From Candidatus Parcubacteria bacterium (GTDB lineage: Bacteria > Patescibacteriota > Minisyncoccia > UBA6257 > JAGOQP01): DNA of 64,000 bases. The stretch is from positions 173,638 through 237,637 of the forward strand of contig AP024682.1 in NCBI GenBank assembly GCA_025999395.1, written 5' to 3'. Positions 1 through 64,000 of this stretch are shown here, in pieces. The notes under the pieces were generated by a model. The model was not told the origin of the DNA and did no database searches. It saw nothing but the letters and a program-made list of their open reading frames with translations. A program made the position numbers and the translations under genes. Within the stretch, counting starts at the first letter, position 1; each line of letters opens with the position of its first letter.

Positions 1-249
1 ATCTAAACCGTAAAGCAAAAGGGCGTTTACAATAACTACTCCCAGTCCTAAGGTGATAAAAATAATGGGAGAAAGGATAATTTTTAAAATGGGTTTGATA
101 AGGAGATTGGCTAAGGTAAAAATAACTGTGACTCTCAAGTAAGCTTGCCAAGTGGGTTGGATATTAAATCCGGCAATAAAGTAATCAGCGATAGCCAAAG
201 CAAGAAAGTTGGAAGCTAATAGAAAAATTGACTTAAAAAAAAGCTTCAT
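1..249 (-). CDS. partial membrane protein, DUF360 / phage-holin-4-like (C-terminus runs off window)
   Basis: minus-strand ORF with ATG at 249-247 (MKLFFKSIFLLASNFLALAIADYFIAGFNIQPTWQAYLRVTVIFTLANLLIKPILKIILSPIIFITLGLGVVIVNALLLYGLD...), all-hydrophobic multi-TM pattern; absent from ORF track because truncated by window edge. Confidence 0.4.
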   Translation of the reverse strand, partial: MKLFFKSIFLLASNFLALAIADYFIAGFNIQPTWQAYLRVTVIFTLANLLIKPILKIILSPIIFITLGLGVVIVNALLLYGLD

Positions 250-458
250 AATTTTTTGTTTTCTTCATTATAGCAGATTATTTAAAAAAACGCTCTTTTG
301 GTTATCCACAATTAATTGGACTATTTTTTGTTTTTTGGTTAAAATAAATCAAAGCATAATTTAATATGCTTCTCTCCCTTATTAATAAGGGGGGCAAAAG
401 GTCGATGAATTTTCTTCTTTTTTGTTAATTATTAATTAATTATTAAAGGTCAAAAATT

Positions 459-1142
459 ATGAGTGCTTACAATTGGGCAGATGCTTTAGCACTTCCTCTT
501 CAAAGCACTTGGCAAACAGTTATTGGCTTTTTGCCGTCTTTGATTGGAGCGTTGGTGGTTTTGATTGTTGGTCTTTTGGTGGCTTCTTTGCTAAGAGCGC
601 TCTTTGAAAAGATTATTAATCTTTTGAAAGTAGATGTGCTTTTGAAGAGATTAGGAGTGGATGCATTTTTAGAAAGAGCCGGCTATCAGCTTTCCAGCGG
701 CCGCTTTGTGGGAGGATTGGTTTATTGGTTCTTTGTGGTGGTGGTAGTTTTGGCAGTTTCTGATATTTTAGGATTGTGGGGACTTTCCACTTTCCTTAAT
801 GATGTTTTGAACTACTTCCCCAATGTGATTGCGGCGGTCTTGATTATGTTAGCTGCCTTAGTGATTGCTAATTTCTTGAGAGGATTAGTGCGAGGCTCAG
901 TAATGGGAGCTAAGCTTCATGCCTCCCGCTTTTTGGGAACCTTGACTTGGTGGGCAGTAGTGATTTTTGGATTCTTAGCGGCCTTGATTCAGTTAGGAGT
1001 AGCGGGCGCTTTGATTCAAACTATTATCACTGGCTTTATCGCAATGCTAGCTTTAGCTGGTGGTATTGCTTTTGGTTTGGGAGGTAAAGATTACGCTGCT
1101 CACTTAATTCAAAAGTTTCGAGAACATACGGAATCTCACTAA
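459..1142 (+). CDS. integral membrane protein with repeated conserved-TM-helix segments (MscS-associated TM_helix-like family)
   Basis: 227 aa, four hydrophobic helices with repeated LxxLxxAxxxFxxxL pattern; followed by strong terminator. Confidence 0.45.
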   Translation: MSAYNWADALALPLQSTWQTVIGFLPSLIGALVVLIVGLLVASLLRALFEKIINLLKVDVLLKRLGVDAFLERAGYQLSSGRFVGGLVYWFFVVVVVLAVSDILGLWGLSTFLNDVLNYFPNVIAAVLIMLAALVIANFLRGLVRGSVMGAKLHASRFLGTLTWWAVVIFGFLAALIQLGVAGALIQTIITGFIAMLALAGGIAFGLGGKDYAAHLIQKFREHTESH

Positions 1143-1161
1143 TTCTTGAAGCTTCGACAAA

Positions 1162-1195
1162 AAACAACCCCCACTTTCAGGGGGTTGTTTTTTAT
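1162..1195 (+). terminator. rho-independent terminator
   Basis: aacaaccccc-actttc-agggggttgtt hairpin followed by TTTTTTATT. Confidence 0.8.
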
Positions 1196-1210
1196 TGAGA
1201 TAATTTTTGT

Positions 1211-1239
1211 TTGACTTTTTTAATTACTTTTTCTATACT
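1211..1239 (+). promoter_or_regulatory. sigma70-like promoter for nusA (TTGACT-N17-TATACT)
   Basis: TTGACT at 1211-1216, TATACT at 1234-1239, 63 nt upstream of nusA start. Confidence 0.5.
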
Positions 1240-1302
1240 GAAAGCGGATCCGCTCTTTGAAGGCGGATCAATCTTTATTAGGGGAAATTTTAATAATTTT
1301 TT

Positions 1303-2574
1303 ATGTTTGATTTAAAAACTTTATCGAAAGCCATTGACCAATTGGCGGCTGAAAAAGGACTGGAAAGTTCTCAAATTTTGGAAGCGGTTGAGGCAGCTTT
1401 GGCTTCGGCTTATAAAAAAGAATATGGCAAAAAGGGCGAAATCATTCGCTGTCTTTTGGATCCTAAAAAAGGAACGGTTGAATTTTTTCAAGCTAAAACG
1501 GTAGTTGATAAAAACTCGGTGCGTTTTGAAACCGAATCTCAAAAAAATCCTCAGGAAACCGATTCTTTAAAGAAAGGTAATCCTCTTCCTTTATATAATC
1601 CGGATAGACATCTTCTTTTGGAGGAAGCCCTACAAATTAAACCTCAGGCGACAATCGGAGAAGAAATTCTTTTTCCTTTGCCGGCGCCGGATAGTGAATT
1701 TGGCAGAATTGCGGCTCAAACCGCTAAGCAGGTAATTTTGCAAAAAATTAGAGAGATTGAAAAGGAAACAGTAAAAAAAGAATTTGAAAATAAAATAGGG
1801 CAGTTAGTTACGGGAGTGGTTCAGCGCATTGAAAGAGGAAATGTTTTTGTTGATTTAGGAAAGGCTTCGGGAGTAATGTTTCGCTCCGAAGCTATTCCGG
1901 GAGAGCATTATCGAATTGGAGAGCGCTTGCGCTTTTATCTTTTGGATGTTCAGGAGGGAAATCGAGGTTATAATTTAATTCTTTCTCGTTCTCATCCTAA
2001 ATTTGTTTCTAAACTTTTCGAATTAGAAGTTCCCGAAATTGCTGAAGGAATTGTTCAAATTAAAGCAATTGTTCGAGAGCCGGGTAGCAGAACTAAAATT
2101 GCGGTTGCTTCTTCAGTGGAAGGAGTGGATCCGGTGGGTGCTTGCGTAGGACAAAGAGGCGCTCGAGTAATGGCGGTTAATAATGAATTAGGAACAGAAA
2201 GATTGGATATTATTGAATGGTCAGAAGATCCCGCAAAATTTATTGCCTCGGCTCTTTCTCCAGCAACGGTTTCTTCGGTTGAAATTGTTTCTCCGCGTTC
2301 TGCTTTAGTTTTGGTCCCAGAGGATCAGTTGAGTTTGGCTATTGGAAGAGGAGGGCAAAATGTTCGCTTAGCAGCGAAACTTACTGGCTGGAGAATAGAG
2401 GTTCGTTCTTTATCGCGCCCTGAAGAGGAGTTAGAAGGAGGAAAAGCAGAAGCAGAAGAACTCGATGAAGAAACAAACCAACACCAAAAAGATTTTTCGC
2501 CAATGGAAACAGAAGCAGAAGAAGATTTAGATCAAGAAATTGATTCTCTTTCAAAAGAGAGCCAATCGGAATAA
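1303..2574 (+). CDS. nusA: transcription termination/antitermination factor NusA
   Basis: N-terminal NusA domain, S1 domain (GQLVTGVVQRIERGNVFVDLG), tandem KH domains (VDPVGACVGQRGARV, LAIGRGGQNVRLAAKLTGW), acidic C-terminal tail. Confidence 0.9.
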   Translation: MFDLKTLSKAIDQLAAEKGLESSQILEAVEAALASAYKKEYGKKGEIIRCLLDPKKGTVEFFQAKTVVDKNSVRFETESQKNPQETDSLKKGNPLPLYNPDRHLLLEEALQIKPQATIGEEILFPLPAPDSEFGRIAAQTAKQVILQKIREIEKETVKKEFENKIGQLVTGVVQRIERGNVFVDLGKASGVMFRSEAIPGEHYRIGERLRFYLLDVQEGNRGYNLILSRSHPKFVSKLFELEVPEIAEGIVQIKAIVREPGSRTKIAVASSVEGVDPVGACVGQRGARVMAVNNELGTERLDIIEWSEDPAKFIASALSPATVSSVEIVSPRSALVLVPEDQLSLAIGRGGQNVRLAAKLTGWRIEVRSLSRPEEELEGGKAEAEELDEETNQHQKDFSPMETEAEEDLDQEIDSLSKESQSE

Positions 2575-2642
2575 AAAAATAAAAGAGTCAAAATTAAAAA
2601 ACAATTTTATTATCATTAATTAAAATTAAAAGTTAAGGAAAT

Positions 2643-4607
2643 ATGTTTTACTATTTTATTTTTACTCCTTTAGTCTTGGCCATTCTTTACGGTCTTTATC
2701 TAATTTTTTGGCTTAAGAAAAAACCAGTGGAAGATGAAAGAATGAAGGAAATTTCTAAAGCCATTCAGGAAGGAGCCAGCGCTTATTTAGCACGTCAATC
2801 AAGAACGGTGGCTGTAGTAGCAGCGGTTTTGGCGGTAATTATTTTCTTAGCTTTAGGTTGGAAAACTGCTCTAGGATTTCTTGTTGGAGGACTAACCTCC
2901 GCTTTGGTGGGTTATATTGGAATGAGGGTGGCGGTTAATTCTAACGCCAAAACCACTCAAGCGGCCAAAGAAGGAGTTAACTCGGCCCTTTCCTTAGCTT
3001 TTAAGGCGGGATCAGTCACCGGACTTTTGGTGGCAGCTTTGGGATTATTAATTGTTTCTCTTTTTTACTTTCTTTTCAAAGACTTGGCGGCGTTAGTGGG
3101 GCTTTCTTTTGGAGCTAGCTTGATTTCAGTATTTGCTCGTTTGGGAGGGGGAATTTATACCAAAGCGGCTGATGTGGGAACCGACTTGGTAGGTAAAGTG
3201 GAAGCTGGAATCCCCGAAGATGATCCGCGCAACCCCGGAGTGATTGCGGATAATGTAGGAGATAATGTCGGCGATTGCGCGGGAATGGCAGCTGATCTTT
3301 TCGAAACTTATGCTGTTACTTTAACAGCGGGAATGCTTTTGGGCTTAACGGCTATTGGAACCACTATCTCGGTTGTCTTTCCTTTGGTAATCGGAGGAGT
3401 TTCTTTGGTGGCTTCTATTTTAGGATTCTTTTTTGTTCGCTTGAAAAAGAATGATTTTAATATTATGAAGGCTCTTTATAAAGGGTTGGGAGCTTCTTTA
3501 ATTTTATCAGCGATTGGATTTTATTTAGTGAGTCGTCTTTTCTTTGGCGCGGGTTATCTAAAAATCTTTCTTTCTTCTTTAATTGGCTTGGCGGTAACCG
3601 CATTAATGGTAATGATTACTGATTATTTTACCGCCAAAAAATATCGTCCTGTTCAATCGATTGCTCAAGCTTCTTCTTCGGGGCATGGGACTAACATTAT
3701 TATGGGAATAGCGGTTGGATTTCAGTCAACAATTTTGCCGGTAATTGTAATTTGTTTGGCTATTTGGGCAGCTTATTCTCTGGAAGGTCTTTACGGAGTA
3801 GCTATTGCTTCAACAGCGATGCTTTCGGTGGCTGGAATTGTTGTTTCGATTGATTCCTTTGGTCCAATTACTGATAACGCTGGAGGAATTGCGGAAATGA
3901 CTCAGCAATCAGAGGAAATTAGAAAAGTTACCGATGCTTTGGATGCGGTAGGAAATACTACTAAAGCCGTTACTAAAGGGTATGCTATTGGTTCGGCGGG
4001 ATTGGCGGCTTTGGTTCTTTTCTCAAGCTATGTAGAAGAAATCAAGGGAATTAGTTTTGATTTGAGCAATCCTTTGGTTTTAGTCGGCTTACTTTTGGGA
4101 GCGGCAGTTCCTTATTTGTTTGGTGGAATTACTTTAAAATCAGTAGGAAGAGCAGCGGGAGCGGTAGTAGAAGAAATTCGTCGTCAGTTTAGGGAAATTC
4201 CCGGTCTTCTTGAAGGAAAAGCCAAACCTCAATATGGTCAAGCGGTAGACATTGTCACTAAAGCGGCTTTAAAGGAAATGATCCTTCCTTCTTTAATTCC
4301 GGTAATAACTACTTTGCTGGTGGGTTTTGTTTTGGGAGCAACAGCTTTGGGAGGATTTTTGATGGGAGTAATTATTTCTGGCTTGTTTATGGCATTATCA
4401 ATGACTACCGGAGGAGCAGCTTGGGATAATGCCAAGAAGTTTATTGAAGAGGGAAATTTTGGAGGAAAGGGTTCGGAAGCTCATAAAGCAGCGGTAACTG
4501 GTGATACCGTTGGCGATCCTTACAAAGACACCACTGGTCCCGCTATTAATCCTCTTATTAAGGTAATCAACATTATCGCTCTTTTGATTGTTAAGTTCTT
4601 AAGGTAA
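2643..4607 (+). CDS. hppA: membrane-bound proton/sodium-translocating pyrophosphatase (V-type H+-PPase)
   Basis: 654 aa polytopic; signature motifs [18 protein letters not shown] and [22 protein letters not shown]. Confidence 0.9.
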
Positions 4608-4633
4608 TTTTGGAAATATTGCTTAATTTGTTT

Positions 4634-4693
4634 TGTAAAAACTTGTTTTTACAAGAGTTTCTCTTTGTTTTGCTTTGAGGGAAGTGTTATAAT
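4634..4693 (+). promoter_or_regulatory. perfect palindrome TGTAAAAAC-TT-GTTTTTACA (4634-4653) followed by TTGTTT-N17-TATAAT promoter upstream of clpP
   Basis: 9-bp inverted repeat with 2-nt spacer immediately upstream of -35 (4665-4670) and -10 (4688-4693); candidate repressor operator of the clpP operon. Confidence 0.4.
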
Positions 4694-4707
4694 TAAAAAA
4701 CAAAAAT

Positions 4708-5355
4708 ATGTCTCGAACAAAAAAGAAAGCTACTAATTTTGATGTGGAAGAAGACTACACTAGCCAGCTTATTCCGATGGTAGTGGAAAAATCTCCCTAC
4801 GGAGAAAGGGCTTACGATATTTATTCCCGTCTTCTTAAGGAAAGAATAATTTTTCTTGGCGGTCCGATTACTGATGCCTTGGCTAACTCAGTGATTGCTC
4901 AACTTTTGCTTTTAAATCACGAAGATTCCAAAAAAGACATTTTGATCTACATTAATAGCCCCGGAGGATCAGTGACTGCTGGGTTAGCTATTTATGACAC
5001 CATGCAACATGTTAAGCCCGATGTTTCTACAATTTGTGTAGGAATGGCGGCTTCGATGGCGGCGGTACTTTTGGCAGCAGGGAAAAAAGGAAAAAGATTT
5101 GCCTTGCCAAATTCAGAGATTTTACTTCATCAAGTAATGGGAGGTGCCGAAGGACAAGCAACCGAAATAGAAATCACCGCCAAGCAAATTATAAAAATCA
5201 AGGAAAAAATTAATCAGATTTTAGCTAAACACACTGGCCAATCGGTAAGTAAAATAGAAAAGGATACTGATCGGGATTTTTACTTGAGTGCTTCGGAGGC
5301 GAAAGACTACGGAATTATCGACGAGATTATTAAACCCGCTAAAGGAGGAAAATAA
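4708..5355 (+). CDS. clpP: ATP-dependent Clp protease proteolytic subunit ClpP
   Basis: [31 protein letters not shown] (Ser), HQVMGG (His) catalytic-triad context typical of ClpP. Confidence 0.9.
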
Positions 5356-5367
5356 AATCTTTATTTT

Positions 5368-6393
5368 ATGGCGCGCGTAGGTTTGTTTCAAATAAAAGGC
5401 TGGGAAGCGGATTATCTAAAATCCAAGTTAGAAGCCGCTGGTTTTGAGGTAGATATTTTTGAAACAGAAGTTGAAAAATCAGAAATTTCTGATTTTTCAA
5501 AATATCAAGCCATTTCAGTTTTTGTTGGCTCTTCAATTAACAAAGAAGTCATTGATAAATTCTCTAATTTAAAACTTATCACTACTCGCTCTACTGGTTT
5601 TGATCATATTGATCTAAATTACGCTCGTTCAAAAAATATTGCTTTAGGTTATGTGCCAAACTACGGCGAAAACACGGTGGCAGAATTTGCGATGGGCTTA
5701 ATTTTAACTCTTTCTCGCAAGCTTTATTTAGGAATTGACAGAATTAAAGAAGGAGGCGAATTTTCTTTTGAGGGCTTGGAAGGTTTTGATTTGAAAGGGA
5801 AAACTTTGGGGGTGGTGGGAGCCGGAAGAATTGGCCGCCATGTAATTAAAATGGCTAAAGGGTTTGATATGAGAGTGATTGCTTATGATCGCAATCCCAA
5901 GCCGGAATTAGCTCAAGAGTTAGGTTTTGAGTATGTTTCCTATGATGATTTGTTGAAGGAGTCTGATATTATTACTTTCCATGTTTTTTATGCTCCCGAG
6001 ACTCATCATATGTTTAATAAAAATTGTTTAGAAAAAGTGAAAAAAGGAGTGATTATCATTAATACTGCTCGGGGACCAGTGATTGAAACAGAAGCTTTGG
6101 TTTTGGGGCTTCAAAAAGGAATTATTGGCGGAGCGGGGTTAGATGTTTTGGAAGAGGAAGGAGTTCTTAAAGATGAGCAAGGATTTTGGATGAGAAGTTT
6201 AGAAGAAGAGTCTTTAAAAACCAATTTAAGGGTGCTTTTGGAAAATCATTTACTTTTCCGAATGCCTAATGTAGTAGTAACTCCTCACAACGCCTTCAAT
6301 ACTCGCGAAGCCAAAATGAGAATTTTGGATACTGATTTTGCCAACATTTCTTCATTTTTTGAGAAAGGAATGGTTCAATTTCCTATTCCTTAA
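5368..6393 (+). CDS. D-isomer-specific 2-hydroxyacid dehydrogenase (D-lactate/glycerate dehydrogenase family)
   Basis: NAD-binding GVVGAGRIGRHVIKMAKGFDMRVIAYD, catalytic R/E/H region (TARGPVIETEAL ... VVTPHNAF). Confidence 0.8.
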   Translation: MARVGLFQIKGWEADYLKSKLEAAGFEVDIFETEVEKSEISDFSKYQAISVFVGSSINKEVIDKFSNLKLITTRSTGFDHIDLNYARSKNIALGYVPNYGENTVAEFAMGLILTLSRKLYLGIDRIKEGGEFSFEGLEGFDLKGKTLGVVGAGRIGRHVIKMAKGFDMRVIAYDRNPKPELAQELGFEYVSYDDLLKESDIITFHVFYAPETHHMFNKNCLEKVKKGVIIINTARGPVIETEALVLGLQKGIIGGAGLDVLEEEGVLKDEQGFWMRSLEEESLKTNLRVLLENHLLFRMPNVVVTPHNAFNTREAKMRILDTDFANISSFFEKGMVQFPIP

Positions 6394-6473
6394 TACGAAA
6401 TAGTTTTTTCTTTTTCTACTCTACGTTTTGTTTTTCTGAATTTTTCTGCTATAGCAAAAAAATTAAGGGATGG

Positions 6474-6989
6474 TTATTTTATTTTCTTTTTTGGTTTTTG
6501 GCGGTGTTGTTTTTTTATTATTTTTAATAATTCAAAAACAACAATTCCAAAAGCAACCGCTACATTAAGCGATTCTTTTTTGCCATACATAGGAATTTCA
6601 ATAATTTTATCAGCCATTTTTAAAATTGATGGCGATACCCCCTTTACTTCATTGCCAACAATTAGAGCGATTTTTTGCTGACGATTTTTGATTTTTAATT
6701 TATCGTAAGGGATAGATTTTTTTGATTGTTCGATGGCGTAGATTTTAAAGCCTTCTTTTTTTAGTTTTTTTATTAAATGAGTGGCCGATTTTTGATATTC
6801 CCAAGGAATATATTTTTCTGCTCCTAAAGCCACCTTGGTAATTTGGGATCGATAAAAGCCGTATTTATCTTGAGGGGTAGGGGTAATCCCGCAAAGATAA
6901 ATTTTTTCTACGCCAGCGGCATCAGCGGTTCTAAAAATTGAGCCGACATTATATAAGCTGCGAATGTTGTAAAGGATAGCGACGATCAT
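6474..6989 (-). CDS. SpoU/TrmH-family RNA 2'-O-methyltransferase
   Basis: SPOUT motifs: YNVGSIFRTADAAGV, ALIVGNEVKGVS, ESLNVAVAFGIVVFEL. Confidence 0.75.
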   Translation of the reverse strand: MIVAILYNIRSLYNVGSIFRTADAAGVEKIYLCGITPTPQDKYGFYRSQITKVALGAEKYIPWEYQKSATHLIKKLKKEGFKIYAIEQSKKSIPYDKLKIKNRQQKIALIVGNEVKGVSPSILKMADKIIEIPMYGKKESLNVAVAFGIVVFELLKIIKKQHRQKPKKKIK

Positions 6990-7057
6990 TGTTTTTAGTA
7001 TATAAAAAAGGAAGGGTTTTTAATAGATTGGTTTAATCGGTTAAAACTTTATTTTGT

Positions 7058-7086
7058 TTGACATTTTATCTTATTGTTGGTATTAG
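7058..7086 (+). promoter_or_regulatory. sigma70-like promoter TTGACA-N17-TATTAG
   Basis: TTGACA 7058-7063, -10 TATTAG 7081-7086, 22 nt upstream of RBS AAAGGAGG (7096-7103). Confidence 0.5.
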
Positions 7087-7107
7087 TTACTGAAGAAAGG
7101 AGGAGCG

Positions 7108-7272
7108 ATGAAAACCTTGTACTTTCTCGGTGTTTTTTTTCTTCTCCTTCTCTTCGTGCCGAAGAGAAGGAGAAATTTTCCCCTTTGCCCCCTCTGCGGG
7201 GGCGTGGGGAATCCGGAAAGTCCCTGCCCGCTTTGCGGGCAGGAGATCGAAGATCTTTGCTGGGGGGAGTGA
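7108..7272 (+). CDS. small (54 aa) signal-peptide/membrane-anchored Cys-rich peptide with duplicated CPLCG motif (not in ORF track)
   Basis: ATG 7108 preceded by AAAGGAGG; translates MKTLYFLGVFFLLLLFVPKRRRNFPLCPLCGGVGNPESPCPLCGQEIEDLCWGE, stop TGA 7270; own promoter and terminator; GC-rich relative to surroundings. Confidence 0.5.
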   Translation: MKTLYFLGVFFLLLLFVPKRRRNFPLCPLCGGVGNPESPCPLCGQEIEDLCWGE

Positions 7273-7290
7273 TCCCCCCATTTTTTTATT
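7261..7290 (+). terminator. rho-independent terminator (tggggggag-tga-tcccccca + T7)
   Basis: GC hairpin followed by TTTTTTT; overlaps stop of small ORF and 3' end of convergent nuclease gene. Confidence 0.7.
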
Positions 7291-10200
7291 ACTGAGCGAT
7301 AATTCCTTTAATCTCAAAGTAAATATCCTTTAGAAAAGGTTGATCATTAAACCAACTAAGGTATTGAATCCAAGAATTATTTAAGCGAGAAAACAAATAA
7401 ACGCCTTCTTCTGGATAAGCTTCTTGATTATTAATTAGAGTAATTAAGTATTGATTAGAAGCTTCTTCTGCTCCTTGAGTCTCCATAACCAAAAAGTATC
7501 TTCCCGGATTAATTTGCAGAGGATTAGGTAATATTATTTTTTGGAATTTGGGCTCTCCCTGCCAGCGACTAATATTTTCTAAAACTATCTCTGTTAGTTT
7601 ATTTCCTGAAGGCAGATGATTATCATCTTCTGTTTGAATAGAGATTTTGGCTTGGATAGGAGGATTTTCTTGAAAACTTCCCAAAGAAAGATTTATTTCT
7701 TTAATCAAGGAAGGATTTTTGACATAAAAGCTTTGAGCAACTTTGGCTTCCGAAACAGGGCTTTCACTGCCACCAGTTTTAAAACCAAGATTTCCCCTCA
7801 TTGATTGAAGAGGAGCTTGAGCAATGATTTCCAAAGGCTCAATGCTTAAAGAAAGCACTGCTGGCTCTGAAGCTAACTCTATCTCGTCTTGAGCTCTCAG
7901 GTAAAAAAGATATTCTCCTTTTTCCAGGGGTCCAATTTTTGGCTCAATTTGAGTTGTTATTAAATTTCCATTTTCAATAGTTTGGCCAAAGGCTTTTTGA
8001 GCAATTTGCCAACGACTGTTATCTAACGGTTCTCCTTTTTTGTGATAATTAAATTGATAGGTAATTTTTTCATCTAAACTATCAGGGTCAGTTGAATTAT
8101 CCCAGCTTAGAAGAACAAAGTTATCATTTTCGCCGTTGGTTTTTTGAGCTTGAAAATTAGCAGGGATAGACGGGGGTTGGTGTAAAGGAAATTCTTTATT
8201 AAAAAAGAAGTTTCTTTTATCGGCGGCAATTAATTTGTAAGTAGTTTCTCCTAAACCACTTAGATTTTCTACGGCGTAATATCCTATTGAGACAAAATCT
8301 TTTTCGGTTAATTCTTTTTCTTGGCTGGAAAAATCAGCTATGGGAAGGATTATATTTTTATCTTCAATTTGGTTGAGATTTAAGGAGAGAGAATACGGTC
8401 CTTCTTGAAGGCGACAGTGAGTGTTGTCATCTGCCAAAAAAAGCGCCTCGTGTTTTGTAGGTAAATTATTTCCAGCGCAAGGAAGATAGTTAAGCGAAAG
8501 AGCCTTTTCACTAATTCCCTGAGTTTTGTTGTCGAAAGAATTAGTAAATCTGATTTCTTTAAGAGGAGGGCTATTTAGATAAAAGACAACCGCCTTCCAG
8601 CCATCAATAGTGGGCTTAGGATAAACCGAGGGAATGAAAGGGTAATCTTCAAAATTAATCTCAATTAAATATTGATCTTCGAGAGGATGTTTAAAAAAGG
8701 AAAGATTTTTTATAAATCCGGGAACAAAAATTTTAGCTTCAGCAACTAAAGAAGGCATCTTATCCTTATCAAAAGCTCTTACAAAAAGTGAGTATTCTTT
8801 TTCTACTTCATCAATAAAGACTTGCTGTTTGGTTTCTGAGGTTTGAATTGGATCGGATTGAGAGATCTCTGGAGAGGTGATTTGATAGGAAATTTCTTGA
8901 GAGTTTCCTAAAAAATCTTTTGAAGCCTCCCAGCTTAAATTTAGGGAGAGGCTTTCTTTATCGAAATTTACAACCAAATTTTGAGGAACGGAAGGAGCTT
9001 GGCGAGGCTCGGGAAGGTTGGAGGTATTTTGCGGTAAGGCTTGGGTTCGAATATAAAAATCTTTAGAAGAATTATCGGTGTCGCAGTTATTTCCTCCGAA
9101 CTCTCCTTCTTCTTGAGCAAACAAACACCGGCCTTGAAGAACTACTTTTCTTTCAAAGCTTTGGTTACTTTCGGTTAATGAGGAAAAAGAATTTTCTCCG
9201 ATTATCGGGCTTCCATAAAAGAAGGCATCTTCAATATTTGGATCGTTAATACTGGTGATTTTTTCTTTAGATTTAACAAGAAAAATTCCTCCCCCCTTAG
9301 AAGTGCCGGAGAGTGAAAAGCTAAAGGTTAAATCAGCTTGAGATGCAAATTTAGATTGGGAGTTGGCTAAAAGAAAAAACCCCAAAGGGGAAATTTGATA
9401 ATTATCTTCAAAATTTTTCTTGGAAATATTTTCAAAAGTCATCGCTTGTCCACTTAAATATTGAATTGAGTATCCTGCCAAAGAAATAGTTTCAGAAGTT
9501 GGATTATAGATTTCTATAAATTCGTCTTCTGGATTTTCTCCCCTAACTTGAATCTCGCTAATAACCAAATGATTTGCTGGGACAACTGGATTAACTTGAT
9601 TGATTTCTTTTTGGTTTGGTTGGCCTGGGGTAGGGTTAGCTTCTTGCCAGACCCCTTCAATTTTTTGAAGAGATTTACCGTTACCGTTTGCACCTGTATT
9701 CGATGAGTATTGATATTGATCAATAATGTTTTCTTGGTAGGTTATTCTAATTATCTCCCCATCGTTACCCAGAGAAAAAGAGCTGTCAAAAAGATTTCCG
9801 TTGAAGTTAGGAAAATCTTCGAGAAATTTTTGAGGATTATCGGCAATTACAGCATATTGACCGGGAATTAAATTCTCTAACCCTTGGGAAAATTCTATTC
9901 GGTGATTGGTATCGTTTTCATTTAATTTAAGATCAGTAACTTTGACTGTTTCTGAACCGGCGTTGTAGATTTCTATCCATTCTCTATCAGTATCTGAACC
10001 ACTGGGGTTATACATTATTTCATTTATCAAGATATCTCGAATTGTTTGAGTTTGATTGCTTTCTGATTGTTGGCTTGATCCTCCACCTCGAATTACTTCT
10101 TGTTGGTAAGGGGATGAATTTTCTTGTCGAGGAGTACCTCCAACAACACTTGAGGTGTGCCAAGCTAAATTGCTTTGATTTCTTTCCATTGTTCTTTTAG

Positions 10201-12349
10201 ATGAATTATCTCCTGCCGGCCAAGAGGGGGAAGCTAAAACTTCATCGGCTAAATTGCAATTGGGGTCAAAAAGCCTTAAATCCTCCCCCGAGTTTGCTAA
10301 AGAGCCAGTGTAAATTAAATCGGCTGAAACAGCAGGGACACTGTTATCATCGGTTCTTTCCAGTAAGAGAAATTTTCCCGGAAGTAAAGTTTTGGTAGCC
10401 GCTTCTTTAAGATTGATTTTAATTTCTTCGTTTTTGTCAACAATTTGCCAGCCAGAAAGATTGATGGGTTGAGAAGAGATGTTTTTAATTTCTATCCATT
10501 CATCGGAAGCGCTTTGAGTTGTCCCCATCCAGGCAATTTCGTTGAAAATAAGTGATTGTCTTTGAGGGGATTGAGTGGTTGAAAAGGAGCAGCTTTTTTC
10601 CTGAGAGGTTAAGAGGGTTAAATTTTTCTCATCTTGCTCTTTTTGTACTTGATTTTCTTTTTCCAAACATTTGTTTGGCGACCAGATGCCTTTTTGATTT
10701 TGACGAGTGCCTTTTTCTACATCCTCAAAGACATCTTCTAAGTCGTGAGGGTGATTAAAATTATAGGAATAAGCCAATCCCGCTTCTATTATCATTTGAT
10801 TAATGCTTTTGGAGGGGGAGGATTCTAGATAAACATATCTTAAAAGGCGACCAAAATTATCTTTATCTTGAGGGGAGGTTGTGTTTTTCTTTAGGAAAAC
10901 TTTTTTTCCTAAAACGAGAGAAGCATTGAAATCGCGCGCTTCTTTTCCTAAACACTCGACCTTTCCTCCTTCTGAAAATTCAGGAGCGTCAATTCCTAAA
11001 TAGCGAACTACTTGATTGTTTTCCAGTACAATAGTGTCGCCATCGATAACGCGGCTGACTAAGAAGGTTTCTTCTTTAGATGGGATTGTTATGTTTGGAT
11101 TTTTTTCTTGATTTAAGGAAAGAGAATCAAGTTTGTCTTCTTTACTTTTATTTGTCGGGAGTGATGGTGTTTTTTGAGAAGGTTGACCTTCTGTTTTTTC
11201 GTCTTGGTTAATGGTGTTTTCTATAGGAATTACGGCAACTTCTTGAAAAGAATTTTCTCTACTTGTTATTTTCTTTACTTTATTGATAATCTGATTAGCA
11301 ATTTCATAAATATAAGCCAAAACTCCTTTTTCTTTTTGGGTAAACTCGGGGTTATTTTTGTTTTTCTCTACTTCTTTAAAGAACAAATCAATTACTCCTG
11401 CTCCATATTCCACCGCTTTTACAGAAAGAAGGGACCAGTAGTCGTTCATTATCTTTTTGTTTTTATCAACTAATGACAGATTATTTTTATTTGTTATGGC
11501 ATAACCAAATCTATTGGGGGGAGATTTATATAAAGCAATTCTGTACCACCCTCCATCTTTGTCATACATTAAAATAAAAATCTCTCCGCTTTCTTCTGAT
11601 GTTATCTCTGACTGAGGTTTTTGATAACTGGTTTGTATTCCTATAGCATCTTTACTGAAAAAATTTTCGTTAGAATATTTTGCTAACTTATCAAAATAAG
11701 TCTCTAATTTCTCAAAGGATGGAATTTTATTAAGTTGGGGCCTTTTAGTTATTTCTTTTCCTAATGCGTATTCTTCATAGGGGCTACCTCTTAAATGATG
11801 ATCATTTCTTGCGTGGTCAGGAACGGAAAGATCTTCTACTAAATGAAGAATGTGTCCCAAAGTAAACATTGCCTCTTCTTTGTTTCCTTGAATCCATTGT
11901 TTCAAGGCTTTTTTCCAAATAAAAGCGCTTTCGGTAGAAAGCGCTGATATTTTTTTCTGTTGAATGGCGGTTAAGATTGAGGCAATGGTTGCGGTTATTT
12001 TATAAGTCGGGCTATTCTGAAGTGATTCGCTTTGGGCCCATATTTTTGATGACGAATATTCTATTCCTTTTATAAACAATCCTCTATTATGGATAGGATC
12101 ATAGAAGTGATTCAGCCAACGCGGGGGCTCATCTTCTTTTCTTGATCCGTCGATTAAGAAGGGGATAAGCTCTTCATCTATTTTATTTTGAGGATTATTT
12201 TGATTGTAGAAATTTACAATTTCTTTTGTTAGATAAGTATGAGTTTCTATTTCGTAGGCAAATGTTTCTTTTGATTGGTTAAAATTAATTGTAAATATGA
12301 ATAAAAAAAAGATAAAAAGAAAAATGCCCGCCTTTTTTCTTTTTAACAT
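7289..12349 (-). CDS. giant secreted multidomain nuclease: N-terminal Zn-dependent PLC/S1-P1-nuclease-like domain + staphylococcal-nuclease (SNase) domain + three lamin-tail (LTD) domains + FN3-like repeats
   Basis: signal peptide; GHILHLVEDLSVPDHARNDHH (PLC/S1-P1 Zn-site-like); SNase motif VIDGDTIV...RYLGIDAPE...FGRLLRYVY; LTD repeats IFNEIAWMGT...EWIEIKN, ILINEIMYNPSG...EWIEIYN, LVISEIQV...EFIEIYN. Confidence 0.8.
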   Translation of the reverse strand: MLKRKKAGIFLFIFFLFIFTINFNQSKETFAYEIETHTYLTKEIVNFYNQNNPQNKIDEELIPFLIDGSRKEDEPPRWLNHFYDPIHNRGLFIKGIEYSSSKIWAQSESLQNSPTYKITATIASILTAIQQKKISALSTESAFIWKKALKQWIQGNKEEAMFTLGHILHLVEDLSVPDHARNDHHLRGSPYEEYALGKEITKRPQLNKIPSFEKLETYFDKLAKYSNENFFSKDAIGIQTSYQKPQSEITSEESGEIFILMYDKDGGWYRIALYKSPPNRFGYAITNKNNLSLVDKNKKIMNDYWSLLSVKAVEYGAGVIDLFFKEVEKNKNNPEFTQKEKGVLAYIYEIANQIINKVKKITSRENSFQEVAVIPIENTINQDEKTEGQPSQKTPSLPTNKSKEDKLDSLSLNQEKNPNITIPSKEETFLVSRVIDGDTIVLENNQVVRYLGIDAPEFSEGGKVECLGKEARDFNASLVLGKKVFLKKNTTSPQDKDNFGRLLRYVYLESSPSKSINQMIIEAGLAYSYNFNHPHDLEDVFEDVEKGTRQNQKGIWSPNKCLEKENQVQKEQDEKNLTLLTSQEKSCSFSTTQSPQRQSLIFNEIAWMGTTQSASDEWIEIKNISSQPINLSGWQIVDKNEEIKINLKEAATKTLLPGKFLLLERTDDNSVPAVSADLIYTGSLANSGEDLRLFDPNCNLADEVLASPSWPAGDNSSKRTMERNQSNLAWHTSSVVGGTPRQENSSPYQQEVIRGGGSSQQSESNQTQTIRDILINEIMYNPSGSDTDREWIEIYNAGSETVKVTDLKLNENDTNHRIEFSQGLENLIPGQYAVIADNPQKFLEDFPNFNGNLFDSSFSLGNDGEIIRITYQENIIDQYQYSSNTGANGNGKSLQKIEGVWQEANPTPGQPNQKEINQVNPVVPANHLVISEIQVRGENPEDEFIEIYNPTSETISLAGYSIQYLSGQAMTFENISKKNFEDNYQISPLGFFLLANSQSKFASQADLTFSFSLSGTSKGGGIFLVKSKEKITSINDPNIEDAFFYGSPIIGENSFSSLTESNQSFERKVVLQGRCLFAQEEGEFGGNNCDTDNSSKDFYIRTQALPQNTSNLPEPRQAPSVPQNLVVNFDKESLSLNLSWEASKDFLGNSQEISYQITSPEISQSDPIQTSETKQQVFIDEVEKEYSLFVRAFDKDKMPSLVAEAKIFVPGFIKNLSFFKHPLEDQYLIEINFEDYPFIPSVYPKPTIDGWKAVVFYLNSPPLKEIRFTNSFDNKTQGISEKALSLNYLPCAGNNLPTKHEALFLADDNTHCRLQEGPYSLSLNLNQIEDKNIILPIADFSSQEKELTEKDFVSIGYYAVENLSGLGETTYKLIAADKRNFFFNKEFPLHQPPSIPANFQAQKTNGENDNFVLLSWDNSTDPDSLDEKITYQFNYHKKGEPLDNSRWQIAQKAFGQTIENGNLITTQIEPKIGPLEKGEYLFYLRAQDEIELASEPAVLSLSIEPLEIIAQAPLQSMRGNLGFKTGGSESPVSEAKVAQSFYVKNPSLIKEINLSLGSFQENPPIQAKISIQTEDDNHLPSGNKLTEIVLENISRWQGEPKFQKIILPNPLQINPGRYFLVMETQGAEEASNQYLITLINNQEAYPEEGVYLFSRLNNSWIQYLSWFNDQPFLKDIYFEIKGIIAQ

Positions 12350-12404
12350 ATTTTTTATTTTTTAATGTTTTTTGAGATTTCGATAGATTAGAGTGTTATA
12401 AGTA

Positions 12405-12992
12405 TTAGAAACTCTCTATTTTCCAAACATTAGAATATTTATTAAGAATCATTACTAACTGAAGCTCTATTTCGCCGTTAGAGTTTTTGTAGACAAATAC
12501 ATGCTCAGAATCAGAAAATTTATAGTTGTCGTCATATCTTTTTATATCATCGGCAAATCTAATAAGATTTCCGTCTTCTTTTAGTTTTTTCAGCATCTCT
12601 ACCCATTGTTTATCAATCATTCCCTCTTCATTTAACGCAAAATACTTGCTTGCTAACTCAATATCTCCCTTTTTCAAAGCTTCTATAAACATTGCTAATG
12701 TTTCTTGAGGAGTTTTTCCTCCATAAGTGTCAGCCTTCATTGCTTCTTCATAATTCTTCTGAAATTCATAAAATTTTTGATATTTTTTCTCCAAATCTCT
12801 TCCTACTTTTGCAGATTCACTTAAGTAATTATTCCAAAGATAAAATCCTCCCAGAGTTAGGAGGATTATTCCTATAAAGACAGAACCGAACTTTAAAAAA
12901 GATTTTTTATTAATAGGGGAGGAAATATTACTTTCAAGATTATTTTCTTGAGGATTGCTTTGAGGAGAAAATTGCTCTTGTGATTCTTGCAT
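12405..12992 (-). CDS. hypothetical N-terminally membrane-anchored protein
   Basis: 195 aa, Q/N/S-rich N-terminus, single TM (VFIGIILLTLGGFYLW), no recognisable domain. Confidence 0.35.
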   Translation of the reverse strand: MQESQEQFSPQSNPQENNLESNISSPINKKSFLKFGSVFIGIILLTLGGFYLWNNYLSESAKVGRDLEKKYQKFYEFQKNYEEAMKADTYGGKTPQETLAMFIEALKKGDIELASKYFALNEEGMIDKQWVEMLKKLKEDGNLIRFADDIKRYDDNYKFSDSEHVFVYKNSNGEIELQLVMILNKYSNVWKIESF

Positions 12993-13206
12993 ATTTTTTA
13001 AATTCTTAATTTTAATAAAAAAATGCTCCTCTTTAAGAAAAGGAGCATTTATTTAACAAAAGGCATAAAAGACCCCTTACTGATATTTTCTTAATTTTAT
13101 CATTTTTTAAATAAATCTAAAATTTGGTTGTGTATAACTTTTGAGAGACTCTTAAAACCCATTAAAAAACCAGAGATTCGATTACCTTCCGTTATTTTTA
13201 GCCCGA

Positions 13207-13236
13207 TTGACATCTTTTATTATTTCTTTCTATACT
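13207..13236 (+). promoter_or_regulatory. sigma70-like promoter TTGACA-N18-TATACT
   Basis: TTGACA 13207-13212, TATACT 13231-13236, upstream of 13268 ORF. Confidence 0.45.
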
Positions 13237-13267
13237 AAACTCAAGTGAGGATGGTTAATTTACTACT

Positions 13268-14029
13268 ATGTTTACCAAGGAGTTTTTCAATCAGAGATCT
13301 TTTGAGGTGGTGTGGGCAGTTTTTCGAGTGGCAGAATATATAAAGAGGGAAAAGATGAGGGAGGTTTTGGAAAACAAAGCGCTTGAGTATATTTATAGAA
13401 AGGATTTAGAGAGTTTGGCGAGTTTGGAAGATGTGGTTCGGTTAGCGGTAAATATTAAAGAAATAAGTCAAATAAACGGAAAGGTGATTTTAAGAGAAAT
13501 AGATAACCTCCGACAGGCAATCTTTGATATTTCGGCTCACCAGAACAGAACCCTTATAGAAAAAGATCCAGAAAAAGCTCCTAATGTAGAAACTATTTTC
13601 TCCAAGCCTCCTGTTTTGGCCTCAGAATTCTCAAAAATTTTAAAGGAGGTATCATTCTTTGATAATAATCACAAAAATAATCCGGCAATGCCATTAGAAA
13701 AAAGCGGCAAAGCCGAAGTTGAAAAAGATAAGGAAAATAGCCAAAATTTTGAAGTTGTTGAAAATAATCCGGCAATCGCAAACAAAAAAAGCGGCAATGT
13801 AAACTCAGTTGAAGACAAACAGATGGCTATTTTGGAAACGATTAAGGAGAGGGTTTTTTGTAGGCTAAGAGATTTAATCGCTCTTTATCCAGAAATGAGC
13901 GAAAGAACCTTAAGATACAACATTCAAAAGCTTATAGATAAAGGTTTAATAGAAAGAGTGGGAAGTGGCCCCGGATCTTTTCTTAAGCTTAAAAAGGCAT
14001 CAAAATTAGCTAAAAAAACAGCTTCTTAG
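13268..14029 (+). CDS. hypothetical protein with C-terminal winged-helix DNA-binding domain (putative transcription regulator)
   Basis: C-terminus MAILETIKERVFCRLRDLIALYPEMSERTLRYNIQKLIDKGLIERVGSG resembles DeoR/MarR-type wHTH; internal tandem duplication NNPAMPLEKSGK / NNPAIANKKSGN. Confidence 0.4.
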   Translation: MFTKEFFNQRSFEVVWAVFRVAEYIKREKMREVLENKALEYIYRKDLESLASLEDVVRLAVNIKEISQINGKVILREIDNLRQAIFDISAHQNRTLIEKDPEKAPNVETIFSKPPVLASEFSKILKEVSFFDNNHKNNPAMPLEKSGKAEVEKDKENSQNFEVVENNPAIANKKSGNVNSVEDKQMAILETIKERVFCRLRDLIALYPEMSERTLRYNIQKLIDKGLIERVGSGPGSFLKLKKASKLAKKTAS

Positions 14030-14209
14030 CTTTAAAGAAAGGGGGCTGGCTTTATTCCGGTTTCTTTTAAATTTTGAAGTTCTCATCATTCTAGCTTACA
14101 TACCTTGTAACATCTAATTTTATTTCTCGTTTTACTTTTTTAGAACCGAAAATTATTGAGGTTTATTGAACGGAAGGCTTCGATTGACTTAGTTTTTCAC
14201 AGTAAGAAG

Positions 14210-14237
14210 TTGACAGAAATTTATATTGGTTTAGAAT
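14210..14237 (+). promoter_or_regulatory. strong sigma70-like promoter TTGACA-N16-TAGAAT
   Basis: TTGACA 14210-14215, TAGAAT 14232-14237, in 670-bp ORF-free region upstream of giant surface protein gene. Confidence 0.5.
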
Positions 14238-14242
14238 GGAAA

Positions 14243-14498
14243 ATACACGGGAAGGTAATTCTTGGACGAACTGGATGAGTGATTCAGAAATGAGAGTTGT
14301 AAATTTATTCAGCTTTAACTAACTTCAGAAACAAGATGACAAGATAATAGGTTCTGTTCTCTTCTTTTTGAAAGGGTTTTGAAGATCAAAAAGAAGGGAA
14401 GGTGAGGCGGAACCAAAATTTTTTCCAAGGTTTCTTGGAGAAAAATAAATTAAACTTGTGTTTTCGCCTCACTTTCAAAAAGTGAGTTTTTGTTTTTA
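14243..14498 (+). promoter_or_regulatory. about 255-nt structured leader / candidate ncRNA ending in intrinsic terminator with an alternative upstream pairing (GTGAGGCG 14402-14409 vs CGCCTCAC 14465-14472 vs terminator stem CTCACTT/AAGTGAG + T-run 14487-14498)
   Basis: promoter-to-terminator unit with no ORF; mutually exclusive stems suggest attenuator/riboswitch-like control of downstream 14704 gene. Confidence 0.35.
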
Positions 14499-14703
14499 GA
14501 GAGTCGGATTGTTCTTTAAAAATTACCATTAATTAATGAAATAAGAGTTCTCTTTACTTATTTGCTTGCTGATTCGTCTTAACCGATGAAGCAGCAGGTC
14601 GATAATAAGTAAGCGAGAACTGTCGGGAAGTTTTTCCTTAGCTTCAAGCTAAGGGAATCATTAAAAAATTTTAATTAAAAGTAAATAAATTAAATTCCGA
14701 AAA

Positions 14704-17700
14704 ATGAGTACTACTTTTAAAAAATTCGCGTCGATTACGGTTTCTGCGGTGACAATGGTTTGGGCTTTGGGAGGAGTTTTTCCTTTCTCAGCGCAAGCTG
14801 CAACAGTTGAGGAGCTTCAAGCTCAAATTGCTCAGCTGTTAGCCCAGATCAATCTCTTGCAGAGCCAATTGACGCAGCAAGGAGGAGGTGCAAGCACTGG
14901 CACTTCTTACAACTTTACCCGAGACCTCACCTTGGGTTCAGTTGGAGAAGATGTTAGAGCTTTGCAGCAATTCCTTAATGCTCAAGGATTTACGGTCGCA
15001 ACCAGTGGCGCTGGTTCTCCCGGAAATGAGTCCACTTATTTCGGTCCCAAGACCAAAGCAGCTTTGGCTAAGTTCCAAGCCGCGAAGGGAATTTCCCCCG
15101 CTCTTGGATACTTTGGTCCTAAGACCAGAGCTTTTATTGCTACGATGGGAACTGGCACCGGAACTGGAACCGGCACTGGCACTGGAACCGGCACTGGAAC
15201 TGGTACTGGAACAACTCCAACCGGAACCGGGATTGTTTTTGCTGGCGTCTCAGTTAGCGGTGGTGATGTTCCAAAGGGAGCAACTGGTGTAACTGTCACC
15301 AAATTTGATGTTACTGCCAACGAAGCCTCTACTCTTCAGACATTAGTAGTAACCCTCAAAGGAGTAAGCTCTCCTTCTGATGTTAGCCGAGTCTACCTCT
15401 ACGAGGGAGACACTCGACTTTCTACCGGAAAGACCTTCTCTTCTGAAACTTTGAAAGCGGAATTCTCTAACTTGAATTTAGCTTTCACTGCTGGACAGAA
15501 GAGAACTCTTTCATTAGTGGTAGATGTGGCTTCGAGCGCTAACTCGGGAAGTGCTATCCAGATTGAGGTTTCCTCAGCTACCTTTAGCTCGGGAACTGTT
15601 TCTGGACTTCCTTTAGTGGGAGCTACAGTAAGAGTTAGTGGTGTTTCGGGAGCTACTTTGAAGATTGCCAACAGTGGTTCTGTTGCCAATGTTAAAGTTG
15701 GTGACACTAACGCTGTTTTGGCTAACTTCAGCTTAACCCCAGCCAACGAGCATGTTACCTTAAAGAGAGTGACCTTGCGCAACTTAGGAACCGCTGATAT
15801 TTCTACCTTTACTGACTGGGTGTTGGTAGATACTGCGGGAACCAAGTTAGCGGATGGTGTTGTTAATGGAAGATATGTAACCTTCTCTGGTTTCAACTAC
15901 ACCATTAACAACGGTACTCAGAGAAACTTTGAGGTGAAGGCTACAGTTGGGGCAGTGAGCAATCCCGGAACCTCTACAGTTCAATTTGCGGTTGATCAAG
16001 CTTCCGATGTCTATGCTGTAGGTAACTACTACGGCTACGGAGCTCAGCTGCTTGATAGCTCTGGAAATGCTTACTCAACTAATGCTTATCAGGAGACAAC
16101 TGCTATTACTGTTGAGGGTGGTCAGTTGACTTTCTCCTTTAATGGTCCTTCAGCTTCTAATGTTGCCATTAACAGCCAAGATGTAGTTTTGGCTGAATTC
16201 ACTCTATCTTCAGCAGTGGCTGGCTACATTGATTCAATTAAAGTAGCTGTCTATGCTGATGATGATGGTGACAATGATCCGTTTGATGGCAACCCTTCTA
16301 CTGCTTTTGATGCTGGGGGTTTAATCAGAGGTGATGGATCTGCCGATGTTGAGGCTAACTTGAAGGATATTAAGATTAAGAGAAAGTCAGATGGAGTAAC
16401 TGTTTGGGGACCACAAGAGCTTTCCTTGAGTGGAAACGATGCTACCCAAACCTTAACCTTCAACGAAGATGTCACTTTGACTACTGGTTCCGTTGTCTAT
16501 CAAATTACTGCTGATATCGACAACGATATGCCAGCTAGTGTAGAGATCGGTGCTTCGTTGGTTAACAATGGATTTAGCGCTTGGGATAGTCAGAACAACA
16601 CTATCACCAACGTAATTCCTTCCGTTGCCAATTTGGGAAGCATCAAGGGTAATGTAATGACCACTACCTCTGCTTCTTTCTCAGTTGCTTTGGCTTCTAA
16701 CCCAACTTCTCAAACTGTTGTTGGAGGAGGATGGGTTGATGCAGTAGGTTTGGTCTTTACTGCCGGATCAGCTTCCGATGTCACCGTCTCTTCCTTAACC
16801 TTACAAGGTATTGGAGATGATGATGGTTCTGGAGCTTCCTACACTGCTGGAGAATTCGATGATGTTGTTCAGCAGTTAACTTTGTGGGTAGGAAATACTC
16901 AATTGGGAACCGCTGTTTCTCCCAGCTCTGCTGGAACCTTTACTTTCAGCGGCTTCTCAAGAAAGATCTCTGCTGGACAGTCTGAGACTTGGGTAGTTAA
17001 AGCTTTGCCTGACACCACTTTGGGTGCAGCTACCCCTGACAAGTTCTACATTGATTTAACAAGAACAGCAGCTGGAGAGAGTACTAATGTAGGAGCAGTT
17101 GATAAAGACGGCAATCCTCTTAAGGCTACTAATAGCTCTGATTGGGGAGGAGCCAGCACCGAACTTAACGATGCTGGAGAAGTTGCTGTCACTGTCCAAT
17201 CTTCTGGCTCTTTATCAGTAATTTTGGATGGTAACGCTCCTTACAGCCAACTTCAGGTTGCTAATACTACCGGCAATGAGCTTTCTAAGTACCGCTTTGA
17301 TGCTCTCTATGAAGCTTTCAAGGTGGAGACTTTGTCGGTGGCTAACCTGACTTCAGCTGGAGCTTTAGCCGCTTCTGATGAGTTGGCAACCGTTAGTCTT
17401 TATGGAGCTGAAGGATCTGCTACTCCTTCTCCTATTGCTTCGGGATCATTAGATTCCAATGGAGTAGTGAGATTCTCTAACAGCGGTGGCCTCTTTACTG
17501 TTAATCCCGGTACTCCTTACTATGTAACAGTAAAGGCTGATGTTGCTGCTGAAGGAACTGGCTCCAGCGGTGCTGACTCTGGAGACAGCGTTCGTTTGTC
17601 TTTGTACTTGGCAGATGATAATGCAGTCACTGACTTTAGAGCGGTTGGTGTCAATTCTTCTTCTGCTGTACAAGAAGCCGACGCCGCTTCTGATAACATT

Positions 17701-18837
17701 GCTCCAGTAATCTCCAATCTTACCTTCGCTGATAACACCAGCAATGGTGATAACGATGCAGACTCGGTAGTGATTGCTGGAAACAATATGATTGTTCGCA
17801 AGTCTAAGCCCACTGTTGCCTCAACCAGCTCTTCTGGAACCTTGTCAAACGGTGAAAACACCTTACTTGAGTTCACTGTTTCCGCCTCTGGTTCTGATGA
17901 TGTTACCTTAAAGAGAATCCTTTTGGATTACTCTGAAACCGGAACCTTAGAGGTTTCTGACTGGAAGGTTTATGAGGGAAGCAGTGATATCACTTCTCAA
18001 GCAACCTTAAGAGCGGTTGGTGATTTTGATGGTAACGGCGCTTTGGATCTTGAAACTGATACTGATCTTACCAGCGGAGACATTGGTCTTTCTTCGGGTG
18101 CTTCAGCGGTAGTCTTCCTCACCTTTAACAGTGAGAGAGTAATTGCCGCCGGCTCCTCTAAGACCTTTGCTATTAAAGCCACTGTTTCTTCAGCTGGAAC
18201 TGGAGAATCAGTTACTTTGGGCTTGCGCAACGATTCAGTTAACTCCGGCACTCGAACAGCTTATGGTCAGTATCGCCAGTATGACTTCATTCTTGATCCA
18301 ACAGGAAATACTGTGAAAGTTAAGAGCTTAACCGGTAGCGACCTTGCTACTTTGGCGGTTGGTACCGAAGCTGGTTACGCATCGGCGGGAGAAGATGCGG
18401 GTAGTGGTTTGCGCCGCATTACTGGCTCCTGTGTAGCAGCAGTAGATACTGGTGTGGTTGCTAACAACACCTTCTTCTTTGACTTGAACTGCAACGGCAC
18501 CGATGAAACCGGTGAACCAACAGTAGCAGCTGCTAATGTAGAAGATGAAAGCTATGCTACTTTGTCTGGAGTTGATTTGAGCCGTGCGCCGTTGGTTATT
18601 TCCAGTGCCACCCTGATGTTCTTTGATGTCAACGGTAATGGAACCAACGACACCGGCGAAGCTGGATTGACTATCACTGGAGGCGTTACTGGTTCGGGTG
18701 GTGTTGTCTCCAACTTTGTCTGGTCTGATTCTTCAGCTGATATTCACTCCGAAACTAGCTCCGATTGGACTAATGGCTTCTATGTCAATGCTCCAACCGG
18801 AAATCTTTCTGGAGTGAAGAAAACTTTGAGCTTGTAA
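14704..18837 (+). CDS. giant (1377 aa) secreted cell-surface protein with N-terminal coiled coil, peptidoglycan-binding (PG_binding_1-like) domain, Thr-Gly linker and long Ser/Thr/Gly-rich beta-repeat region
   Basis: signal peptide MSTTFKKFASITVSAVTMVWALGG; LTLGSVGEDVRALQQFLNAQGFT...YFGPKTKAALAKFQAAKGI; (TG)11 linker. Confidence 0.65.
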   Translation: MSTTFKKFASITVSAVTMVWALGGVFPFSAQAATVEELQAQIAQLLAQINLLQSQLTQQGGGASTGTSYNFTRDLTLGSVGEDVRALQQFLNAQGFTVATSGAGSPGNESTYFGPKTKAALAKFQAAKGISPALGYFGPKTRAFIATMGTGTGTGTGTGTGTGTGTGTGTTPTGTGIVFAGVSVSGGDVPKGATGVTVTKFDVTANEASTLQTLVVTLKGVSSPSDVSRVYLYEGDTRLSTGKTFSSETLKAEFSNLNLAFTAGQKRTLSLVVDVASSANSGSAIQIEVSSATFSSGTVSGLPLVGATVRVSGVSGATLKIANSGSVANVKVGDTNAVLANFSLTPANEHVTLKRVTLRNLGTADISTFTDWVLVDTAGTKLADGVVNGRYVTFSGFNYTINNGTQRNFEVKATVGAVSNPGTSTVQFAVDQASDVYAVGNYYGYGAQLLDSSGNAYSTNAYQETTAITVEGGQLTFSFNGPSASNVAINSQDVVLAEFTLSSAVAGYIDSIKVAVYADDDGDNDPFDGNPSTAFDAGGLIRGDGSADVEANLKDIKIKRKSDGVTVWGPQELSLSGNDATQTLTFNEDVTLTTGSVVYQITADIDNDMPASVEIGASLVNNGFSAWDSQNNTITNVIPSVANLGSIKGNVMTTTSASFSVALASNPTSQTVVGGGWVDAVGLVFTAGSASDVTVSSLTLQGIGDDDGSGASYTAGEFDDVVQQLTLWVGNTQLGTAVSPSSAGTFTFSGFSRKISAGQSETWVVKALPDTTLGAATPDKFYIDLTRTAAGESTNVGAVDKDGNPLKATNSSDWGGASTELNDAGEVAVTVQSSGSLSVILDGNAPYSQLQVANTTGNELSKYRFDALYEAFKVETLSVANLTSAGALAASDELATVSLYGAEGSATPSPIASGSLDSNGVVRFSNSGGLFTVNPGTPYYVTVKADVAAEGTGSSGADSGDSVRLSLYLADDNAVTDFRAVGVNSSSAVQEADAASDNIAPVISNLTFADNTSNGDNDADSVVIAGNNMIVRKSKPTVASTSSSGTLSNGENTLLEFTVSASGSDDVTLKRILLDYSETGTLEVSDWKVYEGSSDITSQATLRAVGDFDGNGALDLETDTDLTSGDIGLSSGASAVVFLTFNSERVIAAGSSKTFAIKATVSSAGTGESVTLGLRNDSVNSGTRTAYGQYRQYDFILDPTGNTVKVKSLTGSDLATLAVGTEAGYASAGEDAGSGLRRITGSCVAAVDTGVVANNTFFFDLNCNGTDETGEPTVAAANVEDESYATLSGVDLSRAPLVISSATLMFFDVNGNGTNDTGEAGLTITGGVTGSGGVVSNFVWSDSSADIHSETSSDWTNGFYVNAPTGNLSGVKKTLSL
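15148..15213 (+). repeat. (GGN-ACN)11 microsatellite encoding Thr-Gly dipeptide repeat
   Basis: ggaactggcaccggaactggaaccggcactggc... 66 bp; potential slipped-strand length variation of surface protein linker. Confidence 0.8.
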
Positions 18838-18863
18838 GGATTAGACTCAGCAAAGATAACCAA

Positions 18864-18897
18864 AAAGAGCCCCGTTAGAGGGCTCTTTTTGGTTTTT
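18864..18897 (+). terminator. rho-independent terminator
   Basis: aagagcccc-gttagag-gggctctt + TTTTTGGTTTTT. Confidence 0.8.
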
Positions 18898-19136
18898 ATC
18901 TTTAACTCTTTTATTAACCCCCTTATTTTCTTAGTCTTTATTTATATGAGTTAGAGCTGTATAATTTTGAAAACAAACTACATCTTTGATTTTAGTTTTG
19001 TTTATATTACAATTATGTTACAGTTTAGTTTACACATAATACAAAAAGGTCGGTATTTTTTGATCTTCCCTTCTAACTACCAAATTAATTCTTCTTAGTA
19101 TCGAGAGACTTAATAAAATTAAAAAAAGTAGAAAAT

Positions 19137-21263
19137 ATGAAAAAAATTTCAAAAATTTTGATGATAGGGTTTATAACCTTTTCAGTTACTTTCTGGTCGA
19201 CCGGGGGCGTTCAAGCAGCTTCCACTGCTTCTCAGTTTACTAACAATGGTGCTCCCACAAACACTGTTGGTCGAGGAGATACTAATGTTCTTTTGATGGA
19301 TATTACTCTTTATGATCCAACCGATACTCTGGTTCATGATGGTTCACAACCGTCAGCAACAGGAGAAGCACTACTTTCTTTCCCCGCAGCAACTAAATTT
19401 TACGATGATACTGCTACTAACAACAATACTTACGATGATGGAGAAGCAATTATTAATGATGCTGATAACGACGGCTTTCCTTCTGCTGGAGACTCGGTTA
19501 TTACCTCAGGTAAAGCCAAGGTAAAAGGATTAAATAATCATAATGTTTGTTTTGATGGTGCTGATGCAGAATACGATGGCACAGAAGTTATTTGGTATGA
19601 TGCTGATAATGGCGGTTGTACCTCTGCTGCCTTTACTACGGGAGTAGATGTTATCTTAGTTGGTTCGGCTACTCCCTCTGGAGCTGGAGGAGGAGAATTT
19701 GCTGCTGGCGGAGAACAAGAGATTGGATTCTTAGATGAGGATAATAATGGCTCATACACCTGTTCTCGAGCAGGAACTTGTGAACCACTGGTTTATTCTG
19801 GAGTCAACGCCTCTAATATCACTGATGGTATAAATCTTCCCACAACTACCGCTTTCTTTGATTCATCAGCAGAAGCAACTGATGGTATCAAAACTACTGG
19901 TGTTGGATGGGATGAGACTGGTGGTGCTGAAGATTTAAACGCCTTCCCTGCTGGAAATAAGTTTCGCGACAATGACAACAACAGCGCCTACAACGATGGA
20001 GAGGATATTTACTTTGAACAAGATCCAAATGCTAATTCTGTGATCAACCAAGGGAGTTTAGGTCTAATTACTCTTATTAGAAATCTAGGAACAGGAAAAA
20101 ATTACGATATTTCTAATTGGCATATTTATAAAGAAAGCGGTGCTACTCCCGGATTTCAAGCAAACCAAGATTTACCATTAGATCTATTTATTACTGACTT
20201 TGATTCCAATCTTAATTATTGGACTCTTATACCAAACCCGCTCACAAGTGATACCACCTTCACCGCCAGTCAAAGAAGAATCTATATTACTGCTGACATT
20301 TCCTCAGGAGCTGATAATGGTCATACTTTTCAACTTAAAATAGATGTCAATGGTTTTGATATGGATGAGATCGATACCACTGGTGATGGACCTTCTGATG
20401 CTCCAATTATTAATTCTGGTATTATCACTATCAGTGTTCCTTCTATTGGTCCAGCTGACTCTACTCCACCAGCTGCTCCTTCTCAGGTTAAAGCCCAAGG
20501 AACTGGTAAAAGTGGAGAAATTAAGCTTACTTGGAAAAATCCTACTGATTCTGATTTTTCTGGAGTAAGAATCTTTCGATCTCTTTCTGAAGGAAAAGCC
20601 GCTATCAACGGAGAGATTATTGTTCTTTCCACTAAAGAAGAATCCTTTACTGATACTGGCCTAACAGATGGAAAAACTTATTACTATGTTCTTAAGGCAA
20701 TGGATGGAGCTGGCAATATGTCAGTCTCTCAGGAAGTAAGTGCGATTGCTGGCTCTCTTCCTCAAGAAACTCAACCATCTACTCCTTCTCAACCCCAAGA
20801 AGAAACCCCAATACAAACTTCTCCTGAAACCCAACCAACTCAACCAACTCAAGAAGGGTCCACTTCTCTTCCTTCTCTTGAAGAGCTTTTAACTATTTCT
20901 TTGCCCTATCCCAATCCTTCAGCTGCTGAAGAGATAAAGGCTGATATTGAATATCTCCAGAAAAAGTTACTCGACTTACAAAAAGCCGTTGCTCAAGCAA
21001 AAGGAGAAACCCTTCCTCCTCTAGCTAAAGTTTATGTCTTTAATACCGACTTTGGTAAGGGATTGCGAAACGATATTGTTAGAAACCTTCAAACCATCTT
21101 GGTTTATGAAGGTTTGCTTGATCCTCAATATGTCACTGGTTACTTCGGAAACATTACCTTTGAAGCTGTCAAGAAATTCCAAGCCAAGTACGGTATTCCT
21201 CAAACTGGTTTTGTTGGTCCCTTAACTCGCGCTCAACTTAATAAGCTTTACGGAGGAGAATAA
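19137..21263 (+). CDS. secreted surface protein with FN3 domain, Pro/Thr/Gln-rich linker and C-terminal peptidoglycan-binding (PG_binding_1-like) domain
   Basis: signal peptide; FN3 (PPAAPSQVKAQGTG...KLTWKNPTDSDFSGVRIFRS...YYYVLKAMDGAGN); C-terminal LRNDIVRNLQTILVYEGLLDPQYVTGYFGNITFEAVKKFQAKYGIPQTGFVGPLT. Confidence 0.65.
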   Translation: MKKISKILMIGFITFSVTFWSTGGVQAASTASQFTNNGAPTNTVGRGDTNVLLMDITLYDPTDTLVHDGSQPSATGEALLSFPAATKFYDDTATNNNTYDDGEAIINDADNDGFPSAGDSVITSGKAKVKGLNNHNVCFDGADAEYDGTEVIWYDADNGGCTSAAFTTGVDVILVGSATPSGAGGGEFAAGGEQEIGFLDEDNNGSYTCSRAGTCEPLVYSGVNASNITDGINLPTTTAFFDSSAEATDGIKTTGVGWDETGGAEDLNAFPAGNKFRDNDNNSAYNDGEDIYFEQDPNANSVINQGSLGLITLIRNLGTGKNYDISNWHIYKESGATPGFQANQDLPLDLFITDFDSNLNYWTLIPNPLTSDTTFTASQRRIYITADISSGADNGHTFQLKIDVNGFDMDEIDTTGDGPSDAPIINSGIITISVPSIGPADSTPPAAPSQVKAQGTGKSGEIKLTWKNPTDSDFSGVRIFRSLSEGKAAINGEIIVLSTKEESFTDTGLTDGKTYYYVLKAMDGAGNMSVSQEVSAIAGSLPQETQPSTPSQPQEETPIQTSPETQPTQPTQEGSTSLPSLEELLTISLPYPNPSAAEEIKADIEYLQKKLLDLQKAVAQAKGETLPPLAKVYVFNTDFGKGLRNDIVRNLQTILVYEGLLDPQYVTGYFGNITFEAVKKFQAKYGIPQTGFVGPLTRAQLNKLYGGE

Positions 21264-21302
21264 AACTTTTTCCAAAATAAAGATTTAATCCTATTAAACC
21301 AA

Positions 21303-21334
21303 AAAGGGCTCCCAAGAGCCCTTTTTGGTTTTTA
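21303..21334 (+). terminator. rho-independent terminator, near-copy of the 18864 terminator
   Basis: aaagggctc-ccaaga-gccctttttggttttt. Confidence 0.8.
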
Positions 21335-21457
21335 CCTAAAGTTCTTTTTCTGGTTTACTTTTGAAGGGCCAGTAATTTTTCTTGTCTTGTTTCTTTTAAA
21401 GAAAAAAAGTAAGTAGAATGGTTTAACATATAAATTTGTTGTGGTATTATTCAATCA

Positions 21458-23734
21458 ATGGCAGTCACTAAGATTATTGGATATATTCTGCTTTCTTTAG
21501 TTTTTGCTCCTTTGCTGGTTGATATTTCGGTTTTCTTTCCTTATATTACCGCCAAGGTGATGTTTATTCGGTTAATGGTTTTGTTGGCGGGGATTCTTTT
21601 TTTTCTTAATTTTCTTTGGGAAAAGTCTTTCCGAGAAAAAGTCATTAAAAAACTATCTCTTCTTTTTTCTAATCCTCTTTTTATTTCGGTTCTTTTATTT
21701 CTCTTGGCAAATTTTTTAGGAACGGTCTTGGCGGTTGATTTTTTTCAGGCTTTTTGGGGAGATGTGGAAAGAGGAGAGGGGTTTGTGGGGCTTGTTTATT
21801 TCTTTGGTTTCTTTCTTTTTTCTCTTTTAACTTTTGAAGAAAAAGAATGGCGATGGTTTTTGCGTCTGTCGCTAATTTCGGGGTTAATCCTCTTTTTAGA
21901 TGAAATAAGGCAGTGGCTTTTCTTTCATCAAAGCCGGCCATCTTCTTTTTTGGGAAATCCTATATATTTAGGAGCTTATTTCCTTTTTATTATTTCGGCT
22001 GCCATTTTTGTTTTTTCAGAAAAAAACCCTTCTTTATCTAAGAGAAAATTTTCTTATTATTTCTGGAAAGTTTTGGCGGCGTTAATAATTCCTTTGTCGG
22101 TGGTAGGAATTTTGGTTACTCAAACACGAGGAGTAATTTTGGGCTTGGGAGTAGGCTTTCTTTTTCTTTCTTTTTATTTTTTAAAAGAAGGAAAGGATAT
22201 TTCTTTTTTTAAAAAGCTAAATTTTCAGCAATTGGGAGCAATTGTTTTGTTTTTTGTTTTTGCTTTAGGTGTTGGTTTTTTCCTCACCAAAGATCTTTCT
22301 TTTTGGCAGAAAATTCCCGGTTTTGATAGATTGGCAAAAATAAATTTTCAAGATGCCACCCTTCAGACGCGATTAATTGCCCTCAAAATCGGCCTTCAAG
22401 CCATCAATCCTTCCAATGAGGGAATTTCAAAATTTATTTTTGGCTGGGGGCCGGATAATTTCTTCATTGCCTATAATAAATATTACAACCCCACTGTTTA
22501 TCTTTATGAAAATAGTTGGTTTGATAGAGCTCATAACAAATTGATAGATGTCTTGGTGATGAATGGTGTTTTGGGTTTGTTGTTTTATCTTTTTATCTGG
22601 ATTTTCTTTTGGGCAGCGCTTCTTAAAAAAGAAGGTTCCTTGGCTAAGCATTTAAACTTTTCTCAAAGAGGCGGGCTTCTTTTCTGGGGGGTGGCTTATT
22701 TTTTCCAAAATCTTTTTGTATTTGATTCGATTGCGACTTATTTAAATTTTTTCTTTTTTTTGGCTTTGGTAGTTTACTTTTCTTCTTTAAAAGAAGTTAA
22801 GGGGGAAGTTAAGGAAGCTAATTTTCAAAAGGATTCTTTTACTCAAAATTTGGAAACAAGAATTTTTTTGGGCAAGAAAATTGCTTATTTTATGATGTTT
22901 GGAGTTTTAATTCTCTTTTTTTCTTCGAGTTTTTATTTTAGTTTGGTTGCTTACTCTCAAATGAAAGAATATTTATCGGCTTTACGCACAGGAAACGCTA
23001 ACTTAACTTTGGAAGCTTTTAGAAAATCTTTGACTCCCTACACCTATGCTCAAGAAAATATTCGCACTCATTTTGCTTCCTATATGCAGGATTATAACGG
23101 GCGAGGGGAAAAAGCTGATAGAATGATTTTAGAATCGTTAGTGGCTTTAGAGGGTTTGGTGGCTTTTGAAAAATATGACCCGCGTAATTTTTTGGTTTTA
23201 AGTCAATCTTATTTGGCTTTCGCTGAAGCTAAAGGAGATTTTAATCTTTTGAAATCAGCTGAATTTTATGCTCGCAAAGCTTTAGAGCTTTCTCCTCGAA
23301 GACAAAATGTTCGCTATCTTGTAGGAGAGATTTTGGTTTTAGAGGGAAGGCTAAAAGAAGCCGTCTCTCTTTTAAGAGAAACTTTAGCTCAGGAGCCGGC
23401 AGTAGGCGATTCTCATTTTCATTTAGCTTTAGCTCTTTTGGATGAAGGAAAAGATTCTTGGCCTGAAGCTTTCGATGAATTAGAAACTGCTTTTTCTTCG
23501 AGGGGACTTTATACTTTAAGAGCAAGAGATGAGGTTTTTTTGTCAAAAGTTTATCAAGATCTTTTTGAGTATTTTTTAAAAACCCGCGACACTCGCCGCT
23601 TTGTGGCTACTGCTCAAAGATTGATTTTGTTCTTTCCGGAAAGGGAAAGTTTGCTAAGGGAATTTATTGATGTGGCTCTTGAGGGAAAATGGGGGAAAAT
23701 TAATCCTCGCTTTTTTAAAAATGAGGGAATTTAA
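21458..23734 (+). CDS. O-antigen ligase/polymerase-like (Wzy_C) polytopic membrane protein with C-terminal TPR region
   Basis: 758 aa, >10 TM helices, Wzy_C-like loop (VTQTRGVILGLGVGFLFL), C-terminal soluble TPR-like repeats. Confidence 0.6.
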   Translation: MAVTKIIGYILLSLVFAPLLVDISVFFPYITAKVMFIRLMVLLAGILFFLNFLWEKSFREKVIKKLSLLFSNPLFISVLLFLLANFLGTVLAVDFFQAFWGDVERGEGFVGLVYFFGFFLFSLLTFEEKEWRWFLRLSLISGLILFLDEIRQWLFFHQSRPSSFLGNPIYLGAYFLFIISAAIFVFSEKNPSLSKRKFSYYFWKVLAALIIPLSVVGILVTQTRGVILGLGVGFLFLSFYFLKEGKDISFFKKLNFQQLGAIVLFFVFALGVGFFLTKDLSFWQKIPGFDRLAKINFQDATLQTRLIALKIGLQAINPSNEGISKFIFGWGPDNFFIAYNKYYNPTVYLYENSWFDRAHNKLIDVLVMNGVLGLLFYLFIWIFFWAALLKKEGSLAKHLNFSQRGGLLFWGVAYFFQNLFVFDSIATYLNFFFFLALVVYFSSLKEVKGEVKEANFQKDSFTQNLETRIFLGKKIAYFMMFGVLILFFSSSFYFSLVAYSQMKEYLSALRTGNANLTLEAFRKSLTPYTYAQENIRTHFASYMQDYNGRGEKADRMILESLVALEGLVAFEKYDPRNFLVLSQSYLAFAEAKGDFNLLKSAEFYARKALELSPRRQNVRYLVGEILVLEGRLKEAVSLLRETLAQEPAVGDSHFHLALALLDEGKDSWPEAFDELETAFSSRGLYTLRARDEVFLSKVYQDLFEYFLKTRDTRRFVATAQRLILFFPERESLLREFIDVALEGKWGKINPRFFKNEGI

Positions 23735-25221
23735 AGTTTTTCTCTTCTAAAAAGACTTCGTAAATCGTTGATAGCGCTTTCCCGGCTCAAAAAGAGGCCT
23801 ACAAAATAAGCTAAACCTCCCAAAATTACAATAAGAAGAGCATTAAGATCAAAAGCTTTCAAAAGAAAGATTGCCAAAACCATTGCTGTCAAAGAAAGAA
23901 GAATTTTTTGCCATTCAAGATGAGGAGAAATTTGAAAGGAAAATTCTTGGTGAATCTTTTTTCTTAGATAAAGAAAGGCAATTGTTTGATTAATCAAAGT
24001 AGAAAGAGCAGCTCCCGAAATACCAAGCCAAGGAATAAAAAGAAAATTAAAAAAGATATTTCCAATTGTTGCTAAAAAGAAATATTTGAGAAGAATTTTT
24101 TCTTTTTTTAAAACAAAGATTAAATTGCTTAAAGCAATAGAAATAAAGTTAGGCAAAAAGGTGAGCGCCATTAAAATAAAAGGAGTGACTGAAGGAAGAT
24201 ATTCTTTTCCAAAAAAAAGAAGGATAAGACTTTGAGAAAGAATGGCTCCTCCTACCGATAAGGGTAAAGCCAAAAGGATTAAGAAATGAAGTTCTTTTTT
24301 AAGAAGAAAAGCAACTCTTTCCCGATTTTGAAAGTTTTTGGCTAAAGTTGGGAAAAAGGCGCTAGCAATTAAAGCTGGAAGAAGATAAATTAACTGAGCT
24401 AATCGCTGACTAACGCCATAATAACCAACTTTTTCAATATCAGCCAACCAGCCAATCATTAACGAGTCGGTGTTCAGCATAATTGCTCCAATAAGCCCCA
24501 TCATTCCAAAGATCCAACTGGATTGATAGATCTCTTTAACTAAAGAAAGGGAGAATTTTTGTTTAATATTTTTTAGATAGTGACGAAAAGGAATTAAAGA
24601 AATAATCATTCCTACTCCTGTTCCGACAACATAACCTAAGGTTAATGATTTAGCGGAGGGAAGGTTTTTTAAAGCCATAATTCCAGCCACAAAAATCACT
24701 AAATTAGTAAGAATTTGAATAAAGGATTCCCATTCCATCTTTTCCCAAGCTCGAAATAAAGAAGCACCAAAATCACGCAAGGTATCAAAAAGAACTACTA
24801 GGATAATTAAAGGTAAAAGAGTGGAAACTAAGTGAGCGTCCGCTTGAGAAGAGGTAAAGTGAGAAATTAAAAAAGGATAAAAAATAATCAATACTCCTCC
24901 CAAGAAAATACTTACCGCTATCTTTAAAATTAAAGCACTAGAAAAGTATTTTTCTTGCTTTTCTTTATTGCTGGCGGCTTCGCGAGTGATAACGGCGTTA
25001 ATTCCAAAATCAGCAAAGATGGTGAAAAAGGCAGCGATGCTTAAAGCGTAGTTAAAGGCTCCGAACTCTCTGGCGCCAATCACTCGAGCAGCATAAATAA
25101 GTAAAGCCGCTCTTAAAAGGCGGGAGATGATATTTCCGGAAAAAAGCCAAAAAGTATTTTTAAAAATTGTTTGCTTTAGTGATTGATTTTGAAAAAGCAA
25201 GCCTTTTATTTTTTTAAGCAT
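23731..25221 (-). CDS. oligosaccharide flippase (Wzx / MOP-superfamily polysaccharide biosynthesis protein)
   Basis: 496 aa, about 14 TM helices, MOP/Wzx-like organisation; overlaps convergent upstream gene by 4 nt. Confidence 0.65.
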   Translation of the reverse strand: MLKKIKGLLFQNQSLKQTIFKNTFWLFSGNIISRLLRAALLIYAARVIGAREFGAFNYALSIAAFFTIFADFGINAVITREAASNKEKQEKYFSSALILKIAVSIFLGGVLIIFYPFLISHFTSSQADAHLVSTLLPLIILVVLFDTLRDFGASLFRAWEKMEWESFIQILTNLVIFVAGIMALKNLPSAKSLTLGYVVGTGVGMIISLIPFRHYLKNIKQKFSLSLVKEIYQSSWIFGMMGLIGAIMLNTDSLMIGWLADIEKVGYYGVSQRLAQLIYLLPALIASAFFPTLAKNFQNRERVAFLLKKELHFLILLALPLSVGGAILSQSLILLFFGKEYLPSVTPFILMALTFLPNFISIALSNLIFVLKKEKILLKYFFLATIGNIFFNFLFIPWLGISGAALSTLINQTIAFLYLRKKIHQEFSFQISPHLEWQKILLSLTAMVLAIFLLKAFDLNALLIVILGGLAYFVGLFLSRESAINDLRSLFRREKL

Positions 25222-25291
25222 ACGCTTGTAAATATTTATTGAATAATACTCTAGAAAAAAATATAATAAAAGAGCTTTTGTTTTCTTTACT

Positions 25292-26212
25292 ATGATTAAC
25301 TACTATTTTCGATCGTTAAAAGATGAGGGGATAAAAAGGATTGATCACCAACGGAAGGGGTGCTGGATTGAAGTGGTTGATCCTAGCGAAGAAGAAATAA
25401 ATTTTCTTTCTCAGGAATTGGGTTTGGATAAGGGTCATTTAACCGATGCTTTGGATGTTTACGAATCACCTCGTTTGGAGATTGAAGGGGGCGATGTTTA
25501 TGTTTTTTTAAGAGTTCCTTTTAGTAGTGAATCGATGGTTCATACTTTGCCGGTTCTTTTTGTTTTAACTGAAAACTGGGTGGTGACGGTTGTTAGTCGT
25601 CAGATTCCTCTTTTTGATGATTTTCTTTCCGGAAAAATCAATGTCTTTACTACTCAAAAGTCTAAATTTCTAGTTCAGTTGTTTCTTAAAGTTAATTCTC
25701 TTTTTCGCAACTTTATTGACATTATTGGCAAAAACATTTGGCTTCGCCAAGGGAAGATTATGAGAATTTCTGAGGAAGATATTGTTTCTTTTGTTCAGTG
25801 GGAGGAAATTTTAAATGATTTTATTAATTCGCTGGTACCCACAACTGCAATTTATAAGCTTTTGCTTTCTAAACAGTATTTAAAGTTTTTTAAGGAAGAC
25901 AAAGATTTAATCGAAGATTTACTCCTTTCCAGCGAGGAGATTTTGGATATTTGTAAAACCAAAATTAAAGCCATGGTTAACTTAAGAGAAGCCTATTCAA
26001 CCTTAATGACTAACAATCTTAACCGAGCAATTAAATTTTTGACTGCTATCACGATTGTTTTTACAGTGCCTACTATTATCGCCAGCCTTTGGGGGATGAA
26101 TGTAAAATTGCCCTTTCAAGATCATCCTTTGGCCTTTCTTTTTATTATTGGAATAACTTTTGTAATTGCTCTTTTGCTTTTCAAACTTTTTTCCAAAAAA
26201 GATTGGCTTTAA
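25292..26212 (+). CDS. corA: CorA-family Mg2+/Co2+ transporter
   Basis: cytoplasmic N-domain plus two C-terminal TM helices with signature GMN motif (LWGMNVKLPF). Confidence 0.8.
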   Translation: MINYYFRSLKDEGIKRIDHQRKGCWIEVVDPSEEEINFLSQELGLDKGHLTDALDVYESPRLEIEGGDVYVFLRVPFSSESMVHTLPVLFVLTENWVVTVVSRQIPLFDDFLSGKINVFTTQKSKFLVQLFLKVNSLFRNFIDIIGKNIWLRQGKIMRISEEDIVSFVQWEEILNDFINSLVPTTAIYKLLLSKQYLKFFKEDKDLIEDLLLSSEEILDICKTKIKAMVNLREAYSTLMTNNLNRAIKFLTAITIVFTVPTIIASLWGMNVKLPFQDHPLAFLFIIGITFVIALLLFKLFSKKDWL

Positions 26213-27525
26213 GAAGAAGGTTTGGAAAAAATTAGTTTTAGAGTTTTAAGAATAATTAAAAAATCCAAAACAAAGGAGCGGTTCTTGATGTAAAAAAAAT
26301 CGTAACGTAGCTTTTCTTGAGTATCTTTAAGAGAAGAAGCGTAGCGGTAATTGACTTGCGCCCAACCAGTAACTCCGGGTTTGACAAGGTGTCTTAATTG
26401 ATAGTAGGGGATTTTTTCTTTGAGTTTTTCTACAAACTCAGGTCTTTCCGGGCGGGGTCCAACAAAAGAAAGTTCTCCCTTTAAGATATTGATAAGTTGA
26501 GGAAGTTCATCTAAATGACTAACTCTTAGGATTTTTCCTACTCGAGTAATTCGAGGATCGTTTTCTTTTGCCCATTGAGGGCCGAATTTTTCCGCTTCTT
26601 TAATCATAGTGCGGAATTTGTAAAGAGTAAAAATTTGATTATTTTTCCCTACCCTTTTTTGCTGATAGATTACCGGTCCCTTAGAATCTAATTTAATTGC
26701 TAAAGCTATTAAAACAAAAAGAGGGAAAAGAAAAACCAGCAATACAAAAGCCGCTAAAAATTCTAAGGGTCTCTTGGTAGCCTCATAAGCTGATTTATCT
26801 TGAGAAAGAATGCTTGCTAACCAGAGCTCCTCTATTTTTTCTAAAGGAATTTTGAAAAGAAATTTTTCACAAGCGCTTAAACTATCTTCAATCTCAATTC
26901 CTTGACTGATTTGAGAAAGAAGGATTCTTAAAATTTTTCTTCCTCCTTTGGGGGGAGCAATAATTATGGCTTGAATCTGATATTGATTAATAATTTCTCT
27001 AATTTTCTCTGAAGAAGGAAGTTTTTTTTCTCTTAAATAAAAAGCTAAGCGATATCCTACTTGAGGGTATTTTTTAAAGTAGTCAGCCAACTCATTGTTT
27101 TCTTGGCTTTGGCCAACGAGAAGGAGATTTTTTTGGTGAGTGACTAAATTTTTTTCAAAGAACCAACGCCAAAGCAAGGAAAAAATAAAAAAGAAAAAGG
27201 AAAAAATAACCAAATTTCTCTTGGGAGAAATAACAAAAGAAGGAACAAGATAAAAAAGAGCCAAAGAAGCAACTAAACTTGTTAGAACTCCAGCCGCCAA
27301 ATTTTCTACTAATAGATAACCCCTTTTGAGAAATCTAATTTCATAAAGTCCAACGATATAAAAAACAGCTATCCAAAAAAGAAAAGCCACCGAAAAGGGC
27401 CAGAGGTGAGCTTCTTTTAATTGGGGAGTAATCTTTCCATAGCGTACCAGTAAAGTTAAAGCTAAAGAAAGATAAAGCCCGACAATGTCGCCTGCCAAAA
27501 GAAGGACTTGCTTTATTTTATTCAT
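26209..27525 (-). CDS. undecaprenyl-phosphate sugar phosphotransferase (WbaP/exopolysaccharide polyprenyl glycosylphosphotransferase)
   Basis: N-terminal TM region, C-terminal Bac_transf domain (FTLYKFRTM ... LDELPQLINILKGELSFVGPRPERPEF). Confidence 0.8.
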   Translation of the reverse strand: MNKIKQVLLLAGDIVGLYLSLALTLLVRYGKITPQLKEAHLWPFSVAFLFWIAVFYIVGLYEIRFLKRGYLLVENLAAGVLTSLVASLALFYLVPSFVISPKRNLVIFSFFFFIFSLLWRWFFEKNLVTHQKNLLLVGQSQENNELADYFKKYPQVGYRLAFYLREKKLPSSEKIREIINQYQIQAIIIAPPKGGRKILRILLSQISQGIEIEDSLSACEKFLFKIPLEKIEELWLASILSQDKSAYEATKRPLEFLAAFVLLVFLFPLFVLIALAIKLDSKGPVIYQQKRVGKNNQIFTLYKFRTMIKEAEKFGPQWAKENDPRITRVGKILRVSHLDELPQLINILKGELSFVGPRPERPEFVEKLKEKIPYYQLRHLVKPGVTGWAQVNYRYASSLKDTQEKLRYDFFYIKNRSFVLDFLIILKTLKLIFSKPSS

Positions 27526-27578
27526 ACTCTATAATACTGAAGTTTAAAATTTTACCAATAAAAAGTAAACCTAGATTT

Positions 27579-28304
27579 ATGAAAAAAGACAAACTTCTTA
27601 CTTTTTTGAGCATTGGGGTGGCAGTTGTTTTAATCGGGGGAGCTTTAATTTATTCTTTAGGAAAAAATCAGACCTCTAATCCAACAGTTAATACTTCTTC
27701 ATCAGAGGAAGAAGGGGCAGATTTAAGCTCAGCACCAGTTTTGGGAGAAGCAAATGCTCCAGTTACTTTAGTTGAGTTCGGGGATTTTCAATGTCCGGCT
27801 TGTAATCTCTTTTTTCAAAAAGTTGAGCCTTTGTTGAGAGAAAATTATATTAAGACTGGAAAAGTAAAGATGGTTTTTAAAACCCTAACTTTTATTGACA
27901 GTTTCGATGGTTATCGATCGCCCCAGGAATCTTTTTTGGCGGGGGCGGCAGCTGAATGCGCTAAAGAGCAAGGAAAATTTTGGCCGATGCATGATGCTAT
28001 CTTTGAAGAGGAAAAAAGAGAATTAGAAGCTGGTAAAAATCCTGAAAATAATGGTAATCTTAATGAATCATTTTTTATGAAAACAGCTTCTGATTTGGGC
28101 TTGGATACTCAAGTTTTCGCAAGTTGCTTTAAAGAGGAAGCGAAGCATAAAAAAGCGTTTGATAAAAACATGAGAGAGGCTGAAAAACTTATGGCGGGCC
28201 GAGTTTCTACTCCTACTGTCTTTATTAACGGGAAAATGATTAAAGGGGTGAATGATTTTTCGGTTTATCAGAAAGCAATTGAAGAAGCTTTGGCAAATCA
28301 GTAA
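27579..28304 (+). CDS. DsbA-like thiol:disulfide oxidoreductase (thioredoxin fold), membrane-anchored/secreted
   Basis: N-terminal TM/signal, CxxC active site (GDFQCPACNLFF), DsbA-family length. Confidence 0.7.
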   Translation: MKKDKLLTFLSIGVAVVLIGGALIYSLGKNQTSNPTVNTSSSEEEGADLSSAPVLGEANAPVTLVEFGDFQCPACNLFFQKVEPLLRENYIKTGKVKMVFKTLTFIDSFDGYRSPQESFLAGAAAECAKEQGKFWPMHDAIFEEEKRELEAGKNPENNGNLNESFFMKTASDLGLDTQVFASCFKEEAKHKKAFDKNMREAEKLMAGRVSTPTVFINGKMIKGVNDFSVYQKAIEEALANQ

Positions 28305-28396
28305 GTTTTTAAATTTGACTTTTTGAGAAAAGGAGATTATATAAGTTTAGCTCCTTTTGTTACCTTTTTATTATTAATTAAGTTAAAGTTAAAAAT

Positions 28397-28630
28397 ATGG
28401 TTAAAATTTATACCACTACTTATTGTCCTTACTGTAAAATGGCTAAGGAGTACTTTACCAAGAAGAATGTGGCTTTTGAGGAGTATAATGTAGAAAACGA
28501 CGAAAAAGCTTTGGAGGAAATGGTAAGAAAATCAGGGCAGATGGGGGTGCCGGTGATAGAGATTAACGGCACTATCATCATTGGTTTTGATAGAGAAGCG
28601 ATTGATGAGGCTTTAGAGGCTAATAAGTAG
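28397..28630 (+). CDS. glutaredoxin / NrdH-like redoxin
   Basis: 77 aa, CPYC active site (KIYTTTYCPYCKMAKEYF), GVPVIEING. Confidence 0.75.
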   Translation: MVKIYTTTYCPYCKMAKEYFTKKNVAFEEYNVENDEKALEEMVRKSGQMGVPVIEINGTIIIGFDREAIDEALEANK

Positions 28631-28673
28631 AAAGCTTTTAGAAAAACTTTAAGATTAGACAATTAATTTGTTT

Positions 28674-29606
28674 ATGCCTTACGAACTTATCATTATTGGG
28701 GGTGGACCAGCGGGAGTAGCGGCGGGAATTTACGCAGCCCGGAAAAAGATGAAAGCCCTTTTGATTACTAAAGATTTCGGCGGGCAATCAATTAATTCTT
28801 CCAATATTGAAAACTTTATTGGTTTTAAGTCTATTTCCGGCTTAGAGTTGGCTAAACTTTTGGAGGAACATCTACGCTCTTTTCCTGAAATAGAAATTAA
28901 AGAAGGGGTTTTAGTAAGTAAAATAGAAAAAAAAGATAAGCTTTTTCAAATTACCGATTCCGCAGGAGGAACCTATGAAACTAAAACCGTTTTAATTACT
29001 TTGGGCAGCAGCTATAAAAAATTAAATGTTGAAGGAGAAAAAGAATTTGAAGGAAAGGGGGTTTTTTATTGCTCTATTTGCGACGCTCCTCTAATGAAGA
29101 ATAAAGAGGTGGCGGTGATTGGAGGAGGAAATAGTGGACTGGAGGCAGCGCGCGATCTTCTTCCTTACGCAACTAAAATTTATATTTTGGAATATACCAA
29201 TAAGCCCAAAGGTGATCCCATTACTTTAGAAAGAATAATGGCCTCAGGAAAAGTAGAGCTTATCACCAACGCTAAAACCGAAAAAATTGGCGGGCAAAAT
29301 TTAGTAGAGTTTTTAGAATACACTAATCTTTTAACAGGTGAAAGAAAGCAGTTAAAAGTGGCGGGAGTTTTTGTGGCGATTGGTTTTAAACCCAATAGTG
29401 ATTTGGTAAAAGATTTGGTAAAACTTGATCAGTGGGGAAGGATTATCGTTGATCACAAAACTTTTCGCACCTCCTGTGAGGGAATTTGGGCAGCGGGAGA
29501 CATTACCGATACTCTTTATAATCAGATTAATCCCGCAATAGGAGACGCTATTAAAGCAGTCTTAAATATTTACGACTATCTTAATTCAGAAAGGGAGAAA
29601 AATTAG
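28674..29606 (+). CDS. trxB: thioredoxin-disulfide reductase
   Basis: FAD motif IIGGGPAGVAAGIYAARK, redox-active CSICDA, NADPH motif VIGGGNSGLEAA; probable start ATG 28674 (track start 28668 is TTG). Confidence 0.85.
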   Translation: MPYELIIIGGGPAGVAAGIYAARKKMKALLITKDFGGQSINSSNIENFIGFKSISGLELAKLLEEHLRSFPEIEIKEGVLVSKIEKKDKLFQITDSAGGTYETKTVLITLGSSYKKLNVEGEKEFEGKGVFYCSICDAPLMKNKEVAVIGGGNSGLEAARDLLPYATKIYILEYTNKPKGDPITLERIMASGKVELITNAKTEKIGGQNLVEFLEYTNLLTGERKQLKVAGVFVAIGFKPNSDLVKDLVKLDQWGRIIVDHKTFRTSCEGIWAAGDITDTLYNQINPAIGDAIKAVLNIYDYLNSEREKN

Positions 29607-29650
29607 CTGATTTCAAAAATCTCGAATAACCTTTAAAAGTTTTTCACTTT

Positions 29651-29682
29651 AACCTCTATCTTAGGGAGGTTTTTTTTGTTAA
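29651..29682 (+). terminator. rho-independent terminator
   Basis: aacctc-tatcttag-ggaggtt + TTTTTTTG. Confidence 0.7.
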
Positions 29683-29719
29683 AATAACTTAAAGTTTTAA
29701 GCGAGTAGATTTTATTGTT

Positions 29720-30064
29720 ATGGTTTTGGTTTTTCTTTTGAAGACTCTTTATTTTAGAATCTTAGCTTTTTTCCGTCATTGGTATTTGGATACTTTTCGG
29801 CTGCTTTGGGGTTGGCTTTTGGGAAGATTAAGAGCTTTGGAAAAAAATTTGGCTATCCGCCTAAATTTTAGATTTCTTTTTGTCCCTCTTTATCAGGAAT
29901 ACAATGTCTACGGCTATGTTTTGGGATTTATTTTTCGATTTTTTAGAGTACTGATGGGAGGACTTTTTTATTTGCTGATCTTTTTGGGGGTAATGATTGT
30001 TTATCTTTTTTGGATTTTGATTCCTCCCTTTTTGATTTATAAGTTTTTTACCTCTGAAAATTAA
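29720..30064 (+). CDS. hypothetical small membrane protein
   Basis: 114 aa, Arg/Phe/Leu-rich with two TM segments; no recognisable domain. Confidence 0.3.
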   Translation: MVLVFLLKTLYFRILAFFRHWYLDTFRLLWGWLLGRLRALEKNLAIRLNFRFLFVPLYQEYNVYGYVLGFIFRFFRVLMGGLFYLLIFLGVMIVYLFWILIPPFLIYKFFTSEN

Positions 30065-30081
30065 AAAATTTTAGTAAAACT

Positions 30082-32592
30082 TTGGAAGATATGGAGTTTA
30101 CCTTTAATCGAAGAATTGTTTGGATGAGCCCTTGGAGCCGCTCTTTGGCAAGGATTATTTCTTATTCTTTTTTAATTATTGTTTTGGGAGCAACGGCGGC
30201 TTTTTTGATTTCGGAAAGTTCTCGCTTTCATTGGTTGGGAATTTTGTTGGCTCTTTTTCTAATTGATTATGCTATTCATTTTTCCTCTTCTCATTACAAA
30301 GTAAGCCAGCTTTTTGCTGGCAAGGTTCCTCAAAATAATGTTGCTTTGTGTCTTAATCGTCAGGCTTTGGGAGCTCTTACTTTGGCTTTGGAGCGAGCGC
30401 TTTTGATGAGGGAAAAATTTTATTTGGTTTTAGCGCTTTTTTTGCTAGAGAAAGATTCGATTGCTAAAGCTTTGGAAAAATTAGAGATAAATATCTCGGA
30501 ATTTAAAAACAAATTAGAAGAAGAAATTGAAAAAACTAGTGGTCAGGAAAAAATTTCTCTTCCCGAACTAAAAGAGGCGGTGAAAGACTTGGTAACTCAG
30601 GCGGCTTTTATTTCTAAATTTCATTTGGAGGAAGAAATTAATTTGGAAAGTCTCTTTTGTGCCCTCTTTTTATCAGATGATCCGTCTTTAAAAAAGATTT
30701 TGGATCTTTTTTCTTTAACTGCTGATGATATTAACGCGGCTATTGTTTTTTCTCGTTTTGCTTTTGGAAAAAAAAGTCTTTTGCCCGCTACTCTAGGGGG
30801 CTTTGCTTTGAGGAAAGCTAAAATTAAGAGTCATCGAGTTAATCGTACCTTCACCTCCCGGCCAACTCCTTTTTTGGATAATTTTTCTGTTGATTTAACT
30901 GATTTAGCTCGGCGAGGAGATGTTGGATTTCTCATTGGTCATCAAAAGGAATATGAAAGAATGATTAATATTTTATCAGGAGAAGGCAGGCGCAATGTTC
31001 TTCTGGTGGGGGAGGCTGGTATTGGTAAAGAATCTTTGGTTCAGCATTTAGCTTTTCAAATAATTAATGATAATGTTCCCGCTCCTCTTTTTGATAAAAG
31101 GTTAGTAAAACTTTCTTTGGAAGAAATTATGACCGGAGCTGGAATTGAAGAATTAACTTTAAGATTAAGAAAAATTATTGAGGAAATTGTAAAAGCAGGA
31201 AATATTATTCTTTATCTACCCGACATTCATCTTTTAGCTAAAACTTCTCAAGAGGGTGCTTTTAATCTTTCTGATGCCTTTTTGCCTATTATTTCTTCCT
31301 CGCTTTTCCCGGTGATTGGCGCCACCTATCCCAAAGAGTTCAAAATGTATATTGAAAGTCATTCAAATTTTGCTTCTCAATTTGAGGTAATTCGAGTAGA
31401 AGAAATTAGTTTAAACGAAGCCATGACCTTACTTACTCATGAGGCACTTTTATTAGAAAGAAGATATCGAGTTTCGATAAACTTTTCTGCAATTAAGCAA
31501 GCGGTTTTTTTGGCTTCGAAATATTTTAAACAAACTCCGCTTCCTTCCAGCGCTGAGAATCTTTTAAAAGAAGCTTTATCTTGGGCTTCTCAGACACAGG
31601 AAAAAGTGGTTGATAAAGAAAGTATTATTTATATTGCCGAAAGAAAAATAAATATTCCTCTTCATAGAACCAAAAAAGAAGAAGCGGAAGCACTTTTAAA
31701 TTTGGAAGATTTAATTCATCAGTCGTTAATTGATCAAGAAGAAGCAGTCAAAGCAGTGGCTGATTCTTTGAGAGCTTTTAGAAGCGGATTAGCTCGAAAA
31801 GGAGGCCCAATTGCTACTTTTCTTTTTGTCGGACCAACAGGAGTAGGAAAAACTGAGCTTTCTAAAATTCTTGCCAAAATTAATTTTGGCTCAGAGGAAT
31901 CAATGTTGCGCTTTGATATGTCAGAGTATCAAGAAAAATCATCTATTGTTCGTTTTATTGGTTCCAGCGACGGGAAAATTGTTGGTTCTCTGACGGAAGG
32001 AGTTAGTCAAAAACCCTATTCTTTAGTCTTGCTTGATGAATTTGAAAAGGCTCATCCCGATGTTTTAAATCTTTTTTTACAAGTTTTTGATGATGGTCGT
32101 TTAACTGATGGTTTGGGAAATTTGGTTGATTTTCAAAATACAATTATTATTGCTACTTCTAATGCTTGCTCTCTTTTTATTCAGGAACAAATATTAAATG
32201 GCAAAAAGGTAGAAGATTTTGCTCAGGAACTAAAAAAGAAATTAGCCGAATTTTTCAAACCAGAGTTGTTAAATCGTTTCTCTGATATTATTATCTTTAA
32301 ACCTCTTTCTTTAGCAGATATTGAAAAAATTGCCTTTCTTAATTTAAAGAAACTTGCCTTAACTGCGTTAGAAGCTCAAAAAATAGAGCTTGTTTTTGAT
32401 GAAAAAGCAGTCAAAGAGATTGCTAAAAGGGGTTATGATCCGGTTTTTGGAGCTCGTCCTTTAAGAAAAGCTATTGATGATAACATCAAATCTACTCTTT
32501 CTAAAATGATTTTATCGGAAAAGGTAACTAGCGGCAGTAAAGTTTTGGTTTCTGTTGATGATAATCATCAATTTACTTTTTCCATTGGTTGA
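30082..32592 (+). CDS. ClpC/ClpB-family two-ring AAA+ ATPase with N-terminal hydrophobic segment and degenerate D1 Walker motifs
   Basis: Clp N-domain repeats; D1 Walker A GEAGIGKES (K followed by E, not T/S) and Walker B ILYLPDIH (no DE); D2 canonical GPTGVGKTELSK and LVLLDEFEKAH; C-terminal ClpB_D2-small. Confidence 0.75.
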   Translation: MEDMEFTFNRRIVWMSPWSRSLARIISYSFLIIVLGATAAFLISESSRFHWLGILLALFLIDYAIHFSSSHYKVSQLFAGKVPQNNVALCLNRQALGALTLALERALLMREKFYLVLALFLLEKDSIAKALEKLEINISEFKNKLEEEIEKTSGQEKISLPELKEAVKDLVTQAAFISKFHLEEEINLESLFCALFLSDDPSLKKILDLFSLTADDINAAIVFSRFAFGKKSLLPATLGGFALRKAKIKSHRVNRTFTSRPTPFLDNFSVDLTDLARRGDVGFLIGHQKEYERMINILSGEGRRNVLLVGEAGIGKESLVQHLAFQIINDNVPAPLFDKRLVKLSLEEIMTGAGIEELTLRLRKIIEEIVKAGNIILYLPDIHLLAKTSQEGAFNLSDAFLPIISSSLFPVIGATYPKEFKMYIESHSNFASQFEVIRVEEISLNEAMTLLTHEALLLERRYRVSINFSAIKQAVFLASKYFKQTPLPSSAENLLKEALSWASQTQEKVVDKESIIYIAERKINIPLHRTKKEEAEALLNLEDLIHQSLIDQEEAVKAVADSLRAFRSGLARKGGPIATFLFVGPTGVGKTELSKILAKINFGSEESMLRFDMSEYQEKSSIVRFIGSSDGKIVGSLTEGVSQKPYSLVLLDEFEKAHPDVLNLFLQVFDDGRLTDGLGNLVDFQNTIIIATSNACSLFIQEQILNGKKVEDFAQELKKKLAEFFKPELLNRFSDIIIFKPLSLADIEKIAFLNLKKLALTALEAQKIELVFDEKAVKEIAKRGYDPVFGARPLRKAIDDNIKSTLSKMILSEKVTSGSKVLVSVDDNHQFTFSIG

Positions 32593-32615
32593 TTTTTTAA
32601 AATTTTTTAAAGGTT

Positions 32616-33128
32616 ATGTTTCTTAGGTCAAAGAATTTTAAAAATGCTTATCAGAAAAGAGAAATCTCTTCGGGGATTGTTATTTTTAAAAGATTTGAGG
32701 ATGGGCCAAGATTTCTTCTGCTTTATCGAGGAAATAATATTTGGAGTTTTCCTCGAGGAAAAATGGAGGAAGGAGAAAAAAGCTTTCCCGCCGCTTTAAG
32801 AGAGGTTAAAGAAGAAACGGGATTAAATCGAAGCGATTTAAAACTTCTTGGTTATTTTAAAGCTTATGAGAATTTTTCTTTTATTAGAAATGGAGAAAGG
32901 GTTTTTAAGACGGTTATTCTTTATTTAGCAGAGTCAAATAAAGATTACATTAAAATTTCTCAAGAACACAAAGGCTATGGCTGGTTTTCTTACAGAGAAG
33001 CTTTAAAACTTTTTCCCCAAGAAAAATTTGCCGATAGCCGAAAAGTCTTAAGAAAAGCTTATTATTTTATTATAAATGAAGATAAAAATTTTCAGCCGGA
33101 ATTAAAAAAATCTAATAAGATTTTTTGA
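32616..33128 (+). CDS. NUDIX hydrolase
   Basis: Nudix box GKMEEGEKSFPAALREVKEETGL. Confidence 0.8.
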   Translation: MFLRSKNFKNAYQKREISSGIVIFKRFEDGPRFLLLYRGNNIWSFPRGKMEEGEKSFPAALREVKEETGLNRSDLKLLGYFKAYENFSFIRNGERVFKTVILYLAESNKDYIKISQEHKGYGWFSYREALKLFPQEKFADSRKVLRKAYYFIINEDKNFQPELKKSNKIF

Positions 33129-33182
33129 TTCTTTTTCTCGAAAATAATTTTATAAGCGGTTTTAATATCACTTTTTAAATAT

Positions 33183-33215
33183 TGACATCTGTAAAGAAAT
33201 TGTTATATAATTTAA
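33183..33215 (+). promoter_or_regulatory. sigma70-like promoter TTGACA-N16/17-TATATAAT
   Basis: TTGACA 33183-33188, extended -10 tgttATATAAT, followed by RBS AAGGGGG before ATG 33254. Confidence 0.45.
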
Positions 33216-33253
33216 ATAGTCCTTTGAAAAGGAGGACTAGAAAGGGGGTTAAA

Positions 33254-33730
33254 ATGAAAAAACTGGCGCTTGTTTCTGTTATTTTATCTTTTTGTATTTT
33301 CTCTTCCTGTGGAGGTAGCGACACGCCCACGTCACCTTCTCCAATTAAAAAGGCTTTAGTTGTTCAAATACATGGCATATCGAACGGGCATTCATGCGGA
33401 GACCAAGTCAGAGGAAGGGCAGTCATTGAGATAAAGTATAGCTATACTGCTGAAGTTAGTGTATTACCTAGACCTGTGCTAGAGGGGGCCGATTTCTTTC
33501 TCCAAGCTTCGATAGAAAAACCTTTACCTCCAGCAGAAAATAGAGTTCGCTACTTATCGGTATCATGTCCGGTGAGTCAAGGTAAGAGCACCTGTTCGGC
33601 CATGGGTTACCACGATCTTGCAAATATCGTCACTAAAACCATTGGAGTATCGTTGGTTGACCCTGATTCAGGAGAGGTTTTCGACAGAAAAGAGATCCCA
33701 TGCGAGCTCACGTGGTTGATCGATCCCTAA
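33254..33730 (+). CDS. hypothetical lipoprotein (GC-rich relative to neighbourhood)
   Basis: MKKLALVSVILSFCIFSSCGGSD signal/lipobox-like; several Cys; track start 33182 lies inside promoter, real start ATG 33254. Confidence 0.45.
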   Translation: MKKLALVSVILSFCIFSSCGGSDTPTSPSPIKKALVVQIHGISNGHSCGDQVRGRAVIEIKYSYTAEVSVLPRPVLEGADFFLQASIEKPLPPAENRVRYLSVSCPVSQGKSTCSAMGYHDLANIVTKTIGVSLVDPDSGEVFDRKEIPCELTWLIDP

Positions 33731-33780
33731 TTAACAATCTCTAACTCCTTTTCTCCAAACACCCTCTCCCAGCGCTCTCT

Positions 33781-33810
33781 AGCGGCTTCATAAAGCCGCT
33801 TTTTTTTATT
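33781..33810 (+). terminator. rho-independent terminator
   Basis: agcggctt-cataa-agccgct + TTTTTTTT. Confidence 0.75.
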
Positions 33811-33912
33811 TTTTATTAGTTTATAATTTTTGTAATGCATTGTAATTAAAAAAATAAGTTGTAATTAAAAAATAATTAAAGTAGCGTCGAAATTAGTTAA
33901 TCAATTTTAAAT

Positions 33913-36900
33913 ATGAAAAAAATATCTAATTTTAAAATAAAAATTTTTATATTTTTTATTTTTTCTCTTTTTTCTTTGCTTTTTCATTCAAAACTTGCTT
34001 TAGCTACCTGTAATCCTGTAACAGGTGAAGGGGAGGGATTAGCTTCTGCTGAAATAACAAGTCTAAATTTTAATATTAATTATCAAGATAAAATTGTATA
34101 TTTTTCAGGTTTTGCTCGTCCCGGTCTTAATTGCAGTAATGATACTTTTTATCTCGGAGTTGATTTTCAAGTTGATAATACAAACATAGGAGGGACTTTA
34201 ATAGAATATTACTCTTCTCATTCTGGAAATTTAATGCCTTTTACAGGGGATTTTTATATTAATAATCTATTTTCAGGAACATATACTTTAAGAGTTATCG
34301 CTTATGGTCCTCCTGGAGCTCCGAATGATGAAGAAACTCGTACTTTTTCTATTTCCCCTCCAACTTGTTCACCGAGTTATCAAACAGTAGAAGTTGGCCA
34401 AATGGTTAGTTTTTCTGCTTCTGATGGAATGTTAACTGGTGATTATAATTGGACTGCTTCAGGAGGAAACCCATCTTCTGGTTCGGGTACTTCTTTTTCT
34501 ACTTCTTATTCTTCTACGGGCACAAAAACAGTTACTGTTAAAAAGGGAAATGATCCTACTGCCGGCACTTGTACTGTTAATGTTATTAGTGATCAAGGAG
34601 GTGGTGGTAATACTCCCACCGCCTCTCTTACTTCCAATTATGACTCTATTCTAAAAGGAAATCCGGTAACTCTTAGCTGGACCTCTTCAAACGCTGATAG
34701 ATGTGATGCTTTGGCAGGAGCTGGTTTTTCTACTAACGGCTCAACTTCTGGATCAGATGAAGTAAATCCTTTAAGTGGAGATACGACATTTTCTATTAGA
34801 TGTTATAAAGACACTAATGGAAATAATCAATTTGATAACGGCGAACCTTCCGCTCAAGCTAATAAAACCGTTACTATTTTCTATCATACCTTAAACATAG
34901 ACGCCGCTCTTTATTCTAACTCTAATTGTACTGGGAGTACTATAGCAATGGGTCAAGATGCTAATTCGGTTACTGTAACTGTCAAAAAAAGTTCCACAGG
35001 TCAAATTTTCGATTTTGGAGTTGGTCCTCAAAATATTTGGGGTACAATGCCAGAAACTTATTCTGTTTCTAATGCTACTATTAATAATACTAGCTATAAG
35101 TATTGTGGTTCATCATCTTCAGTAACTTTTAACAGTGTTTCTCAGACTCAAACAGAAACTTTGACAGCTTTCTTTGCCCCCATCTCAGGTCAAGATAATC
35201 CTCCTTCTTCTCCTCCTTCAAATCTATCCGCTTTTGGAGAGTGTCATCAAAATTATCCTTCAGCTTCTACTCAAGTCTATCTTTCTTGGTCAGCTGTTTC
35301 AGGAGCAACTTCTTATAATGTTTATAGAAATGGATCTTATATCGGATCAACCACTAACACTGATTTTATTGATAGAAATCTATCTTTTAATCAAACCTAT
35401 TCTTATCAAGTTTCAGCTGTAAATAACAAAGGAGAAGGTCCTAAATCAAACTCTGTTTCTGCAACTACACCATCTTCTTGTAGTAATCCACCTGGCGGTG
35501 GCGGTGGTGGTGGCAACAATCCTACTTATGTTATTACTCCTTCAGAAGCTAGCATTGAAGTAGGCAATGAATATCAATTTACAGGTCTTTACGATCCAGA
35601 TGGAACAAATGATCGTTATGGAGATTTTGATGTTACTAGTTTAGCAAATTGGGGCATTAAAAGTGGCATAAATTACATCCAAAAAACAGGTCCAGGAAAA
35701 TATAAAGGTTTATCTCCAGGAAGTGATCCTCAAAACATAACTTCCTCTTATAATTCCATTTCTGCTTCTGCAACTTTAAACGTTGTTTCTAGTTCTTCTT
35801 ACTTTACCCTTTCTATTTCTCCTTCTTATCAAGAAGTTACAAAACCAGGATTAGTTACATATACTGTAACTGTTTCTTCTCAAAATGGATTTAACGGCAC
35901 TGTCTCTCTTTCTGTTTTAGGTCTTCCTTCAGGAATAACAGCTTCTTTAAATCCTTCATCAGTTACTCTTTCAAACAATTCACAAAATTCTACTCTTACT
36001 CTTAACATCTCATCAAACGCTTCTATCGGTAGATCAACTTTTTCTGTAAAAGGATCAAATCAAAATCTATCATATACTGATTCGGCTGATATAAATATCT
36101 TAGGAAACAGCACTGGACCACTTTCCTGCAGTTTAAATGCTTCTCCTAATCCAGCAAATGCAGGAAATTCTGTAACTTTATCTACAACTATTTCCGGAGG
36201 AAGTGGATCTTATAGATGTCGATTTTATTATGAACCTGGATCGGTTGATTTAGATTATTTTAATTGCTCTGACCGTACTCATACTTACTTTTCTTCAGGA
36301 ACATATACCCCTTCTGTGGATGTTATAGATCAAAACAACTCTCAACTTCAAACTTCTTGTAACACTTCTTTAATTGTTTTTCCTGGAAACGAAAATTCTT
36401 ATCATACTGAATGTATAAACAATGCTTGTGTTATAGTTGACGGACCAGGTAATAATCAATGCCTTTCAAATAACGATTGTAATCAAGGCAATAATAATCC
36501 TTTTGTTGACTTAAAGGTAAACAACAGTGATGGTCCATTAACTATTGGTTATCCTTCAGGAAGTCCTTTAGGAGGATTAATGAATATTTCTTGGAATTCA
36601 AACAATGTTAGTTTATGTCAGGCTTCAGCTCAACCAGCAGTAAATGGCTGGAGCGGCTCTCTTCCAAATTCAGGATCAACAGATGCTTTTGCTTTTGATA
36701 CTAATCCTAATTCTTCAGGCACTCAATACAGACTTTCACTTTCTTGTTCTCCTAATAAAAGTGATTTTGTTGATGTAAATATTATTGAATGTGGTTTAGA
36801 TTCATCAAATGATCCTGCTTGTCAACAATTTGATAGTTGTTATCTAAACGCCACTCCTGATACTGTCTTTTCTGGTCAGTTTTCAACTTTAACTTGGGGC

Positions 36901-37092
36901 TGTTCCTTCCCAGAAGGAAAAACCTGTTTTATCAATCAAGAAATTGGTCAAGTAAATGCTTCTGGAGGTAGTTTAAAGGTTAATCCTCGTAAAACCACTA
37001 CTTATACTCTCTCTTGCACCGGAGTTCCGGATGTTTCCACTACTGTTTCAGTTTCTTTCTTGAAAAAGTTAAAAGAAGTTATTCCTTGGTAG
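33913..37092 (+). CDS. large secreted Cys-rich surface protein with FN3 and bacterial Ig-like (Big) domains
   Basis: signal peptide; FN3 (SPPSNLSAFGECHQNYPSASTQVYLSWSAVSGATSYNVYRNGSYIGSTTNTDFIDRNLSFNQTYSYQVSAVNNKGEGP); Ig-like YVITPSEASIEVGNEYQF; Gly runs; many paired Cys. Confidence 0.6.
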   Translation: MKKISNFKIKIFIFFIFSLFSLLFHSKLALATCNPVTGEGEGLASAEITSLNFNINYQDKIVYFSGFARPGLNCSNDTFYLGVDFQVDNTNIGGTLIEYYSSHSGNLMPFTGDFYINNLFSGTYTLRVIAYGPPGAPNDEETRTFSISPPTCSPSYQTVEVGQMVSFSASDGMLTGDYNWTASGGNPSSGSGTSFSTSYSSTGTKTVTVKKGNDPTAGTCTVNVISDQGGGGNTPTASLTSNYDSILKGNPVTLSWTSSNADRCDALAGAGFSTNGSTSGSDEVNPLSGDTTFSIRCYKDTNGNNQFDNGEPSAQANKTVTIFYHTLNIDAALYSNSNCTGSTIAMGQDANSVTVTVKKSSTGQIFDFGVGPQNIWGTMPETYSVSNATINNTSYKYCGSSSSVTFNSVSQTQTETLTAFFAPISGQDNPPSSPPSNLSAFGECHQNYPSASTQVYLSWSAVSGATSYNVYRNGSYIGSTTNTDFIDRNLSFNQTYSYQVSAVNNKGEGPKSNSVSATTPSSCSNPPGGGGGGGNNPTYVITPSEASIEVGNEYQFTGLYDPDGTNDRYGDFDVTSLANWGIKSGINYIQKTGPGKYKGLSPGSDPQNITSSYNSISASATLNVVSSSSYFTLSISPSYQEVTKPGLVTYTVTVSSQNGFNGTVSLSVLGLPSGITASLNPSSVTLSNNSQNSTLTLNISSNASIGRSTFSVKGSNQNLSYTDSADINILGNSTGPLSCSLNASPNPANAGNSVTLSTTISGGSGSYRCRFYYEPGSVDLDYFNCSDRTHTYFSSGTYTPSVDVIDQNNSQLQTSCNTSLIVFPGNENSYHTECINNACVIVDGPGNNQCLSNNDCNQGNNNPFVDLKVNNSDGPLTIGYPSGSPLGGLMNISWNSNNVSLCQASAQPAVNGWSGSLPNSGSTDAFAFDTNPNSSGTQYRLSLSCSPNKSDFVDVNIIECGLDSSNDPACQQFDSCYLNATPDTVFSGQFSTLTWGCSFPEGKTCFINQEIGQVNASGGSLKVNPRKTTTYTLSCTGVPDVSTTVSVSFLKKLKEVIPW

Positions 37093-37154
37093 GGAAAATA
37101 AAAAAATTTTTATATAGAAAAAGAGAGAAAAAATTTAGGAGTCAAGAGTAAATT

Positions 37155-37499
37155 TTACTTAACTTCTTCTACAATTTTTTTAAAAACAGCTGGGTGTTTT
37201 TGAGCAATTTCAGCTAAAATTTTTCTATCGATTTCAACATTTTTCTTTTTTAAGGAATTAATTAATTTACTATAAGTTAATCCATTTTCTCTAGCGGCTG
37301 CGTTAATTTTTACTTGCCATAAAGAACGAAAGTTTCTCTTTTTTTCTTTTCTTCCTCTGAAAGCGTGGACTCCTGCGTGAAGCAAAGCTTCTTTGGCTGC
37401 TCTTTCTTTGCTTTTTCTTCCCCACTTAAAGCCTTTCACTTTTTTTAATATTTTTTCTCTTTTTTTGTGAGCAATAACTCCTCTTTTAACTCTAGTCAT
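37155..37499 (-). CDS. rplT: 50S ribosomal protein L20
   Basis: MTRVKRGVIAHKKREKILKKVKGF...RNFRSLWQVKINAAARENGLTYSKLINSLKK. Confidence 0.9.
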   Translation of the reverse strand: MTRVKRGVIAHKKREKILKKVKGFKWGRKSKERAAKEALLHAGVHAFRGRKEKKRNFRSLWQVKINAAARENGLTYSKLINSLKKKNVEIDRKILAEIAQKHPAVFKKIVEEVK

Positions 37500-37528
37500 A
37501 GATTGGATTTACTAATGATAATTTGAAG

Positions 37529-37714
37529 TTATAAAGTTCCAGGTTTTTTGAAAATATTTTTAATTAGATAATCACTTCTTTTTGGTTGCTTCTTTCTTTT
37601 GATCTGTTTAGAACTTTTTTTGGAAAGAAAGTGACTTTGGCCGGCTTTTCGGCGAACTACTTTCTTGTTTTTGGTGATTTTGAGCCTACTTTGAACTAAT
37701 TTTTTTATCCTCAT
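37529..37714 (-). CDS. rpmI: 50S ribosomal protein L35
   Basis: 61 aa highly basic, MRIKKLVQSRLKITKNKKVVRRKAGQSHFLSKKSSKQ. Confidence 0.85.
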   Translation of the reverse strand: MRIKKLVQSRLKITKNKKVVRRKAGQSHFLSKKSSKQIKRKKQPKRSDYLIKNIFKKPGTL

Positions 37715-37736
37715 ATTTTTATTCCAATTAAGTTAT

Positions 37737-38243
37737 TTATTTTTTTGAGATTTGAATAACAATTCCTCTCCCTCCTTCTTTAGCTGGCATAGTGATTTTA
37801 TATTCAGTTTCGATCATTTCCAAAAATTCAGTTAATTTTTCATTAGCCCACTGACGATTGTATTTTTCTCTTCCTTTAAGCATTAAAACAATTTCTACTT
37901 TATGTCCTTGAGCCAAAAATTCTTCTATCTTTTTTACCTTTATCTTTAAGTCATTTTCTGCTGAGCGGGGGGTAATTCTTACCTGCTTTAATTCTTCTCG
38001 ACCTTGTCTAACTCTTTGTTTTTTCTCTTCTTTTTCTTGTTGATAGCGAAACTTATCAAAACTGATAATTTTGGCAACCGGTGGATTAGCGCTTGGAACA
38101 ATTTCAATCAAATCAAGCCCCTGCTCTGAAGCCAGCTTGAGAGCTTCTTCTTTGCTCATTACTCCCAAGTTTTTTCCTTCTGCATTAACTACTCTCAGCT
38201 GAGGGGCAGTTATTTGATTGTTAACTTTGAAATTCTTGATGAT
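37737..38243 (-). CDS. infC: translation initiation factor IF-3, with N-terminal extension and probable non-AUG (ATC) start
   Basis: track ORF starts at TTG 38168, but the in-frame upstream sequence encodes the conserved IF3 N-terminus ...FIIKNFKVNNQITAPQLRVVNAEGKNLGVMS...; TAA stop lies 12 nt upstream of the first ATC (38243-38241); classical infC operon infC-rpmI-rplT. Confidence 0.8.
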   Translation of the reverse strand: MIKNFKVNNQITAPQLRVVNAEGKNLGVMSKEEALKLASEQGLDLIEIVPSANPPVAKIISFDKFRYQQEKEEKKQRVRQGREELKQVRITPRSAENDLKIKVKKIEEFLAQGHKVEIVLMLKGREKYNRQWANEKLTEFLEMIETEYKITMPAKEGGRGIVIQISKK

Positions 38244-38411
38244 GAACGAATTTTTTGATTAATACTAACTTTAAAAAGCTAACATAAACTAAGCTTTTTT
38301 GCAAATTTTTTCAGGATTTTTAATTAAGGCAAAGAAAATAAAAAAGGAAGTTCTAAAAATTTCCTTCAGCAATAAAATAAAACCTTTTCTTTTATAAAAG
38401 TGGTGGAGAAG

Positions 38412-38750
38412 TGGTGGAGATGATGGGAGTTGAACCCATGTCCAAAGTAATTTTTAGTAAACCTCTACGAGCGTATCTCTCTTTAGAGAGAAAATAAAGT
38501 TGCCTCTTTTTTGTCCTTCTGTTTTTGGAGGCACAAAAACAGAAGTAAGTCTTGTTTCTTACACCGAACTTCCCTACAAGACCTCAGGAGTCGATGCCTC
38601 TCGATTTAAGCGAGAGGAAATCCCTGCTTTACGCAAAAGCGTAAGCGGGAGCCAAATTTTTGTTGGCAGTTATTTTTTTTGATAGCTTAACGGGCTATCA
38701 GGCGGCTCGCAGTTTACTAAAAATTTACTTTGTCGAATCCCGGCATCCCC
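38412..38750 (-). ncRNA. ssrA: tmRNA (ssrA), tag peptide ANKNLAPAYAFA
   Basis: 5' GGGGATGCCGGGATTCGACAAAG... (conserved GGAUUCGAC), 3' tRNA-like end ATGGG-TTCAACT-CCCAT-CATCTCC-A-CCA with G3:U70; internal ORF GCC AAC AAA AAT TTG GCT CCC GCT TAC GCT TTT GCG TAA; begins 11 nt after the smpB stop. Confidence 0.85.
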
Positions 38751-38760
38751 ATTTTTATTT

Positions 38761-39216
38761 TTAAAGTGCTTTAGAAATTGTTTTTAGCTTTCTTTGAATC
38801 TCTCTTTCGGTTTCCCTTTTTTTAATTATTTCTCTTTTGTCGAATTGTTTTTTACTTTTAGCTACTCCAATCTCTATTTTTAAAAGGTTGCCTTTATTAT
38901 ACAACTTTAATGGCACTATTGTCAATCCTTTCTCCTGCGATTTTCCTAAAAGATAATTTATCTCTTTCTTTTTTAAAAGAAGTCGTCGGGGGCGCTCTTT
39001 ATCGTAGCCAGGGGGAGTATTTTTTTCTTGAAAAGGGGAAATGGAAGCTCCCACCAGCCAAGCTTCATTATTGTAGATTTTTACATAAGCACCAGTTAAG
39101 GATCCTTTTTGAGCGCGTAAGGCTTTTACTTCGAATCCTTCTAATTCAATTCCAGCTTCGAATTTTTCTAAGATTTGATAATCAAAGAAAGCTTTTTTGT
39201 TTTCAAGAAGAATCAT
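38761..39216 (-). CDS. smpB: SsrA-binding protein SmpB
   Basis: KKAFFDYQILEKFEAGIELEGFEVKALRAQKGSLTGAYVKI...; immediately upstream of ssrA. Confidence 0.9.
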   Translation of the reverse strand: MILLENKKAFFDYQILEKFEAGIELEGFEVKALRAQKGSLTGAYVKIYNNEAWLVGASISPFQEKNTPPGYDKERPRRLLLKKKEINYLLGKSQEKGLTIVPLKLYNKGNLLKIEIGVAKSKKQFDKREIIKKRETEREIQRKLKTISKAL

Positions 39217-39414
39217 ATTTTGATAATAATTTAGTCTTCCTTATTTTATCGAGTTTTTTTCCAAATTACTACCGATTTTATCTCTTTGCTATTCTTTTTT
39301 TGTTTTCGAATAATTGGTAATTTTTCTGCTATCGCAGGAAAATTAAGAAGATAAGAAATAGAAAGAAAATCATTTTTACCCAAAGGTTTCAAAAAGTGGA
39401 TTTTTTTCAAAAAA

Positions 39415-42400
39415 ATGTTTAAAATGGTTTTTATGCTAATCAACTTAAAATCTTTTAACCCTTCGGAGGTTGAAGAAAAAGTTCTTCAATTCTGGAAGGA
39501 AAAAAATATCTTTCAAAAAACTTTAAATCCCAAGGGGAAAAAGAAAAAATTCTTTCATTTTTGGGAGGGCCCTCCTTACGCTAATGGACGGCCGGGAATT
39601 CATCATGTTTTGGCTAGAGTGTTTAAAGATGTTTTTTTGCGTTACAAAACGATGCAGGGGTTTATAGTTCCCAGAAAAGCTGGTTGGGATACTCACGGTC
39701 TTCCTATTGAAATTGAAGCAGAAAAAGATTTTGGAGTTAGCTCTAAAGTGGAGATAGAAAAAATAGGAATTGATCGTTTTAATCAAAAAGCCAAAGAAAT
39801 TGTTTTCCGGTGTAAGGATGAGTTTGAAAAAATGACTGAACGAATTGGTTACTGGTTGGATTTAAAAAATGCCTATGTAACTTACTCTCCGGATTTTATT
39901 GAAAGTTTGTGGTGGGTGTTTAAAAGAATTTATGAGAGAGGTTATTTGAAAGAGCTTTACCGAGTAGTTCCTTATTGTCCGCGATGTCAAACTCCTTTAT
40001 CTAATCACGAACTGGGTCAGCCGGGAGTTTATAAAAGCGTTCCCGATCCTTCTTTGTTTGTAAAATTTCCTTTGGCAGGAAAAGAAAACGAATTTCTTTT
40101 GGTTTGGACCACTACTCCCTGGACTTTGCCGGCGAATGTTGCAGTGGCAGTGTTACCGGAAGGAGATTATGTAAAGTACAAAGTTGGCCAAGACTATCTC
40201 TGGATGCTTGAAGGGGCACCTTTTTTGAGAGAGAAATTTGAATTAGAGGAAGTGGAAAGAAAAAAAGGAAAAGAAATGGCTGGCTGGAAATATCAACCGC
40301 TTTATCCTTTAAAACAAAAAATTAATTTACCAATTGAGCCTTACAGCGTCCTTTTAGCAGATTTTGTTTCAATGGAAGAAGGGACAGGATTGGTTCATAT
40401 TGCTCCCACTTTCGGGGAAGATGACTTTAATTTAGTTTTTGCTCAGGGAATTAAAGAAAATCATCATCTGCCCCACACCGTTGAGGATGATGGAACGATG
40501 GCTAAAGAAGTAATTGGAGAAGGGCTGCCGATAAAAGAAGCTGATAAAGTAATTCTTCAGGATTTAGAAAAAAGGGGATTAGTTTTATTGGTGGATAAGA
40601 TAGAGCACGAATATCCTCACTGTTGGCGTTGTTCTTCTCCCTTGATTTATTTTGCTAAAAAGTCTTGGTTTTTTGAGGTTTCTCGCTTAAGAAAAGAATT
40701 AGTAGAAGCTAATCAAAAAATAAACTGGTACCCTGAATATCTAAAAGAAGGAAGATTTGGAAATTGGATCGCCGAAGCCAAAGATTGGTCTATTTCTCGC
40801 GATCGCTTTTGGGGGACGCCTCTCCCAATTTGGCGTTGTCAGAAATGCCAAAAGTTAACAGTAGTAGGAAGTTTTCAGGAATTATTTTCCTTACAACCCC
40901 ACGAAGAACCAAATAAATATTTTCTTCTTCGTCACGGAGAGGCGGAAAGTAATATTAAACAAATTGTTGATGCTGATCCTAAAAACAAAGACAGGGTTGG
41001 TTTAACTTCAAAAGGGAAAAAACAAGCTCAGCAGGTAGCCAAAAAGTTAAAAAAGGAAGGAGTTGATTTAATTTTTTCCTCTGATTTTCGAAGAACTCGA
41101 GAAACAGCTGAAATTATTGCCAAGGAATTAGGCATCAAAAAGGTTATTTTTGATGAGCGCTTAAGAGAAATTAATGTGGGAATCTTTCACGGGCATAATG
41201 TCCAAGATTATCACACTTACTTTCCTTCTTATCAGGATAAGTTTCAAAAACAGCCGGAGAAGGGAGAAAGTCTAAAAGATGTTTCTAAAAGAGTTTGGGA
41301 TTTTGTTAAAGAGGTGGAAAAGAAATATCACGGCAAAAAAATTTTGATAGTTAGTCACGAGTATCCTTTGTGGATGCTTTATTCGGTGATTAAGGGTTTG
41401 TGGCAGGAGCGCTCGATTCGGGAAAAAGAAGAAAGGGGTAATGATTTCTTAAAGCCAGCCCAATTTGAAGTAGTTGATTTTGCTTTAGTGCCGCGAGATG
41501 AGTGGGGAATGGCTGACTATCATCGCCCTTATGTAGATAAGATTTCGCTTAAGTGTCAGCATTGCGGATCTTTAGCTAATAGGATTTCTGATGTAGCGGA
41601 TGTTTGGTTTGATTCAGGAGCAATGCCTTATGCTCAAGAACATTGGCCTTTTTCTAAGATAAAAGAAGGATCATCGATTTCTGATTTTGATAAAAAATCT
41701 CTTAAAAAACCGGATCGTTTTCCAGCCGATTTTATTTGTGAAGGAATTGATCAAACAAGAGGCTGGTTTTACACTCTTTTAGCAACCGCGGTGCTTTTGG
41801 GAATGGGTACTCCTTACAAAAATGTGGTTTCTTTGGGATTGGTTTTAGATAAATATGGTCAAAAAATGTCAAAATCTCGCGGTAATGTAGTCGATCCTTG
41901 GTCGGTTATCAATAAGTTTGGAATCGATGCGGTGCGCTGGTATTTTTATTCAATTAATTCTCCAGCTGAGCCTAAAAACTTTGATGAAGAAGAAATAAAA
42001 AATTCCTTAAGAAGGTTACTGATGCTGGTTTACAATTCCTTTGCTTTTCTTCAGCTTTATGGGCAAAGGCGCCTACCTTTAGAAAAAACTCCTTCTTTAA
42101 AAAATCCCTTAGATCAATGGATTCTTTTGCGTCTTAGCCAAACCGCTTTAGCGGTTGAAGAAAGAATGGATAATTATGATGTTTTAAAATCAACTCAGTT
42201 AATTGAAGAGTTGGTGGATGATTTGTCTCGTTGGTATATTCGCCGCTCGCGAAGAAGATTTCAAAAACCAGATTTAGATTCTTTACAAGGAAAGAAGGAT
42301 TATCAAAATGCTTCTTGGGTGTTGGCTTTCGTTCTTTTAAATCTTTCTAAGTTGTTGGCTCCGTTTATTCCTTTCTTTGCCGAAGCTCTTTATCAATCTC

Positions 42401-42990
42401 TAAAGAAGCTTTATCGATTTAAGAGTCAGGATTCAGTTCATTTGGAAGAGTGGCCTTCTTTTTCCCGCCCCTCTCGTAAAGAAGCAAAGCTTTTAGAAGA
42501 AATGTCCAAGATAAGAAATTTGGCATCATTAGTTTTGGCTAAAAGAATAGAGGTAAAAATTAAAGTTAAACAACCCTTATCGGTTTTGAGAATAAAGAAT
42601 CCAGATTTATGGGTAGACAATCCCGGACTTTTGAAAATTTTAGCTGAAGAAGTAAATGTTAAAGAAGTAGTGTTTGATAAAGAAATTAATCAGGATTTTG
42701 AATTGGACACCACCATCACTCCCGAATTAAAAACCGAAGGAATTCTAAGAGAATTATCAAGAAATATTCAAGACTTAAGACAAGAAGCTGGCTGTCTTCC
42801 TAAGGATAAAATTAATCTCTGGTTTGAAGGTGATAAAAATCTTTTAAGTTTGGTAGAAAATAATCTTTCTTGGATAAAAGAAGAAGTGAGCGCTAAAAAT
42901 ATAAGATTTGAGCGCTCAGCAAAGGTAACTGCTCAAATGGAAACCAAGATTGATAATCAAAGAATTTGGATTGGCCTTGAGGTAGTTTAG
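39415..42990 (+). CDS. ileS: isoleucyl-tRNA synthetase with an inserted histidine-phosphatase (phosphoglycerate-mutase-like) domain
   Basis: HIGH region PPYANGRPGIHHVLARV, CP1 editing domain (TTPWTLPAN), Zn knuckles YCPRCQ / HCWRC, KMSKS (GQKMSKSRGN); about 190-aa insert (nt 40915-41490) with RHG (LLRHGEAESN), RRTRETAE, REINVGIFHG, IVSHEYP motifs between CQKCQK and CQHCGS. Confidence 0.85.
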   Translation: MFKMVFMLINLKSFNPSEVEEKVLQFWKEKNIFQKTLNPKGKKKKFFHFWEGPPYANGRPGIHHVLARVFKDVFLRYKTMQGFIVPRKAGWDTHGLPIEIEAEKDFGVSSKVEIEKIGIDRFNQKAKEIVFRCKDEFEKMTERIGYWLDLKNAYVTYSPDFIESLWWVFKRIYERGYLKELYRVVPYCPRCQTPLSNHELGQPGVYKSVPDPSLFVKFPLAGKENEFLLVWTTTPWTLPANVAVAVLPEGDYVKYKVGQDYLWMLEGAPFLREKFELEEVERKKGKEMAGWKYQPLYPLKQKINLPIEPYSVLLADFVSMEEGTGLVHIAPTFGEDDFNLVFAQGIKENHHLPHTVEDDGTMAKEVIGEGLPIKEADKVILQDLEKRGLVLLVDKIEHEYPHCWRCSSPLIYFAKKSWFFEVSRLRKELVEANQKINWYPEYLKEGRFGNWIAEAKDWSISRDRFWGTPLPIWRCQKCQKLTVVGSFQELFSLQPHEEPNKYFLLRHGEAESNIKQIVDADPKNKDRVGLTSKGKKQAQQVAKKLKKEGVDLIFSSDFRRTRETAEIIAKELGIKKVIFDERLREINVGIFHGHNVQDYHTYFPSYQDKFQKQPEKGESLKDVSKRVWDFVKEVEKKYHGKKILIVSHEYPLWMLYSVIKGLWQERSIREKEERGNDFLKPAQFEVVDFALVPRDEWGMADYHRPYVDKISLKCQHCGSLANRISDVADVWFDSGAMPYAQEHWPFSKIKEGSSISDFDKKSLKKPDRFPADFICEGIDQTRGWFYTLLATAVLLGMGTPYKNVVSLGLVLDKYGQKMSKSRGNVVDPWSVINKFGIDAVRWYFYSINSPAEPKNFDEEEIKNSLRRLLMLVYNSFAFLQLYGQRRLPLEKTPSLKNPLDQWILLRLSQTALAVEERMDNYDVLKSTQLIEELVDDLSRWYIRRSRRRFQKPDLDSLQGKKDYQNASWVLAFVLLNLSKLLAPFIPFFAEALYQSLKKLYRFKSQDSVHLEEWPSFSRPSRKEAKLLEEMSKIRNLASLVLAKRIEVKIKVKQPLSVLRIKNPDLWVDNPGLLKILAEEVNVKEVVFDKEINQDFELDTTITPELKTEGILRELSRNIQDLRQEAGCLPKDKINLWFEGDKNLLSLVENNLSWIKEEVSAKNIRFERSAKVTAQMETKIDNQRIWIGLEVV

Positions 42991-43011
42991 AAATTTAGGC
43001 TCAAGTTCCTT

Positions 43012-44361
43012 ATGAAGATGATTAAAAACTTTTCTTCTCTAGCTTCCTCTCCTCTTCGCAAGCAGGCTCTTTCTTTAATTGAAGCTGCCTTTCAAGCGCT
43101 TGAGGTAGAAAAAGTAATTAAAGAAAGGGTTTTTCTTAATCGGGAAAGGCAGGCTCTTGCCTTTAGTAGCGTCTCAGGAAAAGAAGTTGAATTGGATTTA
43201 ACTAAGATAGGAAAAATTTATTTAATAGGCTTTGGCAAAGGTTCTTTGTTGGCGATCGCTTCTTTAAAAAAGACTCTTTCTTCTTTAGGAGAAAAAATTG
43301 CTCAGGCTATTGCTTTAGATAAAGAAAGAACTCTTCCCTTATCTCAAATTAGAAAACTAAAAATTAAATTTTTCCAAGGTAGTCATCCTCATCCTTCTTT
43401 GAAAAACATTCGAGCTGCTGGTTTTATTTTAAAGACTCTTAATCAACTCAAAAAAGATGATTTGGTAATTTATTTTATCGGGGGAGGCGGTTCGGCGCTA
43501 CTTTGCGCTTCTCAAGAAGAACTTAGATTTAGTCGATTAGTTTTTGAGCGGCTAACAAAAAAAGGGGCTTCAATTAAAGAGATTAACACCGCTCGAAAGC
43601 ATCTTTCTTTGGTAAAGGGAGGTTTTTTGGCTCGTTATACTTATCCGGCTACTTCTGTTTCTTTAATTGTTTCTGATGTTTGCGGAAATGATTTTTCAAT
43701 TATTGCTTCAGGGCCAACGGTTTTGGACAAAACAACCAAGAAAGATGCTTTAAGAATTTTAAAAAAATATTTTTCTTCTGAGGAAATTAAAAAATTTTCT
43801 TTAGCTTCTGCTTTGAAAGAAACCCCTAAAAATAAAAAGTATTTTTCAAAGGTTAAAAATCTTCTTTTAGCCTGTAATCAGGATGGAATATTGGCTATGA
43901 AAGAAAAAGCTCAGTCTTTAGGATTAAAGGCAAAAATCATTTCCTTAACCTATCAAAATGAAGCTCGAAAAACTTTTCTATCTTTTTTAAAAAAAATTAA
44001 AAAGGGCGAAGTTTTTCTTTTAGCGGGAGAAACAACGGTTAAAATTGAAGGCAAAGGTAAGGGAGGAAGAAATCAAGAAGCGGTTTTGGGAGCAATTGCC
44101 TGGGCTTATCAGAAAAAATTTGATTTTCATAATCTTTTAGTAGCAAGTTTTTCTTCTGATGGCTGGGATAATACACCTGTAGCTGGGGCGTTAGCAGATG
44201 AAAAAACTCTTCAATTAGTTTTTCAACGAAAAATTAACCCCTTTCTTTTTCTAAAAAACAATGACTCTTTTCATTTTTTTAAAAAAGTGGGTGGCCATCT
44301 TAAAGTTCGAAGACAATCTTTTAATGTAGCGGATCTGATGATGATAATTAAAGGCAAATAA
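43012..44361 (+). CDS. glycerate 2-kinase (MOFRL family)
   Basis: IYLIGFGKGS, FIGGGGSALLC, LLAGETTVKIEGKGKGGRNQE motifs typical of GckA/TtuD glycerate kinases. Confidence 0.75.
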   Translation: MKMIKNFSSLASSPLRKQALSLIEAAFQALEVEKVIKERVFLNRERQALAFSSVSGKEVELDLTKIGKIYLIGFGKGSLLAIASLKKTLSSLGEKIAQAIALDKERTLPLSQIRKLKIKFFQGSHPHPSLKNIRAAGFILKTLNQLKKDDLVIYFIGGGGSALLCASQEELRFSRLVFERLTKKGASIKEINTARKHLSLVKGGFLARYTYPATSVSLIVSDVCGNDFSIIASGPTVLDKTTKKDALRILKKYFSSEEIKKFSLASALKETPKNKKYFSKVKNLLLACNQDGILAMKEKAQSLGLKAKIISLTYQNEARKTFLSFLKKIKKGEVFLLAGETTVKIEGKGKGGRNQEAVLGAIAWAYQKKFDFHNLLVASFSSDGWDNTPVAGALADEKTLQLVFQRKINPFLFLKNNDSFHFFKKVGGHLKVRRQSFNVADLMMIIKGK

Positions 44362-44438
44362 TTTCTTTATTTAGTAAAGAAAGTGTATAATTTTATCGTT
44401 GGAATTGTTAAAAATTAAAATTAGCTTTCTTTTTTATT

Positions 44439-46928
44439 ATGTCTCAATACATAAAAGCTTTTTCTTCTCTGACTATTAAAGATGTTCCTCAGGTAGGAGG
44501 GAAGAATGCTTCTTTGGGAGAAATGATTAGAACTTTAACTTCTCGAGGAATAAATGTTCCCGACGGCTTTGCAATCACCGCTCAAGCTTATCGTTTCTTT
44601 TTAAAAAAAGCTCAAGTAAAGGTTGAAAACGGTCAGTGGCTAAGCTTGGAAAATTTTCTCAAGAAAAGTTTAGCAAGTTTAAATATCAAGAATTTAAAAA
44701 GCCTCCAACAAACAGGGAAAAAGATAAGAGAAGCTATTAAAAATGCTTCGTTACCGCAGGATTTGGAAAAAGAGATTAGAAAAGAATATCAGCGGATGGA
44801 AAAAAAATATGGTCCCAAAGTGGATGTAGCGGTTCGTTCCTCGGCTACTGCAGAAGATTTGCCTTCTGCTTCTTTTGCTGGTCAGCAAGAAACTTATCTT
44901 AATATTCGAGGAGAGGAAAAACTAATAGAGGCAGTAAAGAAATGTTTCGCCTCTCTTTTTACTGACAGAGCCATTTCTTATCGTCAAGACAAAAAATTTG
45001 ATCATCTAAAAGTAGCACTTTCAGTGGGAGTTCAAAAAATGGTTCGCTCCGATAAAGCTTGTTCAGGAGTAATGTTTACTTTGGATACTGAATCTGGATT
45101 TAAGGATGTGGTCCTCATTAATGGGTCTTGGGGTTTAGGAGAAATGATTGTTCAGGGAGAGGTTATTCCGGATGAATTTTTGGTTTTTAAGCCCTTTTTG
45201 AAAAAAAATTTTAGTCAACTTCTTCCAATTATAGGGAAAAAATTAGGGCAGAAGGATAGAAAAATGATCTATTCTTCTCAAGAGACAAAGCCTACCAAGA
45301 TTGTAGAAACCTCACCAAAAGAACGCCAAACTTTTACTTTAAATGATCAGGAAATTTTAACCTTGGCTAAATGGGGAATTTTGATTGAGGAGCACTATTC
45401 TAAGAAAAATGGTCGTTGGACGCCAATGGATATTGAGTGGGCTAAAGATGGATTAACTGGACAGTTGTTTATTGTTCAAGCTCGACCAGAAACGGTTCAA
45501 TCCCAGAAAGATTTTTCTATTATTCGAGAATATCGGCTAAAAGAAACACCCTCAAAAAACAAAATTTTGGTAAGCGGAGCTTCGGTGGGGAACAAAATTG
45601 CTTCTGGTAAAGCGAGAGTTATTTTAGATGTTAAGGGGATTAATTCCTTTAAAGCAGGAGAGATTTTAGTAACAGATATGACCGATCCTGATTGGGAGCC
45701 GATAATGAAAATTGCCTCCGCGATTGTTACCGATAAAGGAGGGCGCACTTCTCATGCGGCTATTGTTTCTCGAGAACTGGGTATTCCCTGTATTGTGGGA
45801 ACCGTTAACGCCACTAAAAGGATAAAAACCGGGCAATCGATAACAGTAGATGCGACAGGCAGTGAGGGTTATGTTTATGATGGTTTAATCAAGTTTGAGA
45901 TTAAGGAGCAAAATATTAGAAATCTTCCTTCGGTAAAAACCAAAATAATGGTTAATGTTGGTACCCCCGAAATTGCTTTTAAGAGCTCATTTTTACCGGT
46001 TCAAGGAGTGGGGTTGGCGCGAGAAGAGTTTATTTTGGCTTCTGGGATTGGTATTCATCCAATGGCTTTAATTGATTATCCAAAACTTAAAAACCAACTT
46101 CGGCTTCTGGAAAAACAAAAAAAGCTAAAGCAAGCTTCTTTCTTAAGAAGAGTTCTAAATCTAATAGACAAAAAAACTGCTGCCTATCAAGACAAGAAAG
46201 ATTTTTACATAGATCAGCTAGCTTATGGAATTGCCAAAATTGCGGCTGCTTTTTGGCCGCGTGAAGTTATTGTCCGCTTTTCAGATTTTAAAACCAATGA
46301 GTATCGGCAATTAATAGGCGGAGAGATTTATGAACCAAATGAGGAAAATCCAATGATTGGTTGGCGAGGAGCAGCGCGGTATTATCATCCTTCTTTCGAA
46401 AAGGCTTTTGCGCTGGAAGTAGTGGCCATTAAAAAAGTTCGTCAAGAGATAGGATTAAACAATGTAAATGTAATGATCCCTGTTTGTCGCACTCCGGAAG
46501 AAGGGGAAAAGGTTTTATCTCTTATGGGAAAATATGGTCTAAAGCGTGGTCAGCAAGGGTTAAGGGTATATGTAATGTGTGAGGTACCGGCCAATGTTAT
46601 TTTAGCGGATAAATTTTTAGATATTTTTGATGGAATGAGCATTGGCTCTAATGACTTAACTCAAATGACTTTGGCTTTAGATAGGGATGGAAATGAAAGA
46701 ATTAGAAATATTGCTAATGAGAATAATGAAGCGGTAAAAACTCTGATTTCTTGGGTGATTAAAAAATGTCGGGCTCGCAAAAAATATATTGGCATCTGTG
46801 GAGACGCTCCTTCTACTTTTCCTGAATTTGCTAAGTTTCTCGCTCGAGAAGGAATAGAAAGTATCTCTTTAAGTCCAGATGCGGTAATAAGAACCATTCT
46901 TGAAATTGCCAAGTCGGAAAGAAAATAG
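44439..46928 (+). CDS. ppsA: phosphoenolpyruvate synthase (pyruvate, water dikinase)
   Basis: N-terminal VPQVGGKNASLGEM, phosphohistidine domain GGRTSHAAIVSRELGIPCIVG, C-terminal PEP-utilising TIM-barrel; 829 aa. Confidence 0.85.
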   Translation: MSQYIKAFSSLTIKDVPQVGGKNASLGEMIRTLTSRGINVPDGFAITAQAYRFFLKKAQVKVENGQWLSLENFLKKSLASLNIKNLKSLQQTGKKIREAIKNASLPQDLEKEIRKEYQRMEKKYGPKVDVAVRSSATAEDLPSASFAGQQETYLNIRGEEKLIEAVKKCFASLFTDRAISYRQDKKFDHLKVALSVGVQKMVRSDKACSGVMFTLDTESGFKDVVLINGSWGLGEMIVQGEVIPDEFLVFKPFLKKNFSQLLPIIGKKLGQKDRKMIYSSQETKPTKIVETSPKERQTFTLNDQEILTLAKWGILIEEHYSKKNGRWTPMDIEWAKDGLTGQLFIVQARPETVQSQKDFSIIREYRLKETPSKNKILVSGASVGNKIASGKARVILDVKGINSFKAGEILVTDMTDPDWEPIMKIASAIVTDKGGRTSHAAIVSRELGIPCIVGTVNATKRIKTGQSITVDATGSEGYVYDGLIKFEIKEQNIRNLPSVKTKIMVNVGTPEIAFKSSFLPVQGVGLAREEFILASGIGIHPMALIDYPKLKNQLRLLEKQKKLKQASFLRRVLNLIDKKTAAYQDKKDFYIDQLAYGIAKIAAAFWPREVIVRFSDFKTNEYRQLIGGEIYEPNEENPMIGWRGAARYYHPSFEKAFALEVVAIKKVRQEIGLNNVNVMIPVCRTPEEGEKVLSLMGKYGLKRGQQGLRVYVMCEVPANVILADKFLDIFDGMSIGSNDLTQMTLALDRDGNERIRNIANENNEAVKTLISWVIKKCRARKKYIGICGDAPSTFPEFAKFLAREGIESISLSPDAVIRTILEIAKSERK

Positions 46929-47036
46929 ACCAAGCTTTTATTTTTTTGTCGCTAAAGTATAATTAATATAGTTTAGTTAAACTCAAAAAGGCCCAAACAA
47001 AAATTAAAGGATTATTAAAAAATTTAATTAAAAAAT

Positions 47037-49724
47037 ATGAAAAAGTTTGGTCTCTTGTTTTTTTCCTTTATTCTTTTAACTTTCTCTTCCTCAAGTTTTG
47101 CTTTTTCGACAAATCAATCCTCTCAAATTAATTACTTAGGGAAATTTCTTGCTGATGTCTATAGTGCCCTTTTTGGCACTTCTCAGACTTCTCTTTTAAC
47201 AAAAGCAGAAGCTACAGGTAGTGTTACAATTCATGCTCTCATTGGAAAAAGAGAGACGACTGGAGGTGCTATTACTAATACTCGTCCAGCGACAGCAAGT
47301 GAATTAGCCGGCTTTTCTTATAAAATTGAAAGAATCGAAGGACGAGGAACAAATACTAAAATTACAACAGTCATTGATAATGCCAGGGCTGAACAAACTT
47401 ACTCCTTAGCAGCCAATGATCCGTCAACGAGAGATGAGTATTTTCTTATTGTTAAAGACACTCCCGAAAACATTACTTATGATCCCGGTATTTTTGGAGG
47501 TATTTATTTTAAAGTGGCAGCTGGTCAAAATACTGATGTTACAGTTACTTATTATGTTGCTCTTAGCACTGCTAAACCTGGTGCGGCTGGGGAACCAATT
47601 GAGGTAACAATTGATGCTGATGTGGTAGATTACAAAGGAAATTTTGTGAGAAATTTGACTGCTGAAGAAAAAAATCGAATTAAATTTGAAGTTAAGCAAT
47701 TTGATAGCTCTAGTAATTATGGAGGAGAAGTGGGAACCTTTGAAAATGCTGGTAAAGCGACCTCAGCCTTTCCTTCGCCGGCAGGATTGGGAACTTTTAA
47801 AAATGTTCCAGTTAGAAGAGCGGCTCAGGTGAATAACTTTTGGGGATATCGTTTATTAGATATTGAATTGCCTAGCGGTTATTCTTTAAGATCAATCACT
47901 TCAGAAATTATTGGTGATGAAAATGTTCGACACAACGGTTATAATCAGGGAACTCTTTTTGTACCACCCTTAGTTGTTCCTCGTAGTTTTTGGGAACAAT
48001 ATCAAGACATTCTTGGACCTTACGGTTCAGTACCTAAATTTACCCTTAAGCTTCATTTAGCAGAAGTTGAAGATTCAAGAGTTCAGAAGAAAGATAAGCT
48101 CTTATTCGTTGGGGAAAATAATTCAGGTTTAGATTTTGTTAAAAGAATTGTTCAAACCTATACCGACAATGAAGGTTTATATTTAGAAAGGCATAGCAAT
48201 GATAGAGTTCCTCACAACGCTCAAGGAAAGCGCCCCTTTCCTTCTTCTTTTCAAGTTGTTTCCAATAACGGTAAAAATTATTTAGTTTTGAATGCTCGTT
48301 CTCAGATTCATATTTATGATGTTACCAATCCTACCAATCCTAATTTAGTTGAGAAGTTTAATGTAGCTGAAAACCTTTCTTCTTTTCAGTTTTTAGCTCA
48401 TGGGGCGGGAGTTGGGACAGCTTCCGGTTGGCCTCAGGTGGGAGATGTATTTTTTGTTGATGGTTCTCCTTATGTTCTTGCAAACTACGGTTACGGAGGG
48501 GGAAATGGAATGAGTGGAATAGTAATTTTGCGTCTTGATAAGGATTCAATGAAACTTTCTTTTGATGAGAAGTTAGCTTGGATTAATTACAGAGGAGGCA
48601 ATAGAGCTTATGGCCAATATAAGGGTAGTGACGGGAAGATTTATTTTGTAGCAAGTATGTCACAAGAAGATGAAGGAACCAAAGGGATTAAACTACCCTC
48701 TAAATCATCCTCAAATGTTTTTGGAATTTTTACTCTTGATTCTAGCGGCCAACTAAAACTGGAAAAAACACTGCAAGAAAAATCTGGTTTTAATTATCGA
48801 TTTAATTCGCAAGACATTAGCTCTTCGAGCGTCGTTAAAGATTTTCCTTTAGATAATGCTAAATTGGAAAATGTTGGCGACAAAACTCTTCTTCTTGTAT
48901 CAGTTTCAAAATATATAACTACTACCGAAAGTCCCTCCTTAAAGATAATAGATATTACCGATCCCCAAAATGCTTCGGTGGTTGCTTCTTTAAAAATAAC
49001 AGATGGAGTAGCAAGAATGGCGGTTGATAGATATCAAAAGAGATTGATTATAGTTGAAGGATCAGGAAAGGTGGATGTTTTTGATATTGCCAATCCTTCT
49101 TCTCCTCAAAAATTAGCTGATTATTCCAATCTTTTTGAATTGTTGGGAATAAACGAGCAAAGTGGCGCAGTGTTAGAATTAAAGAAGAGACTGAAAATTC
49201 CTTCAAGCGAAAACATTTTACCAGCTTTATCTAATTATTTTAATACTTCTCCTTCTTTTAGTTCGCTAGCGGTTGCTAACGGAAAAATTTTCTTATCGGT
49301 TCCGACGGGGAGTAACTTTTTGAGAGGCGAGACTGAATATTCTGATTATAATGCTTGGTATTTCCAGTTTTTTGCTGATATCAAAGATCTAAGCAATCGC
49401 AAGGTTTTAGGGATGATTTTACCACGTCAGATTTTTTACGCAGCCACTGGCAGCAGCCCTCAACCTCTCGAATATTGCTATGCTGGGCAAAATGTTCTTT
49501 TCTACCGAGATCGCTATATTTATCGAGCCAATTGTCATTTAGCTGATGTTTGGGAGTTTAAAAACATAACTGCCTCCAGTGCCCCCCCAACTCCCGAAGC
49601 TCCGGGTGCTGGCGGGACAACTCTTACTCCTCAACCCTCTTCTCAACCTCAGGTTCCATCTCAGGGGAGTATCTTTTCTATTCGCTCTATTTATAACTGG
49701 GTAAAGAGGGTTATCAAGCTGTAG
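47037..49724 (+). CDS. secreted beta-propeller-like protein with LVIVD-type repeats (IYDVTNPTNPNLVEKF / IIDITDPQNASVVASL / VDVFDIANPSSPQKLADY)
   Basis: signal peptide, repeated [IV]xD[IV][ST][DN]P..P..[LV] units, Pro-rich C-terminal tail. Confidence 0.45.
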   Translation: MKKFGLLFFSFILLTFSSSSFAFSTNQSSQINYLGKFLADVYSALFGTSQTSLLTKAEATGSVTIHALIGKRETTGGAITNTRPATASELAGFSYKIERIEGRGTNTKITTVIDNARAEQTYSLAANDPSTRDEYFLIVKDTPENITYDPGIFGGIYFKVAAGQNTDVTVTYYVALSTAKPGAAGEPIEVTIDADVVDYKGNFVRNLTAEEKNRIKFEVKQFDSSSNYGGEVGTFENAGKATSAFPSPAGLGTFKNVPVRRAAQVNNFWGYRLLDIELPSGYSLRSITSEIIGDENVRHNGYNQGTLFVPPLVVPRSFWEQYQDILGPYGSVPKFTLKLHLAEVEDSRVQKKDKLLFVGENNSGLDFVKRIVQTYTDNEGLYLERHSNDRVPHNAQGKRPFPSSFQVVSNNGKNYLVLNARSQIHIYDVTNPTNPNLVEKFNVAENLSSFQFLAHGAGVGTASGWPQVGDVFFVDGSPYVLANYGYGGGNGMSGIVILRLDKDSMKLSFDEKLAWINYRGGNRAYGQYKGSDGKIYFVASMSQEDEGTKGIKLPSKSSSNVFGIFTLDSSGQLKLEKTLQEKSGFNYRFNSQDISSSSVVKDFPLDNAKLENVGDKTLLLVSVSKYITTTESPSLKIIDITDPQNASVVASLKITDGVARMAVDRYQKRLIIVEGSGKVDVFDIANPSSPQKLADYSNLFELLGINEQSGAVLELKKRLKIPSSENILPALSNYFNTSPSFSSLAVANGKIFLSVPTGSNFLRGETEYSDYNAWYFQFFADIKDLSNRKVLGMILPRQIFYAATGSSPQPLEYCYAGQNVLFYRDRYIYRANCHLADVWEFKNITASSAPPTPEAPGAGGTTLTPQPSSQPQVPSQGSIFSIRSIYNWVKRVIKL

Positions 49725-49818
49725 TTGATGGCTTACTTTATATTCTTTTATATCGGCTTGTCTTATCTTACTTGAGAGAGGCAATTTTCTGTTTTTATGT
49801 TAAAATGGATATTAAAAG

Positions 49819-51066
49819 ATGAGAATAAAAGATATTCATCTGAAGGTTATTTTAGATTCTCGAGGCCAGTCAACTTTAGAAGCTGAATTTTTTGCTGAGC
49901 TGAAAGGAGAAACAAAGTCGGTTATCTCTAGCGTTCCTTCGGGAAAGAGCAAGGGAAGTTATGAGGTGGTTTTTTTAGAGCCTCAGCTAGCTTTAGAAAA
50001 ATTTGATCAAGTTAAAGAAAAAATTTTGGCTCGAGATTTTGTAAGTCAAAAAGAATTTGATGATTTTTTAATTTCTTTAGATGGAACTTCTTCTAAAAAA
50101 ATTTTGGGAGGGAATTTGATTTTGGTACTTTCTATGGGCTTTGCTCGGCTCTCAGCTCTCTTCCAAGGAATTCCTCTTTATCAGTATTTAAGAAAGGAGC
50201 TTGAAGGTTTTGAGGTTTCCTTTATTCCTGTCTTTCCTTTTCCTTTTTTTAATGTTATTAACGGCGGCGCTCATTCGGGTTTAAGAAATGAAGGAAAAAA
50301 TTTTTTGGATTTTCAGGAATTTCAGATTATTCCTCAGGTTAAGGATTACTCTGTTGGATTAAGTGTGGCTCAAGAATTTTATAAAAAACTTCAAAGATTT
50401 TTAGAGGAAAAATTTAGCAAAGACCAAGTGTTTTTGGGGGATGAAGCTGGTTTTTCCTGCCCTTTTTCTTCAAATGAAGAAGCCTTAGAAATTATTTTTG
50501 AATTAATTAAGAAGGCTCATTATCCTTTAAAGATTGGTTTGGATATCGCCGCTTCTCAGATTTTTGAAAAGGGCGGCTATAGAATTGGCGGCAAACTTTT
50601 AAGCTCCTCTCAATTAGCTGACTACTATAAAGATTTAATTAATCGCTACGAAATAATTTCAATCGAAGATCCTTTTTTTGAAGATTCTTTTGATGATTTT
50701 TCTAATTTTCTTTCTCTTTTTAAAGACGCTTCTAACTTTTTAGTGATTGCTGATGATTTAACGGTGACAAATAAAGAGCGCTTAACAACAGCAATCACCA
50801 AGAAATCCGCCAATGCTATTTTAATAAAATTAACTCAAATTGGTACCGTATCCGAAGCTTTAGAAGTAGTTGCTTTTGCTTATAAAAATAATTGGAAGGC
50901 TGTTGTTAGTCACAGAAGTGGTGAAACTTTAGATGATTTTATTGCTGATTTCGCTGTAGGGATTGGTGCTTGGGGAATAAAAGCAGGTGCTCCAGCAAAA
51001 CCCGAAAGAATGGCAAAATATTATCGCTTATTAGAAATTTGGCAAGAAATTAATCAAAAAAGTTAG
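49819..51066 (+). CDS. eno: enolase (divergent)
   Basis: N-terminal VILDSRGQSTLEAEF, NVINGGAHSG, C-terminal SHRSGETLDDFIADFAVGIGAWGIKAGAPAKPERMAKYYRLLEI. Confidence 0.8.
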   Translation: MRIKDIHLKVILDSRGQSTLEAEFFAELKGETKSVISSVPSGKSKGSYEVVFLEPQLALEKFDQVKEKILARDFVSQKEFDDFLISLDGTSSKKILGGNLILVLSMGFARLSALFQGIPLYQYLRKELEGFEVSFIPVFPFPFFNVINGGAHSGLRNEGKNFLDFQEFQIIPQVKDYSVGLSVAQEFYKKLQRFLEEKFSKDQVFLGDEAGFSCPFSSNEEALEIIFELIKKAHYPLKIGLDIAASQIFEKGGYRIGGKLLSSSQLADYYKDLINRYEIISIEDPFFEDSFDDFSNFLSLFKDASNFLVIADDLTVTNKERLTTAITKKSANAILIKLTQIGTVSEALEVVAFAYKNNWKAVVSHRSGETLDDFIADFAVGIGAWGIKAGAPAKPERMAKYYRLLEIWQEINQKS

Positions 51067-51106
51067 TTTTATTGAATCCAAGAATTATTCCTGATATTAT
51101 CAGCTT

Positions 51107-51421
51107 ATGGCAAAAATTAATGAGGAACTTTTAGATCATCTTTTTCATTTGGCTAAGATTGAAAAAGAACACAACCCTCAACGTCGTCAGAAACTTCTCA
51201 ATGATTTAGAGAAGATTTTAAACTATTTTAACCAACTTCAAGAAGTCGAAACTCAAGAGGTAGAACCAATGACCGGGGGAACTTTTTTAGCAAATGTCTT
51301 CCGCAAAGACGAAGAAAAAATTTTTTCTCCTCAAGAAAAGGAAGAAGCTAAGGAAAGATCTTTAGCTCAATTTTCTTCAAGAGAAGAAAGATTTCTAAAA
51401 ACTCCCCCGGTTTTTGATTGA
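51107..51421 (+). CDS. gatC: Asp/Glu-tRNA amidotransferase subunit C
   Basis: 104 aa, HLAKIEKEHNP ... LNYFNQLQEVETQEVEPMTG typical GatC. Confidence 0.7.
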   Translation: MAKINEELLDHLFHLAKIEKEHNPQRRQKLLNDLEKILNYFNQLQEVETQEVEPMTGGTFLANVFRKDEEKIFSPQEKEEAKERSLAQFSSREERFLKTPPVFD

Positions 51422-52944
51422 TTTTTACTTTGAAATTATTTTTTGTTGTTTTTATGTTTTTTGAGAGAAATTTTACTATTGAAAAATATCGGCAGGGAAT
51501 TTTGAAGAGAGAATTTTCTCTAACTCAAGCAATTGAAGCTTTTTTTGATTATTTGAAGGAGAAAGATAAAGATTTAGGAGCTTTTTTGGAAATTTTCGAA
51601 AGTGCGGGGAAAAATCAAGCGCGAGTATTAGATAAAAAACTTTCTCAGCTTTCTGAAAAAGAGCGTGCTAATCTTTCTCCTCTTTTTGGAGTGCCTTTGG
51701 CGATTAAGGATAATATTTTAATTGCTGGTTTTAAAACTACCGCCGCTTCCAAAATTTTAGCCAATTACATCGCCTCTTATGATGCAACAGTAATTAAAAA
51801 ACTTAAAAAGGAAGAGGTTATTTTTTTGGGAAAAACTAATTTAGATGAATTTGCGATGGGCGCTTCCACTGAATATTCAGCCTTTAAAAAAACAAGAAAT
51901 CCTTATGACTTATCTAAAGTACCGGGAGGCTCTTCGGGAGGGTCTGCGGTGGCGGTAGCGGCTAATATGGCTTTAGGAGCTTTGGGATCAGATACGGGTG
52001 GCTCAATTAGACAGCCAGCTTCTTTTTGTGGAGTGGTGGGATTAAAGCCAAGCTATGGGGCGGTTTCTCGCTACGGTTTGATTGCCTTAGCTTCGAGTTT
52101 AGATCAGATTGGTCCTTTTGCCAAAACAGTGGCAGATGTCGCTTTAATTTTTAAAGCGATTGCTGGTTTTGATGATTTTGATTCCACTTCGGTTAAGGTT
52201 GATTGGTCGAGGGTTGATGAGTATGAACCCTCTGCGGCAAAAAAATTAAAAATTGGAGTTCCTAAGGAATATTTTGTCGAAGGAATGGAAGAGGAGGTGA
52301 AAGAAGCGGTAATGAAAGTGGTTGAAAAGTTTAAAGCTGATGGATTTGAAATAAAAGAAATTTCTTTGCCTCATACTCAGTACGCTGTTTCTTGCTACTA
52401 TATTATTTTGCCTGCGGAAGCCAGCGCTAATTTGGCGCGTTATGATGGATTGCGTTATTCTCCAGTGGCTGAACTGAAAACTGAAAACTTAAGTTTGTGG
52501 GATTATTATTTAAAGCAAAGAAGTGTTGGTATTGGCGATGAACCAAGGCGGCGAATTTTGTTAGGGAACTTTGTTCTTTCTTCAGGGTATTATGATGCTT
52601 ATTATGCTAAAGCCCAAAAGGTGCGTCGTTTAATTTTGAATGATTTTGAAAATGTTTTTCAAAAAGGAAAAGACGGAGTGGATGTTATTTTAGCTCCGGT
52701 GTCTCCCACCAAAGCTTTTGAAATTGGTGCTAAAGCCGATGATCCCTTGGCGATGTATTTGGCTGATATTTTTACCATTCCTGCTAACTTAGCTGGACTT
52801 TGCGCTCTTTCTTTGCCAGCTGAAAATCCTCAAAACTTTAGCAAAGAAAATATGCCGGTTAATTTTCAATTAATCGGCCGTCGATTTGAAGAAAAAAACA
52901 TCCTTAATTTAGGAAGATATTTCGAAGAAGAATTAAGAGACTAA
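51418..52944 (+). CDS. gatA: Glu-tRNA(Gln)/Asp-tRNA(Asn) amidotransferase subunit A (amidase signature)
   Basis: amidase signature GGSSGGSAVAVAANMALGALGSDTGGSIRQPASFCGVVGLKPSYG; start may be ATG 51454 rather than 51418. Confidence 0.85.
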   Translation: MIFTLKLFFVVFMFFERNFTIEKYRQGILKREFSLTQAIEAFFDYLKEKDKDLGAFLEIFESAGKNQARVLDKKLSQLSEKERANLSPLFGVPLAIKDNILIAGFKTTAASKILANYIASYDATVIKKLKKEEVIFLGKTNLDEFAMGASTEYSAFKKTRNPYDLSKVPGGSSGGSAVAVAANMALGALGSDTGGSIRQPASFCGVVGLKPSYGAVSRYGLIALASSLDQIGPFAKTVADVALIFKAIAGFDDFDSTSVKVDWSRVDEYEPSAAKKLKIGVPKEYFVEGMEEEVKEAVMKVVEKFKADGFEIKEISLPHTQYAVSCYYIILPAEASANLARYDGLRYSPVAELKTENLSLWDYYLKQRSVGIGDEPRRRILLGNFVLSSGYYDAYYAKAQKVRRLILNDFENVFQKGKDGVDVILAPVSPTKAFEIGAKADDPLAMYLADIFTIPANLAGLCALSLPAENPQNFSKENMPVNFQLIGRRFEEKNILNLGRYFEEELRD

Positions 52945-52952
52945 TTATTTTG

Positions 52953-53026
52953 CGCGGCCGACCGGACTTGAACCGGCAACCCCCGCCGTGACAGGGCGGT
53001 GCTCTGACCAATTGAGCTACGACCGC
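52953..53026 (-). tRNA. tRNA-Asp (GTC)
   Basis: GCGGTCG-TA-GCTC-AATTGGTCA-GAGC-A-CCGCC-CTGTCAC-GGCGG-GGGTT-GCCGG-TTCAAGT-CCGGT-CGGCCGC-G; 74 nt, no encoded CCA. Confidence 0.85.
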
Positions 53027-53248
53027 TTAGAACCTCCACTGAAAATGTGAAGTGTGAAAATGGAGGTGTGTTGCGTGCTGTATGTGCTGTAGTGTGTGCT
53101 GTAGTTAAGTAAGGATGTTTTTTGACGACCCGGCGGGGTTGGACCGCTTCCTCTTTTTAGTTTTTTATGAGGTTTTTCGGGTCGCTTTTGTATTCTATTA
53201 AAAGAGAATTAAAAGTCAAGAAAAATTTTGGAGAAAAGATTGATTTTG

Positions 53249-53320
53249 TTGCGGGGGAGGGATTTGCACCCTCGATCTCCTGGTTATGAGCCAGGCGAGA
53301 TACTACTTCTCCACCCCGCT
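53249..53320 (-). tRNA. tRNA-Met (CAT), initiator-like (unpaired A1:A72, A11)
   Basis: AGCGGGG-TG-GAGA-AGTAGTA-TCTC-G-CCTGG-CTCATAA-CCAGG-AGATC-GAGGG-TGCAAAT-CCCTC-CCCCGCA-A; aligns closely to bacterial tRNA-fMet. Confidence 0.8.
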
Positions 53321-53346
53321 ATCTTACTATTGAAAAGTCGGCTTTC

Positions 53347-53375
53347 ATTCTATATTTTTTTATTGTTTTTGTCAA
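53347..53375 (-). promoter_or_regulatory. minus-strand sigma70-like promoter TTGACA-N17-TAGAAT driving tRNA-Met
   Basis: rc of 53370-53375 = TTGACA, rc of 53347-53352 = TAGAAT; about 26 nt upstream of tRNA 5' end. Confidence 0.5.
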
Positions 53376-53380
53376 TTCTT

Positions 53381-53410
53381 TAAAAAGAAAAAAGCCGCTT
53401 TTGCGGCTTG
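53381..53410 (-). terminator. minus-strand rho-independent terminator immediately upstream of the tRNA promoter
   Basis: minus strand reads caagccgc-aaaa-gcggctt followed by TTTTTTCTTTTT. Confidence 0.5.
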
Positions 53411-53460
53411 GGTGTACTTTTTGTTGTGTGTGGTAAGTGTGCGATGAAACGCAATGAGAC

Positions 53461-53556
53461 GGTTGCGGCGCGGTCGGTTTGTTTCTTTGTTTCTTTTGTT
53501 TTTTTAACTAAACTAACTAATTATAGTAAGTATATAAAAGGGACCGCGCCGCAACC
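53461..53556. repeat. 15-bp perfect GC-rich inverted repeat (GGTTGCGGCGCGGTC / GACCGCGCCGCAACC) enclosing 66-nt AT-rich loop
   Basis: seen directly; GC-rich stems in AT-rich intergenic DNA; MITE-like or structured RNA. Confidence 0.7.
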
Positions 53557-53723
53557 AGTGTAATAATAGCATATTTAAAAATAAAGTCAAGTGCAGGCAG
53601 TTGTTATAAAAACCGATTTTCTTTAGTTTCACTCAATGGTGTTTTGGTTAATAGTATTTTGTGCGGTGCTTTTTTCAAAATAAAATCCGCCTCTAAGGCG
53701 GAAAGAGTGCTGATATAATAAAT

Positions 53724-53858
53724 GGATGCGGTGTACACTAAAGATGGGCTTTTTTGACGGGACCCCCCTTTGTCTGTTGCTGGGGGGCGAAAGTTGGCTG
53801 GAAAAAATGGACAAAAGTGGACAAGTGGACAAAAAAGATGGGAGTGTACACCGCATCC
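53724..53858. repeat. 16-bp perfect inverted repeat (GGATGCGGTGTACACT / AGTGTACACCGCATCC) enclosing 103 nt with internal C6/G6 hairpin, AAAGATGGG direct repeats and triple TGGACAA tandem array
   Basis: seen directly; 53808-53832 tggacaaaa-gtggacaa-gtggacaaa; left arm shares GG(A/T)TGCGG(C/T)G with the 53461 element. Confidence 0.7.
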
Positions 53859-53957
53859 GCGTCTCTTATCTTAAGAAAAACACTTTTTATTTTATAAGTC
53901 AAGTTTATTTTTGTCTTTATTTCTGTTAAAATCCTTTTAATTTTTTAACTGGTTTTT

Positions 53958-54395
53958 ATGACCAAAAAAAGAAAAGAAGAAATTTTAAAAGAAATCGTTG
54001 AATACTCTCAAAAATTCGTTGGTGTTCCTTATAAATACGGAGCAAAAATGGAAGAGGCGCCTCATTTTTTTGATTGCTCAAGTTTTGTTAAATATGTTTA
54101 TGAGCAATTTGGTTTTTTCCTTCCCCGAAGCACCATTCTTCAAGCTGAATTTTTAAGAAAAACAGTTAAAAGTTTAGATGATTTAAGAGAGGGAGATTTA
54201 CTTTATCTTCATGGTACTCGAGGCTATTACACCAAAAAGTTTCCTCAAGGAATTGGCCATGTAGCAATTTATCTTGGTGATGGAAAGGTTATTCACGCTG
54301 ATGGAAGCAGCAAAAAGCCGGGGGTAAAAATTGAAAAAATGGAAAAAGTTATAGAAAGAAAAAAGCCACTTGTTGTTATTAAAAGAGTGGTTTAG
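53958..54395 (+). CDS. NlpC/P60-family cell-wall peptidase
   Basis: catalytic Cys (FDCSSFVKYVYEQFG) and His (IGHVAIYLGDGKVIHA) in NlpC/P60 arrangement. Confidence 0.75.
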   Translation: MTKKRKEEILKEIVEYSQKFVGVPYKYGAKMEEAPHFFDCSSFVKYVYEQFGFFLPRSTILQAEFLRKTVKSLDDLREGDLLYLHGTRGYYTKKFPQGIGHVAIYLGDGKVIHADGSSKKPGVKIEKMEKVIERKKPLVVIKRVV

Positions 54396-54492
54396 ATTTT
54401 GGCCTTTTAAAGTTTTTTATTATTTTTAGGGTTTGATTTTTTTATTTTAACCTCTTGAAGAGCTTGTTTTTAAAAGCTATACTTCCAAAAAC

Positions 54493-54566
54493 GGCAGGGT
54501 AGCTCAGTTGGTTAGAGCGGGCGTTTCATAAGCGTCAGGTCGTGGGTTCGAATCCCACCCCTGCTA
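54493..54566 (+). tRNA. tRNA with CAT anticodon (elongator Met or Ile2-lysidine; not distinguishable by eye)
   Basis: GGCAGGG-TA-GCTC-AGTTGGTTA-GAGC-G-GGCGT-TTCATAA-GCGTC-AGGTC-GTGGG-TTCGAAT-CCCAC-CCCTGCT-A. Confidence 0.75.
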
Positions 54567-54665
54567 CTCTTCTCTATCTATCGAAGGCAAGTTCTTGGTA
54601 AGCTAGATTCTTTTACCAAAGGAAGATAATTAAAAAGCTTAAAAAAAGTAAAAATGTTATCAAGT

Positions 54666-55325
54666 TCAAACTTTGATAGTTTTTATTTCTTTTATTAGTT
54701 GTTTTATCCTTTTCCCCCACAAGCTATTTTTTATTTTGTTATCTACTTTTTCAAACAATGTTTCTAATTTTTTTAGGTAGTGTTTGCTTTTTTCAAACTG
54801 TTTTGTGAGGTTGTAAAACTTCACCAAGTTTGAGTAACACGCCCAGTTGTTTGGCTCAATTTTCATTCCTTTAAGTAGCCATTTTTCGGCGTTTTTGTAA
54901 TCTCCAATGGATTCATAAATGAATCCCACATTTTGGACATAAATTCCATAATCTAATTTATTCTGTTTAGCTAATTTAATAGCCTTTTTGGCGTAGGGGA
55001 GAGCTCTTTTGCTTTTTCTGTGCCATCAAACTCTTCCTATTCCCCAAACTGCTCCGGGAAGTTTTGGATTTATTTTTATGGCCTTTTGATAAAACTTAAT
55101 TGCTTTGTCTTCTAATTTTTTCCTTTCTTGTCCCTTCTTTCTTAAAGCAAGGTGGTCGTACAATAAACCTAAATGACAGAGAAAAAAATAATTTCTTGTC
55201 ATCTCTCTATTTTTACGCCCCAGCTTTTCCAGTTGTTGTATTCCCCATTTATATCTGTAGTTATTTGCGGCAGCTCTGAAAATCTCTTCTATCTTTTTAG
55301 ATTTATCTTCTTTTGGTTTTTCCAT
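54666..55325 (-). pseudogene. TPR-repeat protein gene interrupted by a single in-frame TGA (55028-55026 on minus strand)
   Basis: track ORFs 55026..55325 and 54666..54929 are in the same frame; read-through gives continuous TPR sequence ...GAVWGIGRV*WHRKSKRALPYAKKAIKLAKQNKLDYGIYVQNVGFIYESIGDYKNAEKWLL... Confidence 0.55.
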
Positions 55326-55545
55326 AATTACGAATATAAATGATCTCAGTATTTAATAGTACTCTAAATTTACTGGTTTTTGTATACTTGAGCTGACTTC
55401 TATTATAACTAATGCCCAATTTTATTTATTCGATGTTTTCACTACTTTCTAAAAATCAGCGGAGAGATTATGCAATTGTTGATTCTTATTTGTTTATGTT
55501 TGTTTTGGGTTATTGTATAATTCGAGTAAAATACACTGAAATACA

Positions 55546-55860
55546 GTGAAAGAAAATATGAAGGAAAAAGAAGTAAAAATAACAAGGAGTTACGAGCATG
55601 CAGATAAAGGAGAATTAGAATGGAAGGAATCTGAGGCAAGAAGAATAAGGGAAAGAATCATAAATTTAAGAAGGGATCAAATCGGAGCTTTGTCGTATTT
55701 GATTGGCGTAGAGTTTCCAAGAGACGAACTTGATCAGATTGTGTTGGAAATAAAAGAAAATGGCCAAAATTCTGTTAATATAGACGCCATTGTCTATGAA
55801 GCGGAATCAAAAGAAAAATTACTTTGGTGGCTTGATTATTTTGAGCGGCGCAACAAGTGA
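55546..55860 (+). CDS. hypothetical 104-aa protein, copy 1 of duplicated module (identical to copy 2)
   Basis: MKEKEVKITRSYEHADKGELEWKESEARRIRERIINLRRDQIGALSYLIGVEFPRDELDQIVLEIKENGQNSVNIDAIVYEAESKEKLLWWLDYFERRNK; no recognisable domain. Confidence 0.5.
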   Translation: MKENMKEKEVKITRSYEHADKGELEWKESEARRIRERIINLRRDQIGALSYLIGVEFPRDELDQIVLEIKENGQNSVNIDAIVYEAESKEKLLWWLDYFERRNK

Positions 55861-55990
55861 TTTTTTTATTGGTTTACGCCTTCTTTTTTATATTTATACT
55901 TAAACAAATACAGTATTGACTTAAAAATTATTTCTTATAATAATAATTATTGAAGCCGAGAGATTGGCTCTCGGCATAGCACATTAACAA
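55558..55990 (+). repeat. 433-bp direct repeat copy 1 (gene + promoter/5'UTR), 1 mismatch vs copy 2 at 58796..59228
   Basis: nucleotide identity from the ATG through ...ctctcggca[t/c]agcacattaacaa; both copies followed after about 22 divergent nt by shared CCCCAGAAAGGAGGTGAGA RBS block. Confidence 0.9.
55916..55944 (+). promoter_or_regulatory. promoter-like TTGACT ... TATAAT/AATAAT plus 8-bp perfect hairpin (gccgagag-attgg-ctctcggc) in the 5'UTR of peptide gene A; same in copy 2
   Basis: TTGACT 55916-55921, TATAAT 55936-55941 (14-nt spacer) or AATAAT with 17-nt spacer. Confidence 0.35.
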
Positions 55991-56034
55991 AGTTTAGACC
56001 TGGGTGAGATATCCCCAGAAAGGAGGTGAGAAGA

Positions 56035-56187
56035 ATGGCTCGCAGAAAAACATCTAGAATTCTCCGTGCTATTCGTCGAGAGGTGAAGAAGGAGAAAAAG
56101 CTTCATTTCAAGATTCGAATTACACCTGGTTGCAGCGAACTGAATTGCAGTACTTACTGCTCTGATCATGAGGATGCTGATCACTAA
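56035..56187 (+). CDS. 50-aa Cys-rich peptide A (putative RiPP precursor): basic leader + C-terminal core ITPGCSELNCSTYCSDHEDADH
   Basis: ATG 56035 nine nt after GGAGGTGA; MARRKTSRILRAIRREVKKEKKLHFKIRITPGCSELNCSTYCSDHEDADH; stop TAA 56185; below ORF-track size cutoff; directly upstream of rSAM/SPASM gene. Confidence 0.55.
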   Translation: MARRKTSRILRAIRREVKKEKKLHFKIRITPGCSELNCSTYCSDHEDADH

Positions 56188-56203
56188 CGAGAGTGGTTCT
56201 CGA

Positions 56204-56242
56204 GGGGGCGTAGTTGTCTTTTTTTAAAACAACTGCGCCCCC
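56204..56242 (+). promoter_or_regulatory. 14-bp stem-loop (GGGGGCGTAGTTGT / ACAACTGCGCCCCC) between peptide A and the radical SAM gene; no T-run
   Basis: one G.U pair, 10-11-nt loop; typical position of the processing/attenuator hairpin that sets precursor:enzyme stoichiometry in RiPP operons. Confidence 0.5.
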
Positions 56243-56276
56243 ACCGTATTTGTGCGAAGATGTAAGGAGGTGTAGG

Positions 56277-57359
56277 ATGAGAAAAAAGATGACAGTTATG
56301 ATATTACCGGTGGGATTAAGTTGTAACATGGCCTGTAAGTATTGTTATCACGATGGCAGGCCGCGTGTGAACGAGAAGCAAAGCAGAATGTCAGTTGATT
56401 TATTAAGAAAGTTGATTAAAGACAGCGCAGAATTAGCCAGTGATATTGATTTTGTTTGGCATGGAGGAGAACCGCTTCTTGCTGGAATGGAACACTTTAA
56501 GACCGCCATTGATATTCAAAGGAAGACTTGTTTTTCGGGGCGAGTCAGAAACATCATTCAAACCAATGGGGTTCTTTTGAATAAATCTTGGTGTCGATTT
56601 CTTTCGCTGAATCATTTCATAATAAGTACAAGTCTTGATGGTCCTGCAGAAATCAATGATGCAAATCGTCTTTTATTAGGAGGTGGAAAAACCTATCATC
56701 GTGTTGCAAGAGCGGTTCGATTATGGAAGCAAACCGGTAATCAAATGGGAGCTGTTGCTCTAGTAACCAGAACAAATGTAAGGTATCCTGCAGAAACGTA
56801 CAGAGGCTTGAAAAGAGTAGGTTTTAAGAGTTGTGCTTTTCACGTCTGTTCTCAAAATGATGATCAATCTGTTGATCTTGTACCCTCTGCTGAAGAAGCG
56901 GCTTATTTTCTTAAGTCGGTTTTTGATTTGTGGTTCGAGGAGGATGATCCCACGTTTTTAATTCGCAACTTTAGGAATGTTTTGAGAGTGTTGTGTGGGG
57001 GAGTAACAATTGATTGTGCCTCTCGTGTTGATGGTTGTTGGGGATTTATAGCCGTTACTGCTAACGGAGATGTTTATCCTTGTCATCGATTTGTCAACAG
57101 AACCAATTTTCGATTAGGAAATATATTAGAAGAAAGCCTCTCGGCTCTCTATAAGAAAGGATATTCACTTTACAGAGCGATGTGTTCTCTACCCGAAGAG
57201 TGTGAGCGGTGTGAATGGATAAATGTTTGCGGTGGGGGATGTGCATACGAACGTATCGTGGTTAATGGTTCTTTTCAAAGTATTCACCCAGCTTGTGAGG
57301 TAAAAAAAGAACTTTTTGCTCACATAAAAATCAAAACAAACGAGCTCATAAAGAAGTAA
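56277..57359 (+). CDS. radical SAM enzyme with C-terminal SPASM domain (anSME / peptide-maturase family)
   Basis: ATG 56277 with RBS AAGGAGG (track ORF extends upstream to 56214); CNMACKYCYHDG (CxxxCxxC), HGGEPLL, C-terminal CHRFVN...CERCEWINVCGGGCAYE auxiliary-cluster motif. Confidence 0.8.
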   Translation: MRKKMTVMILPVGLSCNMACKYCYHDGRPRVNEKQSRMSVDLLRKLIKDSAELASDIDFVWHGGEPLLAGMEHFKTAIDIQRKTCFSGRVRNIIQTNGVLLNKSWCRFLSLNHFIISTSLDGPAEINDANRLLLGGGKTYHRVARAVRLWKQTGNQMGAVALVTRTNVRYPAETYRGLKRVGFKSCAFHVCSQNDDQSVDLVPSAEEAAYFLKSVFDLWFEEDDPTFLIRNFRNVLRVLCGGVTIDCASRVDGCWGFIAVTANGDVYPCHRFVNRTNFRLGNILEESLSALYKKGYSLYRAMCSLPEECERCEWINVCGGGCAYERIVVNGSFQSIHPACEVKKELFAHIKIKTNELIKK

Positions 57360-58017
57360 CGAGCCGTTTCCGCACGGAGATGGCTCTTTTTTTTACCACA
57401 ATCCGAGCTATGGCGTGCTTATGTGGTTCTGGGTAACCCTGATGCCCTCTATCTTTTATTATTTCTTCTCTATAAAAAATTTTTTCGAAGTTTTCTTTAT
57501 CGAAGTGCTTAATTAACTCTTTAGGCTTGAGAAAATACCATTTATTTCCCTTTTTATCCCGAAAGGTCCTTTCGCTAGTTTTTATAAACTGTTTTGATCT
57601 ACTCATCTTTTTAAACATTTCGTCTTTAGTAGTGAAAGAAGAAATTATTATCAGTCCGTTTTCTTTTACCGCTGTTTTCATTTTTTTTATGATCGAGTCA
57701 AATTCTTTTTTTGAAAGAAAGAAGAGAGAGTTCGTTGCAATAATAGCAGAATAGTAGTTTTTGCGGAAAGAGAAGTCGCGGATATCTTTATGCTTAGCTT
57801 TGATGGATATATTTTGAGATTTGGCCAATCTCTTTATTTTTTCTATCTGGTTATTGTTTTTGTCAACCGCTGTTACTAAAAATCCTTTACTTGCCAGAAA
57901 CAAAGAGTTATTTCCTCTTCCACAACCCAAGTCTAACACTCTGCCTTTTGGTATGTACTTAACAAATTTACTTATTAGCGGAGAGGGTTGGTATTTGTGT
58001 TTATTATCCCGCTTCAT
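57346..58017 (-). CDS. class I SAM-dependent methyltransferase (TehB-like)
   Basis: VLDLGCGRGNNSLFLASKGFLVTAVD motif I; convergent with rSAM gene (14-nt overlap). Confidence 0.7.
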   Translation of the reverse strand: MKRDNKHKYQPSPLISKFVKYIPKGRVLDLGCGRGNNSLFLASKGFLVTAVDKNNNQIEKIKRLAKSQNISIKAKHKDIRDFSFRKNYYSAIIATNSLFFLSKKEFDSIIKKMKTAVKENGLIIISSFTTKDEMFKKMSRSKQFIKTSERTFRDKKGNKWYFLKPKELIKHFDKENFEKIFYREEIIKDRGHQGYPEPHKHAIARIVVKKRAISVRKRLVTSL

Positions 58018-58149
58018 AATCTAAGTTTTTTGTTTAATTTAGAAAAGATGGGTCTGGAGCAAACGATACTTCAAGTTTAAATTTGTATTTATTATAGTAT
58101 AGTATTAAAAAAGTTAAAAAATATCTCGTTTTTTAGCGTATTCATAAAA

Positions 58150-58668
58150 ATGACTCAAACAGAAGTAACTCAAGAAATAAAAGACATTGTCTCAGAATTT
58201 AAAACAAATGGCTTGCTGAGAATTTTTGAGATTCTAGAGTGGATTCATAAGAATTTAAAAGTAAGCCAGGACAGGGAGTATAAAAGAAAATACTTCAGAT
58301 CACGCACCTCTGATGAAATAATAAAGAGCAAAATGTTAACCGGTTGCACCGATTACGCATTGGTTTTTTTGTCTCTTATCAGAGCTAGCGGATTTGAGGC
58401 TAAATATGTGGAAGCGATTGAGACGGTGTGGTTGGAACGCGGTTGCGATGAGATTTTGGGGCATGTTTTTGTTGAGGTTTTACTCGACAATAAGTGGCTT
58501 ATCGTCGATCCTCAGGGGGCCGCAATAAAAGCGTGGTACGGAAGACGCTATGTAATATACGCTAAGGGAAATGATTCTTGGGATTTGGGAATAAAAAATT
58601 TTGATGACCTAAAAAATAAATTTATTGAATACAGAGAAAAATATTTCAATAACAGCAGAAACCCTTAA
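58150..58668 (+). CDS. transglutaminase-like cysteine-protease superfamily protein
   Basis: core LTGCTDYALVFLSLIRASGFEAKYV...GHVFVEVLLDNKWLIVDPQ (Cys-His-Asp arrangement). Confidence 0.5.
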   Translation: MTQTEVTQEIKDIVSEFKTNGLLRIFEILEWIHKNLKVSQDREYKRKYFRSRTSDEIIKSKMLTGCTDYALVFLSLIRASGFEAKYVEAIETVWLERGCDEILGHVFVEVLLDNKWLIVDPQGAAIKAWYGRRYVIYAKGNDSWDLGIKNFDDLKNKFIEYREKYFNNSRNP

Positions 58669-58795
58669 GCGATGAGCACAGGCTTCTGGTTTTCAGCATC
58701 TCCCCAGAGAGCAACAACAAAAATAGAGCCACACAGACTTGATCATGTCTCTAAAGTGTTCAACCTTAATAAAGCGAATAAAATTTTCAATTCTT

Positions 58796-59098
58796 ATGAA
58801 GGAAAAAGAAGTAAAAATAACAAGGAGTTACGAGCATGCAGATAAAGGAGAATTAGAATGGAAGGAATCTGAGGCAAGAAGAATAAGGGAAAGAATCATA
58901 AATTTAAGAAGGGATCAAATCGGAGCTTTGTCGTATTTGATTGGCGTAGAGTTTCCAAGAGACGAACTTGATCAGATTGTGTTGGAAATAAAAGAAAATG
59001 GCCAAAATTCTGTTAATATAGACGCCATTGTCTATGAAGCGGAATCAAAAGAAAAATTACTTTGGTGGCTTGATTATTTTGAGCGGCGCAACAAGTGA
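58796..59098 (+). CDS. hypothetical 104-aa protein, copy 2 (identical protein to 55546 gene)
   Basis: track ORF 58739.. has spurious upstream extension; identity begins at ATG 58796. Confidence 0.5.
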   Translation: MKEKEVKITRSYEHADKGELEWKESEARRIRERIINLRRDQIGALSYLIGVEFPRDELDQIVLEIKENGQNSVNIDAIVYEAESKEKLLWWLDYFERRNK

Positions 59099-59228
59099 TT
59101 TTTTTATTGGTTTACGCCTTCTTTTTTATATTTATACTTAAACAAATACAGTATTGACTTAAAAATTATTTCTTATAATAATAATTATTGAAGCCGAGAG
59201 ATTGGCTCTCGGCACAGCACATTAACAA
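58796..59228 (+). repeat. 433-bp direct repeat copy 2
   Basis: see copy 1; single t/c difference. Confidence 0.9.
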
Positions 59229-59275
59229 GTTGTGTGAAGCGGGTGAGGCTTCCCCAGAAAGGAGGTGAGATGATT

Positions 59276-59404
59276 ATGAAAATTCCCAAGAAATTTAGTT
59301 GGAGAATTGCTGTTGAACCGAGAAAATCAGTTCCGTGCTCCTCCGTCTTTCAAACTCAATGCAGTTGTGGCGGCAGCAGTTGCTGCGGCAAGTGTGGCAA
59401 GTGA
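59276..59404 (+). CDS. 42-aa Cys-rich peptide B (putative second RiPP precursor), 7 Cys in C-terminal 22 residues
   Basis: MKIPKKFSWRIAVEPRKSVPCSSVFQTQCSCGGSSCCGKCGK; ATG 59276 ten nt after GGAGG (alternative ATG 59270); stop TGA 59402; below track cutoff. Confidence 0.5.
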   Translation: MKIPKKFSWRIAVEPRKSVPCSSVFQTQCSCGGSSCCGKCGK

Positions 59405-59426
59405 TCGAGCGACGTTTTAAGTTCTC

Positions 59427-59465
59427 GGGGTATTATGGAAATAGTCATAATACCCCATTTTTTTA
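59427..59465 (+). terminator. rho-independent terminator after peptide B (ggggtattatg-gaaatagt-cataatacccc + ATTTTTTT)
   Basis: 11-bp perfect stem followed by T-run. Confidence 0.75.
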
Positions 59466-59474
59466 CAGTTTATT

Positions 59475-60281
59475 TTATGATTCTATTATTTTGTCAGAGC
59501 TGATTTGAATAATTTTTTTCCAAGAAAGCTTCGGGTGTTTATTTCTGAATTTCTTCATAAAATAGTATCCAATTGAGTATCCTGTCCACTGCTTATATTT
59601 TTTATTTCCGTAAAATATTTTCTTATATAATCCAATACCATTTTTGTTCAAGTATGACTTTAGTGTTTCAAATTGCCTAATAGTTTCCTCTTCTGTTAAA
59701 GCCAGGGTCCAAGGAGAGCGACTACCTTTAACTATCTCCTCTCTAAAAACTTCTGCCATTCCCTCCATTGCCATATATGTTCTGAGGTTATACGATTTTT
59801 CTTTATGGTATCTGTAGAATACTAAATGATTCCACTCATGTGCGATGGTTTCTGTTAAGGATTGTTTACTATAATTATTTGGGTTTATAAATATGTGCAT
59901 AGTGTAATAAGTTGCAAAAGCTGTTACTCCTTGAAAAAGAGAGAGTTTTTTTGTATTAGGAAACCACGGATATATAAAGATAAATATGGGTGGATCTGGG
60001 TGTGGTAAAAATTGATGGCATTTTTTTAGTGTCTTGTGGATGTTTTTTTTGATAAATGATTTTTGTTTTATTGAAAGTGGTTGATACTGAATAAAATTAC
60101 TTCTACTCACATATGATTCTAAATCTTTTTGAAATTTCTTTTTATTTGAGTAGCCAACATATTTAATATTCCCCGACTCTTCCATTTCGTTTATAATCAA
60201 CCCAACAAGCTTTTGTTCGCTTCTAAGCCGATGTATCTTTTTAGGAAAGCAGAAGTTGATTTTTGCTAAGCTTAGATCCAT
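59475..60281 (-). CDS. putative Zn-metallopeptidase-like protein (HExxH ... E motif)
   Basis: ETIAHEWNHLVFYRY (HExxH) and downstream MAMEGMAEVF; no signal peptide; convergent on peptide B. Confidence 0.45.
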   Translation of the reverse strand: MDLSLAKINFCFPKKIHRLRSEQKLVGLIINEMEESGNIKYVGYSNKKKFQKDLESYVSRSNFIQYQPLSIKQKSFIKKNIHKTLKKCHQFLPHPDPPIFIFIYPWFPNTKKLSLFQGVTAFATYYTMHIFINPNNYSKQSLTETIAHEWNHLVFYRYHKEKSYNLRTYMAMEGMAEVFREEIVKGSRSPWTLALTEEETIRQFETLKSYLNKNGIGLYKKIFYGNKKYKQWTGYSIGYYFMKKFRNKHPKLSWKKIIQISSDKIIES

Positions 60282-60357
60282 GCTTTTATTATGTTCTTCG
60301 CACTTTAATTTATATAATTATTTATACAAATACAACTATATTATATCAAGTATAATC

Positions 60358-60386
60358 GCGGGGCGGAAAACGCTGTTCCGCCCCGC
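60358..60386 (-). terminator. 11-bp perfect GC hairpin (gcggggcggaa / ttccgccccgc) just downstream of minus-strand ORF 60392..60658
   Basis: seen in sequence; trailing U-tract on minus strand is weak. Confidence 0.35.
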
Positions 60387-60391
60387 ACGAG

Positions 60392-60658
60392 TTACGCAAA
60401 AGGATGCGGGAATTTAGTGATGTTTGCGTATGAAAGGCTAACTCCTCCAAACTCGTAAGCTATTGTGTATAGCCTCTCTACTCCTCCTGGTTCTTGTCGG
60501 TAGCCAAATGTCATTGGTACTATTCCAGTGACAATGGATCGGATGATGTGTAGGTTGCCATTCTCGCTGTATTTGTCCGAGAGGAATCGAGGGAGTAGTC
60601 TTTCGATTATACTATTGACTTTTTTTAATGTGATTGGTATAATTTGGGCATCGCACAT
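60392..60658 (-). CDS. hypothetical 88-aa protein
   Basis: ORF only; no motif. Confidence 0.25.
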   Translation of the reverse strand: MCDAQIIPITLKKVNSIIERLLPRFLSDKYSENGNLHIIRSIVTGIVPMTFGYRQEPGGVERLYTIAYEFGGVSLSYANITKFPHPFA

Positions 60659-60791
60659 TGAAAATTTTTATTCGCTTCCGATACTACTGAATTGTTGGTC
60701 TTACGGGGTTTTTGAATCTAAGTTTTTCTTGGGTTTAAAAACCCCGTAAGACCTGAACCTTTTAAAGGCAGGCAGGGAAAAGGAGGCAGCC

Positions 60792-61952
60792 ATGAACCGC
60801 AAATGTTTTGGCGTGTTTATTGTTATGGCGGTTCTTGCCGCCATAACAAATCAAGCGGAGCCGGCGGCATCTTCACCTTCTGAAAGTGTTTCGAGCATAA
60901 TAACGCTTGAAGCGAACAGCATGTCTCGTGCTGGCTACGGTGCGGTGGAAGCTAACTACTGGATGGACCAACTCGGATTTACTCGAGATCCGGCCGTTAT
61001 CCAAGATGCCATGGATAGATACTACATGTTTGCTCCAGAAGGAATGCCGAGGCGTTGGGGTGATGGTTGGCTTAGCAAATTCGTTGCTAGTTTGCTAGCG
61101 ATTAGGGCGTGGGATATTCGCGACAAGCTGACAGAACCTCAAAAGTCCCAGCTCAATGAAATCCTTACAGATGCGATTCGGGAGGAAACATTTCGACTGG
61201 ATATGACTTGTGGTATCGACCCTTGGAATTCCTGCTCCGAAGACTTCGTTTCTTACTTAGCCCTACTTTCTCGGGTAAAGAACCTTTATCCTACTGTTGC
61301 AGAAAAAGCTGGAATCGGTTATGTGAGTAGTTTGGAGCGAAAATACTTAGAACTCACCTTTTCTACAGATAAAGGTTACTACTCGCTGGTTCGCGAACAA
61401 ACTCAAGATGGTATGCGGGTGTTGATGCACAACCATGGAGAGCAATCAGCGGTTTACACGGGCCTGCTTTTAATCTATTTAAACCACACTCTGCGAGCTT
61501 ACTCTTTAGCAAACAATCCTCTGCCCGACTATTTTTGCCAGGACTGGTTGATGGCCAACATCCGGGACATGTTTGAGTGGCTTCAATCGGTTTCGACTTC
61601 TGATGGGCTCTCCTTTTTAAACAGTTGTCTAAACGCTGAAGGCAATTTAGTCTCCTGCTCTGATATGAAGGTAGCTAATGCTGTTCCTAGAGTCGTACCT
61701 GCTGGTCGCCTGATGGTGAATTTAGTAACGAGCGGCGTTTTCAAGACGGAGGAGATCTTTTCTCTCCACGAATACCATTACCGCTTCTTTGATATAACTT
61801 ACAACGGCGGCAACATTTCAAACAATGGTCGACGCGCTGATTACAATTTGGATAATCAGGAGTTCGAGGTTCTGTGGGAAAACCCCTGCCACCTCTCTTC
61901 TCATCATTCGCTGAGACAACCACGCAGACACCTTCGCTCTGTTGATAAATGA
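60792..61952 (+). CDS. secreted protein of unknown function, paralog A (GC-rich copy)
   Basis: signal peptide MNRKCFGVFIVMAVLAAITNQA; shares blocks AVEANYW, GWLSKFVAS, FRLD.TCGIDPWNSCSEDFVS.LAL..RVKN.YP, NHGEQSAVY..LLLIYLNH with 62156 gene; GC3-rich codons unlike neighbours. Confidence 0.5.
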   Translation: MNRKCFGVFIVMAVLAAITNQAEPAASSPSESVSSIITLEANSMSRAGYGAVEANYWMDQLGFTRDPAVIQDAMDRYYMFAPEGMPRRWGDGWLSKFVASLLAIRAWDIRDKLTEPQKSQLNEILTDAIREETFRLDMTCGIDPWNSCSEDFVSYLALLSRVKNLYPTVAEKAGIGYVSSLERKYLELTFSTDKGYYSLVREQTQDGMRVLMHNHGEQSAVYTGLLLIYLNHTLRAYSLANNPLPDYFCQDWLMANIRDMFEWLQSVSTSDGLSFLNSCLNAEGNLVSCSDMKVANAVPRVVPAGRLMVNLVTSGVFKTEEIFSLHEYHYRFFDITYNGGNISNNGRRADYNLDNQEFEVLWENPCHLSSHHSLRQPRRHLRSVDK

Positions 61953-61994
61953 GTATTTCGAGCGATTAGTTGATTGTCTCTTTGCACCCCCAAT

Positions 61995-62032
61995 CCTGTT
62001 TCCTAATTCTAGGAAGCAGGATTTTTTGTTTT
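61995..62032 (+). terminator. rho-independent terminator
   Basis: cctgtttcct-aattct-aggaagcagg + ATTTTTTGTTTT. Confidence 0.75.
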
Positions 62033-62155
62033 AAGAGACAAATTTTTTAGACAAAAATAGACTTTTTAGTAATTGAATAGGAAAAACAATTTTACTGTTT
62101 GATTATTTTTTTGTGGCTTTCTATAATTTAACATGGAATTAAACTAAAAAATTTT

Positions 62156-63616
62156 ATGGGGGAAAAATTTGATAATCGTAATCATTCATCTGAAAATGTT
62201 TCTCAGGAAACAGATGAAAGGTCTCGGAAGAGAGAGGGAGGAGCAAAAAAATACCTAAAAAAGGTAGCTGCTCTGATTTTAGGAGCGGCAGCAAGTTTTT
62301 CTTCTGGTGGAGAGTTGGCGAGCCGGTCACTTTTTGAAACTTTTGAGGAAGAAGAAAAAACCGCGGTAGCGCAGGCATCAGAAATTCAAGATTCGTTAGA
62401 AAATAATTCCCTTTCTTTTCTTACGCCAGAGGAAATAAAGGAAATTAATTTCTTAATAAAGGAAGCTATTAAAAAAGAAGTAGAAGCCTCTACTAAAAAA
62501 GAAATAAAAGCTTCCACCTTGGAGACCGATCCTTTAGGAAATAATTGGGAAAGATCTTTGGAGGGGGCGGTTGAGGCTAATTATTGGAGTAATGAATTAG
62601 GATTGACAGAAGAAGATTTAAAAAAATTTGAAAACAATCCTGAAGAATTTGGAAGGAATTACGCAAAAACAATTCAGCGCGCTCTTGATAGTTACTATCT
62701 TATTGCTTCACCAGGTGCTCCTTACAAATGGGGAAATGGCTGGCTTTCTAAATTTGTGGCCAGCAATTTAGCAATCAATGGTTATAGATTTAGAGATTAT
62801 CTTTCTAGCGAACAAAAAGAACAATTAAATACAGTTTTGGCAGATGCGGTTAAACTTTCTACTTTTCGATTGGATACCACTTGTGGGATTGATCCTTGGA
62901 ATTCTTGTTCAGAAGATTTTGTTTCCTTTCTAGCTTTAATTGCTCGAGTAAAAAACTTTTATCCGGAGGTTGTTTCACGAGTCGAGAAAGAATTGGGGGA
63001 AGATTATTTTATTAATGTAGAAAAAAAATTTCTTGAGCTTACTTTTACGGACGAAAATGGATTCTATTCGTTAGTGAGAGAAGAAACAGGGTTACAAGAC
63101 GGAGTTTCTTATGTATTGGCTCGAAATCATGGTGAGCAATCAGCAGTTTATAGTGCACTTCTACTTATCTACTTAAATCATGCCTTGGCATCATATCCGC
63201 TTAGTGGCAATAAAATCCCTGGTTTTTATCGAGATAGTAAGATTATTGAAAACATTAAGTCTTTATTTTCCTGGCTTCAGGAAGTGAGTTCTCCTGATGG
63301 AAATTCATTTTTGGGGGCTTGTCAAACTTCTGGAAAAGAAATTGTCGCTTGTAATGATTCTAAAGTAGCTAATGCTATTCCTAAAGTGTTACCAGCTGGA
63401 AGATTGATAAAAAATCTGATAGTTGCTGGAGTTTTGCCGAAAGAAGTTTTTAAAGAAAACAAGTATCATTATCTTGATTTTGATTCTTCTTATGAGGGGG
63501 GGAATATAAAAAACAAGGGTCGGCAAGAGGATTATAATTTAGATAATTTAATGTTCGAGCGAGGGAGGTTGGTATTTATGCTCCCTCCAATAAGAAGAGT
63601 TTTAAGGGGTCGTTGA
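62156..63616 (+). CDS. secreted protein of unknown function, paralog B (AT-rich copy with extra N-terminal acidic/Lys-rich region)
   Basis: homologous to 60792 gene over about 330 aa. Confidence 0.5.
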   Translation: MGEKFDNRNHSSENVSQETDERSRKREGGAKKYLKKVAALILGAAASFSSGGELASRSLFETFEEEEKTAVAQASEIQDSLENNSLSFLTPEEIKEINFLIKEAIKKEVEASTKKEIKASTLETDPLGNNWERSLEGAVEANYWSNELGLTEEDLKKFENNPEEFGRNYAKTIQRALDSYYLIASPGAPYKWGNGWLSKFVASNLAINGYRFRDYLSSEQKEQLNTVLADAVKLSTFRLDTTCGIDPWNSCSEDFVSFLALIARVKNFYPEVVSRVEKELGEDYFINVEKKFLELTFTDENGFYSLVREETGLQDGVSYVLARNHGEQSAVYSALLLIYLNHALASYPLSGNKIPGFYRDSKIIENIKSLFSWLQEVSSPDGNSFLGACQTSGKEIVACNDSKVANAIPKVLPAGRLIKNLIVAGVLPKEVFKENKYHYLDFDSSYEGGNIKNKGRQEDYNLDNLMFERGRLVFMLPPIRRVLRGR

Positions 63617-63876
63617 TAAAATAAAAATAAAAGATCAAAGATTTCTGTGTCCCAAGTTTTTAGATTCCGAAATGTTGAGGTTGGTTAAATTAGTTGAAAT
63701 TGAGGGAAATTTTATTTTTAAGTGCTATAGCATTTGTTAATTATTTTCTGGGAATTTTTCTGTTTTTATTGTAAAATGAAGTTATGTTATAATTTAAAAA
63801 GCATAGTAAACATATAAAGGCCGTCACTTATTTTTTAAACTCTAAATAAGTTAAAACCGAATTAAAACATCAATAT

Positions 63877-64000
63877 GAACAAAAATAAAATTTTTATTAT
63901 TACAGCAACTCTGCTATTACTTGTTGGTGGTATCTTTTATTTTAGTAAAGAAGCATTAGCAGCTTGTGTTGATCCTGTATCTGGGGAAGTAATAACTTTA
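63877..64000 (+). CDS. partial secreted protein (N-terminus only), N-terminal pattern like the 33913 protein
   Basis: MNKNKIFIITATLLLLVGGIFYFSKEALAACVDPVSGEVITL... runs off window; compare ...KLALATCNPVTGEGEGL in the 33913 protein. Confidence 0.35.

Follow-up and report, generated by a model that had tools for sequence, protein, structure and literature searches.

A conserved precursor-peptide gene and a predicted attenuator hairpin upstream of an anSME-like radical SAM/SPASM enzyme gene in Patescibacteria

Stem-loops follow the structural genes of lantibiotics, sactipeptides and lasso peptides, where they lie in the nisA-nisB, sboA-albA and lasso A-B gaps. In the microcin C operon, an intrinsic terminator between mccA and mccB yields large amounts of a short precursor transcript, with read-through RNA as a minor product (PMC4231749, Zukher et al. 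2014). That terminator is proven, and its activity depends on ribosome binding to mccA (PMC4231749). Here we describe a hairpin at the corresponding position in a 64-kb stretch of DNA from a Candidatus Parcubacteria bacterium (hereafter the window), between a gene for a 50-residue peptide, peptide A, and the gene for a radical SAM/SPASM enzyme. The window thus holds a stable hairpin, on the transcribed strand, in a precursor-enzyme gap, one of the features by which an attenuator of the mccA-mccB type is recognized. We propose, with a probability of roughly 0.7, that the locus comprises a precursor gene, a co-transcribed maturase and a hairpin that sets a high substrate-to-enzyme ratio. The elements of this putative operon are:

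55916 to 55944, plus strand: sigma-70-like promoter of the peptide A/radical SAM operon (TTGACT-17-AATAAT, 10 of 12 consensus matches), its function predicted from the consensus
55955 to 55975, plus strand: 8-bp GC-rich stem-loop, GCCGAGAG-ATTGG-CTCTCGGC, close to where the transcript is predicted to start
56020 to 56026, plus strand: AAGGAGG, ribosome-binding site (RBS) of peptide A, read in the sequence, with the ATG 8 nt downstream
56035 to 56187, plus strand: peptide A gene, encoding a 50-aa RiPP precursor, with counterparts before the orthologous enzyme gene in about 30 loci
56188 to 56202, plus strand: 5-bp hairpin CGAGA-GTGGT-TCTCG, from folding, directly after the peptide A stop codon
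56204 to 56242, plus strand: 14-bp stem-loop, the proposed attenuator or 3'-end-protecting hairpin, from folding and from positional conservation in relatives
56264 to 56270, plus strand: AAGGAGG, RBS of the radical SAM gene, read in the sequence, with the ATG 6 nt downstream
56277 to 57359, plus strand: radical SAM/SPASM peptide maturase, 360 aa, anSME-like by Pfam, NCBIfam, alignment and PDB comparison
57361 to 57394, plus strand: intrinsic terminator at the operon end (11-pair stem and T8), from a terminator scan, inside the 3' coding end of the methyltransferase gene

The genomes of Patescibacteria (CPR) are tiny, and biosynthetic gene clusters are often said to be lacking from them. The Patescibacteria MAGs of one MAG survey held no BGCs (PMC11613949). 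Searches of the literature on radical SAM enzymes, RiPPs or ranthipeptides in Patescibacteria/CPR returned no description of the peptide A family, and full-text searches with the core motifs YCSDHH, CDWHD, CSDHHD and YGDAGYGD returned no relevant paper.

The peptide A reading frame runs from the ATG at 56035-56037 to the TAA at 56185-56187, and its direct translation is MARRKTSRILRAIRREVKKEKKLHFKIRITPGCSELNCSTYCSDHEDADH. The initial annotation of this DNA had placed a 50-aa ORF with a strong RBS at this start, which was borne out by the AAGGAGG sequence and by the stop codon ending at 56187. The product consists of a basic leader, containing the motif SRILRAIRREV, and the core CSELNCSTYCSDHEDADH, with three cysteines (C33, C38 and C42) and seven Asp, Glu or His residues. 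The leader had been described as strongly basic, as indeed it is, with 10 Arg/Lys in residues 1-30, where the count is 13 Lys/Arg; the four cysteines that had been claimed for the peptide were an error for three. Searches of Pfam and NCBIfam with peptide A gave no matches, no further paralogue was found in the 64-kb window, and the sole match in the protein database was peptide A itself, the family being essentially missing from this collection of 5.8 billion clusters. The exact peptide A sequence comes from Logan only and the neighbouring genes come from NCBI, which suggests that the deposited MAG annotation lacks peptide A.

Given that the database search matched only the peptide itself, comparative evidence was drawn from six-frame analysis of loci fetched with the enzyme. 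Among the matches listed, a scan of genome contigs with the enzyme gave mostly distant anSME-like genes (Bacteroidales and others, at most 36% identity), and the informative loci came from a metagenome scan with the same query. The orthologous radical SAM gene of about 30 related Patescibacteria loci is immediately preceded by a small ORF homologous to peptide A; the initial annotation had held that lack of conservation in homologous loci would speak against the ORF, and homologues were recovered from about 30 independent metagenomic loci. The homologues share the leader motif S-[KR]-I-x3-I-[KR]-x-E-V and the core motif CSExNCSxYCSDHHDADH, and family-wide Cys42 of the core is invariant and Tyr41 near-invariant. 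Codon differences in the core among loci were synonymous-only in 47 cases and changed the amino acid in 8. The stretch from 56035 to 56187 is a real precursor-peptide gene, conserved under purifying selection.

Core types vary considerably by clade (CSES, DWHD and YGD-repeat). A short precursor that adjoins its enzyme in one locus after another, its leader conserved and its core distinct, marks radical SAM/SPASM RiPP operons, and the family shows this pattern. The tripeptides Y-C-S, H-E-D/H-H-D, W-H-D and Y-G-D recur in the family cores and fit an aromatic-X-X pattern, although the presence of such a motif does not by itself amount to a cross-link. The three Cys and seven Asp, Glu or His residues of the peptide A core would be compatible with thioether links from Cys to non-alpha carbons, without being diagnostic of them. 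In the more distant clades of the same enzyme family (loci L113, L124 and L115) the cores contain one cysteine or none, so thioether formation cannot be the family-wide reaction unless the chemistry has diverged.

The enzyme matches the Pfam domains Radical_SAM (2.3e-12) and SPASM (1.8e-8), the pair found in radical SAM/SPASM RiPP maturases. The cysteines invariant across 26 homologues are C16, C20 and C23, which form the CX3CX2C motif, and eight more in the SPASM region (C247, C254, C269, C309, C312, C318, C322 and C340). An N-terminal RRE (PqqD-like) domain is absent from the enzyme, and there is no room for one because the radical SAM motif begins at residue 16. The deposited counterpart, BCX15972.1 ('anaerobic sulfatase maturase'), starts 17 codons downstream of 56277. 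A TTG start at 56214, inside the hairpin, was rejected, since the ATG at 56277 is preceded by a strong RBS and agrees with where the homologous proteins begin.

Comparison with the NCBIfam equivalogs placed the enzyme below every cutoff. Its best match was TIGR03942 (anaerobic sulfatase maturase), at 261.9 bits against a cutoff of 349.45, and its closest solved structure was anSMEcpe (E = 2e-50, PDB chain). The matches that would mark a thioether RiPP were TIGR03974 at 105.5 bits (cutoff 425) and NF047865 at 139.7 bits (cutoff 340). The best scores against cyclophane-forming and cross-linking enzymes, all under their cutoffs, were DynA 229, AmcB 138.5, GrrM 138 and YhhB 132 bits, where the cutoffs in bits are XyeB 450, GrrM 310, YhhB 445, FxsB 370, AmcB 425, DynA 450 and DarE 650.

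These best NCBIfam and PDB matches, together with the deposited name, are what one would expect if the enzyme were a true anaerobic sulfatase-maturating enzyme and the small ORF spurious. This explanation is effectively refuted: the score is 262 bits where 349 are called for, the large ORFs in the 64-kb window (part of a 562-kb genome) include no Sulfatase domain, the C/S-x-P/A-x-R sulfatase motif is absent from peptide A, and the small ORF is under purifying selection beside the enzyme in about 30 loci. The label 'anaerobic sulfatase maturase' is a mislabelling that has probably been propagated to relatives. A conserved peptide-maturase operon was hidden, its precursor apparently unannotated and its enzyme carrying a sulfatase maturase name. 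Judged from its sequence, the locus adds a new and so far uncharacterised member to the radical-SAM RiPP kind and has the classic precursor/enzyme attenuator layout.

Peptide A and the radical SAM gene are separated by a gap of 89 nt, from stop codon to ATG, which contains a 14-bp stem, including one G·U pair, with the 5' arm GGGGGCGTAGTTGT (56204-56217) and the 3' arm ACAACTGCGCCCCC (56229-56242); the 11-nt loop may add three A-U pairs. From the end of the hairpin it is 21 nt to the enzyme RBS and 34 nt to the enzyme ATG. The initial annotation had described just such a stem between the stop codon and the radical SAM RBS, with one G·U pair and no U-tract, and its coordinates were confirmed; the calculation of fold energy that it suggested as a check showed the stem to be stable, at about -27.7 kcal/mol, which makes it the second-strongest local fold on the plus strand of the 64-kb window. 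For the 90-nt intergenic RNA the folding energy is -35 kcal/mol, which none of 200 shuffles equalled (z = -3.8), and z falls to -6.0 when the RBS region is left out, significance being scored on MFE with shuffles as the sole control. The hairpin persists when the whole predicted 5' transcript is folded, and it is unique in the 64-kb window, not a dispersed repeat.

Directly after the window stem there is no U-tract: the tail is ACCGTATTTGTG, a short interrupted U-rich run begins 5 nt downstream, and a terminator scan made no call there. Classical intrinsic termination may thus be weak or absent at this copy. An Rfam search of 55300-59700 at E <= 1 found no known RNA family over the hairpin or the 5' UTR. 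A PyrR match at 57267-57394, over the operon-end terminator, was sub-threshold (28.6 against 54 bits) and was treated as chance.

All related loci analysed hold a hairpin in the same peptide-enzyme gap, with the exception of L123, where the gap is merely 28 nt and lacks one. When the gaps of 28 related loci and the window were scored, at most 10 of 200 shuffles were as stable in 20 of the 29, and three further gaps contained hairpins of -19 to -21 kcal/mol. In L095, L096 and L099 the hairpin lies within an N-terminal extension of the enzyme ORF and not in a non-coding gap. From clade to clade the hairpins show no sequence relationship, and in three sub-clades members differ by compensatory double substitutions. 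These observations bear on whether the 14-bp inverted repeat has any function as RNA, since it could instead bind a dimeric regulator as a DNA operator, with the adjoining orf100 as a candidate of no assigned function, or be a palindrome that is selfish or due to chance. A DNA operator would normally have a conserved sequence and sit at a promoter, whereas the relatives keep the pairing and not the sequence, T-runs are confined to the transcribed strand in many of the copies, and the element is unique in the window; we consider an inverted repeat without RNA function highly improbable.

The tails of the related hairpins are informative as to mechanism. With stem ends placed by eye, a T-rich tail (at least 4 T in 8 nt) follows the hairpin in about two thirds of the gaps and a tail with at least 5 of 8 T in about half, where an automated count gave 10 of 29; this count is imperfect, having taken another hairpin in L107 and lengthened the window stem by a mismatched pair, so that all these fractions are approximate and the window tail was judged by the stricter terminator scan. 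The T-rich-tailed hairpins look like intrinsic terminators, and in L164 (an 11-bp stem, then T7), L120, L098 and L086 they are of textbook form, suggesting that the ancestral element was a terminator. No U-tract adjoins the stem in about a third of the related hairpins (L091, L094, L103, L109, L110 and L112). Together with the U-tract-free window copy, the very stable stem (about -27 kcal/mol) and the 5'-terminal stem-loop in the UTR, which also suggests a stabilised message, these would suit a processing or stability element in place of a terminator, with the full-length mRNA cleaved or degraded from its 3' end, the peptide segment protected and differential decay setting the ratio. We regard this as an unlikely reading in view of the T-rich tails and textbook terminators among the homologues; an RNase site, moreover, is not predictable from sequence.

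The transcription signals around the two genes are consistent with a partial stop. Besides the terminator at the operon end, a second one follows the gene for another peptide, peptide B (see below), so that both peptide transcription units end in a canonical hairpin with T8 or T7, from which the internal hairpin differs; T8/T7 terminators at the operon ends and none at the internal hairpin fit a partial and not a full stop. The 8-bp stem-loop at 55955-55975 may make the 5' end of the message more stable. Among the genes of the window is one for a NusA. On the plus strand from 55944 to 56982 no promoter-like site was found with an E. coli-type consensus, which may miss Patescibacteria promoters. 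As no such site lies between the peptide promoter and the enzyme gene, the enzyme probably relies on read-through.

Very strong hairpins can, in some bacteria, terminate without a perfect U-tract, and Patescibacteria promoters are poorly known, both of which would accommodate a hairpin that acts as a full terminator, a monocistronic peptide transcript and a separate promoter for the radical SAM gene. The stem, however, ends merely 34 nt from the enzyme ATG and 21 nt from its RBS, the related hairpins end 10-50 nt before the enzyme start and so leave no room for a promoter, and the consensus-based scan found none; full termination is accordingly a very unlikely reading.

In the attenuator model that we prefer, the promoter at 55916-55944 would transcribe peptide A together with the radical SAM/SPASM enzyme. 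The GC-rich 14-bp hairpin at 56204-56242 would act on the RNA, marking the 3' end of an abundant short transcript that carries only the peptide, either through leaky termination or by blocking 3' exonucleases. A minority of polymerases would pass the hairpin and allow expression of the enzyme, resulting in a high substrate-to-enzyme ratio. As far as sequence can tell, the mRNA of the peptide probably outnumbers that of the enzyme because of the hairpin, a reading which the initial annotation had offered and which the comparison of related loci supports. The enzyme would modify the peptide A core, most likely by a radical cross-link at the Tyr-Cys region, and a TehB-like methyltransferase and a transglutaminase-like Cys protease would probably complete maturation. 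Their genes, and those of a duplicated cassette, surround the operon as follows:

55558 to 55860, plus strand: orf100, a conserved all-alpha hypothetical protein, forming a duplicated cassette with the downstream promoter and 5' UTR
57346 to 58017, minus strand: TehB-like SAM-dependent methyltransferase (Pfam), convergent with the radical SAM gene, with a 14-nt overlap
58150 to 58668, plus strand: transglutaminase-core protein (papain-like Cys protease fold), 172 aa (Pfam)
58796 to 59404, plus strand: second cassette copy, with orf100 at 58796-59098, promoter at 59154-59182, UTR hairpin and peptide B
59270 to 59404, plus strand: Cys-rich peptide B, MIMKIPKKFSWRIAVEPRKSVPCSSVFQTQCSCGGSSCCGKCGK, following the second cassette copy
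59427 to 59463, plus strand: intrinsic terminator after peptide B (12-pair stem and T7), from a terminator scan

The methyltransferase gene occupies the same convergent position directly after the enzyme gene in 21 related loci, and its product is a probable tailoring enzyme. The transglutaminase-core gene lies directly 3' of the enzyme gene in the more distant clades (L107, L113, L115-L119, L123 and L124). Its product has the motifs GCTDY, GHVF and VDP, which to the eye resemble a transglutaminase Cys/His/Asp triad, and is a candidate leader peptidase. The recurrent set is therefore the peptide, the radical SAM/SPASM enzyme and the methyltransferase, with or without the transglutaminase-like protein, and the cluster shows no conserved gene for export or immunity and no conserved domain of a dedicated secretion protease.

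Such a set raises the question of whether peptide A, instead of giving a secreted product, is turned inside the cell into a peptide-derived cofactor or metal-binding factor, as happens in the PqqA/PqqE and MftA/MftC systems. The lack of a conserved export, immunity or secretion function agrees with this idea, as do the composition of the recurrent set, a core with an invariant Cys and a near-invariant Tyr that is rich in His, Asp and Glu, and the wide occurrence of the family in genome-reduced Patescibacteria. No redox enzyme partner is conserved beside the cluster, however, and the variation of the core by clade (CSES, DWHD, YGD-repeat) is more typical of natural products or signals, which leaves an intracellular cofactor a doubtful candidate.

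The second cassette copy repeats the transcription signals of the first: the promoter at 59154-59182, which by its consensus would drive peptide B, is identical to the copy at 55916-55944, and the stem-loop at 55955-55975 recurs as an identical copy at 59193-59213. The cassette thus precedes two unrelated Cys-rich peptides in the window, peptide A and peptide B; elsewhere, it occurs in tandem within an ATP-grasp (graspetide-like) cluster. No homologues of peptide B were found, its sequence is absent from the protein collection, and neither peptide B nor orf100 has any match in Pfam or NCBIfam. For orf100 there are 58 representative clusters. A structural model of orf100 (pLDDT 84) had no significant match among PDB folds (best E = 2.1). 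The possibility that orf100 is a discrete RRE (PqqD-like) protein was rejected, as the model is all-helical and has no beta-sheet.

Taken jointly, these features allow a broader and frankly speculative reading, in which a Patescibacteria-restricted family of peptide products, with a new cross-link and a portable orf100 cassette, has its first representative in this locus. If so, the products would be RiPPs or cofactors, the RRE-less anSME-like enzyme would install an undescribed cross-link where the invariant Cys stands beside the near-invariant Tyr, and the TehB-like methyltransferase would then act on the product. The cassette, made up of orf100, its promoter and the structured 5' UTR, would be placeable before different precursor genes, and orf100, with a new all-alpha fold, would serve RiPPs of whatever class as a regulator or chaperone.

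The practical value of the locus is that of a well-supported lead. Recognition of the operon corrects the annotation of the enzyme, and the precursor motif and about 30 loci provide a basis for genome mining and heterologous expression. The layout of precursor, hairpin and enzyme is extended from model bacteria to a deep-branching lineage whose transcription signals have barely been studied.

Among known enzymes, the closest in sequence is anSMEcpe (PDB 4K36-4K39; TIGR03942), which also shares a length of about 360-370 aa, the lack of an N-terminal RRE, the CX3CX2C motif and the full SPASM Cys pattern. Unlike an anSME, the enzyme described here scores 262 and not 349 bits, its candidate substrate, a small dedicated precursor, lacks the sulfatase motif, and no sulfatase is found among the large ORFs in the window. 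The next-best NCBIfam matches after anSME are DynA (229 bits) and, at about 130-140 bits, AmcB, GrrM and YhhB. DarE, too, has anSME as its closest relative outside its own group (PMC10288494). DynA and DarE (dynobactin, darobactin), as well as the three-residue cyclophane (triceptide) enzymes XyeB, GrrM/OscB, YhhB, FxsB and AmcB, act on a short adjacent precursor, as the present enzyme is predicted to do, and likewise have no RRE; in contrast to DynA/DarE and the cyclophane formers, our enzyme scores far below the respective cutoffs and its peptide has as invariant residue a Cys, which is not required there. A Cys- and Asp/Glu-rich core paired with a radical SAM/SPASM enzyme is shared with the ranthipeptide and sactipeptide thioether maturases PapB, SCIFF maturase/CteB and QhpD (PapB 140 bits; CteB, PDB 5WGG, E = 3.5e-24), from which the present enzyme differs in lacking an N-terminal RRE and in scoring under all cutoffs.

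With respect to layout, the locus resembles mccA-mccB in having a hairpin between a very short precursor gene and the gene for the first maturation enzyme, downstream of a single promoter, an arrangement that serves a high substrate-to-enzyme ratio in microcin C and to which ours is likened from sequence. It differs in that the window copy has no U-tract, the precursor is 50 and not 7 aa long, and the enzyme is a radical SAM protein, unrelated to the adenylyltransferase of microcin C. The nisA-nisB, sboA-albA and lasso A-B pairs are known from Firmicutes and Proteobacteria through mapped transcripts, whereas the present case comes from Patescibacteria on comparative evidence. The order of elements is nevertheless the same as in those pairs: the precursor comes first, followed by a hairpin with limited read-through into the biosynthetic genes.

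Peptide A, a putative RiPP precursor, is encoded immediately upstream of a radical SAM/SPASM enzyme gene, and a stem-loop proposed to act as an attenuator lies between the two.

Features of the peptide A locus in the window
55558-55860 and 58796-59098: two copies of orf100, encoding a 100-residue hypothetical protein
55916-55944, + strand: predicted sigma-70-like promoter of the peptide A operon, TTGACT-17-AATAAT
56020-56026, + strand: peptide A RBS, AAGGAGG, 8 nt before the ATG
56035 (ATG) to 56185-56187 (TAA), + strand: peptide A ORF, 50 codons, translation MARRKTSRILRAIRREVKKEKKLHFKIRITPGCSELNCSTYCSDHEDADH
56204-56217 and 56229-56242, + strand: 5' and 3' arms of the hairpin, 14 bp including one G·U, with an 11-nt loop in which three A-U pairs are possible
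56264-56270: enzyme RBS, AAGGAGG
56277-57359, + strand: radical SAM/SPASM enzyme gene, ATG at 56277 (not 56278)
57361-57394: canonical operon-end terminator, hairpin + T8
57346-58017, - strand: TehB-like methyltransferase gene, convergent with the enzyme gene (14-nt tail-to-tail overlap)
58150-58668: transglutaminase-core protein with Cys/His/Asp triad-like motifs, read by eye
59270-59404 (alternative start 59276): peptide B, 44 residues with six Cys, MIMKIPKKFSWRIAVEPRKSVPCSSVFQTQCSCGGSSCCGKCGK
59427-59463: canonical peptide B terminator, hairpin + T7

The ORF with its strong RBS is present as first proposed, with two counts revised: the peptide contains three Cys (residues 33, 38, and 42) rather than four, and 13 Lys/Arg rather than 10 among its first 30 residues. 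The enzyme has about 50 relatives sharing 40-65% identity with it, almost all of them patescibacterial. Their loci were taken from metagenomes and two NCBI MAGs, and almost every locus with sufficient upstream sequence contains an ORF of 38-66 residues that stops 50-116 nt short of the enzyme gene. These small ORFs align, sharing a leader motif, S-[KR]-I-x3-I-[KR]-x-E-V, and a core motif, CSExNC(S)xYC(S/D)D(H/W)HDxD, in which the equivalent of C42 is invariant and that of Y41 nearly so. Comparison of five relatives with the window revealed 47 core codons with synonymous differences only versus 8 with amino-acid changes, indicating clear selection on the peptide as a protein. Judged from these alignments, peptide A is encoded by a real gene.

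The family is essentially invisible in protein databases, since peptide A, when searched against 5.8 billion protein clusters, matched nothing besides itself. The deposited genome seems to lack an annotation of this gene, given that its exact sequence in the protein collection comes from Logan assemblies only, while the NCBI accessions of its neighbours run consecutively (enzyme, BCX15972.1; methyltransferase, BCX15973.1, tag _202; transglutaminase-like protein, BCX15974.1, tag _203).

The hairpin begins sixteen nucleotides after the peptide A stop codon and ends only 34 nt from the enzyme ATG. The initial annotation had described a 14-bp stem with one G·U pair and no U-tract, and both stem and tail (ACCGTATTTGTG, with no U-tract adjacent to the stem) were confirmed. 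Calculation of fold energies bore out its stability: for the RNA of the gap a folding energy of -35 kcal/mol was obtained (z = -3.8; none of 200 shuffles did as well), and z falls to -6.0 when the RBS region is omitted. Only one local fold on the + strand of the window (64 kb) is stronger than the hairpin, which reaches -27.7 kcal/mol, is single-copy in the window, and is retained when the whole predicted 5' transcript is folded. In the MFE and centroid folds of that transcript, peptide A codons UACACCU (~56121-56129) pair with AGGUGUA (56267-56273), which overlaps the enzyme RBS and spacer, closing a multiloop around the hairpin. This modelled pairing could link translation of the enzyme to that of the peptide, or could be due to chance.

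The corresponding gaps of 28 related loci, together with that of the window (n=29), contain a GC-rich stem-loop in all cases but one (L123, with a 28-nt gap); the two nearest relatives also carry a hairpin. In 20 of the 29 gaps no more than 10 dinucleotide shuffles out of 200 were as stable; additional to these are the hairpins of three loci (L095, L096, and L099; -19 to -21 kcal/mol), which were lost from the initially trimmed gaps and lie in the part of the enzyme ORF that encodes a conserved N-terminal extension. This extension, seen in one sub-clade (L095 ~657-720, L096, and L099), comprises 17-20 residues, M-E/K-S/T-I-I-x-K-G-G-L...P-P-C-x-K-R-T, its Pro-Pro being encoded by the C-run of the hairpin 3' arm. 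Stem sequences are unrelated from clade to clade, while pair-keeping double substitutions occur within three sub-clades (U-A to C-G, C-G to U-A, and AU/UA to GC/CG). The hairpin thus keeps its position and structure across the family, but its sequence is not conserved. When tails were read by eye, at least four T were present in the 8 nt after the stem in about two thirds of gaps, and at least five in roughly half; an automated count gave 10 of 29 gaps with at least five of eight. In L164, an 11-bp stem is followed by T7, 12 nt upstream of the RBS. By their T-rich tails, about two thirds of the related hairpins are terminator-like; the window hairpin and about a third of the other copies have no T-run.

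The enzyme, deposited as BCX15972.1 on a 561,860-bp contig of a Candidatus Parcubacteria MAG, consists of Radical_SAM and SPASM domains. Its CX3CX2C motif lies at C16/C20/C23, leaving no N-terminal RRE (a PqqD-like domain of some RiPP maturases), and eight invariant Cys fit the SPASM pattern. The 343-residue deposited protein begins 17 codons after the ATG that both the RBS and homologue N-termini support; the deposited start looks wrong. Its highest family scores are to the anaerobic sulfatase-maturating enzymes (anSME; 262 bits, cutoff 349) and DynA (229, cutoff 450), followed by PapB, AmcB, GrrM, and YhhB (~130-140 bits); all of these scores lie below the respective family cutoffs. The nearest solved structure is anSMEcpe (E = 2e-50). 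No sulfatase was found among the large ORFs of the window, and the C/S-x-P/A-x-R motif is absent from peptide A; "anaerobic sulfatase maturase", as the enzyme is called in the deposited record, is very likely a misnomer.

In 21 related loci the methyltransferase and enzyme genes are likewise convergent; the closest relative has the two genes in the same direction. The operon terminator hairpin falls in the last ~16 methyltransferase codons, a stretch not conserved in homologues. The transglutaminase-core gene, directly downstream of the enzyme gene in more distant clades, encodes a plausible candidate leader peptidase. No conserved exporter was found in the related clusters. In the operon's closest relative, a DUF6624 protein gene (L163 4130-4633) lies immediately upstream of the peptide gene.

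A 421-nt block (55557-55977) carrying orf100, the sigma-70-like promoter, and the first 5' UTR stem-loop is repeated with 100% identity at 58795-59215, and the next 57 nt, as far as the RBS, have diverged yet can still be aligned (to 56034 and 59273). Each copy directly precedes a different Cys-rich small ORF, and the block has the appearance of an expression cassette that was recently duplicated or gene-converted. Peptide B shares the promoter and UTR of peptide A, with no enzyme gene following it; no homologues were detected in the fetched loci, and its sequence is absent from the protein collection. No RBS could be recognised for the second copy of orf100. The orf100 family is an orphan of 58 clusters at 50% identity with a conserved C-terminal motif, SKEKLLWWLDYFE; its model is all-helical (pLDDT 84), with no fold match in the PDB. 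One orf100 homologue precedes a peptide A homologue (L103 1008-1310), another is beside murC (L162 96-398), and two lie in tandem (L161 2788-3099 and 3501-3824) within an ATP-grasp (MvdD-like) cluster, whose other genes include a peptidase M16 and a small ORF rich in Thr, Asp, His, and Lys. These tandem copies suggest that orf100 is linked to more than a single class of RiPP cluster. A DUF6624 protein gene (L161 5188-5724) adjoins this cluster.

Elsewhere in the window, an isoleucyl-tRNA synthetase (39415-42990, 1191 residues) has a histidine-phosphatase domain, His_Phos_1, inserted in its catalytic domain (residues 503-663, E = 2.5e-39). The strongest hairpin of the window (60697-60753; -30.9 kcal/mol, arms of 26 nt with 88% complementarity) closely precedes a 386-residue gene (60792-61952), which has a signal-peptide-like N-terminus (by eye), a G+C of 0.45-0.49 versus about 0.33 nearby, and a 486-residue paralogue (62156-63616); neither has a Pfam match.

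The operon promoter is followed by a 5' UTR of roughly 90 nt with an 8-bp GC stem-loop at its start, and a + strand scan from this promoter to 56982 revealed no promoter-like site. The T8 and T7 terminators at the ends of both units suggest that textbook terminators are used for stops and the hairpin lacking a U-tract for partial continuation. The attenuator interpretation is supported by every comparative test run. We infer the ratio of peptide to enzyme transcript, as well as the hairpin's mode of action, which would be leaky termination or 3'-end protection.

Literature searches found no publications describing this peptide-enzyme family. We place the system among the radical SAM/SPASM RiPPs, as an uncharacterised member restricted to Patescibacteria and with the classic precursor-attenuator-enzyme layout. 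The Cys- and Asp/Glu-rich core of peptide A would suit thioether links, whereas the cores of more distant clades of the enzyme family, which contain at most one Cys along with repeats of Y-G-D, W-H-D, or H-H-D, are nearer to the aromatic-X-X motifs of cyclophane-forming enzymes. For the hairpin layout, the nearest mechanism on record is that of the terminator between mccA and mccB, through which a short precursor RNA is made in abundance and a read-through RNA in minor amounts (PMC4231749).

Follow-up and report, generated by a model that had tools for sequence, protein, structure and literature searches.

A Cys-rich peptide gene in a Parcubacteria genome probably encodes a stranded azole-type precursor and not a radical-SAM substrate

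A small gene for a Cys-rich peptide, here called peptide B, lies 3 kb from a gene for a radical-SAM/SPASM maturase in a 64,000-nucleotide stretch of a Candidatus Parcubacteria contig of ~569 kb (the window, to which all coordinates refer unless a contig handle such as L001 is given). That maturase has its own adjacent precursor, peptide A, and both peptides stand behind the same expression signals. Which enzyme, if any, is peptide B made for? With moderate confidence, we read B as a RiPP precursor of the azole type that has lost its cyclodehydratase at this locus and is still expressible through a shared ORF100-leader module; it is probably a stranded precursor and not a substrate of the radical-SAM enzyme.

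The peptide B gene and its shared leader module

The features of the window on which the argument draws are as follows.

55558..56037, + strand: copy A of the module of ORF100, promoter and leader (repeat, covariance model)
56035-56187, + strand: peptide A, 50 aa, in a separate RiPP cassette (56035..57359)
56277-57359, + strand: radical-SAM/SPASM maturase of peptide A (Pfam Radical_SAM and SPASM)
58796..59098, + strand: ORF100 copy B, 100 aa, directly 5' of the B promoter (GenBank KatS3mg098_204)
59154..59182, + strand: sigma-70-like promoter (TTGACT, 17-nt spacer, AATAAT; consensus scan, 10/12 positions)
59188..59276, + strand: structured 5' leader RNA (hairpin 1 at 59193-59213; helix at 59248-59266, GCUUCC:GGAGGU, with the Shine-Dalgarno sequence)
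59276..59404, + strand: peptide B coding sequence, 42 aa (MKIPKKFSWRIAVEPRKSVPCSSVFQTQCSCGGSSCCGKCGK; ORF list and homologue profile)
59427..59464, + strand: intrinsic terminator (12-pair stem, 6-nt loop, T-run ATTTTTTT)
59475..60281, - strand: DUF2268 predicted Zn metalloprotease, convergent with B (HEWNH at residue 148; Pfam PF10026, E 1e-30)
60392..60658, - strand: 3' remnant of a SagB-YcaO fusion gene, 88 codons, corresponding to about residues 659-725 of the 725-aa L020 protein

Peptide B is a real 42-codon ORF located where the preliminary description had placed it, and its product is the 42-aa peptide given there, with six Cys and not the seven counted at the time. Two ATGs are available, at 59270 and 59276, and the stop TGA occupies 59402-59404. 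Starting at 59270 would add MI to the peptide; the start is likely at 59276, because homologues begin MK[TI]PKKFSW, and a Shine-Dalgarno GGAGG (59261-59265) is positioned 10 nt 5' of this second ATG. The 11-bp-stem terminator reported after B was recovered as a stem at 59427-59456 with 11 Watson-Crick pairs and one G-U pair (-21.3 kcal/mol, z = -4.9). It acts on the + strand only, is 100% conserved in all sister strains, and presents the form of an intrinsic terminator, namely a GC-rich stem-loop with a U-run behind it on the transcribed strand. Peptide B is unannotated in GenBank, where the flanking genes for ORF100 and DUF2268 carry the consecutive tags KatS3mg098_204 and KatS3mg098_205, and the exact peptide was absent from a 15-billion-protein collection with each of three start choices.

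The promoter, 5' hairpin and RBS that B had been said to share with peptide A are common to both, within a shared block larger than first described. A 476-nt direct repeat (55558-~56033 and 58796-~59272) is 100% identical from the ORF100 ATG through the TTGACT-17-AATAAT promoter to the first hairpin (GCCGAGAG..CTCTCGGC), and identity becomes patchy beyond this hairpin as far as the block CCCCAGAAAGGAGGTGAGA. Accordingly, ORF100 copy B is identical to copy A (55558-55860), and the same promoter site stands 5' of peptide A at 55916-55944. The hairpin motif and the block CCCCAGAAAGGAGGTGAGA occur at only these two sites in 64 kb, with chance expectations of ~0.02 and 0.00, respectively. The 3' half of the leader reads AACAAGTTGTG in B, like L001, and AACAAAGTTT in A, like L009; since these halves resemble different relatives, the two copies appear to be old paralogues with homogenised 5' parts, not products of one recent duplication. 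The peptides themselves are unrelated, as had been stated: BLASTP found no match, a Smith-Waterman shuffle gave p = 0.05, and peptide A scored 1.5 bits against the B-family profile, leaving homology of A and B unsupported.

Covariation supports the shared leader as a conserved RNA. A covariance model (R1), built from six copies, scored the B leader at 99.5 bits and detected nine instances (50-102 bits) in six contigs. Across the nine, pairing holds in 97.6% of cells and compensatory change is seen at 6 pairs, with covariation in both helices. These counts lean towards structure because the alignment was fitted to the model; slid controls of the alignment all drop to 40-55% paired. Helix 1 tolerates G-U pairs, while helix 2 joins UUCC to the Shine-Dalgarno GGAGG. 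The leader had no Rfam match at the gathering threshold and nothing relevant at E<=10, and the model found no instance in L011-L016, which carry more distant ORF100 loci, or beside other B homologues.

ORF100 has homologues of 38-68% identity in other CPR contigs and is predicted to be all-helical (AlphaFold pLDDT 84). It returned no Pfam, NCBIfam or PADLOC match and no PDB fold match below E = 2. A function as a PqqD-like recognition element was rejected on the all-helical fold together with this absence of a family or fold match. The ORF100-leader module ties together otherwise unrelated RiPP cassettes: depending on the contig, the cargo behind the leader is peptide A, peptide B, a 'MGFWK' peptide, the small peptide of L019/L020, an MvdD-type ATP-grasp or the YcaO fusion.

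Leader and ORF100 loci were located at 55558-56037 and 58796-59276 of the window, L001 5288-6489, L008 72-728, L009 403-1057, L019 3256-3344 (-), and L020 138-661 and 4208-4297. ORF100 adjoins the leader in most of them, usually immediately on its 5' side; L008 and L009 have a small peptide gene between the two, and in L019 the leader is 3' of an unrelated gene. Another small peptide type (…GP[KR]TDKGGGRERNVGHPKGEEHSRV…) follows the leader at L019 3258-3112 (-) and L020 4295-4444, and in L019 its gene is succeeded by one for an M16-type peptidase. In many CPR genomes a conserved and highly charged 57-65-aa peptide (MGFWK/MGSWK...RIGRHVDV...K[MI]KIS...PPSKK) is encoded directly 5' of ORF100, as at L001 5762-5959, L008 157-345, L009 488-667, L011 4724-4921, L012 4722-4901, L013 985-1158 and L015 4708-4896; the window holds no copy. 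The conserved motif AGACCYGGGYAYGTCTMTAAAC occurs just 5' of ORF100 in L001, L002, L008 and L009. The idea that A or B might be diverged 'MGFWK' members, plausible by eye, was rejected on the absence of any BLASTP match and Smith-Waterman shuffle p values of 0.5-0.96; the MGFWK peptide scored -1.7 bits against the B-family profile.

Peptide B belongs to a Parcubacteria family of putative precursors with conserved synteny

Peptide B is a member of a small Parcubacteria precursor-peptide family. Six homologues on other Parcubacteria contigs yield the consensus PKKFSWK..FQEQCS[CS]G..QC.GQCGG, and the family is defined here as PKKFSWK..FQ[ET]QCS[CS]G..C..G[QK]C. A profile of the six, built without B, scored peptide B at 60.2 bits (E 3e-17), and composition-matched controls reached <=9.9 bits in 2,000 full shuffles and <=20.0 bits in 2,000 half-shuffles. 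An exhaustive phmmer search of 1.84 billion representatives gave P0007 and P0009-P0011 at E 3e-7 to 2e-4, its fifth match, P0008, being discounted as a 308-aa repetitive protein; P0006 was found by a two-sequence profile. A metagenome scan for the leader pattern led to L020, where a 45-aa ORF (MENPSKAPRKFLWKIKTKEKKRTPADTITFQEQCSSGNCCGKCGG) with its own Shine-Dalgarno sequence and terminator is convergent with DUF2268. No match came from a word-indexed protein search with peptide B alone, from a JGI metagenome scan with a 56-aa translation of B, or from a scan of viral contigs. The family sample comprises seven lineages, 3 with the full enzyme, and most contexts are short metagenomic contigs.

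The alignment invariants are K, P, K, F, W, Q..QC, C, G and C. From the N-terminus they make up a leader, K-x-P-[KR]-K-F-x-W-[KR]-[IVL], and then a hinge, Q-x-Q-C. The core beyond it varies in length, keeps three invariant Cys and has Cys or Ser at the position after QCS. Residues 2-11 and FQxQ are conserved and are followed by a variable Gly/Cys/Ser core, which is the two-part layout of TOMM/LAP precursors. The evidence thus supports peptide B as a genuine small gene resembling a RiPP precursor, its N-terminal leader being conserved and its Cys/Ser/Gly core variable. Within the leader, FSWRI of peptide B conforms to FXXXB, the motif by which cyclodehydratase complexes recognise the leaders of SagA and McbA and to which SagC and McbB bind (PMC2676033).

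Synteny extends the family likeness to the neighbouring genes. Every homologue on a long enough contig is convergent with DUF2268 or, in L038, with YcaO.

L020: B homologue convergent with DUF2268; SagB-YcaO fusion full length, 725 aa
L031: B homologue convergent with DUF2268; fusion full length, 729 aa
L038: B homologue convergent with YcaO directly; fusion residues 393-725, to the contig end
Window: peptide B convergent with DUF2268; fusion residues ~659-725 only
L032-34: B homologue convergent with DUF2268; fusion residues 595-725 only
L035: B homologue convergent with DUF2268; fusion residues 559-724 only
L036: B homologue convergent with a DUF2268 fragment (contig ends); fusion outside the visible contig
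L037: B homologue convergent with DUF2268 (contig ends); fusion outside the visible contig

The HE[WYI]NH motif was present in every DUF2268 copy checked. The L020 and L031 fusion proteins match Pfam Nitroreductase and YcaO. They hit TIGR03604 SagD at E 4e-45 and 3e-47 (154-161 bits, below the curated cut-off of 219) and TIGR03605 SagB at E 5e-16 and 1e-17 (59-64 bits, below the cut-off of 78), and the L020 fusion has in addition a weak PqqD match (E 0.026). In both L020 and L031 the SagB-like FMN dehydrogenase makes up the N-terminal half of the fusion, and it is absent from the window; YcaO is found at the orthologous loci of L020, L031 and L038 and as a stub only in the window. Judged by gene content, the intact relatives have the layout of a predicted thiazole/oxazole (TOMM/LAP) system. 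The earlier statement that B is not adjacent to a maturase therefore stands for a complete enzyme only, for a DUF2268 gene is convergent with B and the YcaO remnant is ~1 kb away.

A pathway can be proposed for the intact relatives. One fusion protein would provide the SagB-like FMN dehydrogenase and the YcaO cyclodehydratase, possibly with an N-terminal peptide-recognition domain. It would bind the conserved leader PKKFSWK[IV], which contains F-x-x-x-[IVL], and turn Cys and Ser of the Gly-rich core (CSCGGSSCCGKCGK in B) into azolines and then azoles, after which the convergent DUF2268 HExxH protease would cut off the leader, perhaps close to the conserved FQ[ET]Q. Searches of solved structures and of the literature on the function of DUF2268 gave nothing useful; as a candidate leader peptidase, it would gain its first plausible role. 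New elements would then be an unannotated azole-type precursor family, a SagB-YcaO enzyme compacted into one protein, and a DUF2268 protease, all in CPR bacteria, whose genomes are tiny and to which natural-product pathways are seldom attributed.

Enzyme truncation and strain-level decay

The YcaO stub of the window aligns by tblastn at 60% identity over 67 aa (E 4e-22), and its codon 5 is TAA in L003, L004 and L005. The 64 kb of the window yielded no further YcaO fragment. The enzyme gene has been deleted down to an untranslatable 3' stub. Because only this stub is left, we infer that B is a stranded precursor, currently without a modifying enzyme. The gene itself remains fully equipped for expression, with its promoter, a leader able to sequester the Shine-Dalgarno sequence, an RBS and a terminator. 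The DUF2268 closest to that of the window (50% identity) is from the YcaO-positive L031; since DUF2268 identities do not group the truncated lineages, their truncations are likely to be independent. The locus also shows a putative RiPP pathway in the course of being dismantled, its enzyme cut in three ungrouped lineages and its precursor lost in some strains only.

The fusion stubs differ in length (window 60392-60658 (-), L032 7169-7576, L035 7067-7564), with the 3' end kept and the downstream DUF2268 intact. In the divergent intergenic region upstream of the window stub, a 26-nt inverted repeat (60697-60753) is 88% complementary with a 5-nt spacer, and L004 carries two copies of it. Divergent from the stub are genes for paralogous proteins of 386 and 486 aa (60792-61952 and 62156-63616), segments of which share ~78% DNA identity; this region varies by strain, being ~660 nt longer in L004, and the 386-aa protein had no Pfam or NCBIfam match.

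Variation within the species (~99% identity) resolves into four structural haplotypes.

Haplotype 1: the window arrangement
Haplotype 2 (L004, L007): the sequence upstream of copy A runs into ORF100, leader B and B, with no peptide A-radical-SAM-methyltransferase-transglutaminase cassette between; the L004 contig ends 358 nt 5' of ORF100 and shows the junction only
Haplotype 3 (L005, L006): 149 nt absent (B promoter, leader, RBS and start), with an in-frame TAG before KFSW
Haplotype 4 (L003): the same 149-nt deletion as in L005/L006, with cassette rearrangements

The promoter and start of B are deleted in three of the six sister assemblies (L003, L005 and L006). This 149-nt deletion is derived, since no type but the leader-bearing one has the family-conserved IPKKF, and on the same ground leaderless variants were rejected as the ancestral state, in which B would be a chance ORF that had captured a promoter. 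Promoterless B bodies carry missense changes only (Cys21 to His or Arg, Ser to Phe, Ser to Ile, Ala to Thr), at 3 per ~116 nt. All 3 differences between L006 and the window in 889 nt fall inside B, and DUF2268 is nearly unchanged between strains. B is 100% identical in the three assemblies that keep the leader and hence is not visibly decaying in the window strain. These alignments indicate that B is dispensable within the species, and the missense pattern would reflect relaxed constraint.

The cassette of peptide A, radical-SAM, methyltransferase and transglutaminase genes (55893-59130) is flanked by the 476-nt repeat, and its presence varies among strains that are ~99% identical: it forms the separate contig L010, and L003 keeps the methyltransferase and not the radical-SAM gene. 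Between the peptide A stop and the radical-SAM start, a strong hairpin without a T-run (56196-56240, GGGGGCG..CGCCCCC) may act as an attenuator that sets how much precursor is made relative to enzyme. Genes for a tmRNA and three tRNAs were also located, at 38412-38750 (-), 52953-53026 (-), 53249-53320 (-) and 54493-54566 (+), one tRNA gene lying just 5' of the variable region.

Alternative readings and comparison with known systems

A less likely but serious alternative is that B and DUF2268 work as a functional pair without YcaO, which would be optional or ancestral, and that B, perhaps cleaved by the metalloprotease, acts unmodified, for instance as a Cys-rich metal-binding or disulfide-bonded peptide. 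Both genes are intact in three lineages with truncated YcaO (window, L032-34 and L035), which could mean a YcaO-independent role or a second YcaO elsewhere. Every family member keeps three invariant Cys, DUF2268 differs little from strain to strain, and QCSCG is found in all truncated lineages and QCSSG in all YcaO-positive ones, although this split amounts to only 3 versus 3 lineages. Against a fixed function of this kind, B appears dispensable, with promoter and start lost in 3/6 assemblies; Cys/Ser interchange and variable Gly-rich spacers, as in its family, typically mark heterocyclisation cores rather than fixed metal sites; and it matched no metal-binding family.

The same pairing enters a wider proposal of similarly low probability: an undescribed modular RiPP regulon in Parcubacteria, in which ORF100 and a Shine-Dalgarno-sequestering leader repeatedly precede varied cargo and drive the recombination that shuffles cassettes between strains, and B and DUF2268 work together without YcaO. 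If this is true, the cargo of the regulon would include the YcaO fusion, ATP-grasp, radical-SAM precursors and B-type peptides, and the pairing would explain why B and DUF2268 survive beyond the cyclodehydratase in several lineages.

We regard it as unlikely that the radical-SAM/SPASM enzyme at 56277 takes B as a second substrate, which would be cross-linked at Cys and co-regulated by way of the promoter and leader that it shares with A. B and A are both Cys-rich and stand behind the same promoter, leader and RBS, many SPASM maturases are permissive, and B might have been re-used after YcaO loss. The hypothesis is weak because B has no SCIFF/CcpA match, the enzyme scores low as such a maturase and has its own precursor, relatives of B are unlinked to radical-SAM genes, and B occurs without the cassette. 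The resemblance to SCIFF/CcpA-type substrates suggested in the preliminary description was not borne out, since no NCBIfam or Pfam peptide family, SCIFF (TIGR03973) and CcpA-type families among them, matched B even at E<=10. The possibility raised there of a housekeeping protein, such as a ribosomal zinc-ribbon protein, finds no footing either, B matching no family and being lost in 3/6 sister assemblies. In NCBIfam the window enzyme matches anSME (262 bits) and DynA (229 bits) best, without reaching the cut-off of either, and it falls far short of the SCIFF maturase TIGR03974 ScfB (105.5 bits, cut-off 425) and of TIGR04068 CcpM (77.4 bits, cut-off 500). A and B have no similarity in their leader peptides. 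The neighbours of B homologues elsewhere are DUF2268 and SagB-YcaO, not radical-SAM genes; the sole nearby radical-SAM/SPASM gene, at L035 336-1841 and 4 kb from the B homologue, is followed by its own 53-aa Cys/Asp-rich ORF (…DSGCDCFDCDYNCEECDNCDCDALNYL). In L007, and in the part of the locus that the L004 contig covers, intact leader and B come directly after the first ORF100 copy, with no radical-SAM cassette between. A Cys-rich peptide and the nearest radical-SAM enzyme should thus not be paired on composition alone.

It is quite improbable that B is still matured by a complete YcaO elsewhere in the genome, the system being split and not broken. B does keep all family-invariant residues and full expression signals, and the view is of 64 kb of the genome only; yet the window holds no further YcaO fragment, the local gene is clearly a deletion remnant, and B is lost in sister strains. 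That B is no gene at all, but an ORF by chance or a non-coding 3'/5' sequence, can practically be dismissed: it is short, of low complexity, unannotated and absent from the 15-billion-protein collection under any start, but six homologues share its start context, Shine-Dalgarno sequence, conserved residues, frame and synteny.

As an azole-type precursor, B is comparable to the TOMM/LAP precursors microcin B17 McbA and streptolysin S SagA, which are likewise short, with F-x-x-x-[IVL] in the leader and a C-terminal core rich in Gly, Cys and Ser. Its intact relatives parallel SagB/SagC/SagD-type loci in having a SagD-like YcaO, a SagB-like dehydrogenase and a protease. B differs in that it has no sequence similarity to any described precursor family and that the enzyme of its family is a single ~725-aa fusion with no separate SagC/E1-like protein. 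The proteases of the comparator systems are CaaX-type or TldD/E, whereas that beside B is DUF2268; the host is a CPR bacterium, and in the window the enzyme is missing.

SCIFF peptides (six Cys in forty-five, TIGR03973; maturase ScfB, TIGR03974) are a Clostridia-type family. B resembles them in its size (~42-45 residues), in six Cys mainly in the C-terminal half and in the SPASM radical-SAM gene 3 kb away, but it has no profile match at E<=10, and its homologues are unlinked to radical-SAM genes. RiPP loci have been predicted in CPR genomes as graspetide clusters (Makarova et al. 2022, PMC8939145), and in L001 the ORF100-leader module precedes an MvdD-type ATP-grasp gene; the B system differs from these clusters in enzyme class and precursors, and B has no ATP-grasp neighbour.

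The leader, for its part, recalls Shine-Dalgarno-sequestering leaders such as RNA thermometers and translational riboswitch platforms, with a helix UUCC(C):GGAGG(U), a possible alternative upstream pairing and covariation. It is set apart from them by the lack of an Rfam family and of an evident ligand-binding aptamer, and the position of most instances directly 3' of an ORF100 gene suggests a protein partner.
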